Position numbers and translations under genes: made by a program. This document shows positions 1 through 64,000 of a stretch of 64,000 nt of DNA, one piece after another. The first letter of the stretch is position 1. Each line of letters opens with the position of its first letter. The stretch comes from an uncultured Prevotella sp. (lineage in GTDB: Bacteria > Bacteroidota > Bacteroidia > Bacteroidales > Bacteroidaceae). The notes under the pieces are model-generated. The model did not search any database. It saw only the letters and a list, made by a program, of their open reading frames with translations, and was not told the DNA's origin. The stretch is taken from positions 14,131-78,130 of the forward strand of contig CAZGAT010000010.1 of the NCBI GenBank assembly GCA_964523825.1, read 5' to 3'.

Positions 1-2850
1 GCGCGGAATGTCGGTAATCTGTCCCTGCATAGTCCAACGGCGCAAGAGCGACGTACTCTGGTTGGAGAAGTCCTTGCCGCTTTCAGTCACACGGCGTACT
101 GCGTTGTAGGCATCGTTGCCGACAGAATAGGCGAAATCGACATCAAGCGCGAAGTGCTTGTACTCGAAGCGTGTGTAGAATCCACCAAAGAAGTCGGGGG
201 TGGCAGAACCGAGGACTACCTTGTCGTTGTCGTTAATGCGTCCGTCGCCGTCCTGGTCGATATACTTCATGTCGCCAGCCTGATAAGCTACGCCGTTCTG
301 GTTTACCAGTCCTGCCGCCGTAGCCTCGGCAGTAGTGGCATACACGCCATCGGACTTATAGCCGTAGAAAGCATATGGGTCGCAGCCGACGCGTGAGATT
401 ATCTCCGCACCGTCGGAAAGCGTGGTGATGCTCTGGCTCATACCTCCAAGCCCCTTGAGGGTGTTGTTGAGAGTGGTGAGCGTTCCACCGACTGTCCAAC
501 GGAAATCCTTAGTGTATACAGGGCTGACGTTGAGCGTAAGCTCTATGCCGTTGGAATTGATCTTGGCATCGTTGCTGTAATACGGGCTCGTACCGAGAAT
601 GGCTGTAGTGACACTGCTCATAAGCACGTCGCGAGCCTTGGTGTCATAGTAGTTGAGTCCGAGCTGTATGCGGTTGCGCAGCAGCGATGTCTCGAAACCG
701 AGGCTGACATTATAGTCACGCTCTGCCTTGAGGTTGGTATTAGGCACGTTGGCACGTACTATACCGGCGATGGTCTGATATGGGCGTGAGGTATAATAGT
801 ACTTTCCAAGCTTTGACGAGAAGCGGCTGTTACCCGTAACGCCATACTTGGCAAAGAAGTTCAGCTTGTTGATGAAGTCGACGTGCTTCAGGAATCCGAG
901 TTCCTTTGCCATAAGCACGACTTCGCCTGCGGGATAGATAGAGAAGCGCGTAGCGTCGTCGCCGATAGAAGACGCTCCGTCGGCAGAAGCAGTGACACCG
1001 AGCTTCAACGCGTGAGCGAGAGTGTAGTCGGCATGAGCGTAGAAGTTCATCCAGTTCCACTTGTTGTTGTAACCGGAGAAATATTTACCGAGCTTCTGCG
1101 CGTCGCTCATAGTCTGATAGAAGTCGTTGTTTGAGTTGCGCCCGAATGCGGCATCATACTCGTAGCTGTTCACGACCGCCTGCCAGCCGAGGTTGAAGTT
1201 GAACTTGTTGTTCTCGTTCAAGTTGAGCGCATAGTTGGCATTGGCACCGAAGAATAGATTGAACGTATGGTTCGAACCAGTGCGTACGGAGTTCTCGGCT
1301 GAACCGTACTGGTCGAACAACGGTACTATTGACTTGTCGTCCTTACCCGGTATGAAGACTTCCTCCTGGTTGTAGTTGTAGTACATTCCCACAATACCTG
1401 TCAGGGTAAGGTTCAACAGCGGACGATATATCAGGCGCACGTTGGCGTTGATGTCATACTGGCGGCTCTTGCTCTTGAGCGTATTGACAATGGCGAGAGG
1501 GTTGCTGACCCTGAAGTCCTCGTTGTCAATCGCACCATAATTATATGTAGAGTAATCATCGATGAGGTTGCCGTAGATGTCGCTCTGGTAAGGACTGAGG
1601 AGCGGACTGCGGCGATATGCTGCGAGCATCGGGTTGGTCTCGCTGCTCATGCCCTGCTCCTGATAGTCGCCACTCATGTAGGCGGTATTGATATTAGTCT
1701 GAATCTCGAACTGCTTGCTTACAAGCACGCTGGCGTTAATCTGCGCGTTGTAGCGGTCGAAGTCGGTATTCTTGAGAGTACCCTCGTCCTTCATGTATCC
1801 GAGAGAGATGTTGTACTTGGCGATATTGTCACCACCCTCTACACGGAACAGGTAGTCCATGGTCGAACTGTTGCGGTATATCTGATCCTGCCAGTCGGTA
1901 TCGAACTTGTAGAGGTTGGCGTTGTTGGCGGTAGGATCGGAAAGGAACGTGAAATTGTTGAAGAACTGCTCCATATTGTCATAGTAGGTCAGTCCCACAT
2001 CCTCCAGATAGCTCTTGTACTGCTTGGAGTTCATAAGCGGAATGCGCTGCTTGTTCCAATTGTAGCCGTAGATGGCGGAGAATCCGATCTTCGTCTCCGT
2101 ACTTGCCGCACTTGCCTGCTTGGTCTCTATCATCACGACTCCGTTGGCTCCCATGCTTCCGTATGCGGCAGCATCGGCACCCTTCAGGACGGTGATGTTT
2201 CGTATATCCTGACCGTTGAGAGCCTGGAATACGGCACGGCTGTAACCGCCCGTTGCCTGACTCTCGTTAGGATCCGGCATAAACGGCACGCCATTGATGA
2301 CGACCAGTGGCGACTGGTCGGCTACAAGGCTCTTCAAACCCTGTATCTGTATATAGGAGCCTTCGCCAGGCATACCGCTTTTCTTAATGACGTTAAGTCC
2401 GGCTATCTCGCCCTTTAGTGCATTGTCTATCGAAAGCGAGCCTTCATAGAAGTCCTTGCTGTTGATATTGCTGATCCCGGCAACTGACTGGTCGCCCTCC
2501 ACATTGCCAGTAGGCAGCAACGCGGTTTCATTATACTTGTACTTGTCATTCTCGATGATGTACACAGTGATGGCATCGTCTGTTACCTTCTGTATGTACT
2601 CCAGCTTAGTGAAGTAGCCGTCATGCCAGACGCTAAGTACAGAATTGTCCTTTACACCCGAGATAGTGAAGTTGCCGTCCTTGTCGGTACGCACGGACTT
2701 CGCTCCCGGAGCACTGATGACGGCACCTTCTACCGGCTTGTTGTCGGTAGAGAGTATGCGCCCGCTTATCTTTTGTGCCATTGCCGCCGTCGTCATCATT
2801 GCCGGCAGGGTGAGGCAGAGAAGGGTTTTCTTTATATTGTTGTTGTTCAT
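1..2850 (-). CDS. SusC/RagA-family TonB-linked outer-membrane transporter (second SusC of the FAS1 PUL); 5' part only, C-terminus lies left of the window
   Basis: Not in the ORF track because no stop codon falls inside the window. My minus-strand translation from the ATG at 2848-2850 reads MNNNNIKKTLLCLTLPAMMTTAAMAQKISGRILSTDNKPVEGAVISAPGAKSVRTDKDGNFTISG... and stays open to base 1. It has a carboxypeptidase-regulatory-like N-domain, a plug-like ..LKGADAAAYGSMGANGVVMIETKQ.., then long barrel-type sequence. Confidence 0.85.
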   Translation of the reverse strand, partial: MNNNNIKKTLLCLTLPAMMTTAAMAQKISGRILSTDNKPVEGAVISAPGAKSVRTDKDGNFTISGVKDNSVLSVWHDGYFTKLEYIQKVTDDAITVYIIENDKYKYNETALLPTGNVEGDQSVAGISNINSKDFYEGSLSIDNALKGEIAGLNVIKKSGMPGEGSYIQIQGLKSLVADQSPLVVINGVPFMPDPNESQATGGYSRAVFQALNGQDIRNITVLKGADAAAYGSMGANGVVMIETKQASAASTETKIGFSAIYGYNWNKQRIPLMNSKQYKSYLEDVGLTYYDNMEQFFNNFTFLSDPTANNANLYKFDTDWQDQIYRNSSTMDYLFRVEGGDNIAKYNISLGYMKDEGTLKNTDFDRYNAQINASVLVSKQFEIQTNINTAYMSGDYQEQGMSSETNPMLAAYRRSPLLSPYQSDIYGNLIDDYSTYNYGAIDNEDFRVSNPLAIVNTLKSKSRQYDINANVRLIYRPLLNLTLTGIVGMYYNYNQEEVFIPGKDDKSIVPLFDQYGSAENSVRTGSNHTFNLFFGANANYALNLNENNKFNFNLGWQAVVNSYEYDAAFGRNSNNDFYQTMSDAQKLGKYFSGYNNKWNWMNFYAHADYTLAHALKLGVTASADGASSIGDDATRFSIYPAGEVVLMAKELGFLKHVDFINKLNFFAKYGVTGNSRFSSKLGKYYYTSRPYQTIAGIVRANVPNTNLKAERDYNVSLGFETSLLRNRIQLGLNYYDTKARDVLMSSVTTAILGTSPYYSNDAKINSNGIELTLNVSPVYTKDFRWTVGGTLTTLNNTLKGLGGMSQSITTLSDGAEIISRVGCDPYAFYGYKSDGVYATTAEATAAGLVNQNGVAYQAGDMKYIDQDGDGRINDNDKVVLGSATPDFFGGFYTRFEYKHFALDVDFAYSVGNDAYNAVRRVTESGKDFSNQSTSLLRRWTMQGQITDIPR

Positions 2851-2862
2851 TTCATGAAGATA

Positions 2863-4572
2863 TTAATAGTTATTGACCGTCGGACGCAGACACCAGTGGT
2901 GGAACCTTACAGAGGTCTTGCCAGCCCAGTTATCACACATTATCTTGAACTGCAACTGTACGGGCGAGCCGTCGCCGTTTACGTCAGGTATTGTAATCTC
3001 GTTGAATATCGGACCACCATCAGTATTGTAGTTGCCTGCCTTGCTGTTGCCACCGTGCGCTTTTACGTACGAAGCGTCGTAGCCTTCTGGATAGGTATTG
3101 CTGAGGTCAGCACCACGGTCGTAATGATACGTCGTAGTCGAACCAAGCGTGATTGTCGGCGAGATGGCCACAGACTTGCCGTTTGCCAATACCTCTACCT
3201 TTATGTCAACGCCGGTGTTCTGCACGAAGCCCATAGCCAGACGGTAAGCTCCAGGAGCCACTGTATAAGGAGTAATGGTGCCGTCGGCAAGCAACTTGAT
3301 AGGGGTATAGTCAAGCTCAAATCCCTGGTCGTCGGACACGTCGTCGGGTTTGCCGAGAATCAGCACGCGATTGAATACTGTCGGCCATACTCCCGACCAC
3401 GGAGACCATGCGTCCACTTCTGTGCTACAGTTGTTGAACTTCATATTGAACATACGGAAATACTGTTCCTTCTCCGTATCGCTGCAATTCTCATAATAGT
3501 AGAAATAATCCTTCAAACGATATATGAGCAGGTTTGTAGGCAGGTGCAGCTTCGTCACCTTGTACACTACGCCATTTGAAAGTTCTATCGGATTATCGGC
3601 ATCGACTTTCTGGACGTTTGTACGCCATTGCATACCGTAGATACTGCTCAAGTCTGAAACCTCTGCGGTCTGTATCTCCGAAGGAGAATACTTCTTGTCG
3701 AAGAATGCCGCCTTGAGAATCCAACGGCGCAGAGTATCCTGATTACGGTCGAGTCCCCATTCCTGAAGACGTGCATTGGCATCAGCCATCGCACTTTCGA
3801 TAACGTCGTTGGAGAACAGGAGCATCGTAGCCGTCAGCGACTCTGAATTCATGTCAAAGTCCTTGGCAGAGAAGAAGTCGTTATGATAGATAAACACAGA
3901 GTCATAGACGGTATTACCCTGCTCGTTAACTCCGATAGGCTTGCTGTTTGCCTTGTCGAAGACGTACTTTCCAGAATTAAGAACGAGGCTCTTGAACTCT
4001 GAATAGTTGTCATCGAGGTTCTGAATATAGTCGAACAACGATGTAGGAGTGGTAATCATATCGGAAATGACATACACATATCCGTCATTGGTCTTGATAG
4101 CCTCCTTGACGGCAGCATTGTTAAGCATGATATGGTTCACTATGTATCCCTGCTGTCCCAACGAGTCTATATCGATGGTGACATACTTGCCGTGCCACAT
4201 CATCAACCGCTCGCCATCGTACATATTAACCGGAGATATGGCGATGTCGGAAACATGGCTCTTGGCTACATAGTCGAGATTGGCTGCCGACGGCGATTGG
4301 TAGTTGTCGTTGGTTACTACGAGCATCGTACTCACCTGGTCCTTGGCACGAAGCTTGTCGTAGATACTGTCCTGCTCGAAGAGGGCGTTCATCTCCGACA
4401 GGTCACTACGGCTCTTTATATAGTCTTCCGACGATACATCGACAATCTTCAACTCGTCGTTCTGTATTTCCGTCTGACTGTTGCTGTAATGGTTGTCGTC
4501 GTCAAGATCAGAACAAGACGTGACGGTTAAGACTCCCAACAGCAGTATCAATATCTTATTAATACCTTTCAT
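2863..4572 (-). CDS. Fasciclin (FAS1)-like surface lipoprotein, PUL accessory
   Basis: 569 aa. Lipoprotein signal ..LLLGVLTVTSC. FAS1-like block STMLVVTNDNYQ...NDGYVYVISDMI. The start of the next SusC lies 12 nt downstream. Confidence 0.75.
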   Translation of the reverse strand: MKGINKILILLLGVLTVTSCSDLDDDNHYSNSQTEIQNDELKIVDVSSEDYIKSRSDLSEMNALFEQDSIYDKLRAKDQVSTMLVVTNDNYQSPSAANLDYVAKSHVSDIAISPVNMYDGERLMMWHGKYVTIDIDSLGQQGYIVNHIMLNNAAVKEAIKTNDGYVYVISDMITTPTSLFDYIQNLDDNYSEFKSLVLNSGKYVFDKANSKPIGVNEQGNTVYDSVFIYHNDFFSAKDFDMNSESLTATMLLFSNDVIESAMADANARLQEWGLDRNQDTLRRWILKAAFFDKKYSPSEIQTAEVSDLSSIYGMQWRTNVQKVDADNPIELSNGVVYKVTKLHLPTNLLIYRLKDYFYYYENCSDTEKEQYFRMFNMKFNNCSTEVDAWSPWSGVWPTVFNRVLILGKPDDVSDDQGFELDYTPIKLLADGTITPYTVAPGAYRLAMGFVQNTGVDIKVEVLANGKSVAISPTITLGSTTTYHYDRGADLSNTYPEGYDASYVKAHGGNSKAGNYNTDGGPIFNEITIPDVNGDGSPVQLQFKIMCDNWAGKTSVRFHHWCLRPTVNNY

Positions 4573-4597
4573 AGATGTATTTCGTTTATGCGGTTAC

Positions 4598-6289
4598 TTA
4601 GTTTATCGGGGTGAATGTGATACAGTCTATCTGGATACTGAAGTTCTGGTTGGAACTTGCGGCTGGATCCATGATAACCATATTGAACTGGTGGTTGGCA
4701 GTCTGGTCGAACTCTACCTCATCGTAAATGGTAGACGTGTAAACTCCCGGCATCGCACTCGGCACCTTAGTATATGGAGAGGCAAAAGTGGTGTATTTGT
4801 CATTATCGTCAAATCCGAGTTTTAACAGTCCTCCATTACCTGATGTCTGCTGACGCATGAAGCTGTGGTTAGTCAAATATACTATCGACATCTCAACCTT
4901 ATACTTTCCACGTACCAGTGTCGGTGTGCGCATTGAAACAGAACCCATATACCCGAGGTTGAACACCACGCGATCCAAGTTGTACGCAGTCTTATGGGTG
5001 TTCTTGCAAGTCACATAGTCGATATCACTGTAACTGCGGTTCTTAGTTCCCGACTCACCCATCTCGTAAGTGAAGCATGAAGCCTGTGATATACGGTACC
5101 TCTGTTCTGTCGTTGTCGGTTCTGAAGGCTGATAGTATTCCGTTGGAACCAAATCGCGTATACTGCTGTTGTCTGCCAAATCCCAGACTACGGTTGTCTG
5201 CTCTGGTTCCCATACAGGAAGCCAACTATCGAGTTGGCAAACATATCCGTTCTTGGCCTTTTGCTCACCACTGACGACAAAATGCGCCTTCGTACCGTTG
5301 GCATTCAGCGTAAGCTGTTCTGCTGTATCGGTTGTCAGCGAGTCATACTGCAACGCTATCACCTGGTTGGAAGCGCGGGTATCTATAAGTGACGATACAG
5401 TGCCAGACGAACTCATGCTGTTGACAAGTGCCTCACGGTTGTTGGTGAGTATATGGTAACCCACGAACTCCTTTACAAGAGAGTCGGTAGTGATGTCTTC
5501 TCTGGAATTCTCCTGAAGCTTCGCGATTAGGTCGCTATAGTTGCTGATGCCAACTTGCGCGAAAGTCTGGTCGGTGACGTTAAGCAATGTGTTGTTATAC
5601 GTCTTTATAATACGTCCGCCGTCCTCGTCGGTCAGCGTATCACGCAGAGTCTGCAACTCATGGGCGTATCCCGAAGCGTCAATGGCTTGAAGCATGATTG
5701 ACGAATTGCCACCTTCGCTCAAACGGTCATATATGGACTCCACAAGAGGTGTCATTGCCTTGCTGAGGACATATATCTTGCCATTTGAAGCACTTACTCC
5801 CATCTGTACTATATGACCATCACCGATGCCAGCCTCACCTGCATTCTCTGTGTCGATAGTTATAGGAAGGACATCGTCGCTAAGGTTCGTAACAGTCTTC
5901 ATATTGACGAACTCTTCCGCAAGGATAGAATCCGACACCGTATGGTACAGCACGAACTGTCGCGCATATTCCTTAGTCATTTCAGTATACGAACTGATGC
6001 CACGCTGCTGGTAGAAAGCCTGCATAGCCTCGTTCGTTGGCACGAACGCAGTGAAGCTCGTGCCATTGGAACTCTGGTTGAGGGCATTGAACAAGTCGGC
6101 ATACCGCAATATCCCCGCATATTCGGAGAAGTCTTCCTGACTTTCAAGATACGTGCTTATAGGCGTACCAAGCTCGTCGGCATACGAACCCTTGTAATTG
6201 TCGGAACCGAAGTCAAAGACATCTGAACCGCAACCAGTCAGTCCGAAAGCAGCCACTGCCATTATGAATAATAAATATATCTTTTTCAT
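4598..6289 (-). CDS. Fasciclin (FAS1) domain lipoprotein
   Basis: 563 aa. Lipobox AAFGLTGC. FAS1 signatures FTAFVPTNEAMQAFY and NGKIYVLSKAMTP. Confidence 0.8.
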   Translation of the reverse strand: MKKIYLLFIMAVAAFGLTGCGSDVFDFGSDNYKGSYADELGTPISTYLESQEDFSEYAGILRYADLFNALNQSSNGTSFTAFVPTNEAMQAFYQQRGISSYTEMTKEYARQFVLYHTVSDSILAEEFVNMKTVTNLSDDVLPITIDTENAGEAGIGDGHIVQMGVSASNGKIYVLSKAMTPLVESIYDRLSEGGNSSIMLQAIDASGYAHELQTLRDTLTDEDGGRIIKTYNNTLLNVTDQTFAQVGISNYSDLIAKLQENSREDITTDSLVKEFVGYHILTNNREALVNSMSSSGTVSSLIDTRASNQVIALQYDSLTTDTAEQLTLNANGTKAHFVVSGEQKAKNGYVCQLDSWLPVWEPEQTTVVWDLADNSSIRDLVPTEYYQPSEPTTTEQRYRISQASCFTYEMGESGTKNRSYSDIDYVTCKNTHKTAYNLDRVVFNLGYMGSVSMRTPTLVRGKYKVEMSIVYLTNHSFMRQQTSGNGGLLKLGFDDNDKYTTFASPYTKVPSAMPGVYTSTIYDEVEFDQTANHQFNMVIMDPAASSNQNFSIQIDCITFTPIN

Positions 6290-6344
6290 GTTGCTTTAAT
6301 TTTTGCTATGAGATTAAAGACAATCTATAATCCCTAATCCATTA

Positions 6345-7919
6345 CTACTTTGTAGTTGAATAATACGGGTTCTGCTCCAAGAGCTTGTTGTGCTCAATAT
6401 CGCCCTGCGGTACCGGCATATACCATGCGTTCTCGTCACGAAGTACGGACTCTATCCAAGACTGGTTGGTGGTCTGGTTGCCTTCAAGCACATGGGCAAT
6501 GAACTGGCTCTGGTATTTATGGTTCTGTATGCGTCCGAGCCACAGCAGGTCGTACCAACGCTTGCCCTCTCCCATGAATTCCATTTCTTTTTCATCGAGG
6601 ATTTCCTCAAGGAGTGTCAGCTCGTCAAGTTGTGACAATTGTGCGTCAGCATTCGAGTCTGTCAGGTCAATGTCCTGGAAGTTGTCAAGCCCGGCGCGAT
6701 TGCGTATACGGTTTATAAGCTCTACCGCCTCGCGGTAGTTGCCGAGCATCACCTCTGCCTGCGCCTTCATCATCATGATTTCAGCCACACGGTAGATTAT
6801 GAAGTTGGCATCATTGTTCGTACGCGTACCGCCCTGTATATCCTGCACATCTGTGCCACGGTATTTCCACAGATATAAGTTGTTGGCTGTGTTCCACGTC
6901 GTTGTCGCTTCTCCTTCTGGAATGTATGTTGCGAGAAGCATACGTCCCATGCGCCCAGTTTCATCGTATCCACTTTCCTTCAAGGTCTGTGTTTCCGCCT
7001 TAATTTTCGTAACGGCATCATTGGTGAACTTCAGAGGAGAAGACGTTGACAGCGTGAACAGCGACGAGAAATTGTTGTTCTTCTGGTTGGTGTTGTAATC
7101 CCAGTTAAGCTCGAATATCGACTCATTGGAATTGCCAGGATAGAAGATAGAGAACCAGTCGGTGGTATTTGACATGAATGCCGGACGGAATGCGTCAGTA
7201 GCATTGAGAATCATGTCGGCATACTGTATCGCCTCCTGATAATCCTCGTTCCACAGGCACACGTCGGTCATCAGCGCATAGAGCGCCCACTTGGTGACAC
7301 GTCCCTTGGTCTGCCAGTCTTCTTCATAGGTACCTTTGGCTGCACCTGTGGCAAGTGCTGTCTCTACGTCGCTCTTAATCTGTCGTACTATGGCAGTGTC
7401 GCTCGACTTCGCAAGGTTGAACGACTGTGAGTCGTCATCATAAGGTTCTGTAACCAACGGCACATCACGGTAGTTCTTCAACAGAATGAGATAACTGTAG
7501 GCACGCTGGAAATAGGCTTCGCAAAGATGCGAGTTCAACACCTGGTCATAATAGGTGTCGTCAACGCTCTTTACTCCCGGTGCGTATTTCAGTACCGAGT
7601 TTGCCATATTAATAATATTATACATTACGCTCCACTTGCAGATACTCACATCTGGAGTGAGGTTGAAGTCCTGCAACTTTTGCTCTGCCGACTCTGTAGA
7701 GTACATTGCTCCACCACGCAGCTCACCCCATTTGATGAGCGTAGGTACAGCCTGCTGCATGTCGTAGTAACCTGAAGTTACCACTGCCTCTACATCTTCC
7801 TTCGACTTCCAATAGTCGGTAGCTATCTGCTCGTTGTTTGGTTTGACGTCCAAGTAGTCGTTACACCCGGTGAGGGTAACACCGAACGCCAGCAGCAATA
7901 TTATATTCTTTATCTTCAT
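6345..7919 (-). CDS. SusD/RagB-family nutrient-binding outer-membrane lipoprotein
   Basis: 524 aa. N-terminus MKIKNIILLLAFGVTLTGCNDYLDVKPNN is the classic SusD start. Lies 6 nt downstream of the SusC gene. Confidence 0.93.
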   Translation of the reverse strand: MKIKNIILLLAFGVTLTGCNDYLDVKPNNEQIATDYWKSKEDVEAVVTSGYYDMQQAVPTLIKWGELRGGAMYSTESAEQKLQDFNLTPDVSICKWSVMYNIINMANSVLKYAPGVKSVDDTYYDQVLNSHLCEAYFQRAYSYLILLKNYRDVPLVTEPYDDDSQSFNLAKSSDTAIVRQIKSDVETALATGAAKGTYEEDWQTKGRVTKWALYALMTDVCLWNEDYQEAIQYADMILNATDAFRPAFMSNTTDWFSIFYPGNSNESIFELNWDYNTNQKNNNFSSLFTLSTSSPLKFTNDAVTKIKAETQTLKESGYDETGRMGRMLLATYIPEGEATTTWNTANNLYLWKYRGTDVQDIQGGTRTNNDANFIIYRVAEIMMMKAQAEVMLGNYREAVELINRIRNRAGLDNFQDIDLTDSNADAQLSQLDELTLLEEILDEKEMEFMGEGKRWYDLLWLGRIQNHKYQSQFIAHVLEGNQTTNQSWIESVLRDENAWYMPVPQGDIEHNKLLEQNPYYSTTK

Positions 7920-7925
7920 GTTAGT

Positions 7926-10900
7926 TTAGAAATTGACGGTTAGACCTAAAGCGAAACGCTTTGATACGGGAGTCGTAGCATTGTCCTTGACAAGGCTTGT
8001 TGCTGACGGCAACTTGACCTCAGGGTCTTGTCCCTTGTAGTTAGTCCATGTGAAGAGGTCATAACCAGTAGCGAATACGTTTACCGTGTTTATTCCACAA
8101 TGCAGCTTGGCAAGCAATGCCTTAGGTACGTTCCAACTCAAGGAAAGGGTCTTGAGACGTACGAAAGTAGCATCCTCTACAAAACGGTCACTACCAAGGT
8201 AGTTGTATCCCATACCATAGAGCGCGCGTGGAATATCGGTATCATCACCCTCGTGAGTCCAACGGTTCAAGACAGCCGTGCTCTGGTTAGATGTTCCATA
8301 CATGCTCTCCAAGCTCATACGTGCTCCGTTGATGACCTTCTGACCGAAACGTCCATAGAAGAACGTAGTGAGCGTAAGGCTCTTCCAACGTATCTGGAAG
8401 CCACCGCCACCAGAGAACTTCGGGTTGGCGTTGCCAAGATACACTATGTCGTTCTCGTTGATGACACCATCATGGTTTACATCTTCATATTTGGCATCAC
8501 CAGGATATGTAAGCGTCGTTCCGTTACGCATAACGATAGGACGACCGCTAAAGTCGTTCATCACGTTGCCGTCGGCATCACGCGCATATGTATCTTCGGT
8601 ATTCTGGTATACGCCCTTGTAGCGGTAGCCGTAGAACGCTCCTACTGGCGCGCCCTCGATGATACGAAGTGCATAGTTTCCATTGCCGAACGAATAGTTG
8701 TCGAGACGCCAGCTGCTTGGCAACTCATCCACCTGATTGATGTTGCGGCTCATGTTGGCATTGAGCGTAATGGTCCAATCCTTGTTCTTGAAGGCGGTAT
8801 AGTCGAAACGCAACTCAAATCCCCTGTTGCTCATACGACCAGAGTTGAAGTACTTGATAGAACCGAATCCTGTCGTTGACGGCAGAGAATAGTCTGACAG
8901 CAGCAAGTCCTTGGTCTTCTTGTCATAGTAGTCGAACGTTATGCCGAGCTTGTCCCAGAAACGGAGGTCTACACCGAGGTCGAACTCGCGCGATGTCTCC
9001 CACTTCAAGTTGTCAAGCTGCATACGTGACGGATATATCGCGCTCATATCCATATACTGTCCGAGACTGGTATACGCGCCATAGTAGAGAGAAGCTCCTG
9101 ACGGCGAGTTGCCCGACCAACCGTAGCCGAGACGAAGCTTTGCCTCTGACAGCCATTTCTTGGTTGCCTCGCTCCAGAAGTGTTCCTGATCTATATTCCA
9201 TGCAACACCGAATGCCGGGAAAGTAGCCCAACGGTTGTCACGTCCCATAGACGAGTTACCTGTGTGGTTGATGGTGGCACGTGCCACATAACGGTTGTCA
9301 AATGTATATACAGCCTGTCCTATCATCTCGATGCTACGGGTCTCGCTGTTGCCAGAACCCGATGAAGACACGACACTACCGACAACAGGGTCAGACAGAT
9401 GTTCCGAGGCATTGCCATAGGTGGAACTCGTAGAGCTGTAGCTCTGCGACATCTTGGAACGGAACAGAGCGGTAGCGATAAGGCTGTGCTTCTTGGCAAA
9501 AGTATGGTTGTAGATAAACTTTCCCTCTGTGCGCAGCGAGAATGCATCCGAAGTAGCATCGGTAGACAGGTTGGCAAGGCTGCTCGTCCACAATACGCCG
9601 GTAGCCGTCTGGGGAAGGAACTTCGTGTTCTTGTTGGTACGCATGTTCATAGAAACGTAGCCTTGGAAACGAAGGTCAAACGGGAAGTCATAGTCGAGCG
9701 AGATTGTCAGCTTCTCCTCGCGCGAGGTCGTATTGTTGTAACTGTCGTTGACCATAGCCACAGGGTTGTACTGAGTACTCTTGCCGGAGTAGGAACCCTG
9801 GAAGTTTGACTCTGGAGTGAAATATACTCCTGTACTCTCACCAGTCGTCTGATCAATCCAATACGGGCTCATGTTCGGCATACGCTGCTGCGCTATCGAA
9901 CGGGTCGTATCCCAATAGTTGGCTTCCTTCTTCGTATTGGTGAAACTAAAGTCCGTGTGTACACGCAGACGGTCGGAGAACTTATAGTTGATCTTCATCG
10001 ACGTAGACAGACGGTCAAGTCCTGTTCCACGTGTCGTACCCTGCTCGTCGTAATATCCGAGGTTGAATATATAGGTAGCCTTTTCACCGCCACCCTTCAT
10101 ACTGAAGTTGTTGTCGGTGACTACGGCGTGCTGCTTGACGGCATCGAGCCAGTCGGTATTTACATTATATTCATCGAAATAGCGATAGTCTGGATCATAA
10201 CCGATTTCAGGACTGTTGAACAGCATGTTCATTTCATTGGTAGCGTTCATCACGCCCTTGGCATTGGCTGCGTTCCACAACTCGTCCTGCATAAGCGAGA
10301 CGTACTGTGTTCCATTGAGCAAAGGAATGGACTTCGGCTCAAACTTCGTCGTGAACTTCGACGAGAACGTGAAGTTGGTCTTTCCGGCAGTACCGTTCTT
10401 GGTAGTGATAAGCAATACGCCGTTGGCACCCTTCGTACCATATATGGCTGTTGCCGATGCGTCCTTGAGCACCTCGATGCTCTGGATATTAGAAGGTGTA
10501 ATGTTCAGAAGTGCTCCGAAATCCTCCTCATTGGCGGTAGCGAAGTTGAAATCCTCGCTGATGTCGGTATCGTACGGAACGCCGTCGATGACGATAAGCG
10601 GCTCGGTGTTGGCACTAAGTGTATTGGTACCACGGATACGTATCGAGCTACGCGCGCCAGGGTCACCACCAAGCGTGATGTCAAGTCCGGCAATCTGTCC
10701 TTGCAGTGCCTCCTCGATAGAGCCGACAGGCGACTCTTCCACAATCTTAGTCATATCGATACGCTGGACGGCTGATGTCTGCTCCAGTCTCGATATACCC
10801 ATACCGTCGGTACGGCGACCAACGACAGTAACCTCGTCAAGGTCGTGAGAATCGTCCGACGACAGTACGACATCAAGATGTGTCTGCCCAGTATATTTAT

Positions 10901-11198
10901 ATGTCTGTGACTTCATGCCGATATACGATATACGTATCGACAGCTGCCCCTCATTCTCGGGAACTTCTATGTTGAAGTTACCGTCAATATCGGTGACGGC
11001 ACCCTTGACATATCGGTTTTGCTTGTTGACGAGAACGATGTTCGCGCCGATGATTGGTTCCTTGTCGTTGCCTATCATCTCATTGACGGTACCGGTGATG
11101 ACTTTATTCTGCGCCATCGCTCCTACAGTGCCCACAATGATAAAGGCGAGCAGAAGAATCGTCCTTGAAACTTTATTTAATATTCCAGTTTGGTTCAT
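7926..11198 (-). CDS. SusC/RagA-family TonB-linked outer-membrane transporter
   Basis: 1090 aa. Carboxypeptidase-regulatory-like N-domain (ITGTVNE..DGNFNIEVP), plug (LKDASATAIYGTKGANGVLLITTK), barrel ending ..FALGLTVNF. Confidence 0.95.
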   Translation of the reverse strand: MNQTGILNKVSRTILLLAFIIVGTVGAMAQNKVITGTVNEMIGNDKEPIIGANIVLVNKQNRYVKGAVTDIDGNFNIEVPENEGQLSIRISYIGMKSQTYKYTGQTHLDVVLSSDDSHDLDEVTVVGRRTDGMGISRLEQTSAVQRIDMTKIVEESPVGSIEEALQGQIAGLDITLGGDPGARSSIRIRGTNTLSANTEPLIVIDGVPYDTDISEDFNFATANEEDFGALLNITPSNIQSIEVLKDASATAIYGTKGANGVLLITTKNGTAGKTNFTFSSKFTTKFEPKSIPLLNGTQYVSLMQDELWNAANAKGVMNATNEMNMLFNSPEIGYDPDYRYFDEYNVNTDWLDAVKQHAVVTDNNFSMKGGGEKATYIFNLGYYDEQGTTRGTGLDRLSTSMKINYKFSDRLRVHTDFSFTNTKKEANYWDTTRSIAQQRMPNMSPYWIDQTTGESTGVYFTPESNFQGSYSGKSTQYNPVAMVNDSYNNTTSREEKLTISLDYDFPFDLRFQGYVSMNMRTNKNTKFLPQTATGVLWTSSLANLSTDATSDAFSLRTEGKFIYNHTFAKKHSLIATALFRSKMSQSYSSTSSTYGNASEHLSDPVVGSVVSSSGSGNSETRSIEMIGQAVYTFDNRYVARATINHTGNSSMGRDNRWATFPAFGVAWNIDQEHFWSEATKKWLSEAKLRLGYGWSGNSPSGASLYYGAYTSLGQYMDMSAIYPSRMQLDNLKWETSREFDLGVDLRFWDKLGITFDYYDKKTKDLLLSDYSLPSTTGFGSIKYFNSGRMSNRGFELRFDYTAFKNKDWTITLNANMSRNINQVDELPSSWRLDNYSFGNGNYALRIIEGAPVGAFYGYRYKGVYQNTEDTYARDADGNVMNDFSGRPIVMRNGTTLTYPGDAKYEDVNHDGVINENDIVYLGNANPKFSGGGGFQIRWKSLTLTTFFYGRFGQKVINGARMSLESMYGTSNQSTAVLNRWTHEGDDTDIPRALYGMGYNYLGSDRFVEDATFVRLKTLSLSWNVPKALLAKLHCGINTVNVFATGYDLFTWTNYKGQDPEVKLPSATSLVKDNATTPVSKRFALGLTVNF

Positions 11199-11210
11199 AG
11201 TGTTACGTTT

Positions 11211-13532
11211 TTACTGTAGTATGCCGTCAATTAGATGGAAGCATCCGTCTGTGAAAGCGAATGGCAGATAATAGTATTCCGGATTGATATTCACGCTGTT
11301 GTTCTGGTCGGCATTGGTGAACTTTACACTCAGCTGCGAGCCGTCGTCAGAGATATTCATCTTGTAACTGCCAGTAGTGAAGAAGTCTCCCTTGCAGTCA
11401 GAGCCTATATAAGGATAGGTGGTAAATGAATTCATGTCTGACGTTATGAAGTAGTTGCGCAGATAAGCTGCGAGCTTGCCCTTGTTGGTCGAAGAGATAC
11501 TTCCGCTAAGGGTTCCGTCGCTCTTTACCGAAAGCGAAGTACAACCAGGCAGTTTCTCGATATTTGCCTTGATTGCATCATTAGTAGGTATGAAGCAGAT
11601 GAAGCGCGAGGTCTCAGATGGAATGATGCTGGTGCTGAGCGTCGTGCCGTCTATAAGTCCTGCCTTTTTCAACAATTGCGCGAAAAGATAATACTTGTAG
11701 TTGCGGTCGTTGCCTACGGCAAGCATGTGGGCGAGTCCGTCACCAGACTCTGCCTTGTACAGCTGGCGCGCGTCGTATGAGTATGCACTACCGTTGTCCC
11801 AGTCGCTGCCATTGTTCGTTATTTTATGGAAACTAACAAATGGCGAACCCGTATAACCTGAATTCAGTTGCTCGTTGAATACGGCGTTGCTCGTAATCTT
11901 GCCATCATGCACGTACCAATAATTATATGCTACGTTGGTCTGAATGACAGCCGTACCACTTTCTGGCAGAGAGCTTACGTTGGAAGCCGAATGGATATTG
12001 ACGATGTTGCGCATAGCCTCGCTTCCCATAGCCACGAAGTCGCCCGCATCTGAACTGTACTGCTGGAGTTCCTTGCCCGACGTAGTGGTATACAGACGCA
12101 TGGCAGGGTCACTGTTCTCAAACTGCGAGTTGTTAGGAATGAGAGTGACAAACTGAGACTTCTGCGAAGCCAACGACATCATGAGTCCGGAACCGTCGAG
12201 GGTATAGAGATAATCAACATAGTCCTTTGCCTTGAAAGCAGGACCTACTACCGACGAGAATATTGCCGGAGCATCCATACGGTCCATACCGTACAGTGTT
12301 CCGTTCTCACACATCACACGGTCGGTGACCTGATCCGGGTCTACGTTGATAGGAGTGCCATACTGTGTAAGCACCGTACCATTCTTTATCTCCTCTGGGA
12401 ATACAAGGTCTGATGTAGCGGAGAAGCTCTGCATGATGAAGTAGCGGAGAATGGTCGGGTCGAGGTCGCTAAGCGACGTATATCCTCCATCGGCAGTCCA
12501 GAACGACTGGAAGAAATTATCCATTGCCGTATTGGACGGAACGAAGAGATTGTAGCCATTGCGCTCAAGTATGTCAGACTGCTGCCAGTTGGTAACAGAC
12601 CACTCGCAGGCAATGTCTGGCAGTGAACCGTGAGTATGAATGTAAGCCTGATAGCCCAGCGACGTATTGGTCTCGTTGTCGGCAAGGGTGTACTCCGAAT
12701 ACTGGTCATAGAGATTCAGGAAGTCGGAATACTTGTCGCGGCTCTTAAGTTCGTCGTATATGGTATTAAGCGGTTCGACAACCTGGCTTATATGATAGAG
12801 GTAACCATTCTGAGTTATCTCATAGCCACCGTCGGCAACCTGTGCGTTGGCAACATTGACAGTTCCCTCATTACCTTCCGGCTGGTATCCGCCCCATACG
12901 CTTCCAGGATAGAAGTAAGTATAGTTGTACGACGCGTCGATACCCTTTGTCTGGAACAACATGCTTGAGAACACAGGCATGTAGCGCTCATAGTGGTATA
13001 TATTAATTAATGTGTCGGTCGTGGCATTCGGCGTCAGCTTGACACGTTCCTGCTCTATCGGATCGGAACTGTATGTGCGATGCTTGTAATAGTAGCCCGC
13101 ATTCTTCAAACGGTCTTCCTCGGTCGATGCGTCACCCTCGTTTGGACGGAAGTTCACGAGCTTCTGCCAATCGTAGGCGTAATACATCAAGTGGTATGTA
13201 ATAAGGTTCTTCAGATACTGCGGGTCTTTCTCATTGAGTTCGTCAATAGAAGAAACGCCCTTCTTCTGAAGGAACGCAGAAAAGGCATCGTCGTCGGGAG
13301 CCATTACCGTAACGATGCTCTTTCCGTCAACGATGGGTTTATAACCAGAGAGGTCGATGCCACGCAGGAAGATGCTGTAGTTTCCTTCTGCCTGCATCAT
13401 CTCGTAAGCGTTTCCGCTACTCTTGTTGGGTTTGTAATGGGAGTCTTCGCTAATATCGTCTGTACACGATACAAGTACCCCCCCCCACAGCAAAGTCAAA
13501 CCCACCAAGCAAGCATACTTGATTTTGTTCAT
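11211..13532 (-). CDS. Large fasciclin (FAS1) repeat lipoprotein, first gene of the PUL operon
   Basis: 773 aa. Lipobox VLVSCTDD. FAS1 motifs IVTVMAPDDDAFSAFL and FICFIPTNDAIKANI. Confidence 0.8.
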   Translation of the reverse strand: MNKIKYACLVGLTLLWGGVLVSCTDDISEDSHYKPNKSSGNAYEMMQAEGNYSIFLRGIDLSGYKPIVDGKSIVTVMAPDDDAFSAFLQKKGVSSIDELNEKDPQYLKNLITYHLMYYAYDWQKLVNFRPNEGDASTEEDRLKNAGYYYKHRTYSSDPIEQERVKLTPNATTDTLINIYHYERYMPVFSSMLFQTKGIDASYNYTYFYPGSVWGGYQPEGNEGTVNVANAQVADGGYEITQNGYLYHISQVVEPLNTIYDELKSRDKYSDFLNLYDQYSEYTLADNETNTSLGYQAYIHTHGSLPDIACEWSVTNWQQSDILERNGYNLFVPSNTAMDNFFQSFWTADGGYTSLSDLDPTILRYFIMQSFSATSDLVFPEEIKNGTVLTQYGTPINVDPDQVTDRVMCENGTLYGMDRMDAPAIFSSVVGPAFKAKDYVDYLYTLDGSGLMMSLASQKSQFVTLIPNNSQFENSDPAMRLYTTTSGKELQQYSSDAGDFVAMGSEAMRNIVNIHSASNVSSLPESGTAVIQTNVAYNYWYVHDGKITSNAVFNEQLNSGYTGSPFVSFHKITNNGSDWDNGSAYSYDARQLYKAESGDGLAHMLAVGNDRNYKYYLFAQLLKKAGLIDGTTLSTSIIPSETSRFICFIPTNDAIKANIEKLPGCTSLSVKSDGTLSGSISSTNKGKLAAYLRNYFITSDMNSFTTYPYIGSDCKGDFFTTGSYKMNISDDGSQLSVKFTNADQNNSVNINPEYYYLPFAFTDGCFHLIDGILQ
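13478..13486 (-). repeat. Homopolymer: C9 on the plus strand, which is G9 in the coding strand, inside the signal-peptide codons (..LLWGGVLVSC..) of the FAS1 gene
   Basis: Counted directly: positions 13478-13486 are all C. Confidence 0.9.
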
Positions 13533-13761
13533 ACTTTAAGGTTGTTTTCTATCAGTATTTTATATATTTATTTTTTTGGTTTATGGTTTTATCTCTCCGT
13601 TAAGGATTGATTGATGTTTCTTTGATTTGTTCCCTGGCAAAAGCCAGATCCCGTTCGCTTTGTGTATGTGTTGTTAGTTTTGGGTTTTTAATCCTACATC
13701 ATGCATATCACATGCAAGAAGTGGCTTTAGTATTTTTGATTTGTTTGCATTTAAACGCTTG

Positions 13762-13769
13762 CAAAATTA
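13762..13769 (-). promoter_or_regulatory. Candidate Bacteroidetes -7 box (TAATTTTG on the minus strand) for the FAS1/SusC operon
   Basis: Plus strand CAAAATTA is the reverse complement of TAnnTTTG. Lies about 230 nt upstream of the start at 13532. AT-rich context, so weak. Confidence 0.3.
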
Positions 13770-14000
13770 AATACTTTTTTCTTTCCTCCAAAATTATTTG
13801 CACTTATTTTCAAGAAAATCGCCGTTTTTTTTATTTTACAGAATAACACACATTAATATAATATATTAGGGACGGAGTTTTCAGTAGGTAAAGAGCTATA
13901 TCACCAAAACGCATACGGCAAACATTCAGAGATGATTAATACCGTCGGGTTATGCCAGGACAGAGTGTCACAAGGTATGCTTTCAATATTGCCAAATCCT

Positions 14001-14058
14001 ATTCAGTTACGTTCAGAACCGTTCATATACCGTTCAATTTCATTCACTTCCCGTTCAG
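14001..14058. repeat. Six helically phased (C)GTTCA boxes in the divergent control region
   Basis: TTCA cores at 14002, 14012, 14022, 14033, 14043 and 14054, i.e. steps of 10,10,11,10,11 bp. Confidence 0.6.
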
Positions 14059-14341
14059 TTTTGAGATGTTATTTACACTGTTTTAAACGAAATATTTTTT
14101 ATGGGCAAAGGGAATATTCCGACTCGCTCAAAGGAAATATTTTCTTTCACCCACTGATCATATGCTCACTCACCAAAAGAGAATATTTCAGTTCTCCATA
14201 AGGATATATATAATCTCCACCACAAGCATATATTCTTACAAATAATACTCATATATATAGCCTTGTAGTTTTTTATTATTTAAATAATAAAAATCAAAGT
14301 CGATAAAACAAAAATTAAAGTATGTTGGAATAATAAACGAC

Positions 14342-14349
14342 TAATTTTG
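14342..14349 (+). promoter_or_regulatory. Candidate -7 box TAATTTTG for the GH105-GH106-rhaD operon
   Basis: Exact TAnnTTTG match, 19 nt upstream of the ATG at 14368. It overlaps the ORF-track start at 14347, which argues for the 14368 start. Confidence 0.5.
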
Positions 14350-14367
14350 CGCTCAAAACTAAAATCA

Positions 14368-15459
14368 ATGCGTAAAACATTCCTTCTACTGTTGCTTGCC
14401 ATGTGCATGGTGGCGCAGGCTCAAACCAAGAAAGACGTGCTGAAACTGGCACGCAAGGTCAACAACTACTTCATGAAGCAGAACCCTGAACCGGAAAAGC
14501 CAACGTTCGTGAAACGCGAACGTTCGAGCAACCTCTGGACGCGTGCCGTCTACTACGAGGGACTCATGGCACTATACTCTGCAGACAACAACAAGAAGTA
14601 TCTCGACTACACCGACCGCTGGGCATCGTTCCACAAATGGACGGCACGCACCTCGGTAAACAATACCAATGCCGACAACCAGTGTTGCGAGCAGACATAC
14701 ATCGACCGCTACAACATGACACACGACGAGGCTATGGTTGCCCCTACAAAAATCAACCTCGACTTCCAAATCTCTACCGGACGCAAGGACTACTGGTGGT
14801 GGATTGACGCCATACAGATGGCTATGCCTATTTACGCCAAATATGCCAAACTGACTGGCGAACGCAAATATCTCGACTACGCCATGGACTGCTATCGTGA
14901 CACACGCGACCGTCGCGGACTGTTCAACATAAGCGAGGGATTGTGGTGGCGTGACAGCATTTTCAAGGCTCCGCACAAAGAACCCGACGGCAAGAACTGC
15001 TATTGGAGCCGTGGCAACGGCTGGGTATATGCGGCACTCGTGCGTGTAATGGAGACGCTTCCAGCGAACGATCCATACTATCTTGAGCTGGAAAAGGACT
15101 TCATGCTCATGACACACGCCATCATCAAGTGCCAGCGGACAGACGGATTCTGGAACGCAAGCCTCGTATCTACAAACTACGAGGGACCGGAAATGACTGG
15201 TACGGCACTATTCCTCTACGGACTGTCGTGGGGCATCAGCAACGGCATACTCGATGCCGACGAGTACCGCCCCATATGCGACAAGGCATGGAAGGCGATA
15301 GCATCGTGCGTACACGACAACGGATTCCTCGGCTACAACCAGGGCACGGGTTCCGGACCACAGGCAGGACAACCGGTGACATTTACTAGCATACCCGATT
15401 TCGAGGACTACGGTACAGGCTGCTGGTTGCTCGGAGCAATGGCCTACATGAACATCTAA
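14368..15459 (+). CDS. GH88/GH105-family unsaturated glucuronyl / rhamnogalacturonyl hydrolase (GH105-like by context)
   Basis: ORF track 14347..15459. I prefer the start MRKTFLLLLLAMCMVAQAQ (signal peptide). Motifs parallel YteR-type enzymes: WWWIDAIQMAMPIY, YWSRGNGWVYAAL, GFWNASLV, GTALFLYGLSWGI, DYGTGCWLLGA. Confidence 0.85.
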   Translation: MRKTFLLLLLAMCMVAQAQTKKDVLKLARKVNNYFMKQNPEPEKPTFVKRERSSNLWTRAVYYEGLMALYSADNNKKYLDYTDRWASFHKWTARTSVNNTNADNQCCEQTYIDRYNMTHDEAMVAPTKINLDFQISTGRKDYWWWIDAIQMAMPIYAKYAKLTGERKYLDYAMDCYRDTRDRRGLFNISEGLWWRDSIFKAPHKEPDGKNCYWSRGNGWVYAALVRVMETLPANDPYYLELEKDFMLMTHAIIKCQRTDGFWNASLVSTNYEGPEMTGTALFLYGLSWGISNGILDADEYRPICDKAWKAIASCVHDNGFLGYNQGTGSGPQAGQPVTFTSIPDFEDYGTGCWLLGAMAYMNI

Positions 15460-15463
15460 CGAC

Positions 15464-18019
15464 ATGGATAACCGCACATTCGACAAAATGAGGACATTCA
15501 TTCCATGCGTCCTTTTAGCCGCAATGACGGCAGGGACGACTGAAGCAAGCGCACAAAGCACGCTGCTTCCGCAAGACAACATAACCTGCAAGGCCGGCAC
15601 ACGCTGGTGGTGGCTCGGCTCTGCCGTTGACTCGACGAACCTGCAATGGAACCTCGACCAACTGCACAGCCACGGCATCGGCACCGTGGAGATTACTCCC
15701 ATCTACGGAGTACAGGGCAACGAGAGCCACGAACTTAGCTTCCTTTCTCCAGAATGGATGCACGCGCTGAGAATGACCGAGGACATAGCCCGCAAGGACT
15801 CTATGCAGGTTGATATGAACAACGGCACCGGCTGGCCTTTCGGAGGTCCTTGGATAACGCTCGACGATGCAGCTTGCAAGGCTGTGTTCGTAGATACTCT
15901 TGTAAGCAAGCGCACCGATATAAACAAGATTGCGTTCAACGTTCCGCAAAAGGAGCAGGCTACAAGCCGCTTCTATGCGGCACACGAGTTCCCCTCAACC
16001 GAAAAAGGCAAGAAGAGGGTCATAGCATTGTTCGTCGGACGTACGCGCCAAAAGGTCAAGCGTGCCGCTCCGGGTGGAGAAGGTTGGGTAATAGACCATT
16101 TCGACGCACGTGCCGTAGAGCACTACCTGTCACACATTGATTCGGCATTTGCGGCAAGCAACACTCCCTACCCTACTACGTTCTTCAACGACAGCTACGA
16201 GGTATACAAGGCCGACTGGACTCCACAACTGCCGGTAGAATTTGAGAAGCGTCGTGGATACAGCCTGATAGACAATCTCGACAAGCTTGTAGACCGCGAT
16301 CCGCAAGTAGTCAGCGACTACCGTGAGACTCTCTCGGACATGCTGTATGAGAACTTCACGCTGCAATGGGTAAAGTGGGCACACTCGCACGGAGTGCTCG
16401 TGCGCAACCAGGCACACGGATCACCTGCCAACCTGCTCGACCTTTATGCCGCAGTAGACATACCAGAGATAGAGGGATTCGGACTTACAGACTTCGGCAT
16501 ACGCGGACTACGCCGTGATCCTGGATTCATAAGGCGGAACTTCTCCGACGTTAGTATGCTGAAGTATGCTCCGTCGGCTGCACACGTGACGGGCAAGAAG
16601 CTTGTCAGCAGCGAGACATTCACATGGTTGACGGAACACTTCCGCACTTCGTTGAGCCAGATGAAGCCAGATTTGGACTTGATGTACAGCTGTGGCGTAA
16701 ACCGTATATTCTTCCACGGAACGGCATACAGTCCAAAGGACGACACATGGCCGGGATGGAAGTTCTATGCCGCGATAGACATGAGCCCGACAAACTCCAT
16801 TTGGCGCGACGCTCCGTATCTGATGAAATATATCGAACGGTGCCAGAAGTTCCTGCAATGGGGCGAACCAGACAATGACTTCCTCGTATACCTGCCTGTA
16901 CGCGACATGTGGAAGAACAACACCAAGTCGCTTCTGATGATGTTCGACATCAACAGTATGGCACGCAAGTCGCCGGAGTTCATACGCGCCGTCATGGAGA
17001 TAGACTCCCTCGGCTATGGCACCGACTACATAAGCGACCGCCAGATAGCCAACATAAAGAAAGAGGAGGCGGAAGTGACGCAGAACGGTTCCAACACCGT
17101 GTCAACACGTTACATAACCGAAGGTGGAGCGTCGTATAAGGGGATCATTGATCCACGGAAGCCAATAGACGTGGCCGGACTGTCGCGACTGGCAGTGCCG
17201 GAGGAGCTGAAGACGAAACTTCGCCTCCACTATCTGCGCCGCCGCAATCCTTCAGGGTGGCACTACTTCATAGCCAACCTCACACCCGACGATGCAGACT
17301 CGGCAGTATCGCTGGCAATACCATTCGACGAGGCTGTGTGGTACAACCCAATGACCGACAAGTACGAGCGTGCCGAAATCATAAATGGCAAGGTGCGTGT
17401 CTGCCTGCTTAGCGGAGAAAGCCGAATACTGCTCACCGGCAGCAACGGCTCACTGGAAAAGGCAGGATTCCCCATAAACAAGGAAACGGCACAAGCCACC
17501 GTGATAAGGCGCGACGCTCCGGCGAAGGAGATAGACACTCCATGGACGTTGAGCTTCATAGAGGAGGCTCCACGGGTACAACGCACATGGACTCTCGACC
17601 ACCCACAGACATGGGAATCGCTTGGCGACGACAGCGCGAGCGTCACCATGGGCACGGGAGTATACACCACTACGCTTAAACTCGGCAAGGCTGACGCAAA
17701 GAAGCGTTGGGCGATAGACTTGGGCGACGTACGCGAGTCGGCACGTGTCTACATAAACGGCACGTTCATAGGCTGTGCGTGGGCGGCTCCGTTCATACTC
17801 GACACGCAGAACACACTGCGCAAAGGCAATAACGAGATACGCATCGAAGTCACAAACCTGCCCGCAAACCGAATAGCCGACATGGACAGGCGCGGAGTGA
17901 AATGGCGCAAGATGAAGGAGATAAACGTCGTGGACGTAAACTACAAGAAGACGACCTACGACAAGTGGGCTCCGGTAAAGAGCGGACTTAACGGCAGCGT
18001 GAGACTGCTCGAACTTTAA
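15464..18019 (+). CDS. Secreted glycoside hydrolase, GH106-like alpha-L-rhamnosidase candidate with a C-terminal galactose-binding-like (GH2 sugar-binding type) domain
   Basis: 851 aa with a signal peptide (alternative start M9 at 15488). C-terminal jelly-roll-like VYINGTFIGCAWAAPF...NNEIRIEVTNLPANR. Sits between GH105 and rhaD. The family assignment comes from memory of similar Bacteroides proteins and is not verified. Confidence 0.6.
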   Translation: MDNRTFDKMRTFIPCVLLAAMTAGTTEASAQSTLLPQDNITCKAGTRWWWLGSAVDSTNLQWNLDQLHSHGIGTVEITPIYGVQGNESHELSFLSPEWMHALRMTEDIARKDSMQVDMNNGTGWPFGGPWITLDDAACKAVFVDTLVSKRTDINKIAFNVPQKEQATSRFYAAHEFPSTEKGKKRVIALFVGRTRQKVKRAAPGGEGWVIDHFDARAVEHYLSHIDSAFAASNTPYPTTFFNDSYEVYKADWTPQLPVEFEKRRGYSLIDNLDKLVDRDPQVVSDYRETLSDMLYENFTLQWVKWAHSHGVLVRNQAHGSPANLLDLYAAVDIPEIEGFGLTDFGIRGLRRDPGFIRRNFSDVSMLKYAPSAAHVTGKKLVSSETFTWLTEHFRTSLSQMKPDLDLMYSCGVNRIFFHGTAYSPKDDTWPGWKFYAAIDMSPTNSIWRDAPYLMKYIERCQKFLQWGEPDNDFLVYLPVRDMWKNNTKSLLMMFDINSMARKSPEFIRAVMEIDSLGYGTDYISDRQIANIKKEEAEVTQNGSNTVSTRYITEGGASYKGIIDPRKPIDVAGLSRLAVPEELKTKLRLHYLRRRNPSGWHYFIANLTPDDADSAVSLAIPFDEAVWYNPMTDKYERAEIINGKVRVCLLSGESRILLTGSNGSLEKAGFPINKETAQATVIRRDAPAKEIDTPWTLSFIEEAPRVQRTWTLDHPQTWESLGDDSASVTMGTGVYTTTLKLGKADAKKRWAIDLGDVRESARVYINGTFIGCAWAAPFILDTQNTLRKGNNEIRIEVTNLPANRIADMDRRGVKWRKMKEINVVDVNYKKTTYDKWAPVKSGLNGSVRLLEL

Positions 18020-18046
18020 GAAGACAGTTATATTAATAATAGGTAT

Positions 18047-18856
18047 ATGCAAAGCATTTTGGAGGGTCGTCCAGCCCTTAAGAAAGAAGTGGACAAGATA
18101 GCCGAAGTAGCCGGATACTTGTGGCAGAACGGCTGGGCAGAACGTAACGGAGGTAACATCACTGTAAACATCACAGACCTCGTAGACGACGGCATACGTG
18201 CACTGAAACCAATCAGCGACGTAATCAAAATTGGCGAGACACTGCCACATCTCAAGGGCTGCTACTTCTTCTGCAAGGGCACACAGAAACGTATGCGCGA
18301 CCTTGCACGCCGCCCGATGGAGAACGGTAGCGTGATACGAATCCTCGACGACTGCGCAAGTTATGTCATCATAGCCGACAACGCCGTGATGCCTACATCG
18401 GAACTGCCAAGCCACCTGCTCGTCCACGACCACTTGGTAGAAACCGGCAGCGCATACCGTGCGACGCTGCACACTCACCCGATAGAACTCGTAGCCATGA
18501 GCCACAACCGCGAGTTCCTCGGCAAGGACGTACTGACGAACATACTCTGGAGCATGATTCCGGAGACAAAGGCCTTCTGCCCGCTCGGGCTCGGAGTGGT
18601 GCCATACGAGGTGCCGGGAAGCAACGAACTTGCACAGGGAACGCTCAAGGAGCTCGAGGACTACGACGTGGTACTGTGGGAGAAGCACGGAGTATTCGCC
18701 AAGGGACTCGACATCATGGACGCGTTCGACCAGATAGACGTGCTGTCGAAGAGCGCGAAGATATATGTAAACGCCCGCGCGATGGGATTCACGCCAGAAG
18801 GAATGAGTCAGGAACAGATGACGGAAATGTCACGCATATTCCACCTGCCGAAATAA
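18047..18856 (+). CDS. rhaD: Rhamnulose-1-phosphate aldolase (class II aldolase/adducin family)
   Basis: 269 aa. N-terminus ..VAGYLWQNGWAERNGGNITVNI.. and TLHTHP metal-binding His context typical of RhaD. Confidence 0.9.
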   Translation: MQSILEGRPALKKEVDKIAEVAGYLWQNGWAERNGGNITVNITDLVDDGIRALKPISDVIKIGETLPHLKGCYFFCKGTQKRMRDLARRPMENGSVIRILDDCASYVIIADNAVMPTSELPSHLLVHDHLVETGSAYRATLHTHPIELVAMSHNREFLGKDVLTNILWSMIPETKAFCPLGLGVVPYEVPGSNELAQGTLKELEDYDVVLWEKHGVFAKGLDIMDAFDQIDVLSKSAKIYVNARAMGFTPEGMSQEQMTEMSRIFHLPK

Positions 18857-18891
18857 TTAGTTAATTAGATATAGATTAGAGTTTGTGGATC

Positions 18892-18936
18892 GGCTCCGCA
18901 CATTGTCATACAGGCAAGTGCGGAGCCTTTTCCTTT
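18892..18936 (+). terminator. Rho-independent terminator after rhaD
   Basis: GGCTCCGCAC (18892-18901) pairs with GTGCGGAGCC (18918-18927), followed by TTTTCCTTT. Confidence 0.8.
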
Positions 18937-18988
18937 ATATAATTATAAAGAGAGAACGCCGTCACCACTATCCGGGCTATCAGCCCTA

Positions 18989-21463
18989 CTATATGGAGAA
19001 CTGCGCCGAAAAGAGCAACTCGCGCCCGCGAATGGCGTAGTGGTCGGTTATGCTCCCCACCCCACTATACTGCGTTACGGCATATTCACGCTTGCCGAAA
19101 ATGTTGGTCAATGCCGCCGACAGGCGCAGCTTCCTCAACCGCCACACTGCCTTTGCGTCGCCAAGCAACGTGTTGACCGCAGTGCCCGACTGGAGTTCGT
19201 TCCGGTAGTGGACCATGCCGAAAGTTACGTCAACCGCGCCAATGGTAGACGTCAGCGAGAGCCGCTGCCTCCAGTCGAACAGCGCGGACTGCCCATCGGA
19301 GTGCAGCCACTGGAAGTCTCCATTATAGCTCAACGCGCCCCACGCTTCCGAAAACTCTATGTTCGGCGACAGCTTGCAGACCGCGGTATTGTAGCCGACA
19401 AAGCTTCCGCCCGTCATCTGCACACCTTTATTATATGTAACACTACCTGCAAGACGCGTCTTCAGGTGAATGGAGAAAAAGCCTTTCGACACGGCGCATT
19501 CCGCCTGCGCAAACGAGGAATGCGACGGACTTTGCGCATACGACACGTAGTAGTTGCCGTCAATTATCTCCAGACTTTCCGTCATACTGCGCCATACGCG
19601 ACCGGCATTCACGTCGGCATTGACGAACAGTTCTACTATCGGACGCTTGTAGACATATCCTATATATGTGGTGAGGTTCCGCACCTTCGGTATCGAACCG
19701 TCGGTTTGGAAATACGAACGATAGTCGCGGCGCACGTTCTTCAACGCGAAATCTCCGACTCCCGACGTGCTTTCACCATAGTCCACCGACGCAGACCATT
19801 CGGTGCGCCGCCAGCCTTTCCAATTGACATACGCCCTACTCCCCAACAGCACAAAGCCTTTGCACTGGTGCGGATAGCGTTCCCAACGCGCGCGCGCCGA
19901 CAGTCCCACCACCCACGGCTCGCGCTTATACTGCCAGTAAGGGACGACCGACGCGCCAATCTCCGGCACATTGCCACGCACATTGAGGTTCTGCGCGTCG
20001 ACGGTTGCCGTCAGCCTGTGGGTGAAGAACGTCCGACTGCGCAACCAACCGACGCTCGCTGCCGTGTGCCAAAGGTTGGTCTGCAACGTATTCTGAAAGT
20101 CGGCAACGCGCAATTCGCCACTGCTGTGATGATAGTCCGCAACGGCGTTGACCGTCCACTGCGCCTTCCCTGCCGTATAGAGACGGTACAGCGCAGCCGC
20201 AACATCAACCGTGGGCACCGTGATGCGCTGCACTGTCGTGTCGCCAATGTCTGCCAGTGCGTCCGCGCGGCGTGCCGACAGTCGCAACGATTCGTCGCCA
20301 TAGACGGACTGCGAGTTGACCTTTCTATCGACTTCCAACGACAAGTCGTCGTTCTTCAAATCAAGAAACTGGCGTTGCGACGTGCTGACTGGCGACGCTC
20401 CACCCAGGTCGTATGACGACTCATTGCTGGTATGTTGACGCTCGACAGTGCGCAGATAGTGGGCCGACAAGCGCAGTTCGCCGTCGCCGTCCTTCTGTAT
20501 CCTGTTGGCGGAATAGTCCTGCGATGTGTTGAACCTCAACCTTCCGGCATCGATAGGAGCCGACAACGAAGGCACTGCCAGCCACGAGGGTATCGTGGCG
20601 GCTGCAAGTCCCGTGCGCCAAGTTCCACGGACTGCGTTCTGTCCCGACAGATCCTGTCCCGTACGGTCGTAGGCGGCCTTGTAGTCGAACTGGCGGCTGC
20701 GCCCTATCTGCAATGCGTCGACTTCGCCTCCAAAAGTATTTGTCTCACCTATTAAAGCATACGGTTTCACGGTGAGCAACAGCTTGTCGCGCACCGAATC
20801 CTTCATCACTATGTTCATCGCAACGTCGTCGGTAAACACCTTGTCCTGCAATGCCTTGACGGGTTGGTCGTGGTCTATGACCTCTGCCTTTTTCACGTCG
20901 CGCGCCTTGATGTTCTCTTCCAACTGCCCGTACCGTCCGCCGGTCATGTCAAGACCCTCTATGGTGAAACGGCTTATGCGCTTGCCGTTGACGCTCACCT
21001 CGCCATTGTCGCCAATATCCACTCCGGGCAACTTCCGCAGAACGTCCTTCAGGGTGTTGTCCCGTGGCGACGTGAACCGCGACAAGTCATAGACTGTGGT
21101 ATCGGCACGCCCTATCACCCTATTGCCCCGAACCGTGACCTCCTTCAGCTCGAAAGCCTCCGGCTGGAGGACAATCTTCGTAAATCCACTGGGCGAAGCA
21201 CCCACGCGGCGGCGTGCATAGCCGAGGCATGTCACGTTGATTGAGTCTGACGGTTGGAGCGAGTCCACCGACATACAGAACTTTCCGCCAGCGTCGCTAT
21301 GGCAGAACCGCAGCGGATTGCCGCCACGCAGGAGGGTTACGGTGGCTGCGTCGACGGGATTGCCACCGTCGTCGACGACGATGCCGCTGACGGCGGTCTG
21401 CGCGACAGCCACAAGGCAGGACGCCAGCGACAGCAATATCAACAAGATTCTGTTCATAGCCAA
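18989..21463 (-). CDS. Large outer-membrane beta-barrel protein with a carboxypeptidase-regulatory-like N-domain and a plug-like segment (TonB-dependent-receptor-like)
   Basis: 824 aa. Signal peptide, then VSGIVVDDGGNPVDAATVTLL..DAGGKF and LKDVLRKLPGVDIGDNGEVSVNGK. Lies 7 nt downstream of the GLPGLI gene. Confidence 0.8.
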   Translation of the reverse strand: MAMNRILLILLSLASCLVAVAQTAVSGIVVDDGGNPVDAATVTLLRGGNPLRFCHSDAGGKFCMSVDSLQPSDSINVTCLGYARRRVGASPSGFTKIVLQPEAFELKEVTVRGNRVIGRADTTVYDLSRFTSPRDNTLKDVLRKLPGVDIGDNGEVSVNGKRISRFTIEGLDMTGGRYGQLEENIKARDVKKAEVIDHDQPVKALQDKVFTDDVAMNIVMKDSVRDKLLLTVKPYALIGETNTFGGEVDALQIGRSRQFDYKAAYDRTGQDLSGQNAVRGTWRTGLAAATIPSWLAVPSLSAPIDAGRLRFNTSQDYSANRIQKDGDGELRLSAHYLRTVERQHTSNESSYDLGGASPVSTSQRQFLDLKNDDLSLEVDRKVNSQSVYGDESLRLSARRADALADIGDTTVQRITVPTVDVAAALYRLYTAGKAQWTVNAVADYHHSSGELRVADFQNTLQTNLWHTAASVGWLRSRTFFTHRLTATVDAQNLNVRGNVPEIGASVVPYWQYKREPWVVGLSARARWERYPHQCKGFVLLGSRAYVNWKGWRRTEWSASVDYGESTSGVGDFALKNVRRDYRSYFQTDGSIPKVRNLTTYIGYVYKRPIVELFVNADVNAGRVWRSMTESLEIIDGNYYVSYAQSPSHSSFAQAECAVSKGFFSIHLKTRLAGSVTYNKGVQMTGGSFVGYNTAVCKLSPNIEFSEAWGALSYNGDFQWLHSDGQSALFDWRQRLSLTSTIGAVDVTFGMVHYRNELQSGTAVNTLLGDAKAVWRLRKLRLSAALTNIFGKREYAVTQYSGVGSITDHYAIRGRELLFSAQFSI

Positions 21464-21470
21464 GCGCAGT

Positions 21471-22322
21471 CTACCGTTCTATCGGGTTGTATGGAACGGG
21501 CTTGGAGTGCATGATTTCATTGCCGTCCCCGTCGACGATGCTTATCTTGCTGGTCGACGACTGCGGGAAAGTCATGCGCGCGTAGCCCACCGCGTCGGAA
21601 TAGTAACGCCTGCGTATCTTGTCCAAGTCGCGGCGACCCACCTCCTGCGAGTTCTTGCCTTTATAATATATGTTGCGGGAGCCGTTGACATTGGCAAGTC
21701 CGACGGCAGTGAACACGTACTCGCGTCCCTCGTCCCAGGCTTCCAACACCAGCCCGGGAAGCCCGTGAATCTTCCAGGGTCCGCCGTCAATGGGAATGTC
21801 CGCGGCATACCACGCGTACCAGTGACGACCCTTGAAGCGTGCCTCTGCCATTTGGCAACGGTAGCCGAGCACCTCCGTAACGCTGTCGGGAACGAGCGAC
21901 CACGCGGGTGTCTCCACCGGTTCGACGACACGGAAGTTGTCGTTGCACACGCGGTCAAGCATAACCGTCTGCCCTACTGTCGGCAGATTGGCGTACAGCT
22001 TCCACGACACGCGCGCGGTGGCACGCACGTTGACGTTGCCGCCGTGGGCTATCTGCGCCGCGACCAACGAGTCGACCTGGTACGCCACATAGCTGAAAAA
22101 CGCCGTTCCGCGGCTCCCTATCTGGAGGAGCATACGCTCGGAATAGCGGTCGGAGTCACTTTCCGAGGGGACTACCGCGTCGAGATTGTAGGTGACCTCG
22201 TAGCGCACCATGTCGACCGAGTCGCCACGACTGCCGTCTGAAGCGTCGACTATCGACACCAACTGACCCCAAAGAGCCGTCGGGAGGACGGCGCACAAAA
22301 ACAAAAATACCAGTTTCTTCAT
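21471..22322 (-). CDS. GLPGLI-family protein
   Basis: 283 aa with a signal peptide. Family-defining motif present as WKIHGLPGLVLEAW. Confidence 0.8.
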   Translation of the reverse strand: MKKLVFLFLCAVLPTALWGQLVSIVDASDGSRGDSVDMVRYEVTYNLDAVVPSESDSDRYSERMLLQIGSRGTAFFSYVAYQVDSLVAAQIAHGGNVNVRATARVSWKLYANLPTVGQTVMLDRVCNDNFRVVEPVETPAWSLVPDSVTEVLGYRCQMAEARFKGRHWYAWYAADIPIDGGPWKIHGLPGLVLEAWDEGREYVFTAVGLANVNGSRNIYYKGKNSQEVGRRDLDKIRRRYYSDAVGYARMTFPQSSTSKISIVDGDGNEIMHSKPVPYNPIER

Positions 22323-22348
22323 CTTATATACCTTTATGGTTCATGCCG

Positions 22349-22356
22349 CAAAGGTA
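22349..22356 (-). promoter_or_regulatory. Candidate -7 box (TACCTTTG on the minus strand) for the GLPGLI/OMP operon
   Basis: Plus strand CAAAGGTA, about 27 nt upstream of the ATG at 22322. Confidence 0.45.
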
Positions 22357-22477
22357 TAACTATAAAGGCAGGCAGGCGGCGGTTTTATGTTATCGGAATG
22401 TTATTCCACGGGGGTTGTTTTTATTACTAAATTATTATGAACCCGCGCCGAAGCCCCTGTATACGGGGAAAATCCAG

Positions 22478-22485
22478 TAACTTTG
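22478..22485 (+). promoter_or_regulatory. Candidate -7 box TAACTTTG for the winged-helix regulator gene
   Basis: Exact TAnnTTTG match. It overlaps the ORF-track TTG start at 22483, which favours the ATG at 22513. Confidence 0.45.
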
Positions 22486-22512
22486 CACATCGTTAAGAAA
22501 AAACATACCGTA

Positions 22513-23595
22513 ATGGACAAGCGTATCAAGATAGTCTTCGCCGCGAGCATAGCCACGATGCTGCTCATGCTCGCCGGACAGGCGTACTGGCTCTACAACC
22601 AATACGAGTACAGCGTCACGACACTAACGGACGAGATGGAGCAGACGTGTACCAAACTCATACAGCAGGAGCAGATGGCAAGGTACGACCGCGCGACGAA
22701 AAAATGGAGCGACATAAGCAAGAAGGACACGCTGAAGCTGGAAGTCCATATCGACATACACAAGAAGTCACATGGCTCAATCAAGTCGCAGACGACATTC
22801 ACCTACAACCTCATAGACGGAACAAAGAGGCGGATACGGGCGCATGACATGGACACCCAGGACGGCAACGCCATATACAGCCGCTACCAGGCAAGCCTCT
22901 ACCAGCCATTCCAGAAACAGACCATAGACACGCTGCTCGCCGCCCACGGCTACGGCGCAACGTACGGATTCCGCCGAATCGACGGCATGAAGCTCGTGCT
23001 ACAGCCGCAATACTCCGCCACCGGCGGCTGGCACAAGGGGCTGCACGTGGCGTATTGCAGCAATCCGATGTTCCGGCAGGGCGTGGAGTTCACCATACCC
23101 ATACCGACACTCGGAATCATAAGGCTGATGAAATGGCAGCTCGCCATGAGCCTGATGATGATAATCGCGCTGGCGTTCTGCCTCTGTTACCAGGTGAAGA
23201 CGATAGTCATACAGAAGCGCATCGACGGACTGCGCCGCGAGTTCCTCAAGAACATGATACTCGAAAGCAAGCAGCCCCGCGAGGACACCGCCACCGACGA
23301 CTGCCTGCGCATCGGCGATACGGAGTTCCGATACGGGCTGAACGAGCTGCGCCACGGCAACGAGCGGGTGATGCTCACCTCGCGCCAGGCGGAGATACTG
23401 CGGCTGCTCGCGCTCTCGCCCAACGAGACCGTGGGCCGGGAGCGCATATTGCAAGAGGCATGGGGCGACGACTCGTATTCCAACTCGCTGGCACTCAACG
23501 TGCAGATAAGCTACCTGCGGCGCGCCATACGCGGCGACAGCCGGCTCTCAATCGACGTTATCTACAAGAAAGGCTACGTGCTGAACGTGAGGTGA
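22513..23595 (+). CDS. Membrane-anchored (ToxR-like topology) transcriptional regulator with a C-terminal OmpR/PhoB-type winged-helix DNA-binding domain and no receiver domain
   Basis: ORF track 22483..23595. I prefer the start MDKRIKIVFAASIATMLLMLAGQAYWL (TM1). There is a second hydrophobic segment, WQLAMSLMMIIALAFCLCY. C-terminal trans_reg_C-like FRYGLNELRHGNERVMLTSRQAEILRLLALSPNETVGRERILQEAWGDD...ISYLRRAI...IYKKGYVL. Confidence 0.8.
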   Translation: MDKRIKIVFAASIATMLLMLAGQAYWLYNQYEYSVTTLTDEMEQTCTKLIQQEQMARYDRATKKWSDISKKDTLKLEVHIDIHKKSHGSIKSQTTFTYNLIDGTKRRIRAHDMDTQDGNAIYSRYQASLYQPFQKQTIDTLLAAHGYGATYGFRRIDGMKLVLQPQYSATGGWHKGLHVAYCSNPMFRQGVEFTIPIPTLGIIRLMKWQLAMSLMMIIALAFCLCYQVKTIVIQKRIDGLRREFLKNMILESKQPREDTATDDCLRIGDTEFRYGLNELRHGNERVMLTSRQAEILRLLALSPNETVGRERILQEAWGDDSYSNSLALNVQISYLRRAIRGDSRLSIDVIYKKGYVLNVR

Positions 23596-23611
23596 GATAC
23601 CTGCGCAAGCA

Positions 23612-23716
23612 TTACAGGCTCGCAAGCCAGTTGCGCCCACTACGTGTACGCAGCCACAACATGAAGAATATACAAAGGGCTATCACCACGATGAAGAATA
23701 TAGTCAGATAATCCAT
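23612..23716 (-). CDS. Possible 34-aa single-TM peptide (below the ORF-track cutoff)
   Basis: My translation: MDYLTIFFIVVIALCIFFMLWLRTRSGRNWLASL*. The ATG lies 7 nt after the stop of the 72-aa gene. No homology evidence. Confidence 0.3.
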   Translation of the reverse strand: MDYLTIFFIVVIALCIFFMLWLRTRSGRNWLASL

Positions 23717-23722
23717 GATGCC

Positions 23723-23941
23723 TTACTTTAAAATTTTAGATCCTATTAAAGCTAAAAATACAGTACTGATAGTGCCGAGAGAGATTTTCAGCCATGCGTG
23801 AGAGTCCGCATTGTCAAACAATGCCGGCATGCCCCCAAGCACGACCGCAGCAAACGTAAGTTGCGAGAGGTTCAGGAAATATCCAGCTATTTTCTCACGG
23901 CGTGTCCGTACGCGTTCCTTTTCTTCCTTCTGTGTCGCCAT
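23723..23941 (-). CDS. Small 2-TM membrane protein, unknown function
   Basis: 72 aa. Basic N-terminus MATQKEEKERVRTRREK followed by two hydrophobic helices. A canonical -7 box lies about 50 nt upstream. Confidence 0.5.
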   Translation of the reverse strand: MATQKEEKERVRTRREKIAGYFLNLSQLTFAAVVLGGMPALFDNADSHAWLKISLGTISTVFLALIGSKILK

Positions 23942-23990
23942 ATCCGTATCTTGTTATTATTGCCCATGCAGCTGCGTGGCAATTGTGCCA

Positions 23991-23998
23991 CAAAGATA
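23991..23998 (-). promoter_or_regulatory. Candidate -7 box (TATCTTTG on the minus strand) for the small-membrane-protein genes
   Basis: Plus strand CAAAGATA. Confidence 0.45.
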
Positions 23999-24065
23999 AT
24001 GCTTTTTTATGATACCTGCAACTCTATTAAAACTATCATGACCCGAATACACCACACCGTATCAC

Positions 24066-24311
24066 TCTGACCGATTACACTCCGCGAGTCTGACCGATTA
24101 GATTAATCGAGTCTAATGGTTAGACTCGGGCAGTCTAATGGCTACATTCAGGCAGTCTAACCGATTAGACTCATGCAGTGTAACCGGTTAGACTCGTCCA
24201 ATCTAAGCGTTAGACTCGCTTAATCTAAGCATTAGACTCGTCGAATATAGGCGTTACACCCGCCGAGTCTGGCGATGAGACTCACAGGACACGGCGGTGA
24301 GACCCCTGCAC
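24066..24311. repeat. Degenerate tandem repeat of about 11 units of 22-23 bp, consensus TCTAAnCGnTTAGACTCGnnnAG. Each unit contains an inverted TCTAA..TTAGA core.
   Basis: Unit starts at 24066, 24089, 24112, 24134, 24156, 24179, 24202, 24224, 24246, 24268 and 24291. Examples: TCTAATGGTTAGACTCGGGCAG, TCTAACCGATTAGACTCATGCAG, TCTAAGCGTTAGACTCGCTTAA. Confidence 0.9.
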
Positions 24312-24447
24312 ACATATATATAAGGTGTCGCAGATTAGAAGCTGCAAAAAGGACGAACCGTGCGTGGATTCCTGCCAAAATATAACGAAATCGAACAATT
24401 ATTGCGCGATTTTGAATGAAAAGCTTGCAATCGAACACTTTTTTACG

Positions 24448-24455
24448 TAACTTTG
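24448..24455 (+). promoter_or_regulatory. Candidate -7 box TAACTTTG for the C10 protease gene
   Basis: Exact TAnnTTTG match, about 118 nt upstream of the ATG at 24573. Confidence 0.4.
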
Positions 24456-24572
24456 GGACGACAAGGCTGATCGTCATCTTTCCCACGACTACAAACCTAA
24501 GGGACGACGAGTGACAACGACCGGCACATATTAACCCACGTCTGCGCAAGCAGACCCAAACCTAAAGACGAT

Positions 24573-27500
24573 ATGAGACGAGTATTACTTTCGCTATGGG
24601 TAACGCTCATCGCGACCGCCCTAATGGCAGAACCCGTCACGAAACAGCAGGCTACTGCCACAGCAAGCAAGTTTTTCAGTTCACACGGAGCGGCACTCGA
24701 CCGCAAGGCTCCCGTAATGCAGGCACCGTCTACCGGCGGAACCGCGACGACATCGGCGTACTACGTGTTCAACGCCAAGGACGGCAAGGGATTCGCCATA
24801 GTGTCGGGCGACGACCGCACGCCGTCAATCCTCGGCTACTCCACCACGGGGTCGTTCGACCTCGACAACGCGCCCGACAACGTGCGGTACTGGCTCGGCG
24901 AGTACGCACGGCAGATAAAGTACATACAGGATAATGACATCGAGCCTGCGGAAACGCGGGCTTCGGGCATCGCCGACAACGCGAAGATAGCCGCAATGCT
25001 CCAGACCAAGTGGAACCAGGGCAGCCCCTACAACGACGCATGCCCGACAGTGAACGGGCTGAAAGCGTACACGGGCTGCGTCGCAACGGCTATGGCGCAG
25101 ATACTCTACTACCAGTACCAGCAGCACCCGACGCTCGTGCCCTCGACACTGCAAGCCGACATTCCGTCGTACAGCTACCAGCTACAATATGACGAGTCGG
25201 TAACCTCCACCATAGAAGGCATTGCGGCAGGAGCCACGATAGACTGGGCAAACATGCAGTTGGAATATACTTCAGGCACGCAGGCAACGGCAATATCCGA
25301 CTTCATGCTGTATTGCGGCAAGTCCGTCGAGATGCAATACGCGTTTGCGAGCAGTGGCGAGTCCGGCGCAGCGTCAAGAAACGTGGCAAACGCGGTGCAC
25401 ACATACTTCGGACTGTCGTCAAAGGCAAGATACGTAATCCGTAGCAACTACACGAATGCCGATTGGAACGAGCTGATATACACGGAACTGCAGAACGGCA
25501 GACCGGTATTCTACGCAGGCTACAACAGCGAGACAGGTCACGCCTTCGTGATAAACGGCTACGAGGGCGACTACTATTTCGACGTGAACTGGGGCTGGGG
25601 AGGCTCATGCGACGGCGCGTTCCTACTGTCGGCACTAACCCCGCAAGACAAGGGAATAGGCGGCGGAACATCTGACAATGGCTTCAACACCGGACAGGAA
25701 GCGGTCATAGGCATCGAAGCCGGCACCGCGACAGGAGAAGGATTCCACCTGACAGCCGCAAGCTTCAACATTGACAGTACACAATACGACTATCCATTTG
25801 CCTACTACTGGCCAATGAACGGAGGTTCGGCAGAGGAGAGCTACGACTACGGCTTCGGCATAATCGGCGACAACGGAGCGATAACCCAAGTGGGAACTAC
25901 GCACACGGCGACCATAGCCGCAGCGAAATACAGCGACGACTACGCGTGGATAACTCCTTATCAATTTGAAAGTTACGGCACGGGCACGTACAAGGTGGTG
26001 CCTGTCGGAAAGCTGACGACGGCATCGGAATGGCAGTCGCTGTTCTCGACCGGCAGATACATCAACGTAACCATCGGGACTGACAAGTCCACCATGACGA
26101 TAGACCCGGCGGTCTCGATAAGCAACTTCGCGGCGGCAGGCACGCCGATGAGCGGCGACTCTACCGAAATATCGTTTGACGTTGCAGCCAACGACCTGTA
26201 CCTTGGAGCATTCGACATCTATCCTGGAGACTATGGTTCTGAATTCAGTATAGCGTCTATCGACACGGTGAAGCTGGAGAAGGGCGATACAAGGCACTTC
26301 ACGTTCAAGACGGTGCTCTATGGAAGTACTGCCAGCCGGAACACTACCCTTGTCATCAAAGACCGTGAGACCGATCAAGAACTATGCCGCAACAGCTTCT
26401 GGGTAGCGACGAACAGCATCTACGCATCAGACGGGAGCGTGGAGACCAAGAACCCGGAATCGACGGTGCAATTCACGATTGTCAACGAGACTACCACGGC
26501 ATTTGACGGAAAGATGTACCTGGAGACAAGGGACACGCACCTCGACGAGGTGCTGGATTACCGCACGATAGACTTCAGCGACGCGGAACTCACGATTGAA
26601 TCGTTCGGCACGAAGACCATAACCGCCAACGTACCTATAACGAGACCGGGCGAATACAGCACCACCCTGATGTATCAGAAAGACCCGTCTGACACCGAGC
26701 TGACGACGCTGGACTCGCAGAACTTCGGCTATCAGAACAGCCTTAGCGTAGCAAGCTACGAATGGGACCGCAAGACTCCGGAGTCGACATTCACCGTGAC
26801 GGTGCAGAACATAGGCGACTTCACGTTCGCAGACACGCTGAAGATAAGCCTCAAGGCTCCCGGCGACGGCACTCCGCACGACAACTACTCGGAGATATAC
26901 TCCATAAGGATAGACACTCTGAACATCGCGCCCAACGACACGCGCACGCTGACGGTGACGCTGCCGACGACGGAACAGGTGGACTACAACGTGAGGGTGG
27001 AGTACTACAATTGCTATGACTTCGCGTATTCGTCCAACTGGGCAGGCGGCGCGAACTTCGAATTGAGGTACGACCTGACCAATTCCGACTGCAAATACAC
27101 CAAGGATATGCCGACTACGGACTTCACGTTGTGGTTCAAGAACTACACGGAAGCGGTGTTCGACCAGCCTGTTTACGTGACCCTGTATGACAATACCGAC
27201 GAGGAGAATCCGACTGTGATAAAGGAAGTTACGATAAATACACTGAACTTGGCGCAGAACGAGGAGCAGTCCGTCAGCGTAAGTCTGCCTACGGAAAGCG
27301 CGGGCAAGTACAAGGTGACGGTTGAATACAACGAATACAAGTCGGGAACCAAGGCTGAAAGGACGAATATGCGCACGGTTACATTCGAGATAATCGCGCG
27401 GTACAACGCCGATCTCACGGACGGAGGCGGGACGTTTACGTGCTCGTCGGATCTGGAAGTATCGGGTTCAAACACCATAGACAAAGCCTTCGACAACGAT

Positions 27501-28034
27501 CCGGAGACGCTGTTCGGCGCGATACCCGGCACGACAGAGGAGGGAGCCTACGACGGAAAGGCATGGATACAGTACGAGGCTCCGACGGCTATAACGGTCG
27601 GCTCGTACGCCATTTCGTCCGGCAGCGACCTTGACGCGGCACCATCATCATGGACCATACAGGCATCTAACGACGGAACCAACTGGACCACTCTCGACGA
27701 GCGTTCGGGAGAGGCGTTCAGTAGTACCTATGAACAAAAGAAGTACGACATCGCAACTGACGAGGTGCAGCCATACAAGTATTTCAGACTCAACGTATTA
27801 CAGTTCTACAATACAGCCGTATGGGCGTTCATGATACAGGAATGGCAGTTGTTTGAGGGCACTGCAAGCGGCGACGGTATTGGCAACATAGTGCTGGATT
27901 CCGACGGAAAGGCTGCCGTATACAGCATCAAGGGCATACGCCTCGGCACTGTCAGTGGCGACGAATTGGGAACATTCATGCGGTCGTTGCCCAAGGGCGT
28001 ATACATAGTGAACGGAAGGAAAGTCACGAACTAA
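24573..28034 (+). CDS. Secreted C10-family (streptopain/SpeB-like) cysteine peptidase with Ig/CARDB-like repeats, a discoidin (F5/8 type C)-like domain and a T9SS C-terminal sorting domain
   Basis: 1153 aa. Signal peptide, then a pro-region (YYVFNAKDGKGFAIVSGDD). MLQTKWNQGSPYNDACP. Catalytic Cys context YTGCVATAMAQILYY. His context ETGHAFVINGYEGDYYFDVNWGWGG. Discoidin-like AFDNDPETLF..WIQYEAP..SWTIQASNDGTNWTTLD. T9SS-like tail AAVYSIKGIRLG..LPKGVYIVNGRKVTN. Confidence 0.88.
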   Translation: MRRVLLSLWVTLIATALMAEPVTKQQATATASKFFSSHGAALDRKAPVMQAPSTGGTATTSAYYVFNAKDGKGFAIVSGDDRTPSILGYSTTGSFDLDNAPDNVRYWLGEYARQIKYIQDNDIEPAETRASGIADNAKIAAMLQTKWNQGSPYNDACPTVNGLKAYTGCVATAMAQILYYQYQQHPTLVPSTLQADIPSYSYQLQYDESVTSTIEGIAAGATIDWANMQLEYTSGTQATAISDFMLYCGKSVEMQYAFASSGESGAASRNVANAVHTYFGLSSKARYVIRSNYTNADWNELIYTELQNGRPVFYAGYNSETGHAFVINGYEGDYYFDVNWGWGGSCDGAFLLSALTPQDKGIGGGTSDNGFNTGQEAVIGIEAGTATGEGFHLTAASFNIDSTQYDYPFAYYWPMNGGSAEESYDYGFGIIGDNGAITQVGTTHTATIAAAKYSDDYAWITPYQFESYGTGTYKVVPVGKLTTASEWQSLFSTGRYINVTIGTDKSTMTIDPAVSISNFAAAGTPMSGDSTEISFDVAANDLYLGAFDIYPGDYGSEFSIASIDTVKLEKGDTRHFTFKTVLYGSTASRNTTLVIKDRETDQELCRNSFWVATNSIYASDGSVETKNPESTVQFTIVNETTTAFDGKMYLETRDTHLDEVLDYRTIDFSDAELTIESFGTKTITANVPITRPGEYSTTLMYQKDPSDTELTTLDSQNFGYQNSLSVASYEWDRKTPESTFTVTVQNIGDFTFADTLKISLKAPGDGTPHDNYSEIYSIRIDTLNIAPNDTRTLTVTLPTTEQVDYNVRVEYYNCYDFAYSSNWAGGANFELRYDLTNSDCKYTKDMPTTDFTLWFKNYTEAVFDQPVYVTLYDNTDEENPTVIKEVTINTLNLAQNEEQSVSVSLPTESAGKYKVTVEYNEYKSGTKAERTNMRTVTFEIIARYNADLTDGGGTFTCSSDLEVSGSNTIDKAFDNDPETLFGAIPGTTEEGAYDGKAWIQYEAPTAITVGSYAISSGSDLDAAPSSWTIQASNDGTNWTTLDERSGEAFSSTYEQKKYDIATDEVQPYKYFRLNVLQFYNTAVWAFMIQEWQLFEGTASGDGIGNIVLDSDGKAAVYSIKGIRLGTVSGDELGTFMRSLPKGVYIVNGRKVTN

Positions 28035-28155
28035 CGCCATGCTGCAAGCTGCCTGCCGGTATATGGGCAACGGTTCATGATACCATTCGCGCGAGTGGAA
28101 ACTGGAGATTCTGCATAATGCGCGCCGGCGGACGGCACGGATAGCCAATAAAAAG

Positions 28156-28197
28156 GAAAGCGGTCATCGGGAAACAAGTCCTGATGACCGCTTTTTC
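28156..28197. terminator. Bidirectional hairpin terminator between the convergent protease and DUF3408-like genes
   Basis: GAAAGCGGTCATC (28156-28168) pairs with GATGACCGCTTTT (28183-28195). There is an A-run upstream and a T-run downstream. Confidence 0.75.
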
Positions 28198-28215
28198 CAT
28201 GTGTATGGACGGTTG

Positions 28216-28917
28216 TCAGATAAGCCGTCCGCCGAAGATAACGTCCTTTATCTTCTGTTCGTGGTCGAAGATGAAGTTGGATACGATGCTCGAAAGTATG
28301 GCTGCGGTCGGGAGGCGCACGCTGGTAGCCGTCTTCAATCTGTCGAGGACGTTCTTCAAATCGCCGTCTATATAGATGGTGGCAAGCTTGGAGTCGCGCG
28401 TCTTGTAGTCATGGCCTATCTGCATGAAACGCTCCCAACTGTCGCCGCCATTGTCCTTGATAGCGCGATAGTCACGCTCGGCACGCTCTGTCGGAGTGAT
28501 GGAGTCGCGCTTGTTTGCAGGCCGTCCGGGACGGGCTGTGCGTGCAGGCGCGGGTGTCGGAGCGGCATATTGCTGATATGCCGGCTCTGGACGGTCAGTA
28601 GCCTGCGCCTCGGACGCTACTACCCCACCCTGCTGTTCTTCCGGTTCTGCGTATACATGTTCCTTTTTTGTCGCCGGTTCCGCGTGAGACGCGGCTGAAT
28701 CGGCTGTCGCGGTAGCAGCCGTCGCGGTCGTCGCCGGTGCCGGAGCAGCCTCTACGCTGTTGTCTTCTTTCGCTTCTTCAGCAACGTTACCATTATTGTC
28801 TTCCTTGCTGGCAGGCTCTCCCCCACCCTTCTGTACTTGATGAACTAATCCTGCAATACCGCCAGGAAGCACTACGCTTGTCTTTATTTTCTTTTTAGCC
28901 ATTATGTTTGTTTGCAT
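28216..28917 (-). CDS. DUF3408-like protein (the type encoded next to traA in Bacteroides conjugative transposons), with a low-complexity A/T/P/E-rich middle
   Basis: 233 aa. The C-terminal pattern ATIYIDGDLKNVLDRLKTATSVRLPTAAILSSIVSNFIFDHEQKIKDVI matches my memory of the DUF3408 core. Alternative start MAKKKIK at 28902. Confidence 0.6.
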   Translation of the reverse strand: MQTNIMAKKKIKTSVVLPGGIAGLVHQVQKGGGEPASKEDNNGNVAEEAKEDNSVEAAPAPATTATAATATADSAASHAEPATKKEHVYAEPEEQQGGVVASEAQATDRPEPAYQQYAAPTPAPARTARPGRPANKRDSITPTERAERDYRAIKDNGGDSWERFMQIGHDYKTRDSKLATIYIDGDLKNVLDRLKTATSVRLPTAAILSSIVSNFIFDHEQKIKDVIFGGRLI

Positions 28918-29066
28918 AAGAGTTTATATATATGATTCTTTCTTCAATTATTCGATTACGTAATTATCAGCTTAAACAATTGTTTATATATCTATATTTT
29001 ACATTATATTATTCCAAGTCTTATCGAAACATTCTAAATATAGAAACAAACAATTATTTATATAAA

Positions 29067-29732
29067 TTATTTCATCCGCTTTATCATATAATCGAAACTG
29101 TCGCTTACCGCGTCACGCTGTGTGGCGAGAAGCTCGAAAGTATTGATGCGTTTGAGGGTCGCACGGCTCGCTATGCGTGGTGTGACATTCCCTATCTGCT
29201 TGAAAATCTCGTCGGTTTGTTTCCACATACGGTTCTCATCGCTCGTTCCAATACGCGCGTCTATACGGTTGGGAACGAAGAACAGTTGCGCTTTCATGTC
29301 GGGATATTGCCCGCGGATCGCATTAATCACCTGGACGAACACGCCCGTAGAGTCAAGTGTCTTGTCCTCGTACTCGTATGGGCAAACGATATAGTCGGCA
29401 TTGGTGAACATCGGAACCAAGCCGTCTTCAGAGACGTTACCCGGGGAGTCAAACAATACGTAGCCCTCGACCTGACGAGCCGAATCCATGAGTTGCTGCA
29501 TGGTGTCGGGGTCGGTGACGTCGAAATCCTGCACTGTATAAGGTTCTTCGTCATCAAAGACTTCGGCATCCTTGCGCCTCTGCATAGAGATTGTTTTCTG
29601 CAAGTCTGTATCTATGATGCATACAGGCTTGCGCTTCATAGTAAGGTAATTGGCAAACAGCATACAAAGGGTTGACTTACCTACCCCACCCTTCTGATTG
29701 GCAAATACTACAATTCTATTCTTCATAGCCAT
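29067..29732 (-). CDS. ParA/Soj-family P-loop ATPase (TraA-like of Bacteroides mobile elements)
   Basis: 221 aa. Deviant Walker A: VVFANQKGGVGKSTLCMLFANYL. Confidence 0.88.
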   Translation of the reverse strand: MAMKNRIVVFANQKGGVGKSTLCMLFANYLTMKRKPVCIIDTDLQKTISMQRRKDAEVFDDEEPYTVQDFDVTDPDTMQQLMDSARQVEGYVLFDSPGNVSEDGLVPMFTNADYIVCPYEYEDKTLDSTGVFVQVINAIRGQYPDMKAQLFFVPNRIDARIGTSDENRMWKQTDEIFKQIGNVTPRIASRATLKRINTFELLATQRDAVSDSFDYMIKRMK

Positions 29733-29914
29733 AGTGTTATATGTTTATTTTTGTATATATTAAATTACTAAAATCGTATTATTTTGATATTCAAGGCATT
29801 GGCGCGTATAGATTTCCATACATTTCCGTCTTATGGCACGCACTGTGTGACATGGTTTTCAACGTTTGAATGGTCTTAAGAACAAGGTCAAGCCAGTTTT
29901 TCTATCCATTTTCT

Positions 29915-30598
29915 TCATTCTAAATGCCCTCCGCCAACCTTCATTGTCCGCCCGAGGAATATTGTTGGAAGTACATTAAGTATCCATTTGAGAACGGAAA
30001 CGATACACGGAACAGTCCCTGCCCCGGTTAGCATATTTGCGCTGTAAGCCGAAATATAGGCAACATCAAGCGTCCCACCTACTATTGGACAAAGGAACAA
30101 AGACAGTCCCAGCGCACGCAAACGCCCTCGAGTCGTTATAGCTAACACTATTCCAAACAAGAACAGGATAATATTCAAAAGATAGCCACTAACGATACCT
30201 ATACGGTGTGTAACCGACAGCTCCACAGGCTGATTCAATGAATCCACCACAGAAGTGCCGTTTGGAATATCCTTCAGCAAGCCCATGATAACGAGGGTAA
30301 TAATGGCAAGGACCACATAACTTAACATCGATTTAGAGATAGAAAGCTGCCGCCTAATAAGTTCCCACACAACGACCAAACTCCCAGTAGAGAATATAGC
30401 AAGCAGCATTTTCCCCACACTACTCCCAATCAAATGGCGAAATCCAGGCAAGGAAGCCCCATCTGTAACACCTGACAAAGTAATAAACTCTGGCAACATA
30501 GCTACAAAGTTCAAGCCCACGAATAGGGATATTGCCCACATGATCACCTTATGTTCTCTGTCAGATATATCGAAACTATATAACTTCTTACTATTCAT
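29915..30598 (-). CDS. Hypothetical multi-pass (about 6 TM) membrane protein
   Basis: 227 aa with several long hydrophobic stretches (WAISLFVGLNFVAML, MLLAIFSTGSLVVVW, YVVLAIITLVIMGLL, GYLLNIILFLFGIVLAI ...). No family recognised. Confidence 0.6.
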   Translation of the reverse strand: MNSKKLYSFDISDREHKVIMWAISLFVGLNFVAMLPEFITLSGVTDGASLPGFRHLIGSSVGKMLLAIFSTGSLVVVWELIRRQLSISKSMLSYVVLAIITLVIMGLLKDIPNGTSVVDSLNQPVELSVTHRIGIVSGYLLNIILFLFGIVLAITTRGRLRALGLSLFLCPIVGGTLDVAYISAYSANMLTGAGTVPCIVSVLKWILNVLPTIFLGRTMKVGGGHLE

Positions 30599-30639
30599 AA
30601 ATATCTATTAATCAATTGTTTATAATATTTTATATATTT

Positions 30640-31200
30640 ATCCTTTTACTTATTTAATTGCAACAGCATTGCGATAAGAGTATATTTCCCCGATGTCTAA
30701 TAAATACATTCAATCATATACATATTCAAGTACAAACATATTTGCACGTGCAAATTTAACCATAAAGAATCAAACATACAACAAAGCAAACAAACTTTTA
30801 AATACAAATACAAAAGAATATGAAAAGTAATAAATACAAAAACATACAAACAAAAGCCTTTAAAAACATACATTTATCGATATACACAAATAAGCAAATA
30901 TAAATATTTAAACATAAAACTATATAAACTTATAAAGTCATACAAATATCAAAATACAAATATATGAATTCACTTAATTAATAATACTTAAACACAAAAC
31001 TATATTTATATCTAAACTTATAACAATAAATCATCAAACAAATATAGATATAAAAACATACTATAATATTAATACATAATAATTAAAAGACAAAGATATA
31101 CATATCGACAATATTAAACAACTATACATTTCTAAAAATAAAAACAGATAGAATTATTTATATATAAAATTGTAATATGATAAAGTTGCGAGCAAATACA
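30640..31200 (+). other. Extremely AT-rich, strand-asymmetric (A/C-rich, G-depleted) low-complexity tract with no ORF
   Basis: Hand count for 30901-31140: 6 G versus 30 C in 240 nt (about 15% GC). Internal direct repeat TTAAACA(T/C)AAAACTATAT at 30908-30925 and 30988-31005. Confidence 0.85.
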
Positions 31201-31597
31201 AAGTTAATCAAATATTCTGTAAAACAGTATGCCCTGTATTGCTTATTATCAAGAAAATCTTTTGCTGTTTAAACTTGGAGAAAATGCAAACCATATGTGA
31301 ATAAAAATTATAGTTGATAAATAATTTTAACTTCCAAACAGATGCATACGAAAAAGACACCTGTTGGAAAATGTTTACAGTAACACACTATAACAAATAA
31401 AAATAGTACGGTAATGAATAGGATAGGGGAGACCCTCAAAGAAACTAATAATGCAAATACTAAAAGTGCTCGCAATTATTAAACATAGAAAATATGTCGA
31501 ACTCACAACATAGGTAAAGCGTCGATTAAGAATAAGTATACCATGAATGGCATTACACCAACCAACAACAACAATAACATTGCAACTAAGAACAGAA

Positions 31598-32241
31598 GCG
31601 ACAATGGCGACAAAAAAGGAACTTTATATCATTATACACAAACCAGACATCCAAGACAAGCGGAAAATGATTCGATTAAAGTAAATTAAAGCACTGATAA
31701 TCAAGTATAATAGATAATATCCTAAAGTAGAACGGCGACAAAAAAGTGAAAAATGAAGTTTACTATAAAGTAAAAATAGAACTAAATCGAAACAAAATAT
31801 TAAAAAACAATAATATAAATCAATAAATTATATAATATGACATGATAAAAATATAAATAACAGAAGGAAACTGCCATAGGACTTAGAGTCAGCAATAAAG
31901 CATATGAGATCATAAGATCAGTTGAATAACAAAATACCACTTAATCTGCTATATACTAGATAGATACAAGCAGATAGCGACAAATAGGGAATATAATAGT
32001 TCAGAAAAAAGTATCTAACTCCAAATGTAGAGAGACCAGGTTATATAAACACCTGCCATTTTCGAACTAAAGAAATAGCAGCGACAAATAAGGAACAAGT
32101 TTCCAGCTATACAATGCTTTCTTTGATGAGACTATATGTAACATATTTATTATAAGGGATTTATAACCCATATAACACTGAATGTCGACAGATAGGGAAA
32201 CTAATACATAATAAATCTTTTGCTAACGACAAAAAGGGAAC
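31598..32241 (+). repeat. Dispersed copies of the GCGACAAAnAGGGA-type site, all in one orientation
   Basis: GACA cores at 31600, 31609, 31737, 31979, 32083, 32187 and 32228. Examples: GGCGACAAAAAAGGAAC, ATAGCGACAAATAGGGAAT, GCGACAAATAAGGAAC, GTCGACAGATAGGGAAAC, ACGACAAAAAGGGAAC. Confidence 0.8.
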
Positions 32242-32672
32242 ATATAACGCATATACAAAATAGGATTTATAAAGTAAATAAGAATACCTTATAAGGGTGA
32301 AGAAAACAGATGATGTGGCAACAGCTTTCTACTTTGATTGATATTTTATTACAAATAATGAAATATACAATTGCAAAATCAAAGATATAATAGAAACAAA
32401 AATAACAACCATTTTGTGAAATATAGAATAAGAGGAAAAGTATATGCCGGAATATATATAAAAAGTAAGTAAACTTAGCTAAGTATATGTGGCTGGAAGC
32501 TTCTTATATAGACTTAAAAGTAGTCTATGGGATTAATTCTCGAATATCAAAATATTAATTCCTAAAACAAAAAAATTAAATCTCGAATTAGATATCATTA
32601 TTTAATCTATTGTATAAGACTTATTTAGGAAGTCATAATTTACTGTAAGATAGAGTGTTATGGGTTAGTTGG

Positions 32673-32808
32673 GCGACATTTTAGTAAGTTTGCGCCGACA
32701 AATTTGTAGGTTTAATGAGACAATAGGGGAGGGTTACGTCGACAAATTTGTAGGTATTGGTTAGATTACGTCGACAAATTTGTAGGTTTGATGCGACAAT
32801 GAGGGAGC
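32673..32808 (+). repeat. Left array: six GCGACA-type sites at 22-bp phasing
   Basis: GACA cores at 32675, 32697, 32719, 32741, 32773 and 32795, i.e. steps of 22,22,22,32,22. CGACAAATTTGTAGGT occurs exactly 3 times (32696, 32740, 32772). Confidence 0.9.
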
Positions 32809-32958
32809 AAAGGGCTTGTTTGCTTCTTATTTTTTGATAAAATTAGATGTTTATTATACCATAAACTGATTTATCTTTTTTAATATCAATCGTATCGGTT
32901 CACAAAATATAAAGCTTTAACCATTATAATATATTGATATACAATAGTTTGTATTTGT

Positions 32959-33020
32959 GTCGACAAATTTGTAACTTCTTTAGTATATTCAAATAATTAA
33001 CAAAACGACAAAAAAGGAAA
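32959..33020 (+). repeat. Two further same-orientation sites inside the unit
   Basis: GTCGACAAATTTGTAAC (32959-32975) and ACGACAAAAAAGGAAA (33005-33020). Confidence 0.75.
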
Positions 33021-33119
33021 TTGCTCGTAATTTATTACGTTAGATGATTAATCTATTGAATTATACAAAATTAATAATGTAATTAAGCTGTAATACTGCT
33101 GTGTTCAAAATTAAATTCT

Positions 33120-33127
33120 TAATTTTG
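33120..33127 (+). promoter_or_regulatory. Candidate -7 box TAATTTTG for the glutaredoxin-like gene
   Basis: Exact TAnnTTTG match, about 65 nt upstream of the ATG at 33192. Confidence 0.45.
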
Positions 33128-33191
33128 CCAATACATATACTGTGGCATATCGTATATGTAATGTATTTATAAATAGATAAAGCTGTTGGTT

Positions 33192-33488
33192 ATGATTAAA
33201 ATTTATGGAATGCCGACATGTCCGTATTGTTCGTATGTCTATAAACAAGTTGAAGGCGATAAAAGATTCAAAATTATAGATATAGGAAGCGACGTGCATC
33301 GTATGAGCAAGTTTATTAGTATGCGTGATACGTCACCTGTGTTCGATCATTCTAAAGCTGTTGGAGATATAGGGATACCATGTTTTGTATGTGAAGATGG
33401 AACTATAACGTTAAAGCCAGAGGAAGTAGGATTGATGGAATATACGGGGCAAGGAGCCTCATGTGCTATTGATGGCAGCGGTTGTTGA
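33192..33488 (+). CDS. Glutaredoxin-related small thiol-disulfide protein (CPYC motif; NrdH/COG4545-like)
   Basis: ORF track 33186..33488. I prefer the start MIKIYGMPTCPYCSYV. Thioredoxin-fold pattern ..GIPCFVCEDGTITL.., C-terminal Cys-rich tail. Confidence 0.75.
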   Translation: MIKIYGMPTCPYCSYVYKQVEGDKRFKIIDIGSDVHRMSKFISMRDTSPVFDHSKAVGDIGIPCFVCEDGTITLKPEEVGLMEYTGQGASCAIDGSGC

Positions 33489-33565
33489 TAACTTATTGAT
33501 GTAGCAATGGTTATACGGTAGAGTAGGGGGGGGACCTGGCTTTGTAATTATTTTGGAAGAAGCTA

Positions 33566-33906
33566 CCTGTTTGTCGTTCTTTGTTGAATGATATTTTGTT
33601 GATACCTCCCTTTTTGTCGCTGTCTGTAATAATGCTTTTTATTTAGGGCAAGTTCGGCGACAAAAAAGTGTAAAAAACAGTTAAAGCTGTTGTCGCGTAA
33701 CTATTTTTTTCTCTTCACATGTCTGTTATATGAATATATTGTAAAGTTATTATCATAAATAACGGTCGTTTACAGTTAGAATGGCTGGCAATATTCCCAT
33801 TATGTCGTACATAGATAGTTAGATGCTCCCTATCTGTCATCATAATGTTCCTCAACCGTTACTAAGTAGCTCCCTATTTGTCGCTATTAACTTACTATAA
33901 TGTCGC
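33566..33906 (-). repeat. Right array: seven sites of the same family in the opposite orientation
   Basis: Plus-strand TGTC cores at 33901, 33879, 33835 and 33803 (steps 22,44,32), then 33691, 33615 and 33572. Examples: TCCCTATTTGTCGCTAT, TCCCTATCTGTC, TCCCTTTTTGTCGC. Confidence 0.85.
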
Positions 33907-34395
33907 TTCCAATAATTGTTATATCCTTATATTCAGATGGTTAAATGGTTCTAAATAATATCTAACCAATGATTTAAACTAAAGATTAATCAACTTTTGA
34001 TGCTTTTGTCTCCGCATAAGATAAGGAGCATCGACAATCACTGCCAATGCTCCCAATAGTCCTTTTTCCCGATTGATTAAGAACCAATGTCTGGACTAAA
34101 TTCGCTTTTCGTTTTTCAGTAATTCAAAATAATCATTGTTTCTAAAAGTCCTACGGTCTTGCTTTGTTCTGTACATTATTAAAGGCACGCTTGCCTATAA
34201 CTTTCATAGACCAATGGAACTCAATAGAGAGCTTAATACGTTTAACATGTTTTTTATAAGTAGAGGCTTAGGCATTTCTTTCGATGGCAAATATAGTTCT
34301 TTTTTGATAAGGTTGTTCTCTTTAAACATACAATTTCACGTAAACGTTTACGTATGCTGTTATGTTGATTAACAGTTTGGTGTAGTGTATTAAAA

Positions 34396-34437
34396 ATAGA
34401 GAAGCCTTTCTAATTCTATGTTAGAAAGGCTTCTCTA
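34396..34437 (-). terminator. Hairpin terminator just downstream of the AraC/RhaR-like gene
   Basis: ATAGAGAAGCCTTTCTAA (34396-34413) pairs with TTAGAAAGGCTTCTCTAT (34421-34438), with a 7-nt loop. Confidence 0.7.
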
Positions 34438-35316
34438 TTACTTATTTACTTCGTCACGAAACTCACTTGGCTTTAAGCCTGTCTTGTGCTTAAACTTTGT
34501 AGAGAAGTAGTCGGGCGACGAGAAATCGAGTTGATAGGCAATGTCCTTGATATTTATATCTGTTGTAGCCAGCAAGTCCTTGGCTCGTTGCAATTTCAAG
34601 TCCATTTGATAGTATGAAGGCGAAATATCTGTGTATTCTTTAAAGATCCTTCTGAACTTGCTATAGCTGACACCGAGCCGTTTGGCTATCTCCTGTATCT
34701 TCATTGTGTTTTCAAGATTCTCACGAATCATCAGCCTTCCACGGTTTACAAGGTCATAATCGGCAGAATTTTCCATCAGAGTCTCTGAACGTTCGAGAGA
34801 GTACATTAGCCCAATGAGGTAGTTTACCGTCCCGGCAAGTATTTGCTGGTAATGCACGGGCTCGCGTTCGCTAATGTCTATGGCTCGGTTATATGTACGT
34901 ACAATTTCACTATTGTAGCCTACGTTATATATCGGTTTCGTACGCGAGAGAAATCCCGCTTGCACCCTGTCGTCCATATTGTGTCCCTTGAATCCAATCC
35001 AATAGCATTTCCACCCTCTGGAAGTGGGGTGGTATGTATGCCACTCCCCAGGGTAGAGTAAGAAAATGTCGCCGCTGTGCAACTGTGTCGGTTTTATACT
35101 CGCCGTTTGGAATATCCCACCGCCTTCGGTTACATAAAGCATTTGGTATTCGTGAAGGACACGCCCTTTATCGGTGTCGAAATAATAGCCATCGGCATGA
35201 CCTCTGACTGGATATTTCCCTCCAGGGTCTATCTCCTCATAACCGACAGTGGATACAGTTAGTCCCCATTGCATATCGTGGCTGTTGGTAACAAGGTATT
35301 TGAACTTCTTTTTCAT
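34438..35316 (-). CDS. AraC-family transcriptional regulator, RhaR-like (cupin sensor + HTH), divergent from SusC/SusD
   Basis: 292 aa. N-terminal cupin-like HEYQMLYVTEGGGIF..GDIFLLYPGEWHTY. C-terminal AraC HTH IQEIAKRLGVSYSKFRRIFKEYT...IAYQLDFSSPDYFSTKFKHKTGLKPSEFR. Lies in the rhamnose locus. Confidence 0.85.
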   Translation of the reverse strand: MKKKFKYLVTNSHDMQWGLTVSTVGYEEIDPGGKYPVRGHADGYYFDTDKGRVLHEYQMLYVTEGGGIFQTASIKPTQLHSGDIFLLYPGEWHTYHPTSRGWKCYWIGFKGHNMDDRVQAGFLSRTKPIYNVGYNSEIVRTYNRAIDISEREPVHYQQILAGTVNYLIGLMYSLERSETLMENSADYDLVNRGRLMIRENLENTMKIQEIAKRLGVSYSKFRRIFKEYTDISPSYYQMDLKLQRAKDLLATTDINIKDIAYQLDFSSPDYFSTKFKHKTGLKPSEFRDEVNK

Positions 35317-35473
35317 ATTGTTCAGTCAGTACTGAATTAAAGTTTAAGTAGCACAAAGGTAAAGAAAAACAAGCAAAATAGCAAGGCAAACGAGCCATTT
35401 CTTGATTTCGTCTATTCTATTATATGTATGTTGTGGTCGCTTATTTGTCTCTTTGGTCATAAATAAAAGTTTA

Positions 35474-35519
35474 AAAATCAAAAATCAAAGGTAAACAAGT
35501 GTTATAAAATCTATATTTG
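35474..35519 (+). promoter_or_regulatory. Candidate SusC promoter: AAAATCA box (x2), then N31, then -7 box TATATTTG (35512-35519)
   Basis: It has the same AAAATCA-N31-TAnnTTTG geometry as the two promoter modules at 41.3 and 42.4 kb. The leader is about 290 nt long. Confidence 0.45.
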
Positions 35520-35809
35520 CGCATCAACTATATAAAACCGAAAACGGCTCTGAATCTGCCTTCTATGGCGGGCAAGGAGCTTTAAACCAAACCTAATACT
35601 TTTCGACTATGAGCAGAAATAAAAGAAGCAAAAACATTTTTCAAAGTCTTAATAAAGTAAAACGCCATACTTTTGCGCCCTGAAAAGTGAGAAGCGGGCA
35701 CTTCTATGTTCCGGAAGTATGTGTTTTAACGATAAAAACAGCCCGTTTTATCCGACTATTCCTATGGAATGAATATAACTTTAAATAACTGTTTATCACA
35801 TTTACAACT

Positions 35810-38800
35810 ATGCAAACAAACCTAAGAAGATTCGCCTTTACATTATTTATTGTAATGGCATGCAGTCTTGCCGGTTTTGCCCAAAGTCACAAGATTACGG
35901 GTACGGTAAAAGACTCGCAAGGCATGGAAGTAATCGGAGCAACCGTTTCCGTTCCAGGAACCAAGGCTGCTGCCGTTACCGATCTTGATGGCAAGTACAC
36001 GATAGATGTGCCTGCTGGAGCAAGACAACTTAAAGTGTCGTACATAGGGAGCAACGATGCTACGGCAGAAATCGGAAACCGGAGCGTCATTGACTTCGTT
36101 ATGACGGAGCAGGATCAGATGTTGGACGAGGTCGTAGCCATCGGTTACGCCAAAGTCCGCAAGGCTGACCTTACTGGTTCTACTGTAAGTGTCGGTGCAG
36201 ACGATTTGGCTTCACGTCCGGTTGCAACAGCAGCCGAGGCCCTTGCTGGAAAGGCTGCTGGTGTCAACGTCGTCTCGCAGAGTGGTGCTCCGGGTGCCGA
36301 CATCAATATCACCGTCCGTGGTGGTACGTCAATCACACAGAGCACGAAGCCTCTCTACATCGTAGACGGATTTGAAATGGAGGACGCTCTTCAGCAAATC
36401 GACATCAACGACATCGAGACTATCGACATCATGAAGGACGCTTCTTCAACTGCTATCTACGGTGCGCGTGGTGCCAACGGCGTTATCATCATCACCACGA
36501 AGAGCGCGCACGAGGGCAAGACGCAGGTGAGCTACAACACTTATTACAGCTGGAACTGGCTTGGCAAGAAACTCGACGTCCTCGGAACGCTCGATTATGT
36601 CAAGTACCAGTACGAGTACCAGGTGCTGGGTGGCAATGCTGCCAACTTCGCAAGCTTCTATGGTGGTGACATCAATGCCGCCGACTTCTACACTGGAGCT
36701 TACGCGCGTATTAATGAAATGTATGGCAACCGTGCCGGCATAGACTGGCAGGACGAAGTATTTGGAACAGGCTCGTCGATGAACCATAACCTCAGTATCA
36801 GTGGTGGCAATGACAAGACCAAGTACTTGCTTTCTTACAACTACACTGGCGAGGACGGTATTCTCGACCGTCACGGAGTAGACAAGAATTCTATACGCTT
36901 GAAGATTAACCACGAGCTTTGGAAGGGTGTACGTTTCGACTTCTCGACAAGTTTCCAGAACACCAAAGTCAATGGTGGCGGTTCAATGGGTGGAAGTTTG
37001 AAGAACGTTATCCTGCAGCCGGCTACTGGTGGTGTCAACTTCACCGACCAAGAGTTCCTTACCCAGGACATGTCCGACGAAATGCTTAACCTTGACTCAC
37101 AGTATGACATCGACAACCCGATTATCAACAACATGAGCATTACCAACCGCAGCCGCCGCCGTCTGTGGACGATGAATGCCGGTATCGAGTTCGACTTCCT
37201 CAAGGATTTCACTTGGCGTACTGCTGGCAGCTATACTTGGTTGCAGCGTCGTGACGACTATTGGGACGAGGGGCTGACCCGTTCGGCTAAGAACTACGGA
37301 GGTCCTTACGGCTCGCGTGACAATTCGGAACGTTCCACATGGCAGATAACCAACACGCTTAACTGGGCGCACGATTTCGGACTGCACCATCTCAATGTCC
37401 TTCTCGGTCATGAGGTTTATCACCGCGGAACCATGAAGCTTGACAACGAGTATCACAACTTCCCAGAAGCCAACTTCGGACTGAACAACGTCACCATGGC
37501 AACTCCGTTCTCGTGGGAGTCTGGCACAAGCCGCCGCGGACTGGTATCTTTCTTCGGTCGTTTGAGTTACAACTGGAACGAGCGCTACCTCCTCACCGCC
37601 AGCCTTCGTACCGACGGTAGCTCACGCTTCGCACATGGTCATCAGTGGGGGTGGTTCCCGTCTGCATCAGCAGCATGGCGTATAAGTGAAGAACCATGGA
37701 TGCAGAACACGAAATCATGGTTGAGTAACTTGAAACTCCGTGTCGGTTACGGTACGACAGGTAACGACAACATTGACGACAATATGTATGCTACACCTTA
37801 TGCCGTCACTTATTACACCAACGGCAAAGAGGTGATCTCGGGACTGAAGCCAGGTTCTACTGTGGGCAACCCGAACATCACATGGGAGAAGACTTCGACA
37901 TTTGATGTCGGTATCGACTTCGGATTCTTCCGCGGACGACTGAACGGTAGCTTGGATTACTACTACAACCGTTCGAGCAACCTGCTTATCCACAATCAGA
38001 TTCCTACGTCGACGGGATATTCTTACCAGTATCAGAATCTCGCGAAGATTCGCAACACTGGTTTCGAGGCTGTCATCAACTCTACCAATATCCGCACGAA
38101 GGACTTTTCTTGGACGACCGACTTCAACATCTCGTTCAACCGCAACAAGGTTCTGAAGCTCAACAATGGCAGCGACCAGATGATTCAGAGCTACGAGAGC
38201 CGCATGTGGTTCTTGATAGAGGAAGGCGCGTCGCTTGGACGCTTCTACGGCTACAAGACTGATGGCGTCTACACTACCGACGACTTCATTCAGAATGCCG
38301 ACGGCTCTTATACGCTTAAGGACGGTGTGGCTTCGCTTAAGGGTGCCAACCGCAGCAACATCAAGCCGGGCGACATCAAGTACCAGACTCCTGCCGGACA
38401 GACCGACAAGGACGGCAATCCTGTATGGAGCACCGACGACCGCCAGGTTATCGGCGATGCCAATCCGGACTTCACCGGCGGCTTGAACAACACGTTCCGC
38501 TACAAGGGCTTCGACCTTAGCGTATTCCTGACGTTCTCCGTCGGAGGCGACGTGTTCAACATGAACAAGCAGCGTTACATCGGTCCGTATCTGCCAAACC
38601 AGAATACTATTGCCGACATGGCGAACCACTACGTGCTCGTAGACCCGCAGACTGGTCAGGAGACTACCGACCTCGCGCGTCTTGCCGAGCTGAATCCCAA
38701 CCAGTACGACAAAAACCAGATGTGGTCGCTGCACCAGGACAACAAGATAGCCATTTCCGACCCGCTCGACAAGTACATAGAGACGGGCACGTACCTGCGC

Positions 38801-39028
38801 TTCTCTACGATAACGCTCGGCTACACGTTCCCGCGCCAGTGGATGCAGAAGGTGAACATTCAGAACCTGCGCATCTACGCAACGCTCAACAACATAGCCA
38901 CCATTACCGGCTACGACGGCTTCGACCCGGAGGTCAGCGCAACGAGCAGCGCTCTCACTCCCGGCATCGACAACTCGGCTTATCCACGTTCCAAGAGCTT
39001 CGTCCTTGGACTGAACTTAACTTTCTAA
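35810..39028 (+). CDS. SusC/RagA-family TonB-linked outer-membrane transporter
   Basis: 1072 aa. ITGTVKDSQGMEVIGATVSV..DGKYTIDVP, plug MKDASSTAIYGARGANGVIIITTK, ends ..FVLGLNLTF. Confidence 0.95.
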   Translation: MQTNLRRFAFTLFIVMACSLAGFAQSHKITGTVKDSQGMEVIGATVSVPGTKAAAVTDLDGKYTIDVPAGARQLKVSYIGSNDATAEIGNRSVIDFVMTEQDQMLDEVVAIGYAKVRKADLTGSTVSVGADDLASRPVATAAEALAGKAAGVNVVSQSGAPGADINITVRGGTSITQSTKPLYIVDGFEMEDALQQIDINDIETIDIMKDASSTAIYGARGANGVIIITTKSAHEGKTQVSYNTYYSWNWLGKKLDVLGTLDYVKYQYEYQVLGGNAANFASFYGGDINAADFYTGAYARINEMYGNRAGIDWQDEVFGTGSSMNHNLSISGGNDKTKYLLSYNYTGEDGILDRHGVDKNSIRLKINHELWKGVRFDFSTSFQNTKVNGGGSMGGSLKNVILQPATGGVNFTDQEFLTQDMSDEMLNLDSQYDIDNPIINNMSITNRSRRRLWTMNAGIEFDFLKDFTWRTAGSYTWLQRRDDYWDEGLTRSAKNYGGPYGSRDNSERSTWQITNTLNWAHDFGLHHLNVLLGHEVYHRGTMKLDNEYHNFPEANFGLNNVTMATPFSWESGTSRRGLVSFFGRLSYNWNERYLLTASLRTDGSSRFAHGHQWGWFPSASAAWRISEEPWMQNTKSWLSNLKLRVGYGTTGNDNIDDNMYATPYAVTYYTNGKEVISGLKPGSTVGNPNITWEKTSTFDVGIDFGFFRGRLNGSLDYYYNRSSNLLIHNQIPTSTGYSYQYQNLAKIRNTGFEAVINSTNIRTKDFSWTTDFNISFNRNKVLKLNNGSDQMIQSYESRMWFLIEEGASLGRFYGYKTDGVYTTDDFIQNADGSYTLKDGVASLKGANRSNIKPGDIKYQTPAGQTDKDGNPVWSTDDRQVIGDANPDFTGGLNNTFRYKGFDLSVFLTFSVGGDVFNMNKQRYIGPYLPNQNTIADMANHYVLVDPQTGQETTDLARLAELNPNQYDKNQMWSLHQDNKIAISDPLDKYIETGTYLRFSTITLGYTFPRQWMQKVNIQNLRIYATLNNIATITGYDGFDPEVSATSSALTPGIDNSAYPRSKSFVLGLNLTF

Positions 39029-39047
39029 CATAGGGAGGAACAACAAA

Positions 39048-40892
39048 ATGAAAAAAAGCATATTATATATAGGTCTTGCAGCCGTCGCTCTGACAGCCGT
39101 CACTTCCTGTAACGACTATCTCGATATGCCGTCGCAAGAGAAGTTCGACAACCAGACGGTCTTCTCCGATGTCACCAAGGCGGAGATGGCAGTCATCGGC
39201 TGCTATCCATCGACATTCAACCGCGAGTTCTTCTACCAGCTCGGCATGGGCACCGACGAGTGCATCTCTACCGAGAGCCAGTCGAACTCCAAGAACCAGA
39301 TAGCCAACTATGTCTATACGGCTTCCAACGCTCCGACGGGACTCTACAACGCCTCCTACCAGGCTATCGAGTACACCAACGAGTGCATCAAGAAGTTGCA
39401 GGGCATGTCGTCGTCAGACGAGGCTACGCAGAAGAAGCTCAATCACCTGCTCGGCGAGTCGCTTGCCATGCGCTCGGAATGCTATCTGAACCTTGTAAGG
39501 TTCTTCGGCGACGTGCCGTTCCTTACCACTCCTACCGAGGACGCAAGCTCGTTCTATTCTTCACGCACGAGCCGCGACACCATCTATGACCACATCATAG
39601 CCGACCTCCAGCGCGCCACCGAGCTGCTCTCGTGGCAGAGCGAGGGAGTGGTGGAGAGCGAGACCGAGCGTTTCACCAAGAATTCCGCCTACGGACTCCT
39701 TGCCCGCACCGCGCTCTATGCCGCAGGCTACTCGCTGCGCTGGGACTTGAACACCTACGACGCTGCGACCCTCCACATGGGTCAGCGTGACGACCAGACA
39801 CGCATACGCCAGCTCTACCAGATAGCCGCCGATGCCTGCAAGGCCGTCATCGACCGTGGCGAGAACTCGCTGCTGCCGAAGTACGAGACCGTCTTCCGCG
39901 ACATCTGCGAAAAGGTGTTCGACTCCGAGACGATGCTCCAGATTGGTCAGTACGGAACACAGGTCAGCAGTTACAACGTAGGCTATACCAATGGCATATT
40001 CGCACATCAGAAGTCAGTCTATCTGAAGTCTACCCCGATGATGATAGCACTGCCGACCTATTATCTCAGCTTCGCCGACGGCGACCAGCGCCGCAACGTC
40101 GCAGTGTGCAACTACGGCTACGACTCCAAGAGCCAGCGGCTGCTCAACTCGCTGCCAAGCCTGACTATCGGCAAGTTCCGCGTGGACTGGAAGGAGGACA
40201 CTGGTATCAGTGCCAACCGTCGTGAAATGGACTTCCCGCTCCTGCGCTACTCCGACGTGCTGCTCATGTACGCCGAGGCTCTCAACGAGCTTAACAACGG
40301 AGCCAACTCCGCCGCCGTCGACGCACTGCGGCAGGTACGCCTCCGCGCTTTCGGTGGAGACGCAACGAAGGTGGGCACAATCCCTACCGACCACGACGGC
40401 TTCCTCAAGGCCATTCAGCAGGAGCGCGCGTGGGAGCTTGGGTTCGAGGGCTGGCGCAGGACCGACCTCTGCCGTTGGAACATTCTCGGCACGACTCTCG
40501 CCGACACCAAGGCCGAACTCGTGAAGCTCGCCAACTGCGAAGGTCAGTACTCCGTCTTCGCTACGAAGCACTATGCCGCTTATACGCCCGAGACAGCAAC
40601 GTCGCAGGACTTCAAGTGGGCTGGCGACTCGGTAGCGTACACGCTGATTTCAGACAGCGAACAGGCTACCTACAAGAGTAACGGCTACACCGTCATCGAC
40701 CTGTTCAACTCGACGAATTCTCTTGCCAACAACAACAAGAAGATAGTCGCTACCGGCAGCGACGCGGAGTGGATGACGACATCGCTCTTCCGCGGCTACC
40801 AGGCCAACCAGGTCGAGATACTCCCGCTCAACCAGACATCGGTTATCGACATCAACAAGGGGCTTGAGGGGCAGCAGCATCCAGCTTACTAA
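39048..40892 (+). CDS. SusD/RagB-family lipoprotein
   Basis: 614 aa. LTAVTSCNDYLDMPSQEKF N-terminus, and ..LLMYAEALNELNN.. typical of SusD. Confidence 0.93.
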   Translation: MKKSILYIGLAAVALTAVTSCNDYLDMPSQEKFDNQTVFSDVTKAEMAVIGCYPSTFNREFFYQLGMGTDECISTESQSNSKNQIANYVYTASNAPTGLYNASYQAIEYTNECIKKLQGMSSSDEATQKKLNHLLGESLAMRSECYLNLVRFFGDVPFLTTPTEDASSFYSSRTSRDTIYDHIIADLQRATELLSWQSEGVVESETERFTKNSAYGLLARTALYAAGYSLRWDLNTYDAATLHMGQRDDQTRIRQLYQIAADACKAVIDRGENSLLPKYETVFRDICEKVFDSETMLQIGQYGTQVSSYNVGYTNGIFAHQKSVYLKSTPMMIALPTYYLSFADGDQRRNVAVCNYGYDSKSQRLLNSLPSLTIGKFRVDWKEDTGISANRREMDFPLLRYSDVLLMYAEALNELNNGANSAAVDALRQVRLRAFGGDATKVGTIPTDHDGFLKAIQQERAWELGFEGWRRTDLCRWNILGTTLADTKAELVKLANCEGQYSVFATKHYAAYTPETATSQDFKWAGDSVAYTLISDSEQATYKSNGYTVIDLFNSTNSLANNNKKIVATGSDAEWMTTSLFRGYQANQVEILPLNQTSVIDINKGLEGQQHPAY

Positions 40893-40920
40893 TAGTCATA
40901 GTATTTAGGTTTTAGAACGT

Positions 40921-40957
40921 GGGCGGTGACAACATCGGTTGTCGCCGCCCATTTTTT
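40921..40957 (+). terminator. Rho-independent terminator after SusD
   Basis: GGGCGGTGACAAC-atcg-GTTGTCGCCGCCC followed by ATTTTTT. Confidence 0.85.
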
Positions 40958-41049
40958 GTGCCCTTTCCCCGACGGCAAGCCTTGTGTACGTTCTGCCGTT
41001 TGTCAGAGTAGGGCAGGGAATGCTCCATGAACAATCGTGGCGTTCTCCA

Positions 41050-41223
41050 TGGACTTTTGCCTGAATTATGAAAGTGAGACAAAAAAGTGACTTTTGTCAT
41101 TCTCTCAATTGACAAAAGTGAAAATATAAAATGACTTTTGTCACTGATTCATTTCACAAAAGTCACTGTTTAGAATGACTTTTGTCATTTTTTCAATTGA
41201 CAAAAGTGATTTTTAAAAAGTCC
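41050..41223. repeat. Three tandem 44-bp units, each an inverted pair of TGAC(T/A)4GTCA-type half sites, flanked by outer inverted GGACTTTT/AAAAGTCC
   Basis: TGTC cores at 41095, 41139 and 41183. GACA/CACA cores at 41111, 41155 and 41199. Outer inverted repeat at 41051-41058 and 41216-41223. Confidence 0.85.
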
Positions 41224-41300
41224 ACCGTATTTTGGCGCATAGCCGCAACCATGAAAGGGGTGTGCTGCCGAAGATGTGAAACGCCATTGTGGTCGCTTGC

Positions 41301-41370
41301 TTGGCAAATAATGAAGACGCAAAATCATTTTTTCGAGTTCCGTGGTTGGCGGAAAGGCTATATTTGCAAG
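41301..41370 (+). promoter_or_regulatory. Promoter/operator module P1 upstream of the SDR gene (-7 box TATATTTG at 41359-41366)
   Basis: About 54/70 nt identical to module P2 at 42372-42441. Confidence 0.6.
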
Positions 41371-41478
41371 CGGTATGGTGAAGCTCCGCGGGCAGCCATG
41401 TCTTTGTCCGCAGGCATTCTGCCGGATATTGATACCTAAATATGGACTTGATATTCACACATTAATTATTAATCGATT

Positions 41479-42312
41479 ATGAAGAAAGTAGCAGTATTAG
41501 TAGGCAGCGGCTCAATCGGTCAGGCGATTGTGCGCAGGGTGGCGGCAGGCAAGCACGTCGTGCTCGCTGACTATAGTGAGAAGAACGCACAGTCGGCGGC
41601 AAAGACGTTGGAGGACGCCGGTTTCGAATGCTCCACCATACGTGTGGATCTTGGCAGCAAGGATGACATTCTCGCGTTGGTGCGGGAAGCGCAGAAGTAT
41701 GGCGAGGTAAGCAACCTTGTCAATGCCGCAGGCGTTTCACCCTCGCAGGCACTGGTTGCCGAGATTATCCGCGTGGACATGGTTGGTACGGCTGTGCTGC
41801 TTGAGGAGTTTGGCAAGGTGATGGCTGACGGCGGTTCCGGCATCATCATCTCGTCGCAGAGCGGTCACCGACTGCCGGCACTGCCGCAGGAACAGAACGA
41901 CGCACTTGCCATGAGCAAGCCGGAAGACCTGACAAAGCTCGACTTCGTGAAGGCTATCGACGACACGCTGAAGGCATACCAGTACTCGAAGCGTTGCAAC
42001 GTACTGCGTGTGGCGTATGAGGCAGACCGCTGGGCAAAGCGTGGCGCGACCATCAACTCAATCTCTCCGGGCATAATCATCACTCCGCTTGCCAACGACG
42101 AGCTGCACGGTCCGCGCGCCAAGGGCTATCTCGACATGATAGCCGCAAGTCCTGCCCACCGTGCCGGTACGCCCGACGAGGTTGGCGACCTTGCGGAGTT
42201 CTTGATGTCGAGCCGTGGGCGTTTCATCTCCGGCACCGACATTCTCATAGACGGCGGTACGACGGCCAGCTACTGGTATGGCAGCCTCCAGTACCTTAAG
42301 GCTACGCATTAG
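41479..42312 (+). CDS. Short-chain dehydrogenase/reductase (SDR) family oxidoreductase
   Basis: 277 aa. Rossmann motif VLVGSGSIGQAIV, catalytic YQYSK, ..SISPGIIITPL.. Confidence 0.88.
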   Translation: MKKVAVLVGSGSIGQAIVRRVAAGKHVVLADYSEKNAQSAAKTLEDAGFECSTIRVDLGSKDDILALVREAQKYGEVSNLVNAAGVSPSQALVAEIIRVDMVGTAVLLEEFGKVMADGGSGIIISSQSGHRLPALPQEQNDALAMSKPEDLTKLDFVKAIDDTLKAYQYSKRCNVLRVAYEADRWAKRGATINSISPGIIITPLANDELHGPRAKGYLDMIAASPAHRAGTPDEVGDLAEFLMSSRGRFISGTDILIDGGTTASYWYGSLQYLKATH

Positions 42313-42371
42313 CATGACCGGGACGTGAAGTCACATTACGTATCTGAATGTTGGCAGTGTCCTTGTCCGTT

Positions 42372-42441
42372 TAGGCAAATAATGAAGTCGCGAAATCAAT
42401 TTGTCAAGCTTCAAGGTTGGCAAAAATGCTAATTTTGCACG
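42372..42441 (+). promoter_or_regulatory. Promoter/operator module P2 upstream of GH28-rhaBAT (-7 box TAATTTTG at 42430-42437)
   Basis: Paralogous to P1. Overlaps the N-terminal extension of the ORF-track ORF 42417..43832. Confidence 0.6.
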
Positions 42442-42524
42442 AATTAAAACTAATCTGTTGCAATAAATTGGCAACTATGCACTTTATTATTATAGAAAAC
42501 GAACTATACATTTATAATATATAT

Positions 42525-43832
42525 ATGAGAAGGACACTGTTAACAATGTTGAGCCTATTGGCAGTCATGTTTGCCAAGGCGGAGAATTGGCCTGACGGCA
42601 CGAAGATTGACTCATGGTTTGCTAACACATCAAAGGTGGAGGTCGGCAAGCTGGGTCGCCAGTACGTTATAACCGACTATGGAGTGAAGGACGACTCCAC
42701 GATAGTCCAGACCGACGCCATACAGTCGGTCATCGACCGTGCCGCCGCCGACGGTGGGGGAGTGGTCGTCATTCCGAAGGGAACGTTCCTGTCAGGCTCG
42801 CTGTTTTTCACCAAGGGCACCCACCTGCACCTCGCAGACGGAGCCACGCTCAAGGGTTCCGACCGCATAGCCAACTTCAAGATTCTCGAGACGCGCATCG
42901 AGGGCGAGACGTGCCAGTACTTCGCCGCCCTCATCAACGCCGACCACAACGACGGCTTCACCATTACTGGTCACGGCACTATCAACGGCAACGGCTACCA
43001 CTACTGGGAGGAGTTCTGGATTCGCCGCAAATGGAACCGCAAGTGCACAAACAAGGACGCGCAACGCCCGCGCCTTGTCTACATTTCCAACTCAAGCAAT
43101 GTCACAGTCCAGGACGTGCGGCTAATAAACAGCCCGTTCTGGACCAACCACATATACAACTGCGACCACGTCCGCTATCTCGACTGCTACATCTTCGCGC
43201 CGACTACCGGGCTGACGGCTCCGAGCTCCGACGCGCTCGATATAGACAAGTGCCACGACGTGCTCGTTGACGGCTGCTATATGAATGTCAACGACGATGC
43301 CGTAGTACTCAAGGGCGGAAAGGGTACGTATGCCGACACCATGGCTGTGAACGGTCCCGTCGAGCGAGTCATAATCCAGAACTGCCATTACGACACTGTC
43401 AGCGGAATGCTCACCGTCGGTTCTGAGAGCCTGCACGATCGCAACATCATCTTGCGCAATTGCACGACCAACAGTGCCAACCGCGTGCTGTGGCTGAAGA
43501 TGCGTCCCGACACTCCGCAGCAGTACGAGTACATAACCATCGAGAACATAAAGGGAAACACAAAGCGGTTCCTCGTAGTCCGTCCGTGGAAGCAGTTCTT
43601 CAATCCGCAGTCGCGTCCCGACATGCCGGAGTCGTTCTGCAAGCACATAACGTTCAAGAACATCGACATGAAGTGCCGCGACTTTTACGACGTTGCGAAG
43701 AGCGACAAGTACGAGCTGTGCGACTTCACGTTCGAGAATGTCAACGTCACCGACGAGGGCGGAAAGTTTGACCCGTCGATAATCGACGACTGCAAGGTGA
43801 AGAACGTCACGATAAACGGGAAGAAGTATTAA
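42525..43832 (+). CDS. GH28-family pectin-degrading hydrolase (exo-polygalacturonase / rhamnogalacturonase-like, right-handed beta-helix)
   Basis: ORF track starts at 42417. I prefer MRRTLLTMLSLLAVMFAKA (signal peptide) at 42525. Motifs VITDYGVKDDSTIVQTDAIQ, NSPFWTNH, SSDALDID, NVNDDAVVLKGGKG. Confidence 0.85.
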   Translation: MRRTLLTMLSLLAVMFAKAENWPDGTKIDSWFANTSKVEVGKLGRQYVITDYGVKDDSTIVQTDAIQSVIDRAAADGGGVVVIPKGTFLSGSLFFTKGTHLHLADGATLKGSDRIANFKILETRIEGETCQYFAALINADHNDGFTITGHGTINGNGYHYWEEFWIRRKWNRKCTNKDAQRPRLVYISNSSNVTVQDVRLINSPFWTNHIYNCDHVRYLDCYIFAPTTGLTAPSSDALDIDKCHDVLVDGCYMNVNDDAVVLKGGKGTYADTMAVNGPVERVIIQNCHYDTVSGMLTVGSESLHDRNIILRNCTTNSANRVLWLKMRPDTPQQYEYITIENIKGNTKRFLVVRPWKQFFNPQSRPDMPESFCKHITFKNIDMKCRDFYDVAKSDKYELCDFTFENVNVTDEGGKFDPSIIDDCKVKNVTINGKKY

Positions 43833-43847
43833 ACCAATCAGATATAC

Positions 43848-45344
43848 ATGAAAAAGTATTTTGCAGTTGACCTTGGAGCAACGAGCGGGCGTACCATCAT
43901 CGGTACGCTCGACTGCGGGCGCATCACTCTTGAGGAGCTGACGCGTTTCGACAACAACCTTATAGAGACGGGCGGACATGTCTATTGGGACATCTTCGCC
44001 CTCTACAACGAGATAATACGCGGCTTGCGCCTCGTCCACGAGCGCGGCATCAATATCGAGAGCATAGGCATCGACACGTGGGGCTGCGACTTCGTGTTCG
44101 TCGGAGGAGACGGAGCGTTGCTGCGCAACCCCGTGGCATACCGCGATCCGCACACGTTCGGCACCATGGAGCAGTACTTTGCCGAGCAGTTGCCGAAGAA
44201 GAAGGTATACGAGCTTACCGGCATACAGTTCATGAACTTCAATTCGCTGTTCCAACTCTATGCCATGGAAAAGTCGGGCAACACCGCGCTGAAGAACGCC
44301 GACAAGATACTTTTCGTGCCCGACGCCCTCGGCTATATGCTCACCGGCAAGGCTGTCTGCGAGTATACCGTATGCTCAACGAGCCAGATGCTTAATCCGG
44401 TGACCAAGGATATTGCGCCCGAGCTGCTTGAAAGTCTCGGACTACGTCGCGACCAGTTTGGTGCGATGACGAATCCGGCTACCGTTATCGGTTCGCTGAC
44501 GGAAGAAGTCCAGAAACTTACCGGACTTGGAGCCGTGCCGGTCGTCGCCGTTGCCGGTCACGACACGGCATCTGCCGTAGCCGCCGTTCCTGCCAAGAAC
44601 GAGAAGTTCGCATATTTGAGTTCCGGCACGTGGAGCCTCATGGGAATTGAGAGCCGCCAGCCGGTAATCAACGAGCGTTCCTACGATCTTAATTTCACCA
44701 ATGAGGGCGGCATTGAGGGAACGACACGCTTCCTGAAGAACATCTGCGGAATGTGGATTTACGAGTGCTGCCGCCGCGAGTGGAAGAACTCTTGGAAGCC
44801 GGAAATGGGCGACGCGTCTACGGAGCTTTCGCACAAGGTGCTGCAAGCCGATGCCATGAAGCAGCCCGCGTTCCGCAGTCTTATAAATCCTGATGACACA
44901 TCGTTTGCCAATCCGTCTTCTATGATAGAGGCTATACAGGATTATTGCCGCAAGCACGACGAGCCTGTTCCAGAGACACGTGCCGAGCTGTGCCGTTGCA
45001 TCTTCGACTCGCTTGCTCTGCGCTACCGCCAGGTGTTCACGTGGCTGCGCGAGTTTGCCGATTTCGACATCACGACGCTGCACATTATAGGTGGTGGCTC
45101 GCTCAACGCATACCTCAACCAGTTCACTGCCAACTCGTGTGGGGTCACAGTCCTTGCAGGACCGCAGGAAGGTACTGCGATAGGAAACATAATGTTGCAG
45201 GCAAAGGCTGCCGGAGCTGTCGGTGACATTTGGGACATGCGCCGCATCATCGGCGACAGTATAGAGCTTCACCGTTTCGAGCCACAAGATACAGGCGAGT
45301 GGGCTAAGGCGTTTGAGAAATATCTGTCCGTAACGGCAAAGTAA
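43848..45344 (+). CDS. rhaB: Rhamnulokinase (FGGY carbohydrate kinase)
   Basis: 498 aa. MKKYFAVDLGATSGR..., HIIGGGS...; sits directly upstream of rhaA. Confidence 0.9.
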   Translation: MKKYFAVDLGATSGRTIIGTLDCGRITLEELTRFDNNLIETGGHVYWDIFALYNEIIRGLRLVHERGINIESIGIDTWGCDFVFVGGDGALLRNPVAYRDPHTFGTMEQYFAEQLPKKKVYELTGIQFMNFNSLFQLYAMEKSGNTALKNADKILFVPDALGYMLTGKAVCEYTVCSTSQMLNPVTKDIAPELLESLGLRRDQFGAMTNPATVIGSLTEEVQKLTGLGAVPVVAVAGHDTASAVAAVPAKNEKFAYLSSGTWSLMGIESRQPVINERSYDLNFTNEGGIEGTTRFLKNICGMWIYECCRREWKNSWKPEMGDASTELSHKVLQADAMKQPAFRSLINPDDTSFANPSSMIEAIQDYCRKHDEPVPETRAELCRCIFDSLALRYRQVFTWLREFADFDITTLHIIGGGSLNAYLNQFTANSCGVTVLAGPQEGTAIGNIMLQAKAAGAVGDIWDMRRIIGDSIELHRFEPQDTGEWAKAFEKYLSVTAK

Positions 45345-45375
45345 CGATTATAACTTCAAAAACTCATATAAAACT

Positions 45376-46629
45376 ATGAACGCAGAAACAATTAAGAAGA
45401 ATTACGAAGTAGCCAAGGAGCGTTACGCTGCCCTGGGAGTAGACACCGACAAGGCTATAGCCACTCTTGAGAAGACTCCAATCTCGCTGCACTGCTGGCA
45501 GGCAGACGATGTGGTAGGTTTCGAGCGCAATGTAGCCGCAAGTGGCGGTATCATGACTACTGGCAACTTCCCGGGTCGTGCGCGTAATATCGACGAGCTG
45601 CGCCAGGATATAGAAAAGGTACAGTCAATGCTTGCCGGTACGTTCCGCCTGAACCTTCATGAGACATACGGAGATTTCGGCGGCAAGTTCGTCGATCGCG
45701 ATCAGGTAGAACCGAAGCATTTCGAGAGTTGGATGCAGTGGGCTAAGGAACACAACTTGAAGCTTGACTTCAACTCGACAAGTTTCTCCCATCCGAAGAG
45801 CGGCAGCCTCTCGCTCGCAAATCCCGACAAGGGCATACGCGACTTCTGGATTGAGCATACGAAGCGTTGCCGTCGTGTTGCCGACGCTATGGGAAAATAC
45901 CAGGACGATCCGTGTATAATGAACATCTGGGTACACGACGGTTCCAAGGACTATACGGTGGAGAAGTACCGCTACCGCAAGATATTCAAGGAGTCGCTCG
46001 ATGAGATTATGAGCGAGGACCTGCCGAACATGAAGACCTGCCTTGAGGCAAAGCTCTTCGGTATAGGTCTTGAGGCGTTCACCGTAGGTTCGCACGACTT
46101 CGTTGCCGGCTACTGCGCGAAGAACAATATGATGTACACCCTCGATACAGGTCACTACGAGCCGACCGAGGACGTTTCCAACGCTGTATCGTCACTGTTG
46201 CTGTTCGTGCCGGAACTGATGTTGCACGTCAGCCGTCCTATGCACTGGGATTCCGACCACGTGACGCTTTTCGACGACAACACCCGCAACCTGTTCTCCG
46301 AGCTTGTACGTGCCGGACAACTCGACCGCGCCCACATCGGACTCGACTACTTCGACGCGTCAATCGACCGTATCGGCGCATACATCATCGGTACGCGCGC
46401 CACTCAGAAGAGCCTTCTTCAGGCATTCCTCGAGCCACTCGACTTGCTGCGCAAGTATGAGGACAACGGCGACAACTTCCAGCGTCTCGCCATATTGGAG
46501 GAAGAAAAGACACTGCCTTTCGGCGCGGTCTACGACTACTTCAACTTGAAGAACAACGTACCTGTAGGCGAGGAGTATATTGCCGATGTCGAGAAGTACG
46601 AGCAGGAGGTTACTTTCAAGCGCAAGTAA
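45376..46629 (+). CDS. rhaA: L-rhamnose isomerase
   Basis: 417 aa. ..ISLHCWQADDVVGFE.. and ..LDTGHYEPTE.. typical of RhaA. Confidence 0.92.
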   Translation: MNAETIKKNYEVAKERYAALGVDTDKAIATLEKTPISLHCWQADDVVGFERNVAASGGIMTTGNFPGRARNIDELRQDIEKVQSMLAGTFRLNLHETYGDFGGKFVDRDQVEPKHFESWMQWAKEHNLKLDFNSTSFSHPKSGSLSLANPDKGIRDFWIEHTKRCRRVADAMGKYQDDPCIMNIWVHDGSKDYTVEKYRYRKIFKESLDEIMSEDLPNMKTCLEAKLFGIGLEAFTVGSHDFVAGYCAKNNMMYTLDTGHYEPTEDVSNAVSSLLLFVPELMLHVSRPMHWDSDHVTLFDDNTRNLFSELVRAGQLDRAHIGLDYFDASIDRIGAYIIGTRATQKSLLQAFLEPLDLLRKYEDNGDNFQRLAILEEEKTLPFGAVYDYFNLKNNVPVGEEYIADVEKYEQEVTFKRK

Positions 46630-46676
46630 AGCCTGTTTTACGAGCTAAAAGGATTTGTTTTACACGATAAGGCAAT

Positions 46677-47711
46677 ATGGATTTAGTCATAGGATTGATA
46701 ATTATAGCCATAGGAGCGTTCTGCCAGAGCAGCTCCTATGTGCCTATAAACAAGATTAAGGACTGGTCGTGGGAAAGCTACTGGATTGTACAGGGAGTCT
46801 TTGCATGGCTGGTGCTGCCGTTCCTCGGTATGTTGCTTGCGGTGCCGTCGGGTCATTGCTTTACGGAGATGTTCGCCGCCGCGCCGTCGTTCAACATATT
46901 GATGACGGTACTCTTCGGAGTACTTTGGGGTGTCGGCGGACTGACGTTCGGATTGTCCATGCGCTATCTCGGTGTCGCGCTCGGTCAGTCTATAGCCCTT
47001 GGCACGTGTGCCGGTCTGGGAACGATTATGGGTCCCGTTCTCCTCAATATCTTCTTTCCTGAAGAAAACGCCTTGAGCAAGCTGACGTTTGCAGTCATTA
47101 TAGGTGTCGTGGTGACGCTGATAGGAATAGCCATCATTGGCGTTGCTGGCAAGATGAAGGCCGACGCACTATCGGACGAGGCAAAGCAGGAAGCTGTAAA
47201 GGACTTCAATTTTCCCAAGGGCATAGCCATAGCGTTGCTCTCCGGCTTTATGAGTGGTTGCTTCAACGTAGGTTTGGAGTTCGGCAAGGACATAAACTTC
47301 AGCGACCTAACGCCTGATATGTTCAAGACGTTGCCCGCGACGTTCCTCGTTACGCTTGGTGGATTCATCACCAATGCCGCTTATTGCTTCTGGCAGAACC
47401 AGAAGAACAATACGTGGGGCGACTACCGCAAGACTTCGGTATGGGGTAACAACCTAGTGTTCTGCCTCCTTGCCGGCGCGTTGTGGTACAGCCAGTTCTT
47501 CGGATTGTCGCTTGGAAAGGGATTTCTTACTTCGTCGGAGACACTTACCACGCTGTCGTTCTGCATTCTCATGGCACTCAACGTGACGTTCTCCAACGTA
47601 TGGGGCATAATCCTAAAGGAATGGAAAGGTTGCAGCCAGTCTACTATCGTGGTATTGATAGTAGGTATAGCGGTACTCATCGTTTCATGTTTCCTTCCAC
47701 AGTTGATATAA
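46677..47711 (+). CDS. rhaT: L-rhamnose/H+ symporter
   Basis: 344 aa polytopic membrane protein with an RhaT-like N-terminus GLIIIAIGAFCQSSSYVPINKIKDWSWESYW. Confidence 0.9.
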   Translation: MDLVIGLIIIAIGAFCQSSSYVPINKIKDWSWESYWIVQGVFAWLVLPFLGMLLAVPSGHCFTEMFAAAPSFNILMTVLFGVLWGVGGLTFGLSMRYLGVALGQSIALGTCAGLGTIMGPVLLNIFFPEENALSKLTFAVIIGVVVTLIGIAIIGVAGKMKADALSDEAKQEAVKDFNFPKGIAIALLSGFMSGCFNVGLEFGKDINFSDLTPDMFKTLPATFLVTLGGFITNAAYCFWQNQKNNTWGDYRKTSVWGNNLVFCLLAGALWYSQFFGLSLGKGFLTSSETLTTLSFCILMALNVTFSNVWGIILKEWKGCSQSTIVVLIVGIAVLIVSCFLPQLI

Positions 47712-47714
47712 TTC

Positions 47715-47758
47715 AAAAAAGACGCTCCTGTTTTCAAATGAGACGGGAGCGTTTTTTT
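47715..47758 (+). terminator. Rho-independent terminator after rhaT
   Basis: AAAAAAGACGCTCCTG...CGGGAGCGTTTTTTT. Confidence 0.8.
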
Positions 47759-47782
47759 AAAGGCTACGTATGCCTGTTTTTG

Positions 47783-47839
47783 AGTTAGTGGGTAACTCCG
47801 CGGAGTTACCCACTAACTTTTCAGAGTTACCCACTAACT
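47783..47839. repeat. Perfect 36-bp palindrome (18+18, no loop) plus a third copy of the half site 5 nt later
   Basis: AGTTAGTGGGTAACTCCG|CGGAGTTACCCACTAACT at 47783-47818. GAGTTACCCACTAACT occurs again at 47824-47839. Confidence 0.9.
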
Positions 47840-47880
47840 CTATATGCTGCTTATTCATTCATAGCTTGCAATTATCATAT

Positions 47881-48765
47881 TTACTTTTTTACCCTTAGCT
47901 GCATGGGTGTCATTCCGAAATGTTCTTTGACGTATTTGCCAAAGAATGAAGGATTGGCGAATCCAAGCTGGTCGGATATTTGCTTTATTGCCAAATCGGT
48001 CTGCTTCAGGTAGTACCGTATTTCCTCAAGCATGTGCTCGCGTATCCACTCGTTGGCAGTCTTGCCGGAGTTCTTCTTGCATATGACCGACAGGTATTTT
48101 GGCGATATGCATAGTTTCGACGCATACGCCTCGACGGTGTGGGCTTTGGACTGGTCTTTATTGACGAGGTCAAGAAACTGTTGGAACAACGTGTCGCTAT
48201 GTGATTTCTTGTCCTCCTTTTGTCCTTCTGGCAGCATTGTCTTCAACGCGCCGCTGAATCCGAGTATGACTCCGCGCAACAATCCCTGTATCACCTCGGC
48301 ACGATACGGATAATAGTCGTCGGGCGCGTCGATAACCATCTTCAATGTATTGGAAAAGCTGTAAAAGAATTCAATATCGCGTGGATTTAGCGTTACTACG
48401 CGCATCTTGTGAACATACATAATGTTGTTCCAGATATTCATTTTCTCCCGTAGGAAGCTTTGGATTATCCTATTTGTAAGGAACATCGCCTTGAATTCGA
48501 AATCTGGACTGAACATTAAGTCTGTCAGTACCGTATTTGGAGGACATAGCAACAGCTGGTTCTCTCCGACTGTCGTAGTCTGCCCGTTGACGAGCATCTG
48601 CGCCTTTCCGTGTTTGGCAATGGCTATGAGGTTCATATGTATGCGTGTCGGATTTGCTTCCACCAGCTGTTTCACATTATCTATTATGATAATGTCGTCG
48701 TCGGAATAGTTGATGACTATCACCTGTTGTTCTGCAAGTCCCTTTATGGTCATCTCTTGATCCAT
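47881..48765 (-). CDS. AraC-family transcriptional regulator, divergent from the RND efflux operon
   Basis: ORF track 47881..48828. I prefer the start MDQEMTIKGL at 48765, because the upstream 21 codons contain a promoter-like CAAATTTG. C-terminal AraC HTH ..ASKLCISPKYLSVICKK...ISDQLGFANPSFFGKYVKEHFGMTPMQLR. Confidence 0.85.
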   Translation of the reverse strand: MDQEMTIKGLAEQQVIVINYSDDDIIIIDNVKQLVEANPTRIHMNLIAIAKHGKAQMLVNGQTTTVGENQLLLCPPNTVLTDLMFSPDFEFKAMFLTNRIIQSFLREKMNIWNNIMYVHKMRVVTLNPRDIEFFYSFSNTLKMVIDAPDDYYPYRAEVIQGLLRGVILGFSGALKTMLPEGQKEDKKSHSDTLFQQFLDLVNKDQSKAHTVEAYASKLCISPKYLSVICKKNSGKTANEWIREHMLEEIRYYLKQTDLAIKQISDQLGFANPSFFGKYVKEHFGMTPMQLRVKK

Positions 48766-48975
48766 GTTCTTTTTGCCTTTAATGTTCTTTCTTGATTGCA
48801 AATTTGAGAATAAAATGCGATAAAACAATATCCTATAAGGATTTATTTATATTCGGTAATGGAATAAAAAGTAAAAAGTGTGTTTCAAAAGGAGAAATAG
48901 AACATCATATTTTCAGTTTTTATGTTCAATTTTGCATCAGTCAATAATATAGTAAGGACTCGAAAACACATTTCT

Positions 48976-50052
48976 ATGAAGACGAAGATTTTGTTTGGTC
49001 TACTTGCGGCAATGGTATTTTGCGGCTGTAGCAAGAAAGCAGAAACGGTCAAGCTCCAGCCTGTAAAGGTGAAGACGGAAACAGTAGGCTTGAATGGGAC
49101 TGCAAACGGACAGGGATACACTGGAACAGTGGAGGAGATGAACGGGGTCGCATTAAGTTTCTCCGTTGGCGGAACACTCAAGCAACTGCTCGTCGATGAA
49201 GGTCAGATCGTCAGCAAGGGGCAGTTGATAGGTGTCACTGACGGGCGTGATGCAAGCAACACGGTCGAGTTGTCGCGTGCCGCCGTCAGGACTGCGCAGG
49301 CTGCCTACGACCAGGCTGTCGATGCCTATAACCGCATGAAGATGATACACGACCGTGGTTCGTTGCCCGACATAAAGTGGGTTGAGGCACAGAGCAAGGT
49401 TGAGCAGGCACGTTCCGCACTTGAGGGTGCACGTGCGCAAGAGCGAATAGCCAGCAAGGGACTTGGCGACACACGTCTCTATGCCCCGTTCGCTGGCTAT
49501 ATATCACGTAAGGATATGGAGATAGGGCAGACCGTAATACCCGGACAACCAGTCGTAAACCTCGTGAGGATTGACCAGGTGAAGGTAAAGATAAGCGTGC
49601 CTGAAGGCGAGATTTCGGGTCTTGCCAAAGGTTCCATTGTCAATATACGTGTAGATGCGCTTGGTGGTCGTACATATACAGGACGTATCATAGAGAAGAA
49701 CGTCAGTGGCAACACGCTAAGCCACACCTACGAGGTCAAGGCGGCGGTGTCTAATGGCGACCACAAATTGCTGCCAGGTATGATAGCTGAAGTAGTCACC
49801 CATAGCCGCGGTGTGGCTGCCGGCAGCAGGCAGCCAGAGGTGATATTGCTGCCTGCCGGTATCATTCAGCTTAATGACGATAACCGTACGTTCGTATGGA
49901 CGGTCGTTGGTGGCAAGGCGAAAAAGACGTTTGTCACTACTGGCGACAACATAGGCGACCGTGTAGCTATTGTTTATGGACTTCAACCGGGCGACAAGGT
50001 TATCACCAGCGGACAGCAGAAGGTCAGTTCAGGTATGGCGGTAACGGAGTAG
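48976..50052 (+). CDS. RND efflux periplasmic adaptor (MFP/HlyD-type) lipoprotein
   Basis: ORF track starts at 48922. I prefer MKTKILFGLLAAMVFCGCSKK (lipobox). Barrel-sandwich/coiled-coil pattern, ..TRLYAPFAGYIS.. Confidence 0.88.
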   Translation: MKTKILFGLLAAMVFCGCSKKAETVKLQPVKVKTETVGLNGTANGQGYTGTVEEMNGVALSFSVGGTLKQLLVDEGQIVSKGQLIGVTDGRDASNTVELSRAAVRTAQAAYDQAVDAYNRMKMIHDRGSLPDIKWVEAQSKVEQARSALEGARAQERIASKGLGDTRLYAPFAGYISRKDMEIGQTVIPGQPVVNLVRIDQVKVKISVPEGEISGLAKGSIVNIRVDALGGRTYTGRIIEKNVSGNTLSHTYEVKAAVSNGDHKLLPGMIAEVVTHSRGVAAGSRQPEVILLPAGIIQLNDDNRTFVWTVVGGKAKKTFVTTGDNIGDRVAIVYGLQPGDKVITSGQQKVSSGMAVTE

Positions 50053-50098
50053 GTAATACGTATACCTATGATAAAGTAACAAGCAAAAAGTACTAAGT

Positions 50099-53000
50099 AT
50101 GGAGAACAAAAAGCGAAACATCGTCGAGGCTGCCATGCACTACCGGCACATAGTGATACTCATCACATCGTGCCTTATTGCTTTTGGCGTGTATGGGCTG
50201 GCAAAGATGAACAAGAACGAATTTCCCGATTTCACTATACGCCAGGGAGTGGTTGTCGCCGTGTATCCGGGGGCTACTGCTGAAGATGTAGAGGAACAGG
50301 TGACTAAGCCCCTTGAAGACTATATATTCACCTACAAGGAAGTGCGCAAGGAGAAGACAAAGTCGTTCAGCCGTAACGGCATGAGTATCATACAGGTGGA
50401 ACTCAACGACGACCTGGAGGACAAGGACGAGTTTTGGTCTAAGTTCAAGCATGGTATAAACGCTTTCAAATCGTCGCTGCCACGTGGCGTGCTCGCCATA
50501 CAGGTCAATGACGATTTCGGCGATACGTCGGCACTGCTTATCACTATGGAGAGCGACGACAAGACATATCGTGAGATGCACGACTACATGACCGCCATGA
50601 AGGACTCACTACGGAAGATTACGAGCGTAGGGCGAATGAACGTTCTTGGAGAACAGAAAGAACAGATAGCCGTACGTTTTGATGCCGACCGTTTGTCGAA
50701 GTATGGAATTTCCGAGCAGACCGTTGCCGTCAACCTTCTGGGCAAGGGCTTCGAGACTACTGCCGGAACCCGTAAAGGTGACGGCATCGACCAGCCTATA
50801 TATGTCAGCCGTACGCTGAATGCCGTCAACGATATTGAACAGACTATCGTATATTCGTCGCCGTCGGGTGATGTTGTCCGTTTGAAAGATATTGCTACGG
50901 TCAGTAAGGAATTTCAAGAACCGTCGTCGTTCGTTACTAATAACGGACATAAGTGTCTCGTCCTTAGTGTTGAGATGAAGAAAGGTCAGAACATAACCGA
51001 AATGGGTGATGACATAGACAAGAAGCTTGATGCCTTCAAGCAGTCTCTGCCTGCCGATGTCAAGCTGTTCAAGATTACCGATCAGCCACATGTCGTATCG
51101 GCTTCGGTGTGGAATTTCTTGAAGGAGTTGCTCATAGCAATCGTAGCTGTAATCATTGTGGTACTGTTGCTTATGCCTGTACGTGTGGCACTCGTCGCCT
51201 CAAGCACCATACCTATAAGCATCTTCATATCCCTCGGACTTTTCTATGCCTTCGGAATAGAGTTGAATACCGTGACACTTGCCGCGCTCATCGTGACGCT
51301 TGGAATGATAGTCGACAACTCGATAGTGATTATAGACTCATACATGGAGCTTCTTGGCGAGGGCGTACCACGCTGGCAGGCTTCTATACAGAGTGCAAAC
51401 CACTTCTTCCGTTCCATATTGTCGGCAACGCTTGCCATATCGGTGACATTCTTCCCATTCCTTGTAACTATGCATGGCTCCATGGGCGACTTCATAACCC
51501 TTTTCCCGTGGGCAATATCGCTCATACTGTTCGTGTCGTTGCTCGTGGCGGAACTGGTTGTGCCGTTCTTGCAGTTCTACTTCATTCGCAAGCCGATTAA
51601 GGCTAAGAACAGCAGGCTTCGTTCGTTCCTCGACATATTGCAGTCGTCTTACAACTGGCTCATAGACCGCTGTTTCAATCACCCGTACATAACGGTCGGG
51701 GTTGGCGTGGCGAGTGTGATTGTCGGAATAATCATGATCAAGCAGTTGCCACAGAGACTTATGCCTACTGCCGAGCGCAACCAGTTTGCCGTGGAGATAT
51801 ATCTGCCTACCGGCACTTCGTTAAGGCAGACAGCTGCGTTGGCAGACTCCTTGGAAAACATAATCAAGCAAGACGACCGCGTAGTGTCGATAGCATCGTT
51901 CAAGGGAATGGCGTCGCCACGTTTCCAGGCAGGTTATGCACCGCAGTTTGCAGGAACAAACTATGCGCAGTTCATTGTTAATACCAAGGACGACAAGTCT
52001 ACTGTGGCGGTATTGGAGAAGTTCCGTCCGAAATATGAGAATGCGTTTCCAGGGGCGTATATCAAGTTTAAGCAACTGGCGTATGGAACTGACGAGAATC
52101 CAGTTGAGATCCGCCTTGCTGGTGATGACTGGGTACAACTCCGCCACGCAGCCGACTCGCTTACCGAAGTGTTCCGGAAGAATCCCGACTTGAGGCTTGT
52201 ACGCAATAATGTCAACGAGCCGTTGCCGGCCACGCAGATAACCCTCGATCCCGTACTTGCGTCACGCATGGGTATAAGCAACCTTGGTGTCGAAAGTACC
52301 ATGGCCATGCGCTACAACAGTGGCGGAATGGCTGTCGGCACTATATGGGAAGGTGACTATGGCATGAACATCACGCTTAAAGGCACACGTGCCGACAGTG
52401 CGTCGTTGAACGATGTAGCCAACGAGCAGATGCCCGTCTATGGTGGTGTGTCGTCGGTTCCACTGCGTCAGGTGGCTTCCGTAAACTCCGTATGGCATGA
52501 CGGTCAGATTCCACATCGCAATGGTATGCGTTGCATAACGATTATGGCTGAGGTGGCACAAGGACTGAACGCTACGGCAGTTAACACGAGTATACAGGAG
52601 CAGCTTAAGGACGTAAAGCTGCCAAGTGGCGTAAGCCTGTCGTACGGAGGCGAAGTTGAGAGCAATGAGGAGAATATGCCAACCCTCGTAGGCGCGCTGC
52701 TTATAGCGATAGTGATTATCTTCTTCATTCTTCTTGCGCATTTCCGCCGTATAGCTACGGCCGTACTGCTGTTGGTAAGCCTGTCGCTATGTCTATTCGG
52801 AACCGCTATGGGAGTGTGGATAACGGGAGTGGATTTCTCGCTGACGTGTTTCCTCGGCGTAATTTCGCTCATGGGAATACTCGTACGTAACGCGATAATA
52901 ATGTACGACTATGCCGAGGAACTGCGCAACCAGGAGGGCACGGAGTCAGAATCAGGAGTACATCACCCTACTACAAAGGAAGCCATAATGACAAGCGCGA

Positions 53001-53227
53001 AACGGCGTATGCGCCCTATATTCCTCACGTCGGCAGCCGCTTCTATGGGTGTCATCCCAATGATACTCGGAGGCTCAGGGCTGTGGATGCCTATGGGAGC
53101 GGTAATATGTTTTGGAACAATCATAACGATGTTCTTCATCTTAACCATTCTGCCTATCGGCTACTGGCTCGTAATGAGCGGCAGTACGAGGCGCAGGCTT
53201 GCAAGTAATCAAATAGAACAACAATGA
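50099..53227 (+). CDS. RND (AcrB/CzcA-superfamily) inner-membrane efflux permease
   Basis: 1042 aa, 12-TM architecture. N-terminus ..AAMHYRHIVILITSCLIAFGVYGLAKMNKNEFPDFTI.. Confidence 0.93.
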   Translation: MENKKRNIVEAAMHYRHIVILITSCLIAFGVYGLAKMNKNEFPDFTIRQGVVVAVYPGATAEDVEEQVTKPLEDYIFTYKEVRKEKTKSFSRNGMSIIQVELNDDLEDKDEFWSKFKHGINAFKSSLPRGVLAIQVNDDFGDTSALLITMESDDKTYREMHDYMTAMKDSLRKITSVGRMNVLGEQKEQIAVRFDADRLSKYGISEQTVAVNLLGKGFETTAGTRKGDGIDQPIYVSRTLNAVNDIEQTIVYSSPSGDVVRLKDIATVSKEFQEPSSFVTNNGHKCLVLSVEMKKGQNITEMGDDIDKKLDAFKQSLPADVKLFKITDQPHVVSASVWNFLKELLIAIVAVIIVVLLLMPVRVALVASSTIPISIFISLGLFYAFGIELNTVTLAALIVTLGMIVDNSIVIIDSYMELLGEGVPRWQASIQSANHFFRSILSATLAISVTFFPFLVTMHGSMGDFITLFPWAISLILFVSLLVAELVVPFLQFYFIRKPIKAKNSRLRSFLDILQSSYNWLIDRCFNHPYITVGVGVASVIVGIIMIKQLPQRLMPTAERNQFAVEIYLPTGTSLRQTAALADSLENIIKQDDRVVSIASFKGMASPRFQAGYAPQFAGTNYAQFIVNTKDDKSTVAVLEKFRPKYENAFPGAYIKFKQLAYGTDENPVEIRLAGDDWVQLRHAADSLTEVFRKNPDLRLVRNNVNEPLPATQITLDPVLASRMGISNLGVESTMAMRYNSGGMAVGTIWEGDYGMNITLKGTRADSASLNDVANEQMPVYGGVSSVPLRQVASVNSVWHDGQIPHRNGMRCITIMAEVAQGLNATAVNTSIQEQLKDVKLPSGVSLSYGGEVESNEENMPTLVGALLIAIVIIFFILLAHFRRIATAVLLLVSLSLCLFGTAMGVWITGVDFSLTCFLGVISLMGILVRNAIIMYDYAEELRNQEGTESESGVHHPTTKEAIMTSAKRRMRPIFLTSAAASMGVIPMILGGSGLWMPMGAVICFGTIITMFFILTILPIGYWLVMSGSTRRRLASNQIEQQ

Positions 53228-54552
53228 GAAAGCTTATATTGACAATAGCCGGTTGCGCAAGCTGTATGTTTGCGACGGCGCAGGCAACATATTCGTTGGA
53301 ACAAATACTCGACTCCGCACGCAGAAACAATATTGCAATCCGCAACGGACGGCGTGACATCTCTGCTGCGCGTGAGCAACGAAAGGAAGTTTACACAAAG
53401 TATTTCCCGACAGTCAGCGGTACTGGCGTATGGTTCAACTCCGCAAAGTCTCTTGTGTCGGCAGACCTTAATCCGTCCGACATAGTGTCTTCGAGCCTTG
53501 CCAGCCAGTTGCCTGCAGAGGCATTGGCTGCGCTTTCCAATCCTATAAGCATCAGCCTGATAAAGGACGGCGTGCTTGGAGGTATTACCGCCGTGCAACC
53601 TGTTTATGCCGGCGGTCGCATAGTAAACGGCAACCGCCTTGCCAAGGTCGGTGAGGAATCAACACAGCTGCGCCTGCGCCTCTCGGAGAACGAGGTAGAC
53701 AAGAATGCCGAGCAATATTATTGGCAGATAGTGTCGCTGGAGGAGAAGATGAAGACAGTAGAGTCTATGGAAAGGCTCCTTGCCGACATACACAAGGATG
53801 TCGATATTGCGGTGCGTGCCGGGGTGAGGCTACGCAATGACTTGCTTCAAGTGGAACTGCGGCAGAACGATGTTGAGAGTCAGAAGTTGAAGATAAGCAA
53901 TGGCATTTCGCTCGTCAGAATGTTGCTTGCACAGTACTGTGGATTACAGGATACCTCATTTACTGTCAGTTATAGTAGTGAGACGGTCAGCCCGTCGTCG
54001 TTGCGTGAAGACCACGTGCGGGCGTTGCCCCGTACGGCAGAATACCAGTTGCTCGGCAAGCAGGTTGAGGCAGCCGACCTCCAGCGCAAGATAACGCTTG
54101 GAGAAAACCTGCCGTCTGTGGGCATAGGAGTAGGTGCAAGCTATAACAACCTGCTCGACCACAGCCGTACCAATGCCATGGTGTTTGCCACCGTCAGCAT
54201 ACCTATATCCGACTGGTGGGGCGGTACACATGCAGTGCGCCGTAGGAAGATAGAGTACCAAAAGGCGGTTGACGAGCGGCGTGACAAATCAGAACTTCTT
54301 ATTATCAGAATGCAGAACGCGTGGAACGATGTCGTGGAGGCTTACAAGCAACTCGATATAGCCGAGCGCAGTATAGAGCAGTCCACGGAAAACCTGCGAC
54401 TGAACCGTGACTTTTACAAGGCTGGCACTATCACTATGTCAGACCTTTTGGAGGCGCAGATGCTCTATCAGCAGTCTTGCGACAGCCGTACCAACGCATT
54501 TGCCGTCTATCAGAACTGTATACTTGCCTATAAGCAGGCGGTAGGCTTATAA
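53224..54552 (+). CDS. TolC-family outer-membrane efflux channel
   Basis: 442 aa. ATGA overlap with the RND gene. ..YSLEQILDSARRNNIAIRNGRRDISAAREQ.. repeat-type OEP sequence. Confidence 0.9.
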   Translation: MRKLILTIAGCASCMFATAQATYSLEQILDSARRNNIAIRNGRRDISAAREQRKEVYTKYFPTVSGTGVWFNSAKSLVSADLNPSDIVSSSLASQLPAEALAALSNPISISLIKDGVLGGITAVQPVYAGGRIVNGNRLAKVGEESTQLRLRLSENEVDKNAEQYYWQIVSLEEKMKTVESMERLLADIHKDVDIAVRAGVRLRNDLLQVELRQNDVESQKLKISNGISLVRMLLAQYCGLQDTSFTVSYSSETVSPSSLREDHVRALPRTAEYQLLGKQVEAADLQRKITLGENLPSVGIGVGASYNNLLDHSRTNAMVFATVSIPISDWWGGTHAVRRRKIEYQKAVDERRDKSELLIIRMQNAWNDVVEAYKQLDIAERSIEQSTENLRLNRDFYKAGTITMSDLLEAQMLYQQSCDSRTNAFAVYQNCILAYKQAVGL

Positions 54553-54572
54553 CATTAAAATTACCATTGCTT

Positions 54573-54759
54573 TCCAACAACTGTTTGTTTCCTTTGTGTC
54601 CTAACGGCTGTTTTCATTGCGTTCTAATGGTTGCCTTTCATGCAGTCTAACGGTTGTTTTTCTTGCATTCTACCGACTGTATTTCTTAGGTTGTAAGAAA
54701 TGTATTCCTTAGACCGTAACGAATACAATCGTTAGACCCTAAGGAATACATTCGTTAGA
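54573..54759. repeat. Array of about 23-bp repeats: 4-5 direct units followed by 3 inverted units, forming a long imperfect palindrome centred near 54690
   Basis: Direct units start at 54573, 54599, 54622, 54646 and 54669 (e.g. TCTAACGGTTGTTTTTCTTGCAT). Inverted units start at 54691, 54714 and 54737 (e.g. CCGTAACGAATACAATCGTTAGA; its reverse complement matches the direct unit at 16/23). Shares the TCTAATGGTT core with the 24.1-kb array. Confidence 0.85.
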
Positions 54760-54949
54760 TTTCAAGACTTGTTGGCGGAAAATTCCGTGCACAGTCCGTC
54801 CTCATTCCGTCTCCAGTCAACTGTATTCCGCGCCTTTTTAATGGATATTTAACAAGAAAGCAGTACTTTTGAAAGTCTTTTCGAGATTTTATGAAAAAAG
54901 TCGGGCTTAGGGGTTTACATTTCCATGGGTTTAAGGGTATTATATATAG

Positions 54950-55435
54950 ATGCAGAAACAGAAAGTTGAGATGTTGTTCCGTCAATATTACAAGCGGATG
55001 TATGCCAAGGCCTTCGGCTTGCTCTACGATGAGCAGGAGAGTAAGGACGTGGTAAGCGACATCTTTGTCTCTTTGCTCGAGAGCAAAATAGAGCTATTGC
55101 CGTCTGCGGAAGGACAATATCTTCTTTCTGCAATGCATAACAGATGCTTAAAACGGCTTCGCGACAAAAGCAACCGTGAGCGTATTGCCAAACTCTACGC
55201 AGATTCTCTGCAAGATGAAGAAGATGAAGAAAGGCGTTTGCAGGAGCTTGTAGACTTTGCCAACAGGGAATTGTCGGAGCAAGAACTCACAATCTTCACG
55301 ATGCGGTTCATAGATGGCAGGGAATACAAGGAGATTTGCGATGTCGTTGGAATTAGCCGTTTTGCTGTTTGGAAACATCTGAAGCACATCATGAATTTAT
55401 TGAAACAATATTATAATAACCCCGACCAATTATGA
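54950..55435 (+). CDS. ECF-type RNA polymerase sigma-70 factor
   Basis: 161 aa. Region 2-like FRQYYKRMYAKAFGLLYDEQESKDVVSDIF and region 4 HTH EYKEICDVVGISRFAVWKHLKHI. Confidence 0.88.
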   Translation: MQKQKVEMLFRQYYKRMYAKAFGLLYDEQESKDVVSDIFVSLLESKIELLPSAEGQYLLSAMHNRCLKRLRDKSNRERIAKLYADSLQDEEDEERRLQELVDFANRELSEQELTIFTMRFIDGREYKEICDVVGISRFAVWKHLKHIMNLLKQYYNNPDQL

Positions 55436-56091
55436 CAGAGGAGGAAAAGTACAATCGCTTTCTTGACGCGCAGGAACACCCAGAGAATTACTCTGAGGAC
55501 GCGCTGAAAGAGATATTGCATGACGGAGAAAGTCTTGCCATGCTGAAACGTGCCTTGATGGAAGAAAGGGCTAATAAGGCTGATATAGACGTTGATGATG
55601 AATGGGCAGACTTCTGCACTAATCATCTTGAAGTTCACAACGCTCGTAGATTGATGCGCATAGCTGCAATATTCATTGGCGTGATATTTGTCGTCGGCGT
55701 TGCCTTTGCAGCCATGACACGTTTGGGCATAATCCGCAATCCTTTTACACGTAGTGAAATAGTTGCTGTTAAGGATTCTGTCAAGGCTCCAGCTGAAGAG
55801 CCTCAATCAAAGCAAGCACCAGCGCGAAATGACGCGTCAGACACCGTTGCCCCTGCCAATAAGGTAGAACCAATTACCAAGGTATTTGACAACACTACCC
55901 TCGCAACCATTCTTGACGATATAGGCAAGTATTACGGAGTGAAAGTTTTCTTTGCTGATTCAGAGAAAAAGAGTACAAGGCTCTATTTTGAATGGAACCA
56001 GGCAAACAGTCTTGACGAGGTCATCGACGTGTTGAACAGTTTTAACCAGATAACAATTACCCGACAAGACGACACCATAACCGTTGAATAG
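55432..56091 (+). CDS. Anti-sigma factor (single TM, FecR-type C-terminal DUF4974-like domain)
   Basis: 219 aa. Overlaps the sigma gene stop. TM segment IAAIFIGVIFVVGVAFAAM. C-terminal VFDNTTLATILDDIGKYYGVKVFF... Confidence 0.75.
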   Translation: MTEEEKYNRFLDAQEHPENYSEDALKEILHDGESLAMLKRALMEERANKADIDVDDEWADFCTNHLEVHNARRLMRIAAIFIGVIFVVGVAFAAMTRLGIIRNPFTRSEIVAVKDSVKAPAEEPQSKQAPARNDASDTVAPANKVEPITKVFDNTTLATILDDIGKYYGVKVFFADSEKKSTRLYFEWNQANSLDEVIDVLNSFNQITITRQDDTITVE

Positions 56092-56093
56092 CC

Positions 56094-58637
56094 ATGAAAA
56101 TACTGATACTTATAATATTAATTCTCTCGTCAATTGTCTCCAATGCCCAGCGCATCACCCGCTCGTTCAACAACGTGACGATGCCCGTGGCGTTGCGGCA
56201 ACTGAACAATATGACGAAGCGGTACACCATAAACTTCATATACAACGACCTTGAGGATTTCCGTGTCACGACAAGCATAAAGGGTAAGACTGTTCCAGAG
56301 GCAATACGGCAAATCATCGGCTTCTATCCGATAGAGGCAACTATTGTCAGCGATAGCATTATCAATGTGGAATGTTACCAAAAGACAAAATTACGTTATA
56401 AGGGGCGTGTCGTTGACGTAAAAGGACAGCCAATAGAGTTTGCCAACATTGCGTTGCTGTCACCAAAAGACTCTTCACTTCTTGCAGGTGGTGTGAGCAA
56501 CGCAAGTGGATACTTCGCCATTCCTTGTGAAACCAACAAGGTTATTGTCAGGGTAAGTTTTGTGGGTTATAAAAGTATGGAGCGAATCTACACTACTCCA
56601 AACTTACGAACAATACGACTTATTACCGACCATATTACTCTCAAAGGCGTGACAGTCAAAGCGGAACGTCCGCAATATAAGATGGTTAAAGGCGGTATGA
56701 CAATTGATGTGGAGCATTCCATACTTAGCAAGATGGGTACGGCCGTTGACGTACTTTCACAATTGCCACGAGTCTCAGTGCGAGGCACGAATGTAGAGGT
56801 CTTTGCCAAGGGCGCACCTATTATCTATATCAATAACAAGAAAGTCGTAAACAATACTGAACTGTCCGAACTAAAGTCTGAAGATATTAAGAATGTAGAT
56901 GTCATCACCTCGCCCGGATCGCAATACGATGCTACCGTACAAAGCGTTATCCGCATCCGCACACGCCGTCCAGTCGGTGAAGGCTTCAGTGCGACGAACA
57001 TTGCCAATACTGCCTATAATACGATGTGGGAAGGGCAGGAATATCTGCAACTGAAATACCGCAGGCATGGGCTGGAAGTCTCAAACCGGTTTTATTGGAT
57101 ACATAATGTCGATGACGAGCATATTTATGAGCTTGACTACAGTATGATTAATAAAGGTCACAAGACGGATATCCTTCAAAACAATAACGTCACGGGGGCA
57201 ACGAACGCAATGAGTGAACGGTTAGACTTGAGCTATGACATCAATGACAGCAATTCCATAGGAGCAAGCTACCGTTATTATGCCTCTTTATCTGGAAACA
57301 TGGACTTTGATGGGTATCAGACTATCATACGTGACAATGTCGGACTTGGTGACATACATCAGCTTCAAAACCAAGAGCGCAGGGTTGTACCACGACATGA
57401 AGTCAACGCTTACTATGTAGGTAGTTTCCGAAAATGGCAAATAGACTTCAACGGCTCATACATCTTTACGAAACTAAATGAGCATGGCTATGCTACTGAA
57501 AACAGCATCTCGTTTGCAAACCGCACTATCACTACCCAAGGACAGCAAGGCAGCCGAATGTTGGCAGGAAAGCTTGTGCTTGCCCATAACATAGGGTTAG
57601 GTACAATTTCGTTTGGTTCAGAATACACCCATACCACTGTCAATGGCTTTTATAGTAATGTGGAGGGCTATGTCAACAATTCTAATACAAGGCAAACAGA
57701 AAGCAACATTGCGGCATTCGCCGAATACGGGTTGCCGATTGGCAATTATCGTATAGATGCGGGATTGCGCTATGAGCATGTAAAGAGCGACTACTATTCC
57801 TTTGGCAAACGTGAAGATGAACCGAGCCGTACTTACGACCATTTCTTCCCCAACTTCTCCTTGTCATGGAACAAGCACCCATGGTCCATGCAACTTAGTT
57901 ACAGTCTTAAAACTTCACGTCCAAGCTACCGTAATTTGCGAAACTACTTGCAATACGACAGCCGTTATCTTTTCGAAGGTGGCAATCCGTACCTGCGACC
58001 TTCATATACGCACAATGTCGAGCTGTCAATGATCAGAGGATGGCTGAGTGCTTCTGTTGGTTATAAATATACTAAAGACGTTATGGCATGGACGTTCAGC
58101 ATTATGGAAGACCAAGATGCAATAATACTCCAGAACAGGAATTTTTCCCATAGTCAAAGCGCATATGCCTCTGTCTCTGCGTCTCCAAAATTTGGCTGGT
58201 ACCAACCTTTGGCAGAGATTGGTTACGGGCAGCAGTGGCAGAATAGTCTGAAGTTGCCAGTCAATCTCAGCAAGCCCGTCTTTAACTTCAGGCTCAACAA
58301 CCGTTTTGAATTTTCAAAGAGTTTTATGACATACGTAAACTTTAGGGCATACACGCATTTTTACGAGATTACATACTCACAGAAAGGTTACGCGACACTT
58401 TCATTTGGAATGCGCAAGTCTTTTATCAGAGACAAGCTCGTATTCAATCTCTCTGCATATGACATTCTGAAAACTCAAAAAGAGATATGGACGGCATATG
58501 GCATTGGTGTCAGGCATTCAAAGAATGCTTACAACTCCACCCGCTACATTTCATTGACCGTTACATACAACTTCAATGCCACCCGCAGCAACTATAAGGG
58601 CACTGGCGCAGGAAATGTGGAAAAAGGCAGACTATAA
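56094..58637 (+). CDS. Outer-membrane beta-barrel receptor with an N-terminal STN (secretin/TonB short N-terminal) signalling domain and a carboxypeptidase-regulatory-like domain
   Basis: 847 aa. STN-like VTMPVALRQLNNMTKRYTINFIYNDLEDFRV..GKTVPEAIRQI. YKGRVVDVKGQPIEFANIALL..GYFAIP. Plug-like ..VDVITSPGSQYDATVQSVIRIRT.. Confidence 0.85.
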   Translation: MKILILIILILSSIVSNAQRITRSFNNVTMPVALRQLNNMTKRYTINFIYNDLEDFRVTTSIKGKTVPEAIRQIIGFYPIEATIVSDSIINVECYQKTKLRYKGRVVDVKGQPIEFANIALLSPKDSSLLAGGVSNASGYFAIPCETNKVIVRVSFVGYKSMERIYTTPNLRTIRLITDHITLKGVTVKAERPQYKMVKGGMTIDVEHSILSKMGTAVDVLSQLPRVSVRGTNVEVFAKGAPIIYINNKKVVNNTELSELKSEDIKNVDVITSPGSQYDATVQSVIRIRTRRPVGEGFSATNIANTAYNTMWEGQEYLQLKYRRHGLEVSNRFYWIHNVDDEHIYELDYSMINKGHKTDILQNNNVTGATNAMSERLDLSYDINDSNSIGASYRYYASLSGNMDFDGYQTIIRDNVGLGDIHQLQNQERRVVPRHEVNAYYVGSFRKWQIDFNGSYIFTKLNEHGYATENSISFANRTITTQGQQGSRMLAGKLVLAHNIGLGTISFGSEYTHTTVNGFYSNVEGYVNNSNTRQTESNIAAFAEYGLPIGNYRIDAGLRYEHVKSDYYSFGKREDEPSRTYDHFFPNFSLSWNKHPWSMQLSYSLKTSRPSYRNLRNYLQYDSRYLFEGGNPYLRPSYTHNVELSMIRGWLSASVGYKYTKDVMAWTFSIMEDQDAIILQNRNFSHSQSAYASVSASPKFGWYQPLAEIGYGQQWQNSLKLPVNLSKPVFNFRLNNRFEFSKSFMTYVNFRAYTHFYEITYSQKGYATLSFGMRKSFIRDKLVFNLSAYDILKTQKEIWTAYGIGVRHSKNAYNSTRYISLTVTYNFNATRSNYKGTGAGNVEKGRL

Positions 58638-58647
58638 TACCCGTATT

Positions 58648-58685
58648 GGCAGCCATACAACGTGACGGCAAGTTGTATGGCTGCC
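58648..58685 (+). terminator. Strong hairpin just after the OM receptor gene (no T-run)
   Basis: GGCAGCCATACAAC (58648-58661) pairs with GTTGTATGGCTGCC (58672-58685). Confidence 0.55.
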
Positions 58686-59022
58686 ATCATCATCACGAGA
58701 AGGCAAGTAATCAGAATCAAAATATCTTCAAGTTTCTTCATCTTGTCTTTATCTTGTTTTCGTTTGCAAACGATAAGGCGTTTTATCCAAACTCTTGCCA
58801 TCTTCGTTTGTTATTCGTAAAGTCTTGTGTTGCCCGACGCATACTAATGTGTTGTTTAACGCCGTACGACATGACTGCGCCATATCCCCTACGGCATGAA
58901 CTTTTTTATATTGTTGTCTTAAAGAAAAAGCGTGCTTGAAGTTTTGTGGGTATGGATAATTTATGCTATATTTGCGGCGTATATAAAGGAAGGGCTTTCC
59001 CAGACAATGGTATTATTGGCTT

Positions 59023-60750
59023 TTACTCGTGTATGTCTGCGACGGCGCGCCCGCTTGGTTCGTTCTGTCCTTTCCACGCCTTGTCCCATGCTAGTGCTTC
59101 GGCTGTTGAGCACGCGACACTCGGTACAGACGGAACTGAACGTGCCGCGCTGTCGCTGGGGAAGTGCTCGGCAAAGATAGAGCGGTAGTAGTATTCTTCC
59201 TTGTTGCGTGGAGGATTGATAGGGAACCGTTCGGCTGCGTGAGCCATTTGCTCGTCACTTACCGATGATGCCGTTATCTCTTTCAGCGTGTCTATCCAAC
59301 TGTAGCCAACTCCGTCGGAGAACTGCTCCTTTTGCCGCCATACGACTTCTGCCGGTAGCATGTCTGAGAAAGCCTCGCGTACGACCTTCTTCTCTATCGT
59401 CTGTCCCGGGCACATTTTGTACTTTGGGTTGAGGCTCATAGCCACATCAAGGAATTCCTTGTCGAGGAACGGTACCCGTCCTTCAACACCCCATGCGGCA
59501 AGGCTTTTGTTGGCGCGCAGGCAGTCGTACTGGTACAGTTTGGAGAGCTTGCGCACGGTCTCACGGTGGAATTCATCTGCCGACGGTGCCTTGTGGAAAT
59601 AAAGGTATCCGCCGAATATCTCGTCGGCTCCCTCGCCAGAAAGAACCATCTTTATTCCCATTGACTTTATCACTCGTGCCAGCAAGTACATCGGCGTTGA
59701 TGCCCGCACGGTCGTAACGTCGTAGGTCTCGATGAAGTATATCACATCTCGTATCGCGTCTATGCCTTCTTGTATCGTGTAGTTTATTTCATGATGTACG
59801 GTTCCTATACTGTCGGCAACGAGTTTTGCCTTTGCCAGATCGGGCGCACCTTTCAGCCCTACCGCGAATGAATGTAGTCTCGGCCACCATGCCGACGAGC
59901 CGTCTTCGACCCTCTGCTTTGAGTACTTTTGCGCTATTGCAGATATTACCGACGAGTCCAATCCACCAGAAAGCAATACGCCATAGGGCACGTCGCTCAT
60001 GAGTTGTCGGCGTACTGCTTTCATCAATGACGTGCGTATCTTTTCAGCTGCCGCAGACATTGCCGTCTCTTCGGTTGCCGATACGCCTTCGGGCATTGTA
60101 TTTGTATCGCCGCATACTGGTCCGTTCATCCACTTGCGCTTGTACCAACGTTGTTGTCCTGGCGTGCGGCTCCAGTAGAAGGAGCCTGGAAGGAATGGCT
60201 CGTAACGGTCGCATTGCCCTTCGAGTGCTTTCAGTTCAGATGCCGCATACACCTTCCCGTCGTTATCGTAACCTATATAAAGGGGTATTACCCCTATCGG
60301 GTCACGGGCTATGAGGAAGGAGTCGGTGTCAACGTCGTAAAGGCAAAATGCGAATATACCCGAAAGGCGTTCGAGCATTGCCGTGATGTCGGCAGTGGAA
60401 GGCTTGCCGCCTGTGCGTTGCATCGTTTGCTGGTACAGGGCAAGGATAACCTCGCAGTCGGAACCTGTCTGAAATTGGTAGTTGGCGAACTCACACCGTA
60501 TGTCCTGATGATTGTATATTTCACCGTTGACAGCGAGTACTTGTTTCTTGTCGGGCGAGAATAGCGGTTGCCGCCCGCTCTCTGGGTCAACGATGCTGAG
60601 CCGCTCATGGGCGAGTATGGCAGAGCCGCCTACGTATATTCCACTCCAGTCAGGACCGCGATGACGTATCTTTTGGCTCATGCGCAATGCTTTCTGCCGC
60701 AGTTCGGGTGTCGGTTGCTGTATGTTTAGTATTGAGACTATTCCACACAT
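59023..60750 (-). CDS. asnB: Asparagine synthase (glutamine-hydrolysing)
   Basis: 575 aa. N-terminal MCGIVSIL (Ntn Cys2), SGGLDSS PP-loop. Confidence 0.95.
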   Translation of the reverse strand: MCGIVSILNIQQPTPELRQKALRMSQKIRHRGPDWSGIYVGGSAILAHERLSIVDPESGRQPLFSPDKKQVLAVNGEIYNHQDIRCEFANYQFQTGSDCEVILALYQQTMQRTGGKPSTADITAMLERLSGIFAFCLYDVDTDSFLIARDPIGVIPLYIGYDNDGKVYAASELKALEGQCDRYEPFLPGSFYWSRTPGQQRWYKRKWMNGPVCGDTNTMPEGVSATEETAMSAAAEKIRTSLMKAVRRQLMSDVPYGVLLSGGLDSSVISAIAQKYSKQRVEDGSSAWWPRLHSFAVGLKGAPDLAKAKLVADSIGTVHHEINYTIQEGIDAIRDVIYFIETYDVTTVRASTPMYLLARVIKSMGIKMVLSGEGADEIFGGYLYFHKAPSADEFHRETVRKLSKLYQYDCLRANKSLAAWGVEGRVPFLDKEFLDVAMSLNPKYKMCPGQTIEKKVVREAFSDMLPAEVVWRQKEQFSDGVGYSWIDTLKEITASSVSDEQMAHAAERFPINPPRNKEEYYYRSIFAEHFPSDSAARSVPSVPSVACSTAEALAWDKAWKGQNEPSGRAVADIHE

Positions 60751-60786
60751 ATGATTTCAGTTGTTAGTTGGTATTTGGGTGAATTG

Positions 60787-60830
60787 AAAAGGGCATGTCC
60801 GCCGCCACGACTGGCTAAGCAGGCATGCCC
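60787..60830 (-). terminator. Possible terminator downstream of gltD
   Basis: On the minus strand, GGGCATG...CATGCCC followed by TTTT. The loop is long, so confidence is moderate. Confidence 0.45.
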
Positions 60831-60884
60831 GAAACGTAATGATAGGAAATTGACTACGTTCTTTATCTGTTGTTCGTTGGTTGG

Positions 60885-62300
60885 TTATGCCTTTGCCTTG
60901 ATGTAAGCGTCCACTTTGGTGGCGGTGTCGCGTCCGCTTGCCATAGCACGTACTACGAGACTTGCACCGCTTGCAGCGTCACCTGCTACGAATACGTTTG
61001 CAGGGAACTCTGGTTGTTGTGGGCGTAGGAATCCCATTGCCAGCAGCACTATCTGTGCCTTGATTACTTCTGGCGCGCCTGCTTCTACCATTATTGGACG
61101 ACCTCCGTCGGGATTGGGCTTCCAGTCGATTGGCTGTACGCGTACGCCAGTCAGCTTGCCGTTTTTGCCGAGGAACTCCAGAGAGTTGATGTTCCAACGG
61201 CGTATGCAGCCTTCCTCATGGCTCGAAGTAGTTTTTAGTGTCCGAGGCCAGTTTGGCCATGGATTCTTTGGATCTTCCGGTCCTACTGGTGGCTTTGGCA
61301 TTATCTCTATTTGCGTTACGCTCTTTGATCCCTGGCGGTGTGCCGTACCGATGCAGTCGGAGCCTGTATCGCCACCTCCGATAACGAGGACGTCCTTGCC
61401 TTTGGCAGATATCAGTTGGTCTTTCGCAATATCCTCACCTGCCAATATGCGGTTCTGTTGTGACAGCATCTCAAGTGCGAAGTAGACTCCTTCAAGCTTG
61501 CGTCCTGGAATCTTCAGATCGCGTGCTTCGGGCGTGCCTGTACATACGACTACGGCATCATACTTCTTTGAAAGCTCGGCGAACGTTACGGTCTTGTCAT
61601 TGCCGAGTGTAGGGTCATTTTGTATTGGATTGACTGTATCCTTTGATGTAACGACGTGTGTCGAATATTGGAACGTTATGCCCTCGGCGATGAGCAGGTT
61701 TATCCTACGGTCGATGACTTCCTTGTTGAGCTTGAAGTTCGGAATGCCATAGCGGAGCAGACCGCCGGCATTCTCACGTGCGTCATAGACAGTAACCTCG
61801 TAGCCCATGCGGTTCAATCTGTTGGCTGCTACAAGTCCTGACGGACCCGCGCCGACGACTGCTACCTTGTGTCCATTACGCTCTGGTATCTCGACCTTGA
61901 TGAAGTTCTCCTCCCAAGCGTGTTCGCATATTGCCGCCTCGTCCTCACGGTTGGTTGTCGGCTCGTGCTCCATTAGGTTGAGCACGCAAGCTTTCTCGCA
62001 CAGTGCCGGACAGATGCGCCCAGTGAATTCCGGGAAGTCATTAGTCGCGTTAAGTAGTTCGTAGGCGAGTTGCCAGTCTCCCTTGTAGAGTGCGTCGTTC
62101 CACTCTGGTGGCTTGTTGCCAAGCGGACAAGCCCAGTGGCAAAACGGCACGCCGCAATCCATACAGCGGCTTGCCTGTAATTGCCGGTCGTTCTGGTTCA
62201 GCGTTTGTTCTACTTCGCCGAAGTCATGTATGCGGTCGTGTATAGGTCTGTAACCAGCCTCTTTTCGTTCTATAGTAAGGAATGCTTTTGGATTACCCAT
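60885..62300 (-). CDS. gltD: Glutamate synthase (NADPH) small subunit
   Basis: 471 aa. Fe-S Cys clusters CMDCGVPFC..CP and ..CPALCEKAC.., dinucleotide-binding VAVVGAGPSGL. Confidence 0.93.
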   Translation of the reverse strand: MGNPKAFLTIERKEAGYRPIHDRIHDFGEVEQTLNQNDRQLQASRCMDCGVPFCHWACPLGNKPPEWNDALYKGDWQLAYELLNATNDFPEFTGRICPALCEKACVLNLMEHEPTTNREDEAAICEHAWEENFIKVEIPERNGHKVAVVGAGPSGLVAANRLNRMGYEVTVYDARENAGGLLRYGIPNFKLNKEVIDRRINLLIAEGITFQYSTHVVTSKDTVNPIQNDPTLGNDKTVTFAELSKKYDAVVVCTGTPEARDLKIPGRKLEGVYFALEMLSQQNRILAGEDIAKDQLISAKGKDVLVIGGGDTGSDCIGTAHRQGSKSVTQIEIMPKPPVGPEDPKNPWPNWPRTLKTTSSHEEGCIRRWNINSLEFLGKNGKLTGVRVQPIDWKPNPDGGRPIMVEAGAPEVIKAQIVLLAMGFLRPQQPEFPANVFVAGDAASGASLVVRAMASGRDTATKVDAYIKAKA

Positions 62301-62459
62301 AATATTAATGTATAATTAAAAATTAGGAATTACGAATTTGTCGCTTCGCGATGATCATTTACTAATTTTCCAATTATTAATCCCAATAATCCGTAATTCA
62401 TAATTTGTAATTTTAAACTAAGTCAATCTTTAATTCTTAACTTTCAATTTTGCATTGAT

Positions 62460-64000
62460 TTAATAATCTCTCTGCATATCGGCAATCTTCTGCTGGAGCT
62501 TGCGTACTTGCTCTTCTTGCAGCACACGCTTGTATTCGATAGGTACTACCTGTATGAAGTCTTCTATGTAGCGGTTCCAGTCGTCAAGCATCGTGCGTGC
62601 GAGTTTTGAACCTGTGTACAGATAGTGTTGGCGTATAAGCTCATGCAGTTCCTTGCGGTAGCTTGCTTCTTCGACGAGATTTATCTCAACCATATCCATG
62701 TTGCAGAAGTAATCGAAGTTGTGGTGCTTGTCCCATACGTAGGCGACACCTCCGGACATGCCTGCTGCGAAGTTGCGTCCTGTCTCGCCAAGTACTACGA
62801 CACGCCCGCCGGTCATGTATTCGCAACAGTGGTCGCCTGCTCCCTCAACTACGGCTATTGCTCCAGAATTACGTACAGCAAAACGCTCACCGACCTTGCC
62901 GTTGACATATAGTTCTCCGCTTGTAGCACCGTATAGTCCGGTATTTCCTGCGATGATATTGTCCTCGGCTGCAAAATTGGAACGTATAGGCGGTAGTATT
63001 GACACGCGACCTCCGGAAAGTCCTTTGGCAAAGTAGTCGTTGGTGTCGCCTTCAAGTTTGAAGTCAACTCCATTGACAAGGAATGCGCCGAAGCTTTGTC
63101 CTGCCGAGCCTTTGAATTTCACATTGATAGATACCTCACGTGGTTCGTCGTATTGCCTGCCTGCCAATTCTGCATCGTACTTTTGCTGGCGTTGCTCTGA
63201 ACGTTTGCGCTCTATATAGCCAGACAGCATGGTGCCGACAGCACGATTAGTGTTGCGAATGGAATAATCTAAATCAACCTCACCGCCAGACTCTATCGCT
63301 GGCGCAGCAGCCTTTATCATCTGCTCGTCAAGCAGACCGTCAAGCTCGTGGTCTTGCGTCTTTGTGCAATAGAACGAAGTATCACCTTCTTCCTTATGCA
63401 GGAGGTTGCCGAAGTCGAGCGAATTCCATTTGTCTATGGTAGACTGGCTCCAACGTTTCGATGCGTCTTCAGGCAAAGTCCTGCGTGTGATATATTCCGT
63501 GTGCCCGATAATGTCGCCAAGCTTGCGCACTCCTATTTGTGCGAGGTATTCACGTACTTCACGTGCGAGGAAGGTAAAGAAGTTGATAACGTAGTGGTAG
63601 TCGCCACGGAAGTGGGCGCGCAGCCGCTTGTCTTGTGTAGCCACACCCATAGGGCAGGTGTTGGCGGAGCATTTGCGCATCATTACGCAGCCGAGCGTTA
63701 TCAGCACAGCTGTTCCGAATCCGAATTCTTCGGCTCCGAGCAGTGCCATGAGCACTACGTCACGTCCCGTCTTCATCTGTCCGTCAACCTGTAACCGTAC
63801 CAGTGAGCGCAGACCGTTCTTGACAAGTGTCTGTTGCGTTTCGGCAATGCCAATCTCTGGCGATATACCCGCGAAACGCATAGATGATGCCGGACTTGCG
63901 CCTGTACCGCCCTCTGCGCCTGATATTACTATCAGGTCTGCCTTGGCCTTTACTACTCCTGCGGCAATGGTTCCCACGCCACTCTCGGCAACGAGCTTTA
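62460..64000 (-). CDS. gltB: Glutamate synthase large subunit, C-terminal part (FMN/GXGXG domains); N-terminus lies right of the window
   Basis: ORF track shows 62460..63977 from an internal Met, and the frame stays open to 64000. ..SGAEGGTGASP.., ..YVNGKVGERFAVRNSGAIAVVEGAGDHCCEYMTGG.. Confidence 0.92.
   Translation of the reverse strand, partial: KLVAESGVGTIAAGVVKAKADLIVISGAEGGTGASPASSMRFAGISPEIGIAETQQTLVKNGLRSLVRLQVDGQMKTGRDVVLMALLGAEEFGFGTAVLITLGCVMMRKCSANTCPMGVATQDKRLRAHFRGDYHYVINFFTFLAREVREYLAQIGVRKLGDIIGHTEYITRRTLPEDASKRWSQSTIDKWNSLDFGNLLHKEEGDTSFYCTKTQDHELDGLLDEQMIKAAAPAIESGGEVDLDYSIRNTNRAVGTMLSGYIERKRSEQRQQKYDAELAGRQYDEPREVSINVKFKGSAGQSFGAFLVNGVDFKLEGDTNDYFAKGLSGGRVSILPPIRSNFAAEDNIIAGNTGLYGATSGELYVNGKVGERFAVRNSGAIAVVEGAGDHCCEYMTGGRVVVLGETGRNFAAGMSGGVAYVWDKHHNFDYFCNMDMVEINLVEEASYRKELHELIRQHYLYTGSKLARTMLDDWNRYIEDFIQVVPIEYKRVLQEEQVRKLQQKIADMQRDY

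What the first reader, a model, noticed from the sequence alone, without database searches (positions are those of the whole stretch)
32673..33906. 1.2-kb unit with 31-bp inverted termini and 22-bp-phased GCGACAAAT-type site arrays, carrying only a glutaredoxin-like gene
Seen:
- 32673-32703 is GCGACATTTTAGTAAGTTTGCGCCGACAAAT. The reverse complement of 33876-33906 is GCGACATTATAGTAAGTTAATAGCGACAAAT. They are identical at 25/31 positions (17/18 at the outer end).
- Behind the left terminus, GACA cores start at 32675, 32697, 32719, 32741, 32773 and 32795. The steps are 22,22,22,32,22 bp, all in one orientation, and three copies of CGACAAATTTGTAGGT are exact.
- Behind the right terminus the same site type is inverted. 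TGTC cores lie at 33901, 33879, 33835 and 33803 (steps 22,44,32), then at 33691, 33615 and 33572.
- Between the arrays lies only a 100-aa CPYC glutaredoxin-like gene with its own TAATTTTG -7 box, plus a G8 run (33526-33533).

Established: inward-facing subterminal transposase-binding repeats at both ends typify Tn7/Mu/Tn402-class DDE transposons. Two-turn-phased (22 bp) repeats flanking a small gene also typify iteron-controlled plasmid origins and incompatibility loci.

From memory only, not verified: the site (GACAAATAGGGAnC) resembles the GACAAAATAG..GGAAC TnsB-binding repeats of Tn7 ends.

Inference: this is a non-autonomous mini-element mobilised in trans, or the relic of a replicon. Its cognate binding protein is not encoded in this window.
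Basis: partly seen in the sequence, partly recalled or inferred. Interest (0 to 1): 0.8.

Follow-up and report, generated by a model that had tools for sequence, protein, structure and literature searches.

The report
Iteron origin array, not a transposon
The supposed 1.2-kb mini-transposon is one stretch of a larger array of initiator-binding repeats (iterons) found across the Prevotella family beside a ParA partition operon, and it is most likely a plasmid-style replication origin whose initiator gene lies elsewhere in the genome.

Summary
The sequence facts are correct: the 25/31 inverted match, three exact CGACAAATTTGTAGGT copies, the 22-bp steps and a glutaredoxin-related gene. The "unit" is not real. 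The 25/31 match is reached by 6% of local shuffles. Sites of the same type continue about 1.1 kb further left. A related species has the orthologous locus with no break at either "terminus".

The real feature is a roughly 2.3-kb array of about 20 sites, consensus GCGACAAATAGGGAAnAT. It lies in a 3.8-kb AT-rich, almost gene-free gap beside a membrane-protein–ParA–DUF3408 operon. About 70 Prevotellaceae genomes carry the same motif arrays. In 35 loci the sites point away from parA, with spacings of 21/22, 31 and 44/45 bp.

The same motif forms 22-bp-phased arrays directly beside Rep_3 initiator genes:
- Prevotella plasmid pE2-28 (CGCCACAAATAGGGAAC)
- a Rodentibacter contig (CGACAAATTTGTAG)
- one viral-collection contig
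- mini-F, which shares the GACAAAT core

Prevotella genomes keep a conserved Rep_3 gene 0.3–0.4 Mb from the array.

Best reading: Rep_3-type iterons of a chromid-type or chromosome-embedded origin and copy-control locus with a partition cassette and the initiator acting in trans. The transposon reading is rejected.

The parts
28216..28917 (-). DUF3408-family protein (233 aa). It has a conserved basic N-terminal peptide (MAxKKKTSVVLPGGIAGLVHQVQ), a disordered linker and a conserved C-terminal domain of about 85 aa. It is the presumed ParA partner (adaptor or centromere-binding protein).
   Evidence: Homologues carry PF11888. Alignment A2 shows the three-part layout and an invariant LATIYID stretch. 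The AF2 monomer is low-confidence, with coil-helix-helix in the C-terminal domain. No PDB relative was found by sequence.
29067..29732 (-). Small Walker-type ParA ATPase (221 aa, no N-terminal HTH), 72-86% identical across Prevotellaceae.
   Evidence: Pfam CbiA/AAA_31/MipZ and NCBIfam ParA_partition. tblastn hits occur in about 40 array-bearing blocks. It is 78.6% identical to the ParA of the second chromosome of P. nigrescens.
29915..30598 (-). Six-TM membrane protein, first gene of the parA operon in this lineage. It is accessory: present in only a subset of loci.
   Evidence: ORF and hydropathy survey of 36 loci. No family hit.
30599..31590 (.). Spacer of 24% GC, A/C-rich and G-poor on the + strand, poorly conserved. 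It is a candidate DNA-unwinding region and also carries the promoter of the parA operon.
   Evidence: Composition (GC 0.236-0.24, GC skew -0.39). Alignment with L010.
31598..32243 (+). Dispersed iteron-type sites outside the finding. CGACA starts at 31599, 31608, 31978, 32082, 32186 and 32227 (GCGACAAAWAGGGAAC type) and 31736 (GGCGACAAAAAAGTGAAAAAT type).
   Evidence: They are conserved as footprints in the related species.
32673..32810 (+). Phased iteron array of six sites at 22, 22, 22, 32 and 22 bp. Subtypes are GCGACATTTTAGTAAGTT, CGACAAATTTGTAGGT (three copies) and GAGACAATAGGGGAGG / GCGACAATGAGGGAGC.
   Evidence: Conserved in L002. The 14-mer CGACAAATTTGTAG is identical to the iterons beside a Rep_3 gene in L097.
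32960..33022 (+). Two further sites (32961 CGACAAATTTGTAACT; 33006 CGACAAAAAAGGAAAT) upstream of the glutaredoxin-related gene. The second lies in a block of about 35 nt that is nearly identical (one mismatch) in L002.
33192..33488 (+). Glutaredoxin-related protein (98 aa, CPYC) with its own TAnnTTTG promoter box. It is a lineage-specific passenger inside the array, not part of the system.
   Evidence: It belongs to a real family. Elsewhere it sits in ordinary redox gene clusters without arrays. It is absent from all other array loci.
33560..33906 (-). Distal group of sites in inverted orientation (33576, 33619, 33695, 33807, 33839, 33883, 33905), plus one + strand GGCGACAAAAAAGTGTAAAAAAC site at 33656-33678.
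   Evidence: Conserved in L002, including a 25-nt identical block around 33656. A comparable inverted distal group is present in P. nigrescens.

Best explanation
**What it is.** The finding is the middle part of a roughly 2.3-kb array (31.6-33.9 kb) of about 20 iterons. Iterons are 17-18-bp binding sites for a Rep_3-family (RepE/RepB-like, winged-helix) replication initiator. The consensus is GCGACAAATAGGGAAnAT, with GCGACAAATTTGTAGG / ...TTAGTAAC subtypes. The array lies in a 3.8-kb AT-rich, nearly gene-free gap next to a membrane-protein–ParA–DUF3408 partition-type operon.

**How it probably works.**
- Rep_3 monomers, made from a gene elsewhere in the genome, bind the helically phased sites cooperatively on one face of the DNA.
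- They open the adjacent AT-rich DNA to start replication.
- The many extra and inverted sites titrate or pair ('handcuff') the initiator for copy control, as incB/incC do in F or incA does in P1.
- The adjacent ParA and its DUF3408 partner segregate this region.

Together these form the plasmid-type origin and maintenance module of a Prevotellaceae secondary chromosome, or of such a replicon embedded in a single chromosome.

**Shown here.**
- The sites are real, enriched, phased and conserved.
- They are linked to ParA–DUF3408 across the family.
- The same motif arrays lie beside Rep_3 genes in other replicons.
- Rep_3 is conserved in Prevotella genomes.

**Inferred.**
- That Rep_3 binds these sites.
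- That replication starts here.
- That ParA–DUF3408 partitions this locus.
For: **1. The array is real.** There are 24 CGACA against 1.9 expected. 16 + strand sites (15 left of the small gene, plus 33658) face 8 - strand cores (5 right of it).

**2. It is a conserved host feature.**
- The orthologous locus of a related species keeps the sites while the spacers diverge.
- A strict two-site pattern hits 90 blocks of the genome collection, about 70 of them Prevotellaceae.
- ParA (72-86% identity) and DUF3408 are in the same 8-kb block in about 40.

**3. Geometry in 35 loci.**
- 345 of 423 sites point away from parA.
- Spacings are quantised: 21/22 bp (80 cases), 31 bp (21), 44/45 bp (43) and 53-55 bp (10).

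**4. The same motif lies beside Rep_3 genes.**
- Prevotella sp. E2-28 plasmid pE2-28 has ParA, then 10 sites of CGCCACAAATAGGGAAC / CGCCACAAATTAGTAAC at 22 bp, then a Rep_3 gene. That is 15/16 identical to the window consensus. It has no DUF3408 homologue nearby.
- L097 (Rodentibacter) has 4 x ACGACAAATTTGTAGTC at 22 bp upstream of a Rep_3 gene.
- L123 has 7 x GCGACAAATCGGGAAT at 21-22 bp upstream of a gene with Pfam Rep3_N and Rep3_C.
- A B. fragilis plasmid has 7 x AGGGACAAAAACCCAAC next to its Rep_3 gene.
- The mini-F iterons TGTGACAAATTGCCCT share the GACAAAT core.

**5. A trans initiator exists.**
- The second chromosome of P. nigrescens encodes a Rep_3 protein.
- Its homologues are 79-91% identical in other Prevotella species.
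- In P. ihumii, rep and the array lie on one 3.15-Mb scaffold about 383 kb apart.

**6. On the 568-kb second chromosome of P. nigrescens.**
- The array is the single densest CGACAAA cluster.
- No DnaA-box cluster exists anywhere on it.
- Genes diverge at the array.
- The cumulative GC-skew minimum is broad, at about 200-240 kb; the array is at 187.6-189.8 kb.
- The 11-mer GGCGACAAAAA occurs four times: twice in the array, once over the -33 region of the rep promoter, and once in rpsA.
Against: - No Rep_3 gene or remnant is in the 64-kb window. Its presence in this genome is therefore assumed from relatives.
- In Prevotella genomes rep lies 0.3-0.4 Mb from the array. That is atypical for iteron replicons, where rep is adjacent.
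- The rep promoter of P. ihumii shows no obvious CGACA site.
- GC skew does not change sign at the locus within the window.
- On the second chromosome of P. nigrescens the skew is weak, its minimum is about 35 kb from the array, and gene orientation is complex. Origin firing is not demonstrated.
- No DnaA boxes accompany the array.
- Single-chromosome species also carry the locus. There it would be a second origin, or silent.
- No binding data exist. Adjacency alone would equally fit DUF3408 as the binder.
Confidence: 0.7

Rival explanations
1. The array is a centromere. The sites are bound by the adjacent DUF3408 protein, a possible ribbon-helix-helix adaptor. That protein's basic N-terminal peptide activates ParA. 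This would be a type Ib-like partition locus with an unusually large, regional centromere, and it would have nothing to do with initiation.
For: - Arrays and the ParA–DUF3408 operon are adjacent in about 40 blocks, with a fixed relative orientation.
- DUF3408 has a conserved Lys-rich N-terminal peptide and a C-terminal strand-helix-helix-like pattern with an invariant LATIYID stretch.
- The invariant CGACAAAT core would fit such an invariant reading element.
- Helical phasing also suits partition complexes.
Against: - The same motif arrays lie beside Rep_3 genes in replicons that have no detectable DUF3408 homologue. pE2-28 was tested. L097, L123 and mini-F were not tested for DUF3408.
- The DUF3408 fold is unproven: AF2 pLDDT is 52 and there is no PDB relative.
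- In type Ib systems the centromere usually overlaps the parA promoter. Here most sites lie 1-5 kb away.
Confidence: 0.13
2. The array is a decayed remnant of an integrated plasmid or conjugative element. The iterons and the ParA–DUF3408 genes were left behind, rep was lost or is unrelated, and the locus has no present function.
For: - The nearest non-Prevotella relatives of this ParA are TraA-like first genes of conjugative tra operons on Bacteroides plasmids.
- GC content is far below the genome average.
- A passenger gene sits inside the array.
Against: - Sites are conserved as footprints while the spacers diverge.
- ParA is 72-86% identical across genera, and the DUF3408 termini are conserved.
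- One array with fixed orientation and phasing recurs in about 70 species.
- Rep_3 is 79-91% conserved.
- Neutral relics do not persist like this.
Confidence: 0.08
3. The segment is a non-autonomous transposon (Tn7/Mu/Tn402-like) or an invertible segment bounded by the 31-bp inverted repeats.
For: - There is an inverted 25/31 match.
- Sub-terminal sites face inward.
- The distal site group is inverted relative to L014, so an ancient inversion is plausible.
Against: - The inverted match is within chance.
- Sites continue outside the repeats.
- The orthologue aligns through both ends.
- There are no other copies, target duplications, transposase or recombinase in the window.
- The motif always forms one locus next to parA.
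Confidence: 0.03

Closest known systems
Mini-F ori2: incB iterons – repE – incC iterons (RepE, Rep_3 family)
   Same: - Iterons of 17-19 bp with a GACAAAT core.
- The four ori2 iterons printed in PMC10706280 Appendix A lie 21, 33 and 22 bp apart.
- An AT-rich region lies beside the iterons.
- From my own knowledge, not tested here: a second iteron group flanks the central gene for copy control, and the sopABC partition genes lie nearby.
   Different: - Here the gene between the site groups is a glutaredoxin-related passenger, not rep.
- rep is unlinked, 0.3-0.4 Mb away in relatives.
- There are about 20 sites over 2.3 kb rather than 4 + 5.
- No DnaA boxes are present.
- The partition partner is DUF3408, not a ParB/SopB protein.
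Prevotella sp. E2-28 plasmid pE2-28 (NZ_CP091789.1): ParA – iterons – Rep_3
   Same: - Nearly the same iteron sequence (CGCCACAAATAGGGAAC and CGCCACAAATTAGTAAC, against GCGACAAATAGGGAAC and ...TTAGTAAC).
- 22-bp phasing.
- A second, dispersed site family.
- A parA gene alongside.
- Its Rep_3 is 42% identical to the chromosomal Prevotella Rep_3.
   Different: - In pE2-28, rep is immediately adjacent to the iterons.
- The core is CCACA rather than CGACA.
- Its ParA is only distantly related, and no DUF3408 homologue was detected.
- The record annotates only the genes. The iterons were identified here.
Vibrio cholerae chromosome 2 origin (RctB, 11/12-mers and 39-mers, parAB2)
   Same: Works like it (from general knowledge). 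It is a chromid origin of plasmid ancestry with many initiator sites for both firing and negative control. It has its own par genes next to the origin and sits on a replicon that carries core genes.
   Different: - The initiator family is unrelated (RctB rather than Rep_3).
- rctB is adjacent to ori2.
- Control by Dam methylation and crtS has not been examined here.
Type Ib partition cassettes (ParF/ParG of TP228, delta/omega of pSM19035) and VirC1/VirC2
   Same: A small ParA without an HTH, followed by a small protein with a basic flexible N-terminus and a possible ribbon-helix-helix C-terminal domain.
   Different: - The DUF3408 fold is unproven.
- Its binding sites are unknown.
- The repeat array matches Rep_3 iterons rather than any known centromere.
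Tn7 / Tn7-like transposon ends (TnsB sites)
   Same: Only the short GACAA core and the idea of multiple sub-terminal sites of about 20 bp.
   Different: There are no tns genes, no 5'-TGT ends, no target duplication and no discrete boundaries. The locus is single and syntenic.

Membership tests
Iteron-type (Rep_3 / RepE-like) replication origin | Several direct repeats of 17-22 bp at spacings of about 22 bp (whole helical turns) | tested here: met
   The window shows steps of 22, 22, 22, 32 and 22 bp. In 35 loci the spacings cluster at 21/22, 31, 44/45 and 53-55 bp.
Iteron-type (Rep_3 / RepE-like) replication origin | Repeat sequence of the kind bound by Rep_3 initiators (the same motif found beside Rep_3 genes) | tested here: met
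   pE2-28 matches the consensus at 15/16. L097 carries the identical 14-mer CGACAAATTTGTAG. L123 has GCGACAAATCGGGAAT. Mini-F shares the GACAAAT core. This is similarity to iterons, not a binding assay.
Iteron-type (Rep_3 / RepE-like) replication origin | Cognate initiator gene adjacent to the iterons | tested here: not met
   There is no Rep_3 gene or remnant in the window. In P. nigrescens rep is about 310 kb from the array, and in P. ihumii about 383 kb.
Iteron-type (Rep_3 / RepE-like) replication origin | Cognate initiator encoded in the same genome | not testable with these tools
   Only 64 kb of this genome is held. Relatives encode a Rep_3 that is 79-91% conserved.
Iteron-type (Rep_3 / RepE-like) replication origin | AT-rich unwinding region next to the iterons | tested here: inconclusive
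   DNA of 24-29% GC flanks the array in a genome of about 50% GC. Unwinding itself cannot be tested.
Iteron-type (Rep_3 / RepE-like) replication origin | Replication actually starts here (skew or coverage switch) | tested here: inconclusive
   On the second chromosome of P. nigrescens, genes diverge at the array and the weak cumulative-skew minimum lies about 35 kb away. There is no sign change within the window. No coverage data are available.
Type Ib ParA / centromere-binding-protein partition cassette | Small deviant Walker-A ParA without an N-terminal DNA-binding domain | tested here: met
   The protein is 221 aa. It hits CbiA/AAA_31/MipZ and NCBIfam ParA_partition at 1e-18, which is below the curated cut-off.
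Type Ib ParA / centromere-binding-protein partition cassette | Downstream small dimeric ribbon-helix-helix protein with a ParA-activating N-terminal peptide | tested here: inconclusive
   The N-terminal peptide is conserved and the C-terminal domain has a strand-helix-helix-like pattern. AF2 pLDDT is 52. No PDB or Pfam RHH match was found.
Type Ib ParA / centromere-binding-protein partition cassette | Repeats bound by that protein at or near the parA promoter | not tested
   No shared motif other than AT-rich words and the promoter box was found within 300 bp upstream of parA. No binding data exist.
Tn7/Mu/Tn402-type transposon or MITE | Terminal inverted repeats beyond chance that delimit the element | tested here: not met
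   12 of 200 shuffles reach 25/31. Sites extend beyond the 'ends'.
Tn7/Mu/Tn402-type transposon or MITE | Presence/absence polymorphism, target-site duplication, multiple copies, or association with a transposase | tested here: not met
   The orthologue aligns through both ends. The motif forms arrays found beside parA in about 40 blocks, not dispersed copies. No transposase is in the window.
DnaA-dependent chromosomal oriC | Cluster of DnaA boxes (TTATCCACA-like) | tested here: not met
   There is no cluster in the window, in 100+ related loci, or anywhere on the second chromosome of P. nigrescens.

The most novel reading that the evidence does not exclude
This locus may be the long-sought origin of the Prevotella second chromosome, which Naito et al. 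2016 stated to be unknown. It would be an iteron origin fired by a Rep_3 initiator encoded hundreds of kilobases away. The same module, consisting of a trans Rep_3, about 10-25 iterons and ParA–DUF3408, also sits inside the single chromosome of other Prevotellaceae. There it would act as a latent or second origin. That pre-adapts the lineage to repeated chromosome splitting and fusion.
Probability: 0.35. Interest if true: 0.7.

Novelty: new variant of a known kind. Interest (0 to 1): 0.55.

Why it matters
**Practical value.**
- It removes a false transposon call.
- It replaces that call with a conserved, unannotated cis-element that can be recognised by a simple motif and spacing rule in Prevotellaceae genomes and MAGs.

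**If the origin reading is right.**
- It answers an explicit open point in the literature. The replication origin of the second chromosome in the P. intermedia group was described as unknown, with no iterons or maintenance genes near its Rep_3 gene (PMC4755523).
- It gives a testable candidate set: origin, initiator and partition genes.
- It is an unusual natural case of an iteron replicon whose initiator is unlinked.
- It bears on how Prevotella alternates between one and two chromosomes.
- It could supply parts (origin, rep, par) for much-needed Prevotella/Segatella vectors.
- It could improve growth-rate (peak-to-trough) estimates from metagenomes.

Tried and rejected
- **RNA explanations.** Rfam at E<=1 over 28-36 kb gave only two sub-threshold chance hits. 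There are no tRNAs in the window.
- **DnaA-type oriC.** No box clusters were found.
- **Exact-protein look-ups** for the glutaredoxin and DUF3408 genes failed. The source genome is not among the genome-scan hits.
- **BLASTN** of the 2.45-kb array against plasmids gave no match. The similarity is at motif level only.
- **Viral-collection scan**.
  - Four of the seven hits are low-complexity repeats in long ORFs (chance).
  - Two are host array DNA in viral-collection contigs.
  - Only L123 was informative.
- **DUF3408 structure.**
  - The AF2 monomer was too poor (pLDDT 52) to justify a fold search.
  - PDB profile and Pfam searches gave nothing.
- **A conserved operator for the parA operon.**
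  - The palindrome TTTGCACGTGCAAA is lineage-specific.
  - The k-mer survey upstream of parA found only AT-rich words and the promoter box.
- **Rep remnants in the AT-rich gap.** None were found.
- **Autoregulatory site at the rep promoter.** It is present in P. nigrescens but not evident in P. ihumii.
- **Origin/terminus placement** by GC skew and gene strand on the second chromosome of P. nigrescens was only suggestive.
- **Replication fork trap (opposed Ter-like sites)** was considered and dropped. Some lineages (L014) have almost all sites in one orientation.
- **Literature.** I found no description of these arrays.
Full report
**1. The observation**

All sequence statements in the finding are correct.
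- The arms 32673-32703 and 33876-33906 are 81% complementary, 25/31.
- CGACAAATTTGTAGGT is exact at 32696, 32740 and 32772, with a 2-mismatch copy at 32961. Shuffles give 0.58 matches on average.
- The CGACA/GACA cores lie where stated, with steps of 22, 22, 22, 32 and 22 bp on the left and in inverted orientation on the right.

- The inverted match is not remarkable on its own. 12 of 200 dinucleotide-preserving shuffles of the local 1.8 kb contain an inverted 31-mer pair at least as good.
- The sites do not stop at 32673. The same motif is on the + strand at 31599, 31608, 31736, 31978, 32082, 32186 and 32227.

Over 31500-33950 there are 24 CGACA cores, against 1.9 expected and at most 8 in 500 shuffles. 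Of the non-coding CpG in that stretch, 21 of 46 sit in this motif. The real object is therefore a roughly 2.3-kb site array, not a 1.2-kb unit.

**2. Setting**

- The array lies in a 3.8-kb stretch (30.6-34.4 kb) of 24-34% GC, in a window that is otherwise about 45-60% GC.
- The only convincing gene in that stretch is the 98-aa glutaredoxin-related gene.
- To the left, transcribed away from the array, are three genes:
  - a 6-TM membrane protein (29915-30598)
  - a small ParA (29067-29732)
  - a 233-aa protein (28216-28917) whose homologues carry PF11888 (DUF3408)
- The rest of the window holds ordinary chromosomal genes: polysaccharide-utilisation loci, rhamnose catabolism, an RND pump, asparagine synthase and glutamate synthase.
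- There is no transposase, recombinase or rep gene.

**3. Not a mobile insertion**

- Metagenome contigs from a related species cover the same locus. Its glutaredoxin is 89% identical and its ParA-side genes about 80%.
- The alignment runs straight through both supposed termini. The CGACA sites are conserved in place, spacer DNA diverges, and conservation continues on both sides.
- The glutaredoxin-related protein belongs to a real family.
  - In other genomes it sits in ordinary redox clusters without arrays.
  - It is absent from every other array locus.
  - It is a passenger.

**4. A feature of the whole family**

- A strict two-site pattern, CGACAAATNNGKAR-N(2-32)-CGACAAATNNGKAR, found 90 blocks among 185,579 species genomes.
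  - About 70 are Prevotellaceae (Prevotella, Hallella, Hoylesella).
  - They include chromosome 2 of P. histicola.
- In about 40 of these 8-kb blocks the same ParA (72-86% identity) and DUF3408 (29-62%) are present.
- Longer contigs show the locus among housekeeping genes.
  - One is a 521-kb contig with about 22 copies of GCGACAAATAGGGAAGAT.
  - Another sits next to a tRNA gene that phages and integrases use for integration.
- Across 35 loci:
  - 345 of 423 sites within 6 kb upstream of parA point away from it.
  - The consensus is (T/G)GCGACAAATAGGGAAnAT.
  - Spacings are quantised: 21/22 bp (80 cases), 31 bp (21), 44/45 bp (43) and 53-55 bp (10). These are close to whole helical turns.

**5. 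What the sites are**

The decisive evidence came from replicons where the same motif lies beside an initiator gene.
- **L123**, a 27% GC viral-collection contig, has seven GCGACAAATCGGGAAT repeats at 21-22 bp. They are directly upstream of a gene with Pfam Rep3_N (6e-17) and Rep3_C (9e-17).
- **L097**, a 4.2-kb Rodentibacter contig, has four ACGACAAATTTGTAGTC repeats at 22 bp upstream of a Rep_3 gene. The 14-mer is identical to the window's exact repeat.
- **pE2-28**, a 205-kb Prevotella plasmid, has ParA, then ten 22-bp-phased repeats, then a Rep_3 gene.
  - The repeats' reverse complements read CGCCACAAATAGGGAAC, CGCCACAAATTAGTAAC and CGCCACAAAAAGGGAAC.
  - They match the window consensus at 15/16 and show the same two alternating subtypes as the chromosomal arrays.
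  - Its Rep_3 is 42% identical to the chromosomal Prevotella Rep_3.
  - No DUF3408 homologue is detectable in the 19-kb pE2-28 region examined, so the motif tracks Rep_3, not DUF3408.
- **A B. fragilis plasmid** has seven AGGGACAAAAACCCAAC repeats at 22 bp next to its Rep_3 gene.
- **Mini-F ori2**, as printed in PMC10706280 Appendix A, shows TGTGACAAATTGCCCT iterons at 21-, 33- and 22-bp steps before repE. Identifying these elements as the RepE iterons rests on my own knowledge.

The sites are therefore Rep_3-type iterons.

**6. The initiator in trans**

- The complete 567,798-bp replicon of P. nigrescens is labelled 'plasmid unnamed'. Its size and core-gene content match the small second chromosome described for the P. 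intermedia group. It carries the ParA–DUF3408 locus at 183-186 kb and the array at 187.6-189.8 kb.
- The array is the single densest CGACAAA cluster on that replicon. No DnaA-box cluster exists anywhere on it.
- Its annotated 'replication initiation protein' at 496.7-497.9 kb has the Rep_3 WH1 and WH2 domains.
- Homologues of that protein are 79-91% identical in P. ihumii, P. brunnea, P. dentasini and P. corporis.
- In P. ihumii, rep and the array lie about 383 kb apart on one 3.15-Mb scaffold.
- In P. nigrescens the 11-mer GGCGACAAAAA occurs four times in 568 kb:
  - twice in the array
  - once over the -33 region of the rep promoter, which looks like an autoregulatory site
  - once in rpsA
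- In P. ihumii no such promoter site is evident.
- Genes diverge at the P. nigrescens array. About 85 kb of mostly - strand genes lie to its left and + strand genes to its right.
- The weak cumulative GC skew has a broad minimum at 200-240 kb and a maximum at 500-546 kb. That places the array near the skew minimum, not the maximum. This is suggestive only.

**7. The partition side**

- The DUF3408 protein has three parts:
  - a conserved basic N-terminal peptide, like ParA-activating tails
  - a variable disordered linker
  - a conserved C-terminal domain with a strand-helix-helix-like pattern and an invariant LATIYID stretch
- The AF2 monomer was too poor to use. No solved or Pfam RHH relative was found.
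- The nearest non-Prevotella relatives of this ParA open conjugative tra operons on Bacteroides plasmids.
- I treat ParA–DUF3408 as a type Ib-like partition pair by analogy. Its own binding sites remain unknown.

**8. Proposed mechanism**

- Rep_3, made in trans, loads cooperatively on the phased iterons and melts the neighbouring AT-rich DNA.
- The dispersed and inverted iterons act as copy-control (titration or pairing) sites.
- ParA–DUF3408 segregates the region.
- Shown here: array reality, conservation and geometry; the link to ParA–DUF3408; the same motif beside Rep_3 genes; a conserved Rep_3 in Prevotella.
- Inferred: binding, firing and partition.

**9. Rivals**

- A DUF3408-bound centromere (0.13) is weakened by pE2-28 and the other Rep_3 replicons.
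- A functionless relic (0.08) is contradicted by the conservation.
- A transposon or inverton (0.03) is contradicted.

**10. Comparison with what is known, and novelty**

- Functionally this is an iteron origin with a par cassette, as in F, P1 or Vibrio chromosome 2.
- It differs in four ways:
  - rep is unlinked
  - the number and spread of iterons is large
  - there are no DnaA boxes
  - it is also present in apparently single-chromosome species
- Naito et al. 2016 (PMC4755523) reported a Rep_3 gene on the second chromosome of P. intermedia, 'no iteron-like repeats' or maintenance genes near it, and an unknown origin.
- Later surveys treat the Prevotella secondary replicons as chromosome-like.
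- I found no description of these arrays in the searchable literature.
- I rate it a new variant of a known kind.

**11. Limits**

- Only 64 kb of this genome is held.
- No binding or replication data exist.
- Motif identity is strong circumstantial evidence, not proof.
- The skew and strand tests on one replicon are weak.

Noticed in passing
window 30741-30754: A perfect 14-bp palindrome, TTTGCACGTGCAAA, lies about 145 bp upstream of the membrane-protein gene that heads the parA operon. It is conserved in the related species (L010) and a similar one occurs in P. nigrescens, but it is absent from most other loci. It may be a lineage-specific operator.
   Followed up: partly
window 30600-31200: There is extreme strand asymmetry: on the + strand the DNA is A/C-rich and almost G-free (GC 0.24, GC skew -0.39). 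It consists of ACAAA/ATACA-like low-complexity sequence that is poorly conserved in the relative.
   Followed up: partly
window 28657-28679 (- strand): A full iteron-like site, GGCGACAAAAAAGGAAC, identical to the one at 31606, lies inside the coding sequence of the DUF3408 protein's disordered linker. L123 likewise has an iteron inside its rep gene.
   Followed up: no
window 34000-34437: Blocks to the right of the array are conserved between species. They include a TATATTTG promoter box on the - strand near 34291, a hairpin at 34019-34050, and a small - strand ORF. The ORF's amino-acid similarity to the relative continues across a 4-nt indel (KENN.I.KE.YLP.KEM.KPLLIKN, then HVKRIKLSI in another frame). 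This could be a frameshifted small gene or an sRNA. There was no Rfam hit.
   Followed up: partly
L016 4543-4630 and L017 (same position): A tRNA gene lies immediately beside the array. Two strains carry different insertions at it: phage lysis genes with a reverse transcriptase in one, and an integrase in the other. This explains why many metagenome contigs of this locus break at the same point and are about 6.1 kb long.
   Followed up: yes
L133 (pE2-28) 5100-6240 and 8085-8790: pE2-28 has two further repeat families. About 20 copies of TTTATTAAAG-containing 23-bp units lie upstream of its parA operon and may be a centromere. About 11 dispersed GCGGAACAAAA(A/T)AGGAACA sites lie between the iterons and rep.
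   Followed up: no
L038/L067, L045/L083, L029/L076, L034/L050, L078/L085, L043/L101, L093/L103: Several genomes or MAGs have two array-bearing loci. In UBA6447 both have ParA–DUF3408. In one MAG the two lie about 24 kb apart on the same contig. Whether this means one locus per replicon, duplication or strain mixture is unknown.
   Followed up: no
L025, L051, L063, L068, L091, L107: Bins labelled Oscillospiraceae, Lachnospiraceae, Eggerthellaceae or simply 'bacterium' carry contigs with the array. Most also have the Prevotella-type ParA (72-75% identity). These contigs look misbinned.
   Followed up: no
L112 / NZ_CP082843.1 174,773-174,860: On the second chromosome of P. nigrescens, an inverted pair of GCGACAAAAA sites 77 bp apart forms a small extra cluster about 13 kb from the main array. 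It lies between a repressor gene and a hypothetical gene.
   Followed up: no
It lies just downstream of the glutaredoxin stop codon.
   Followed up: yes
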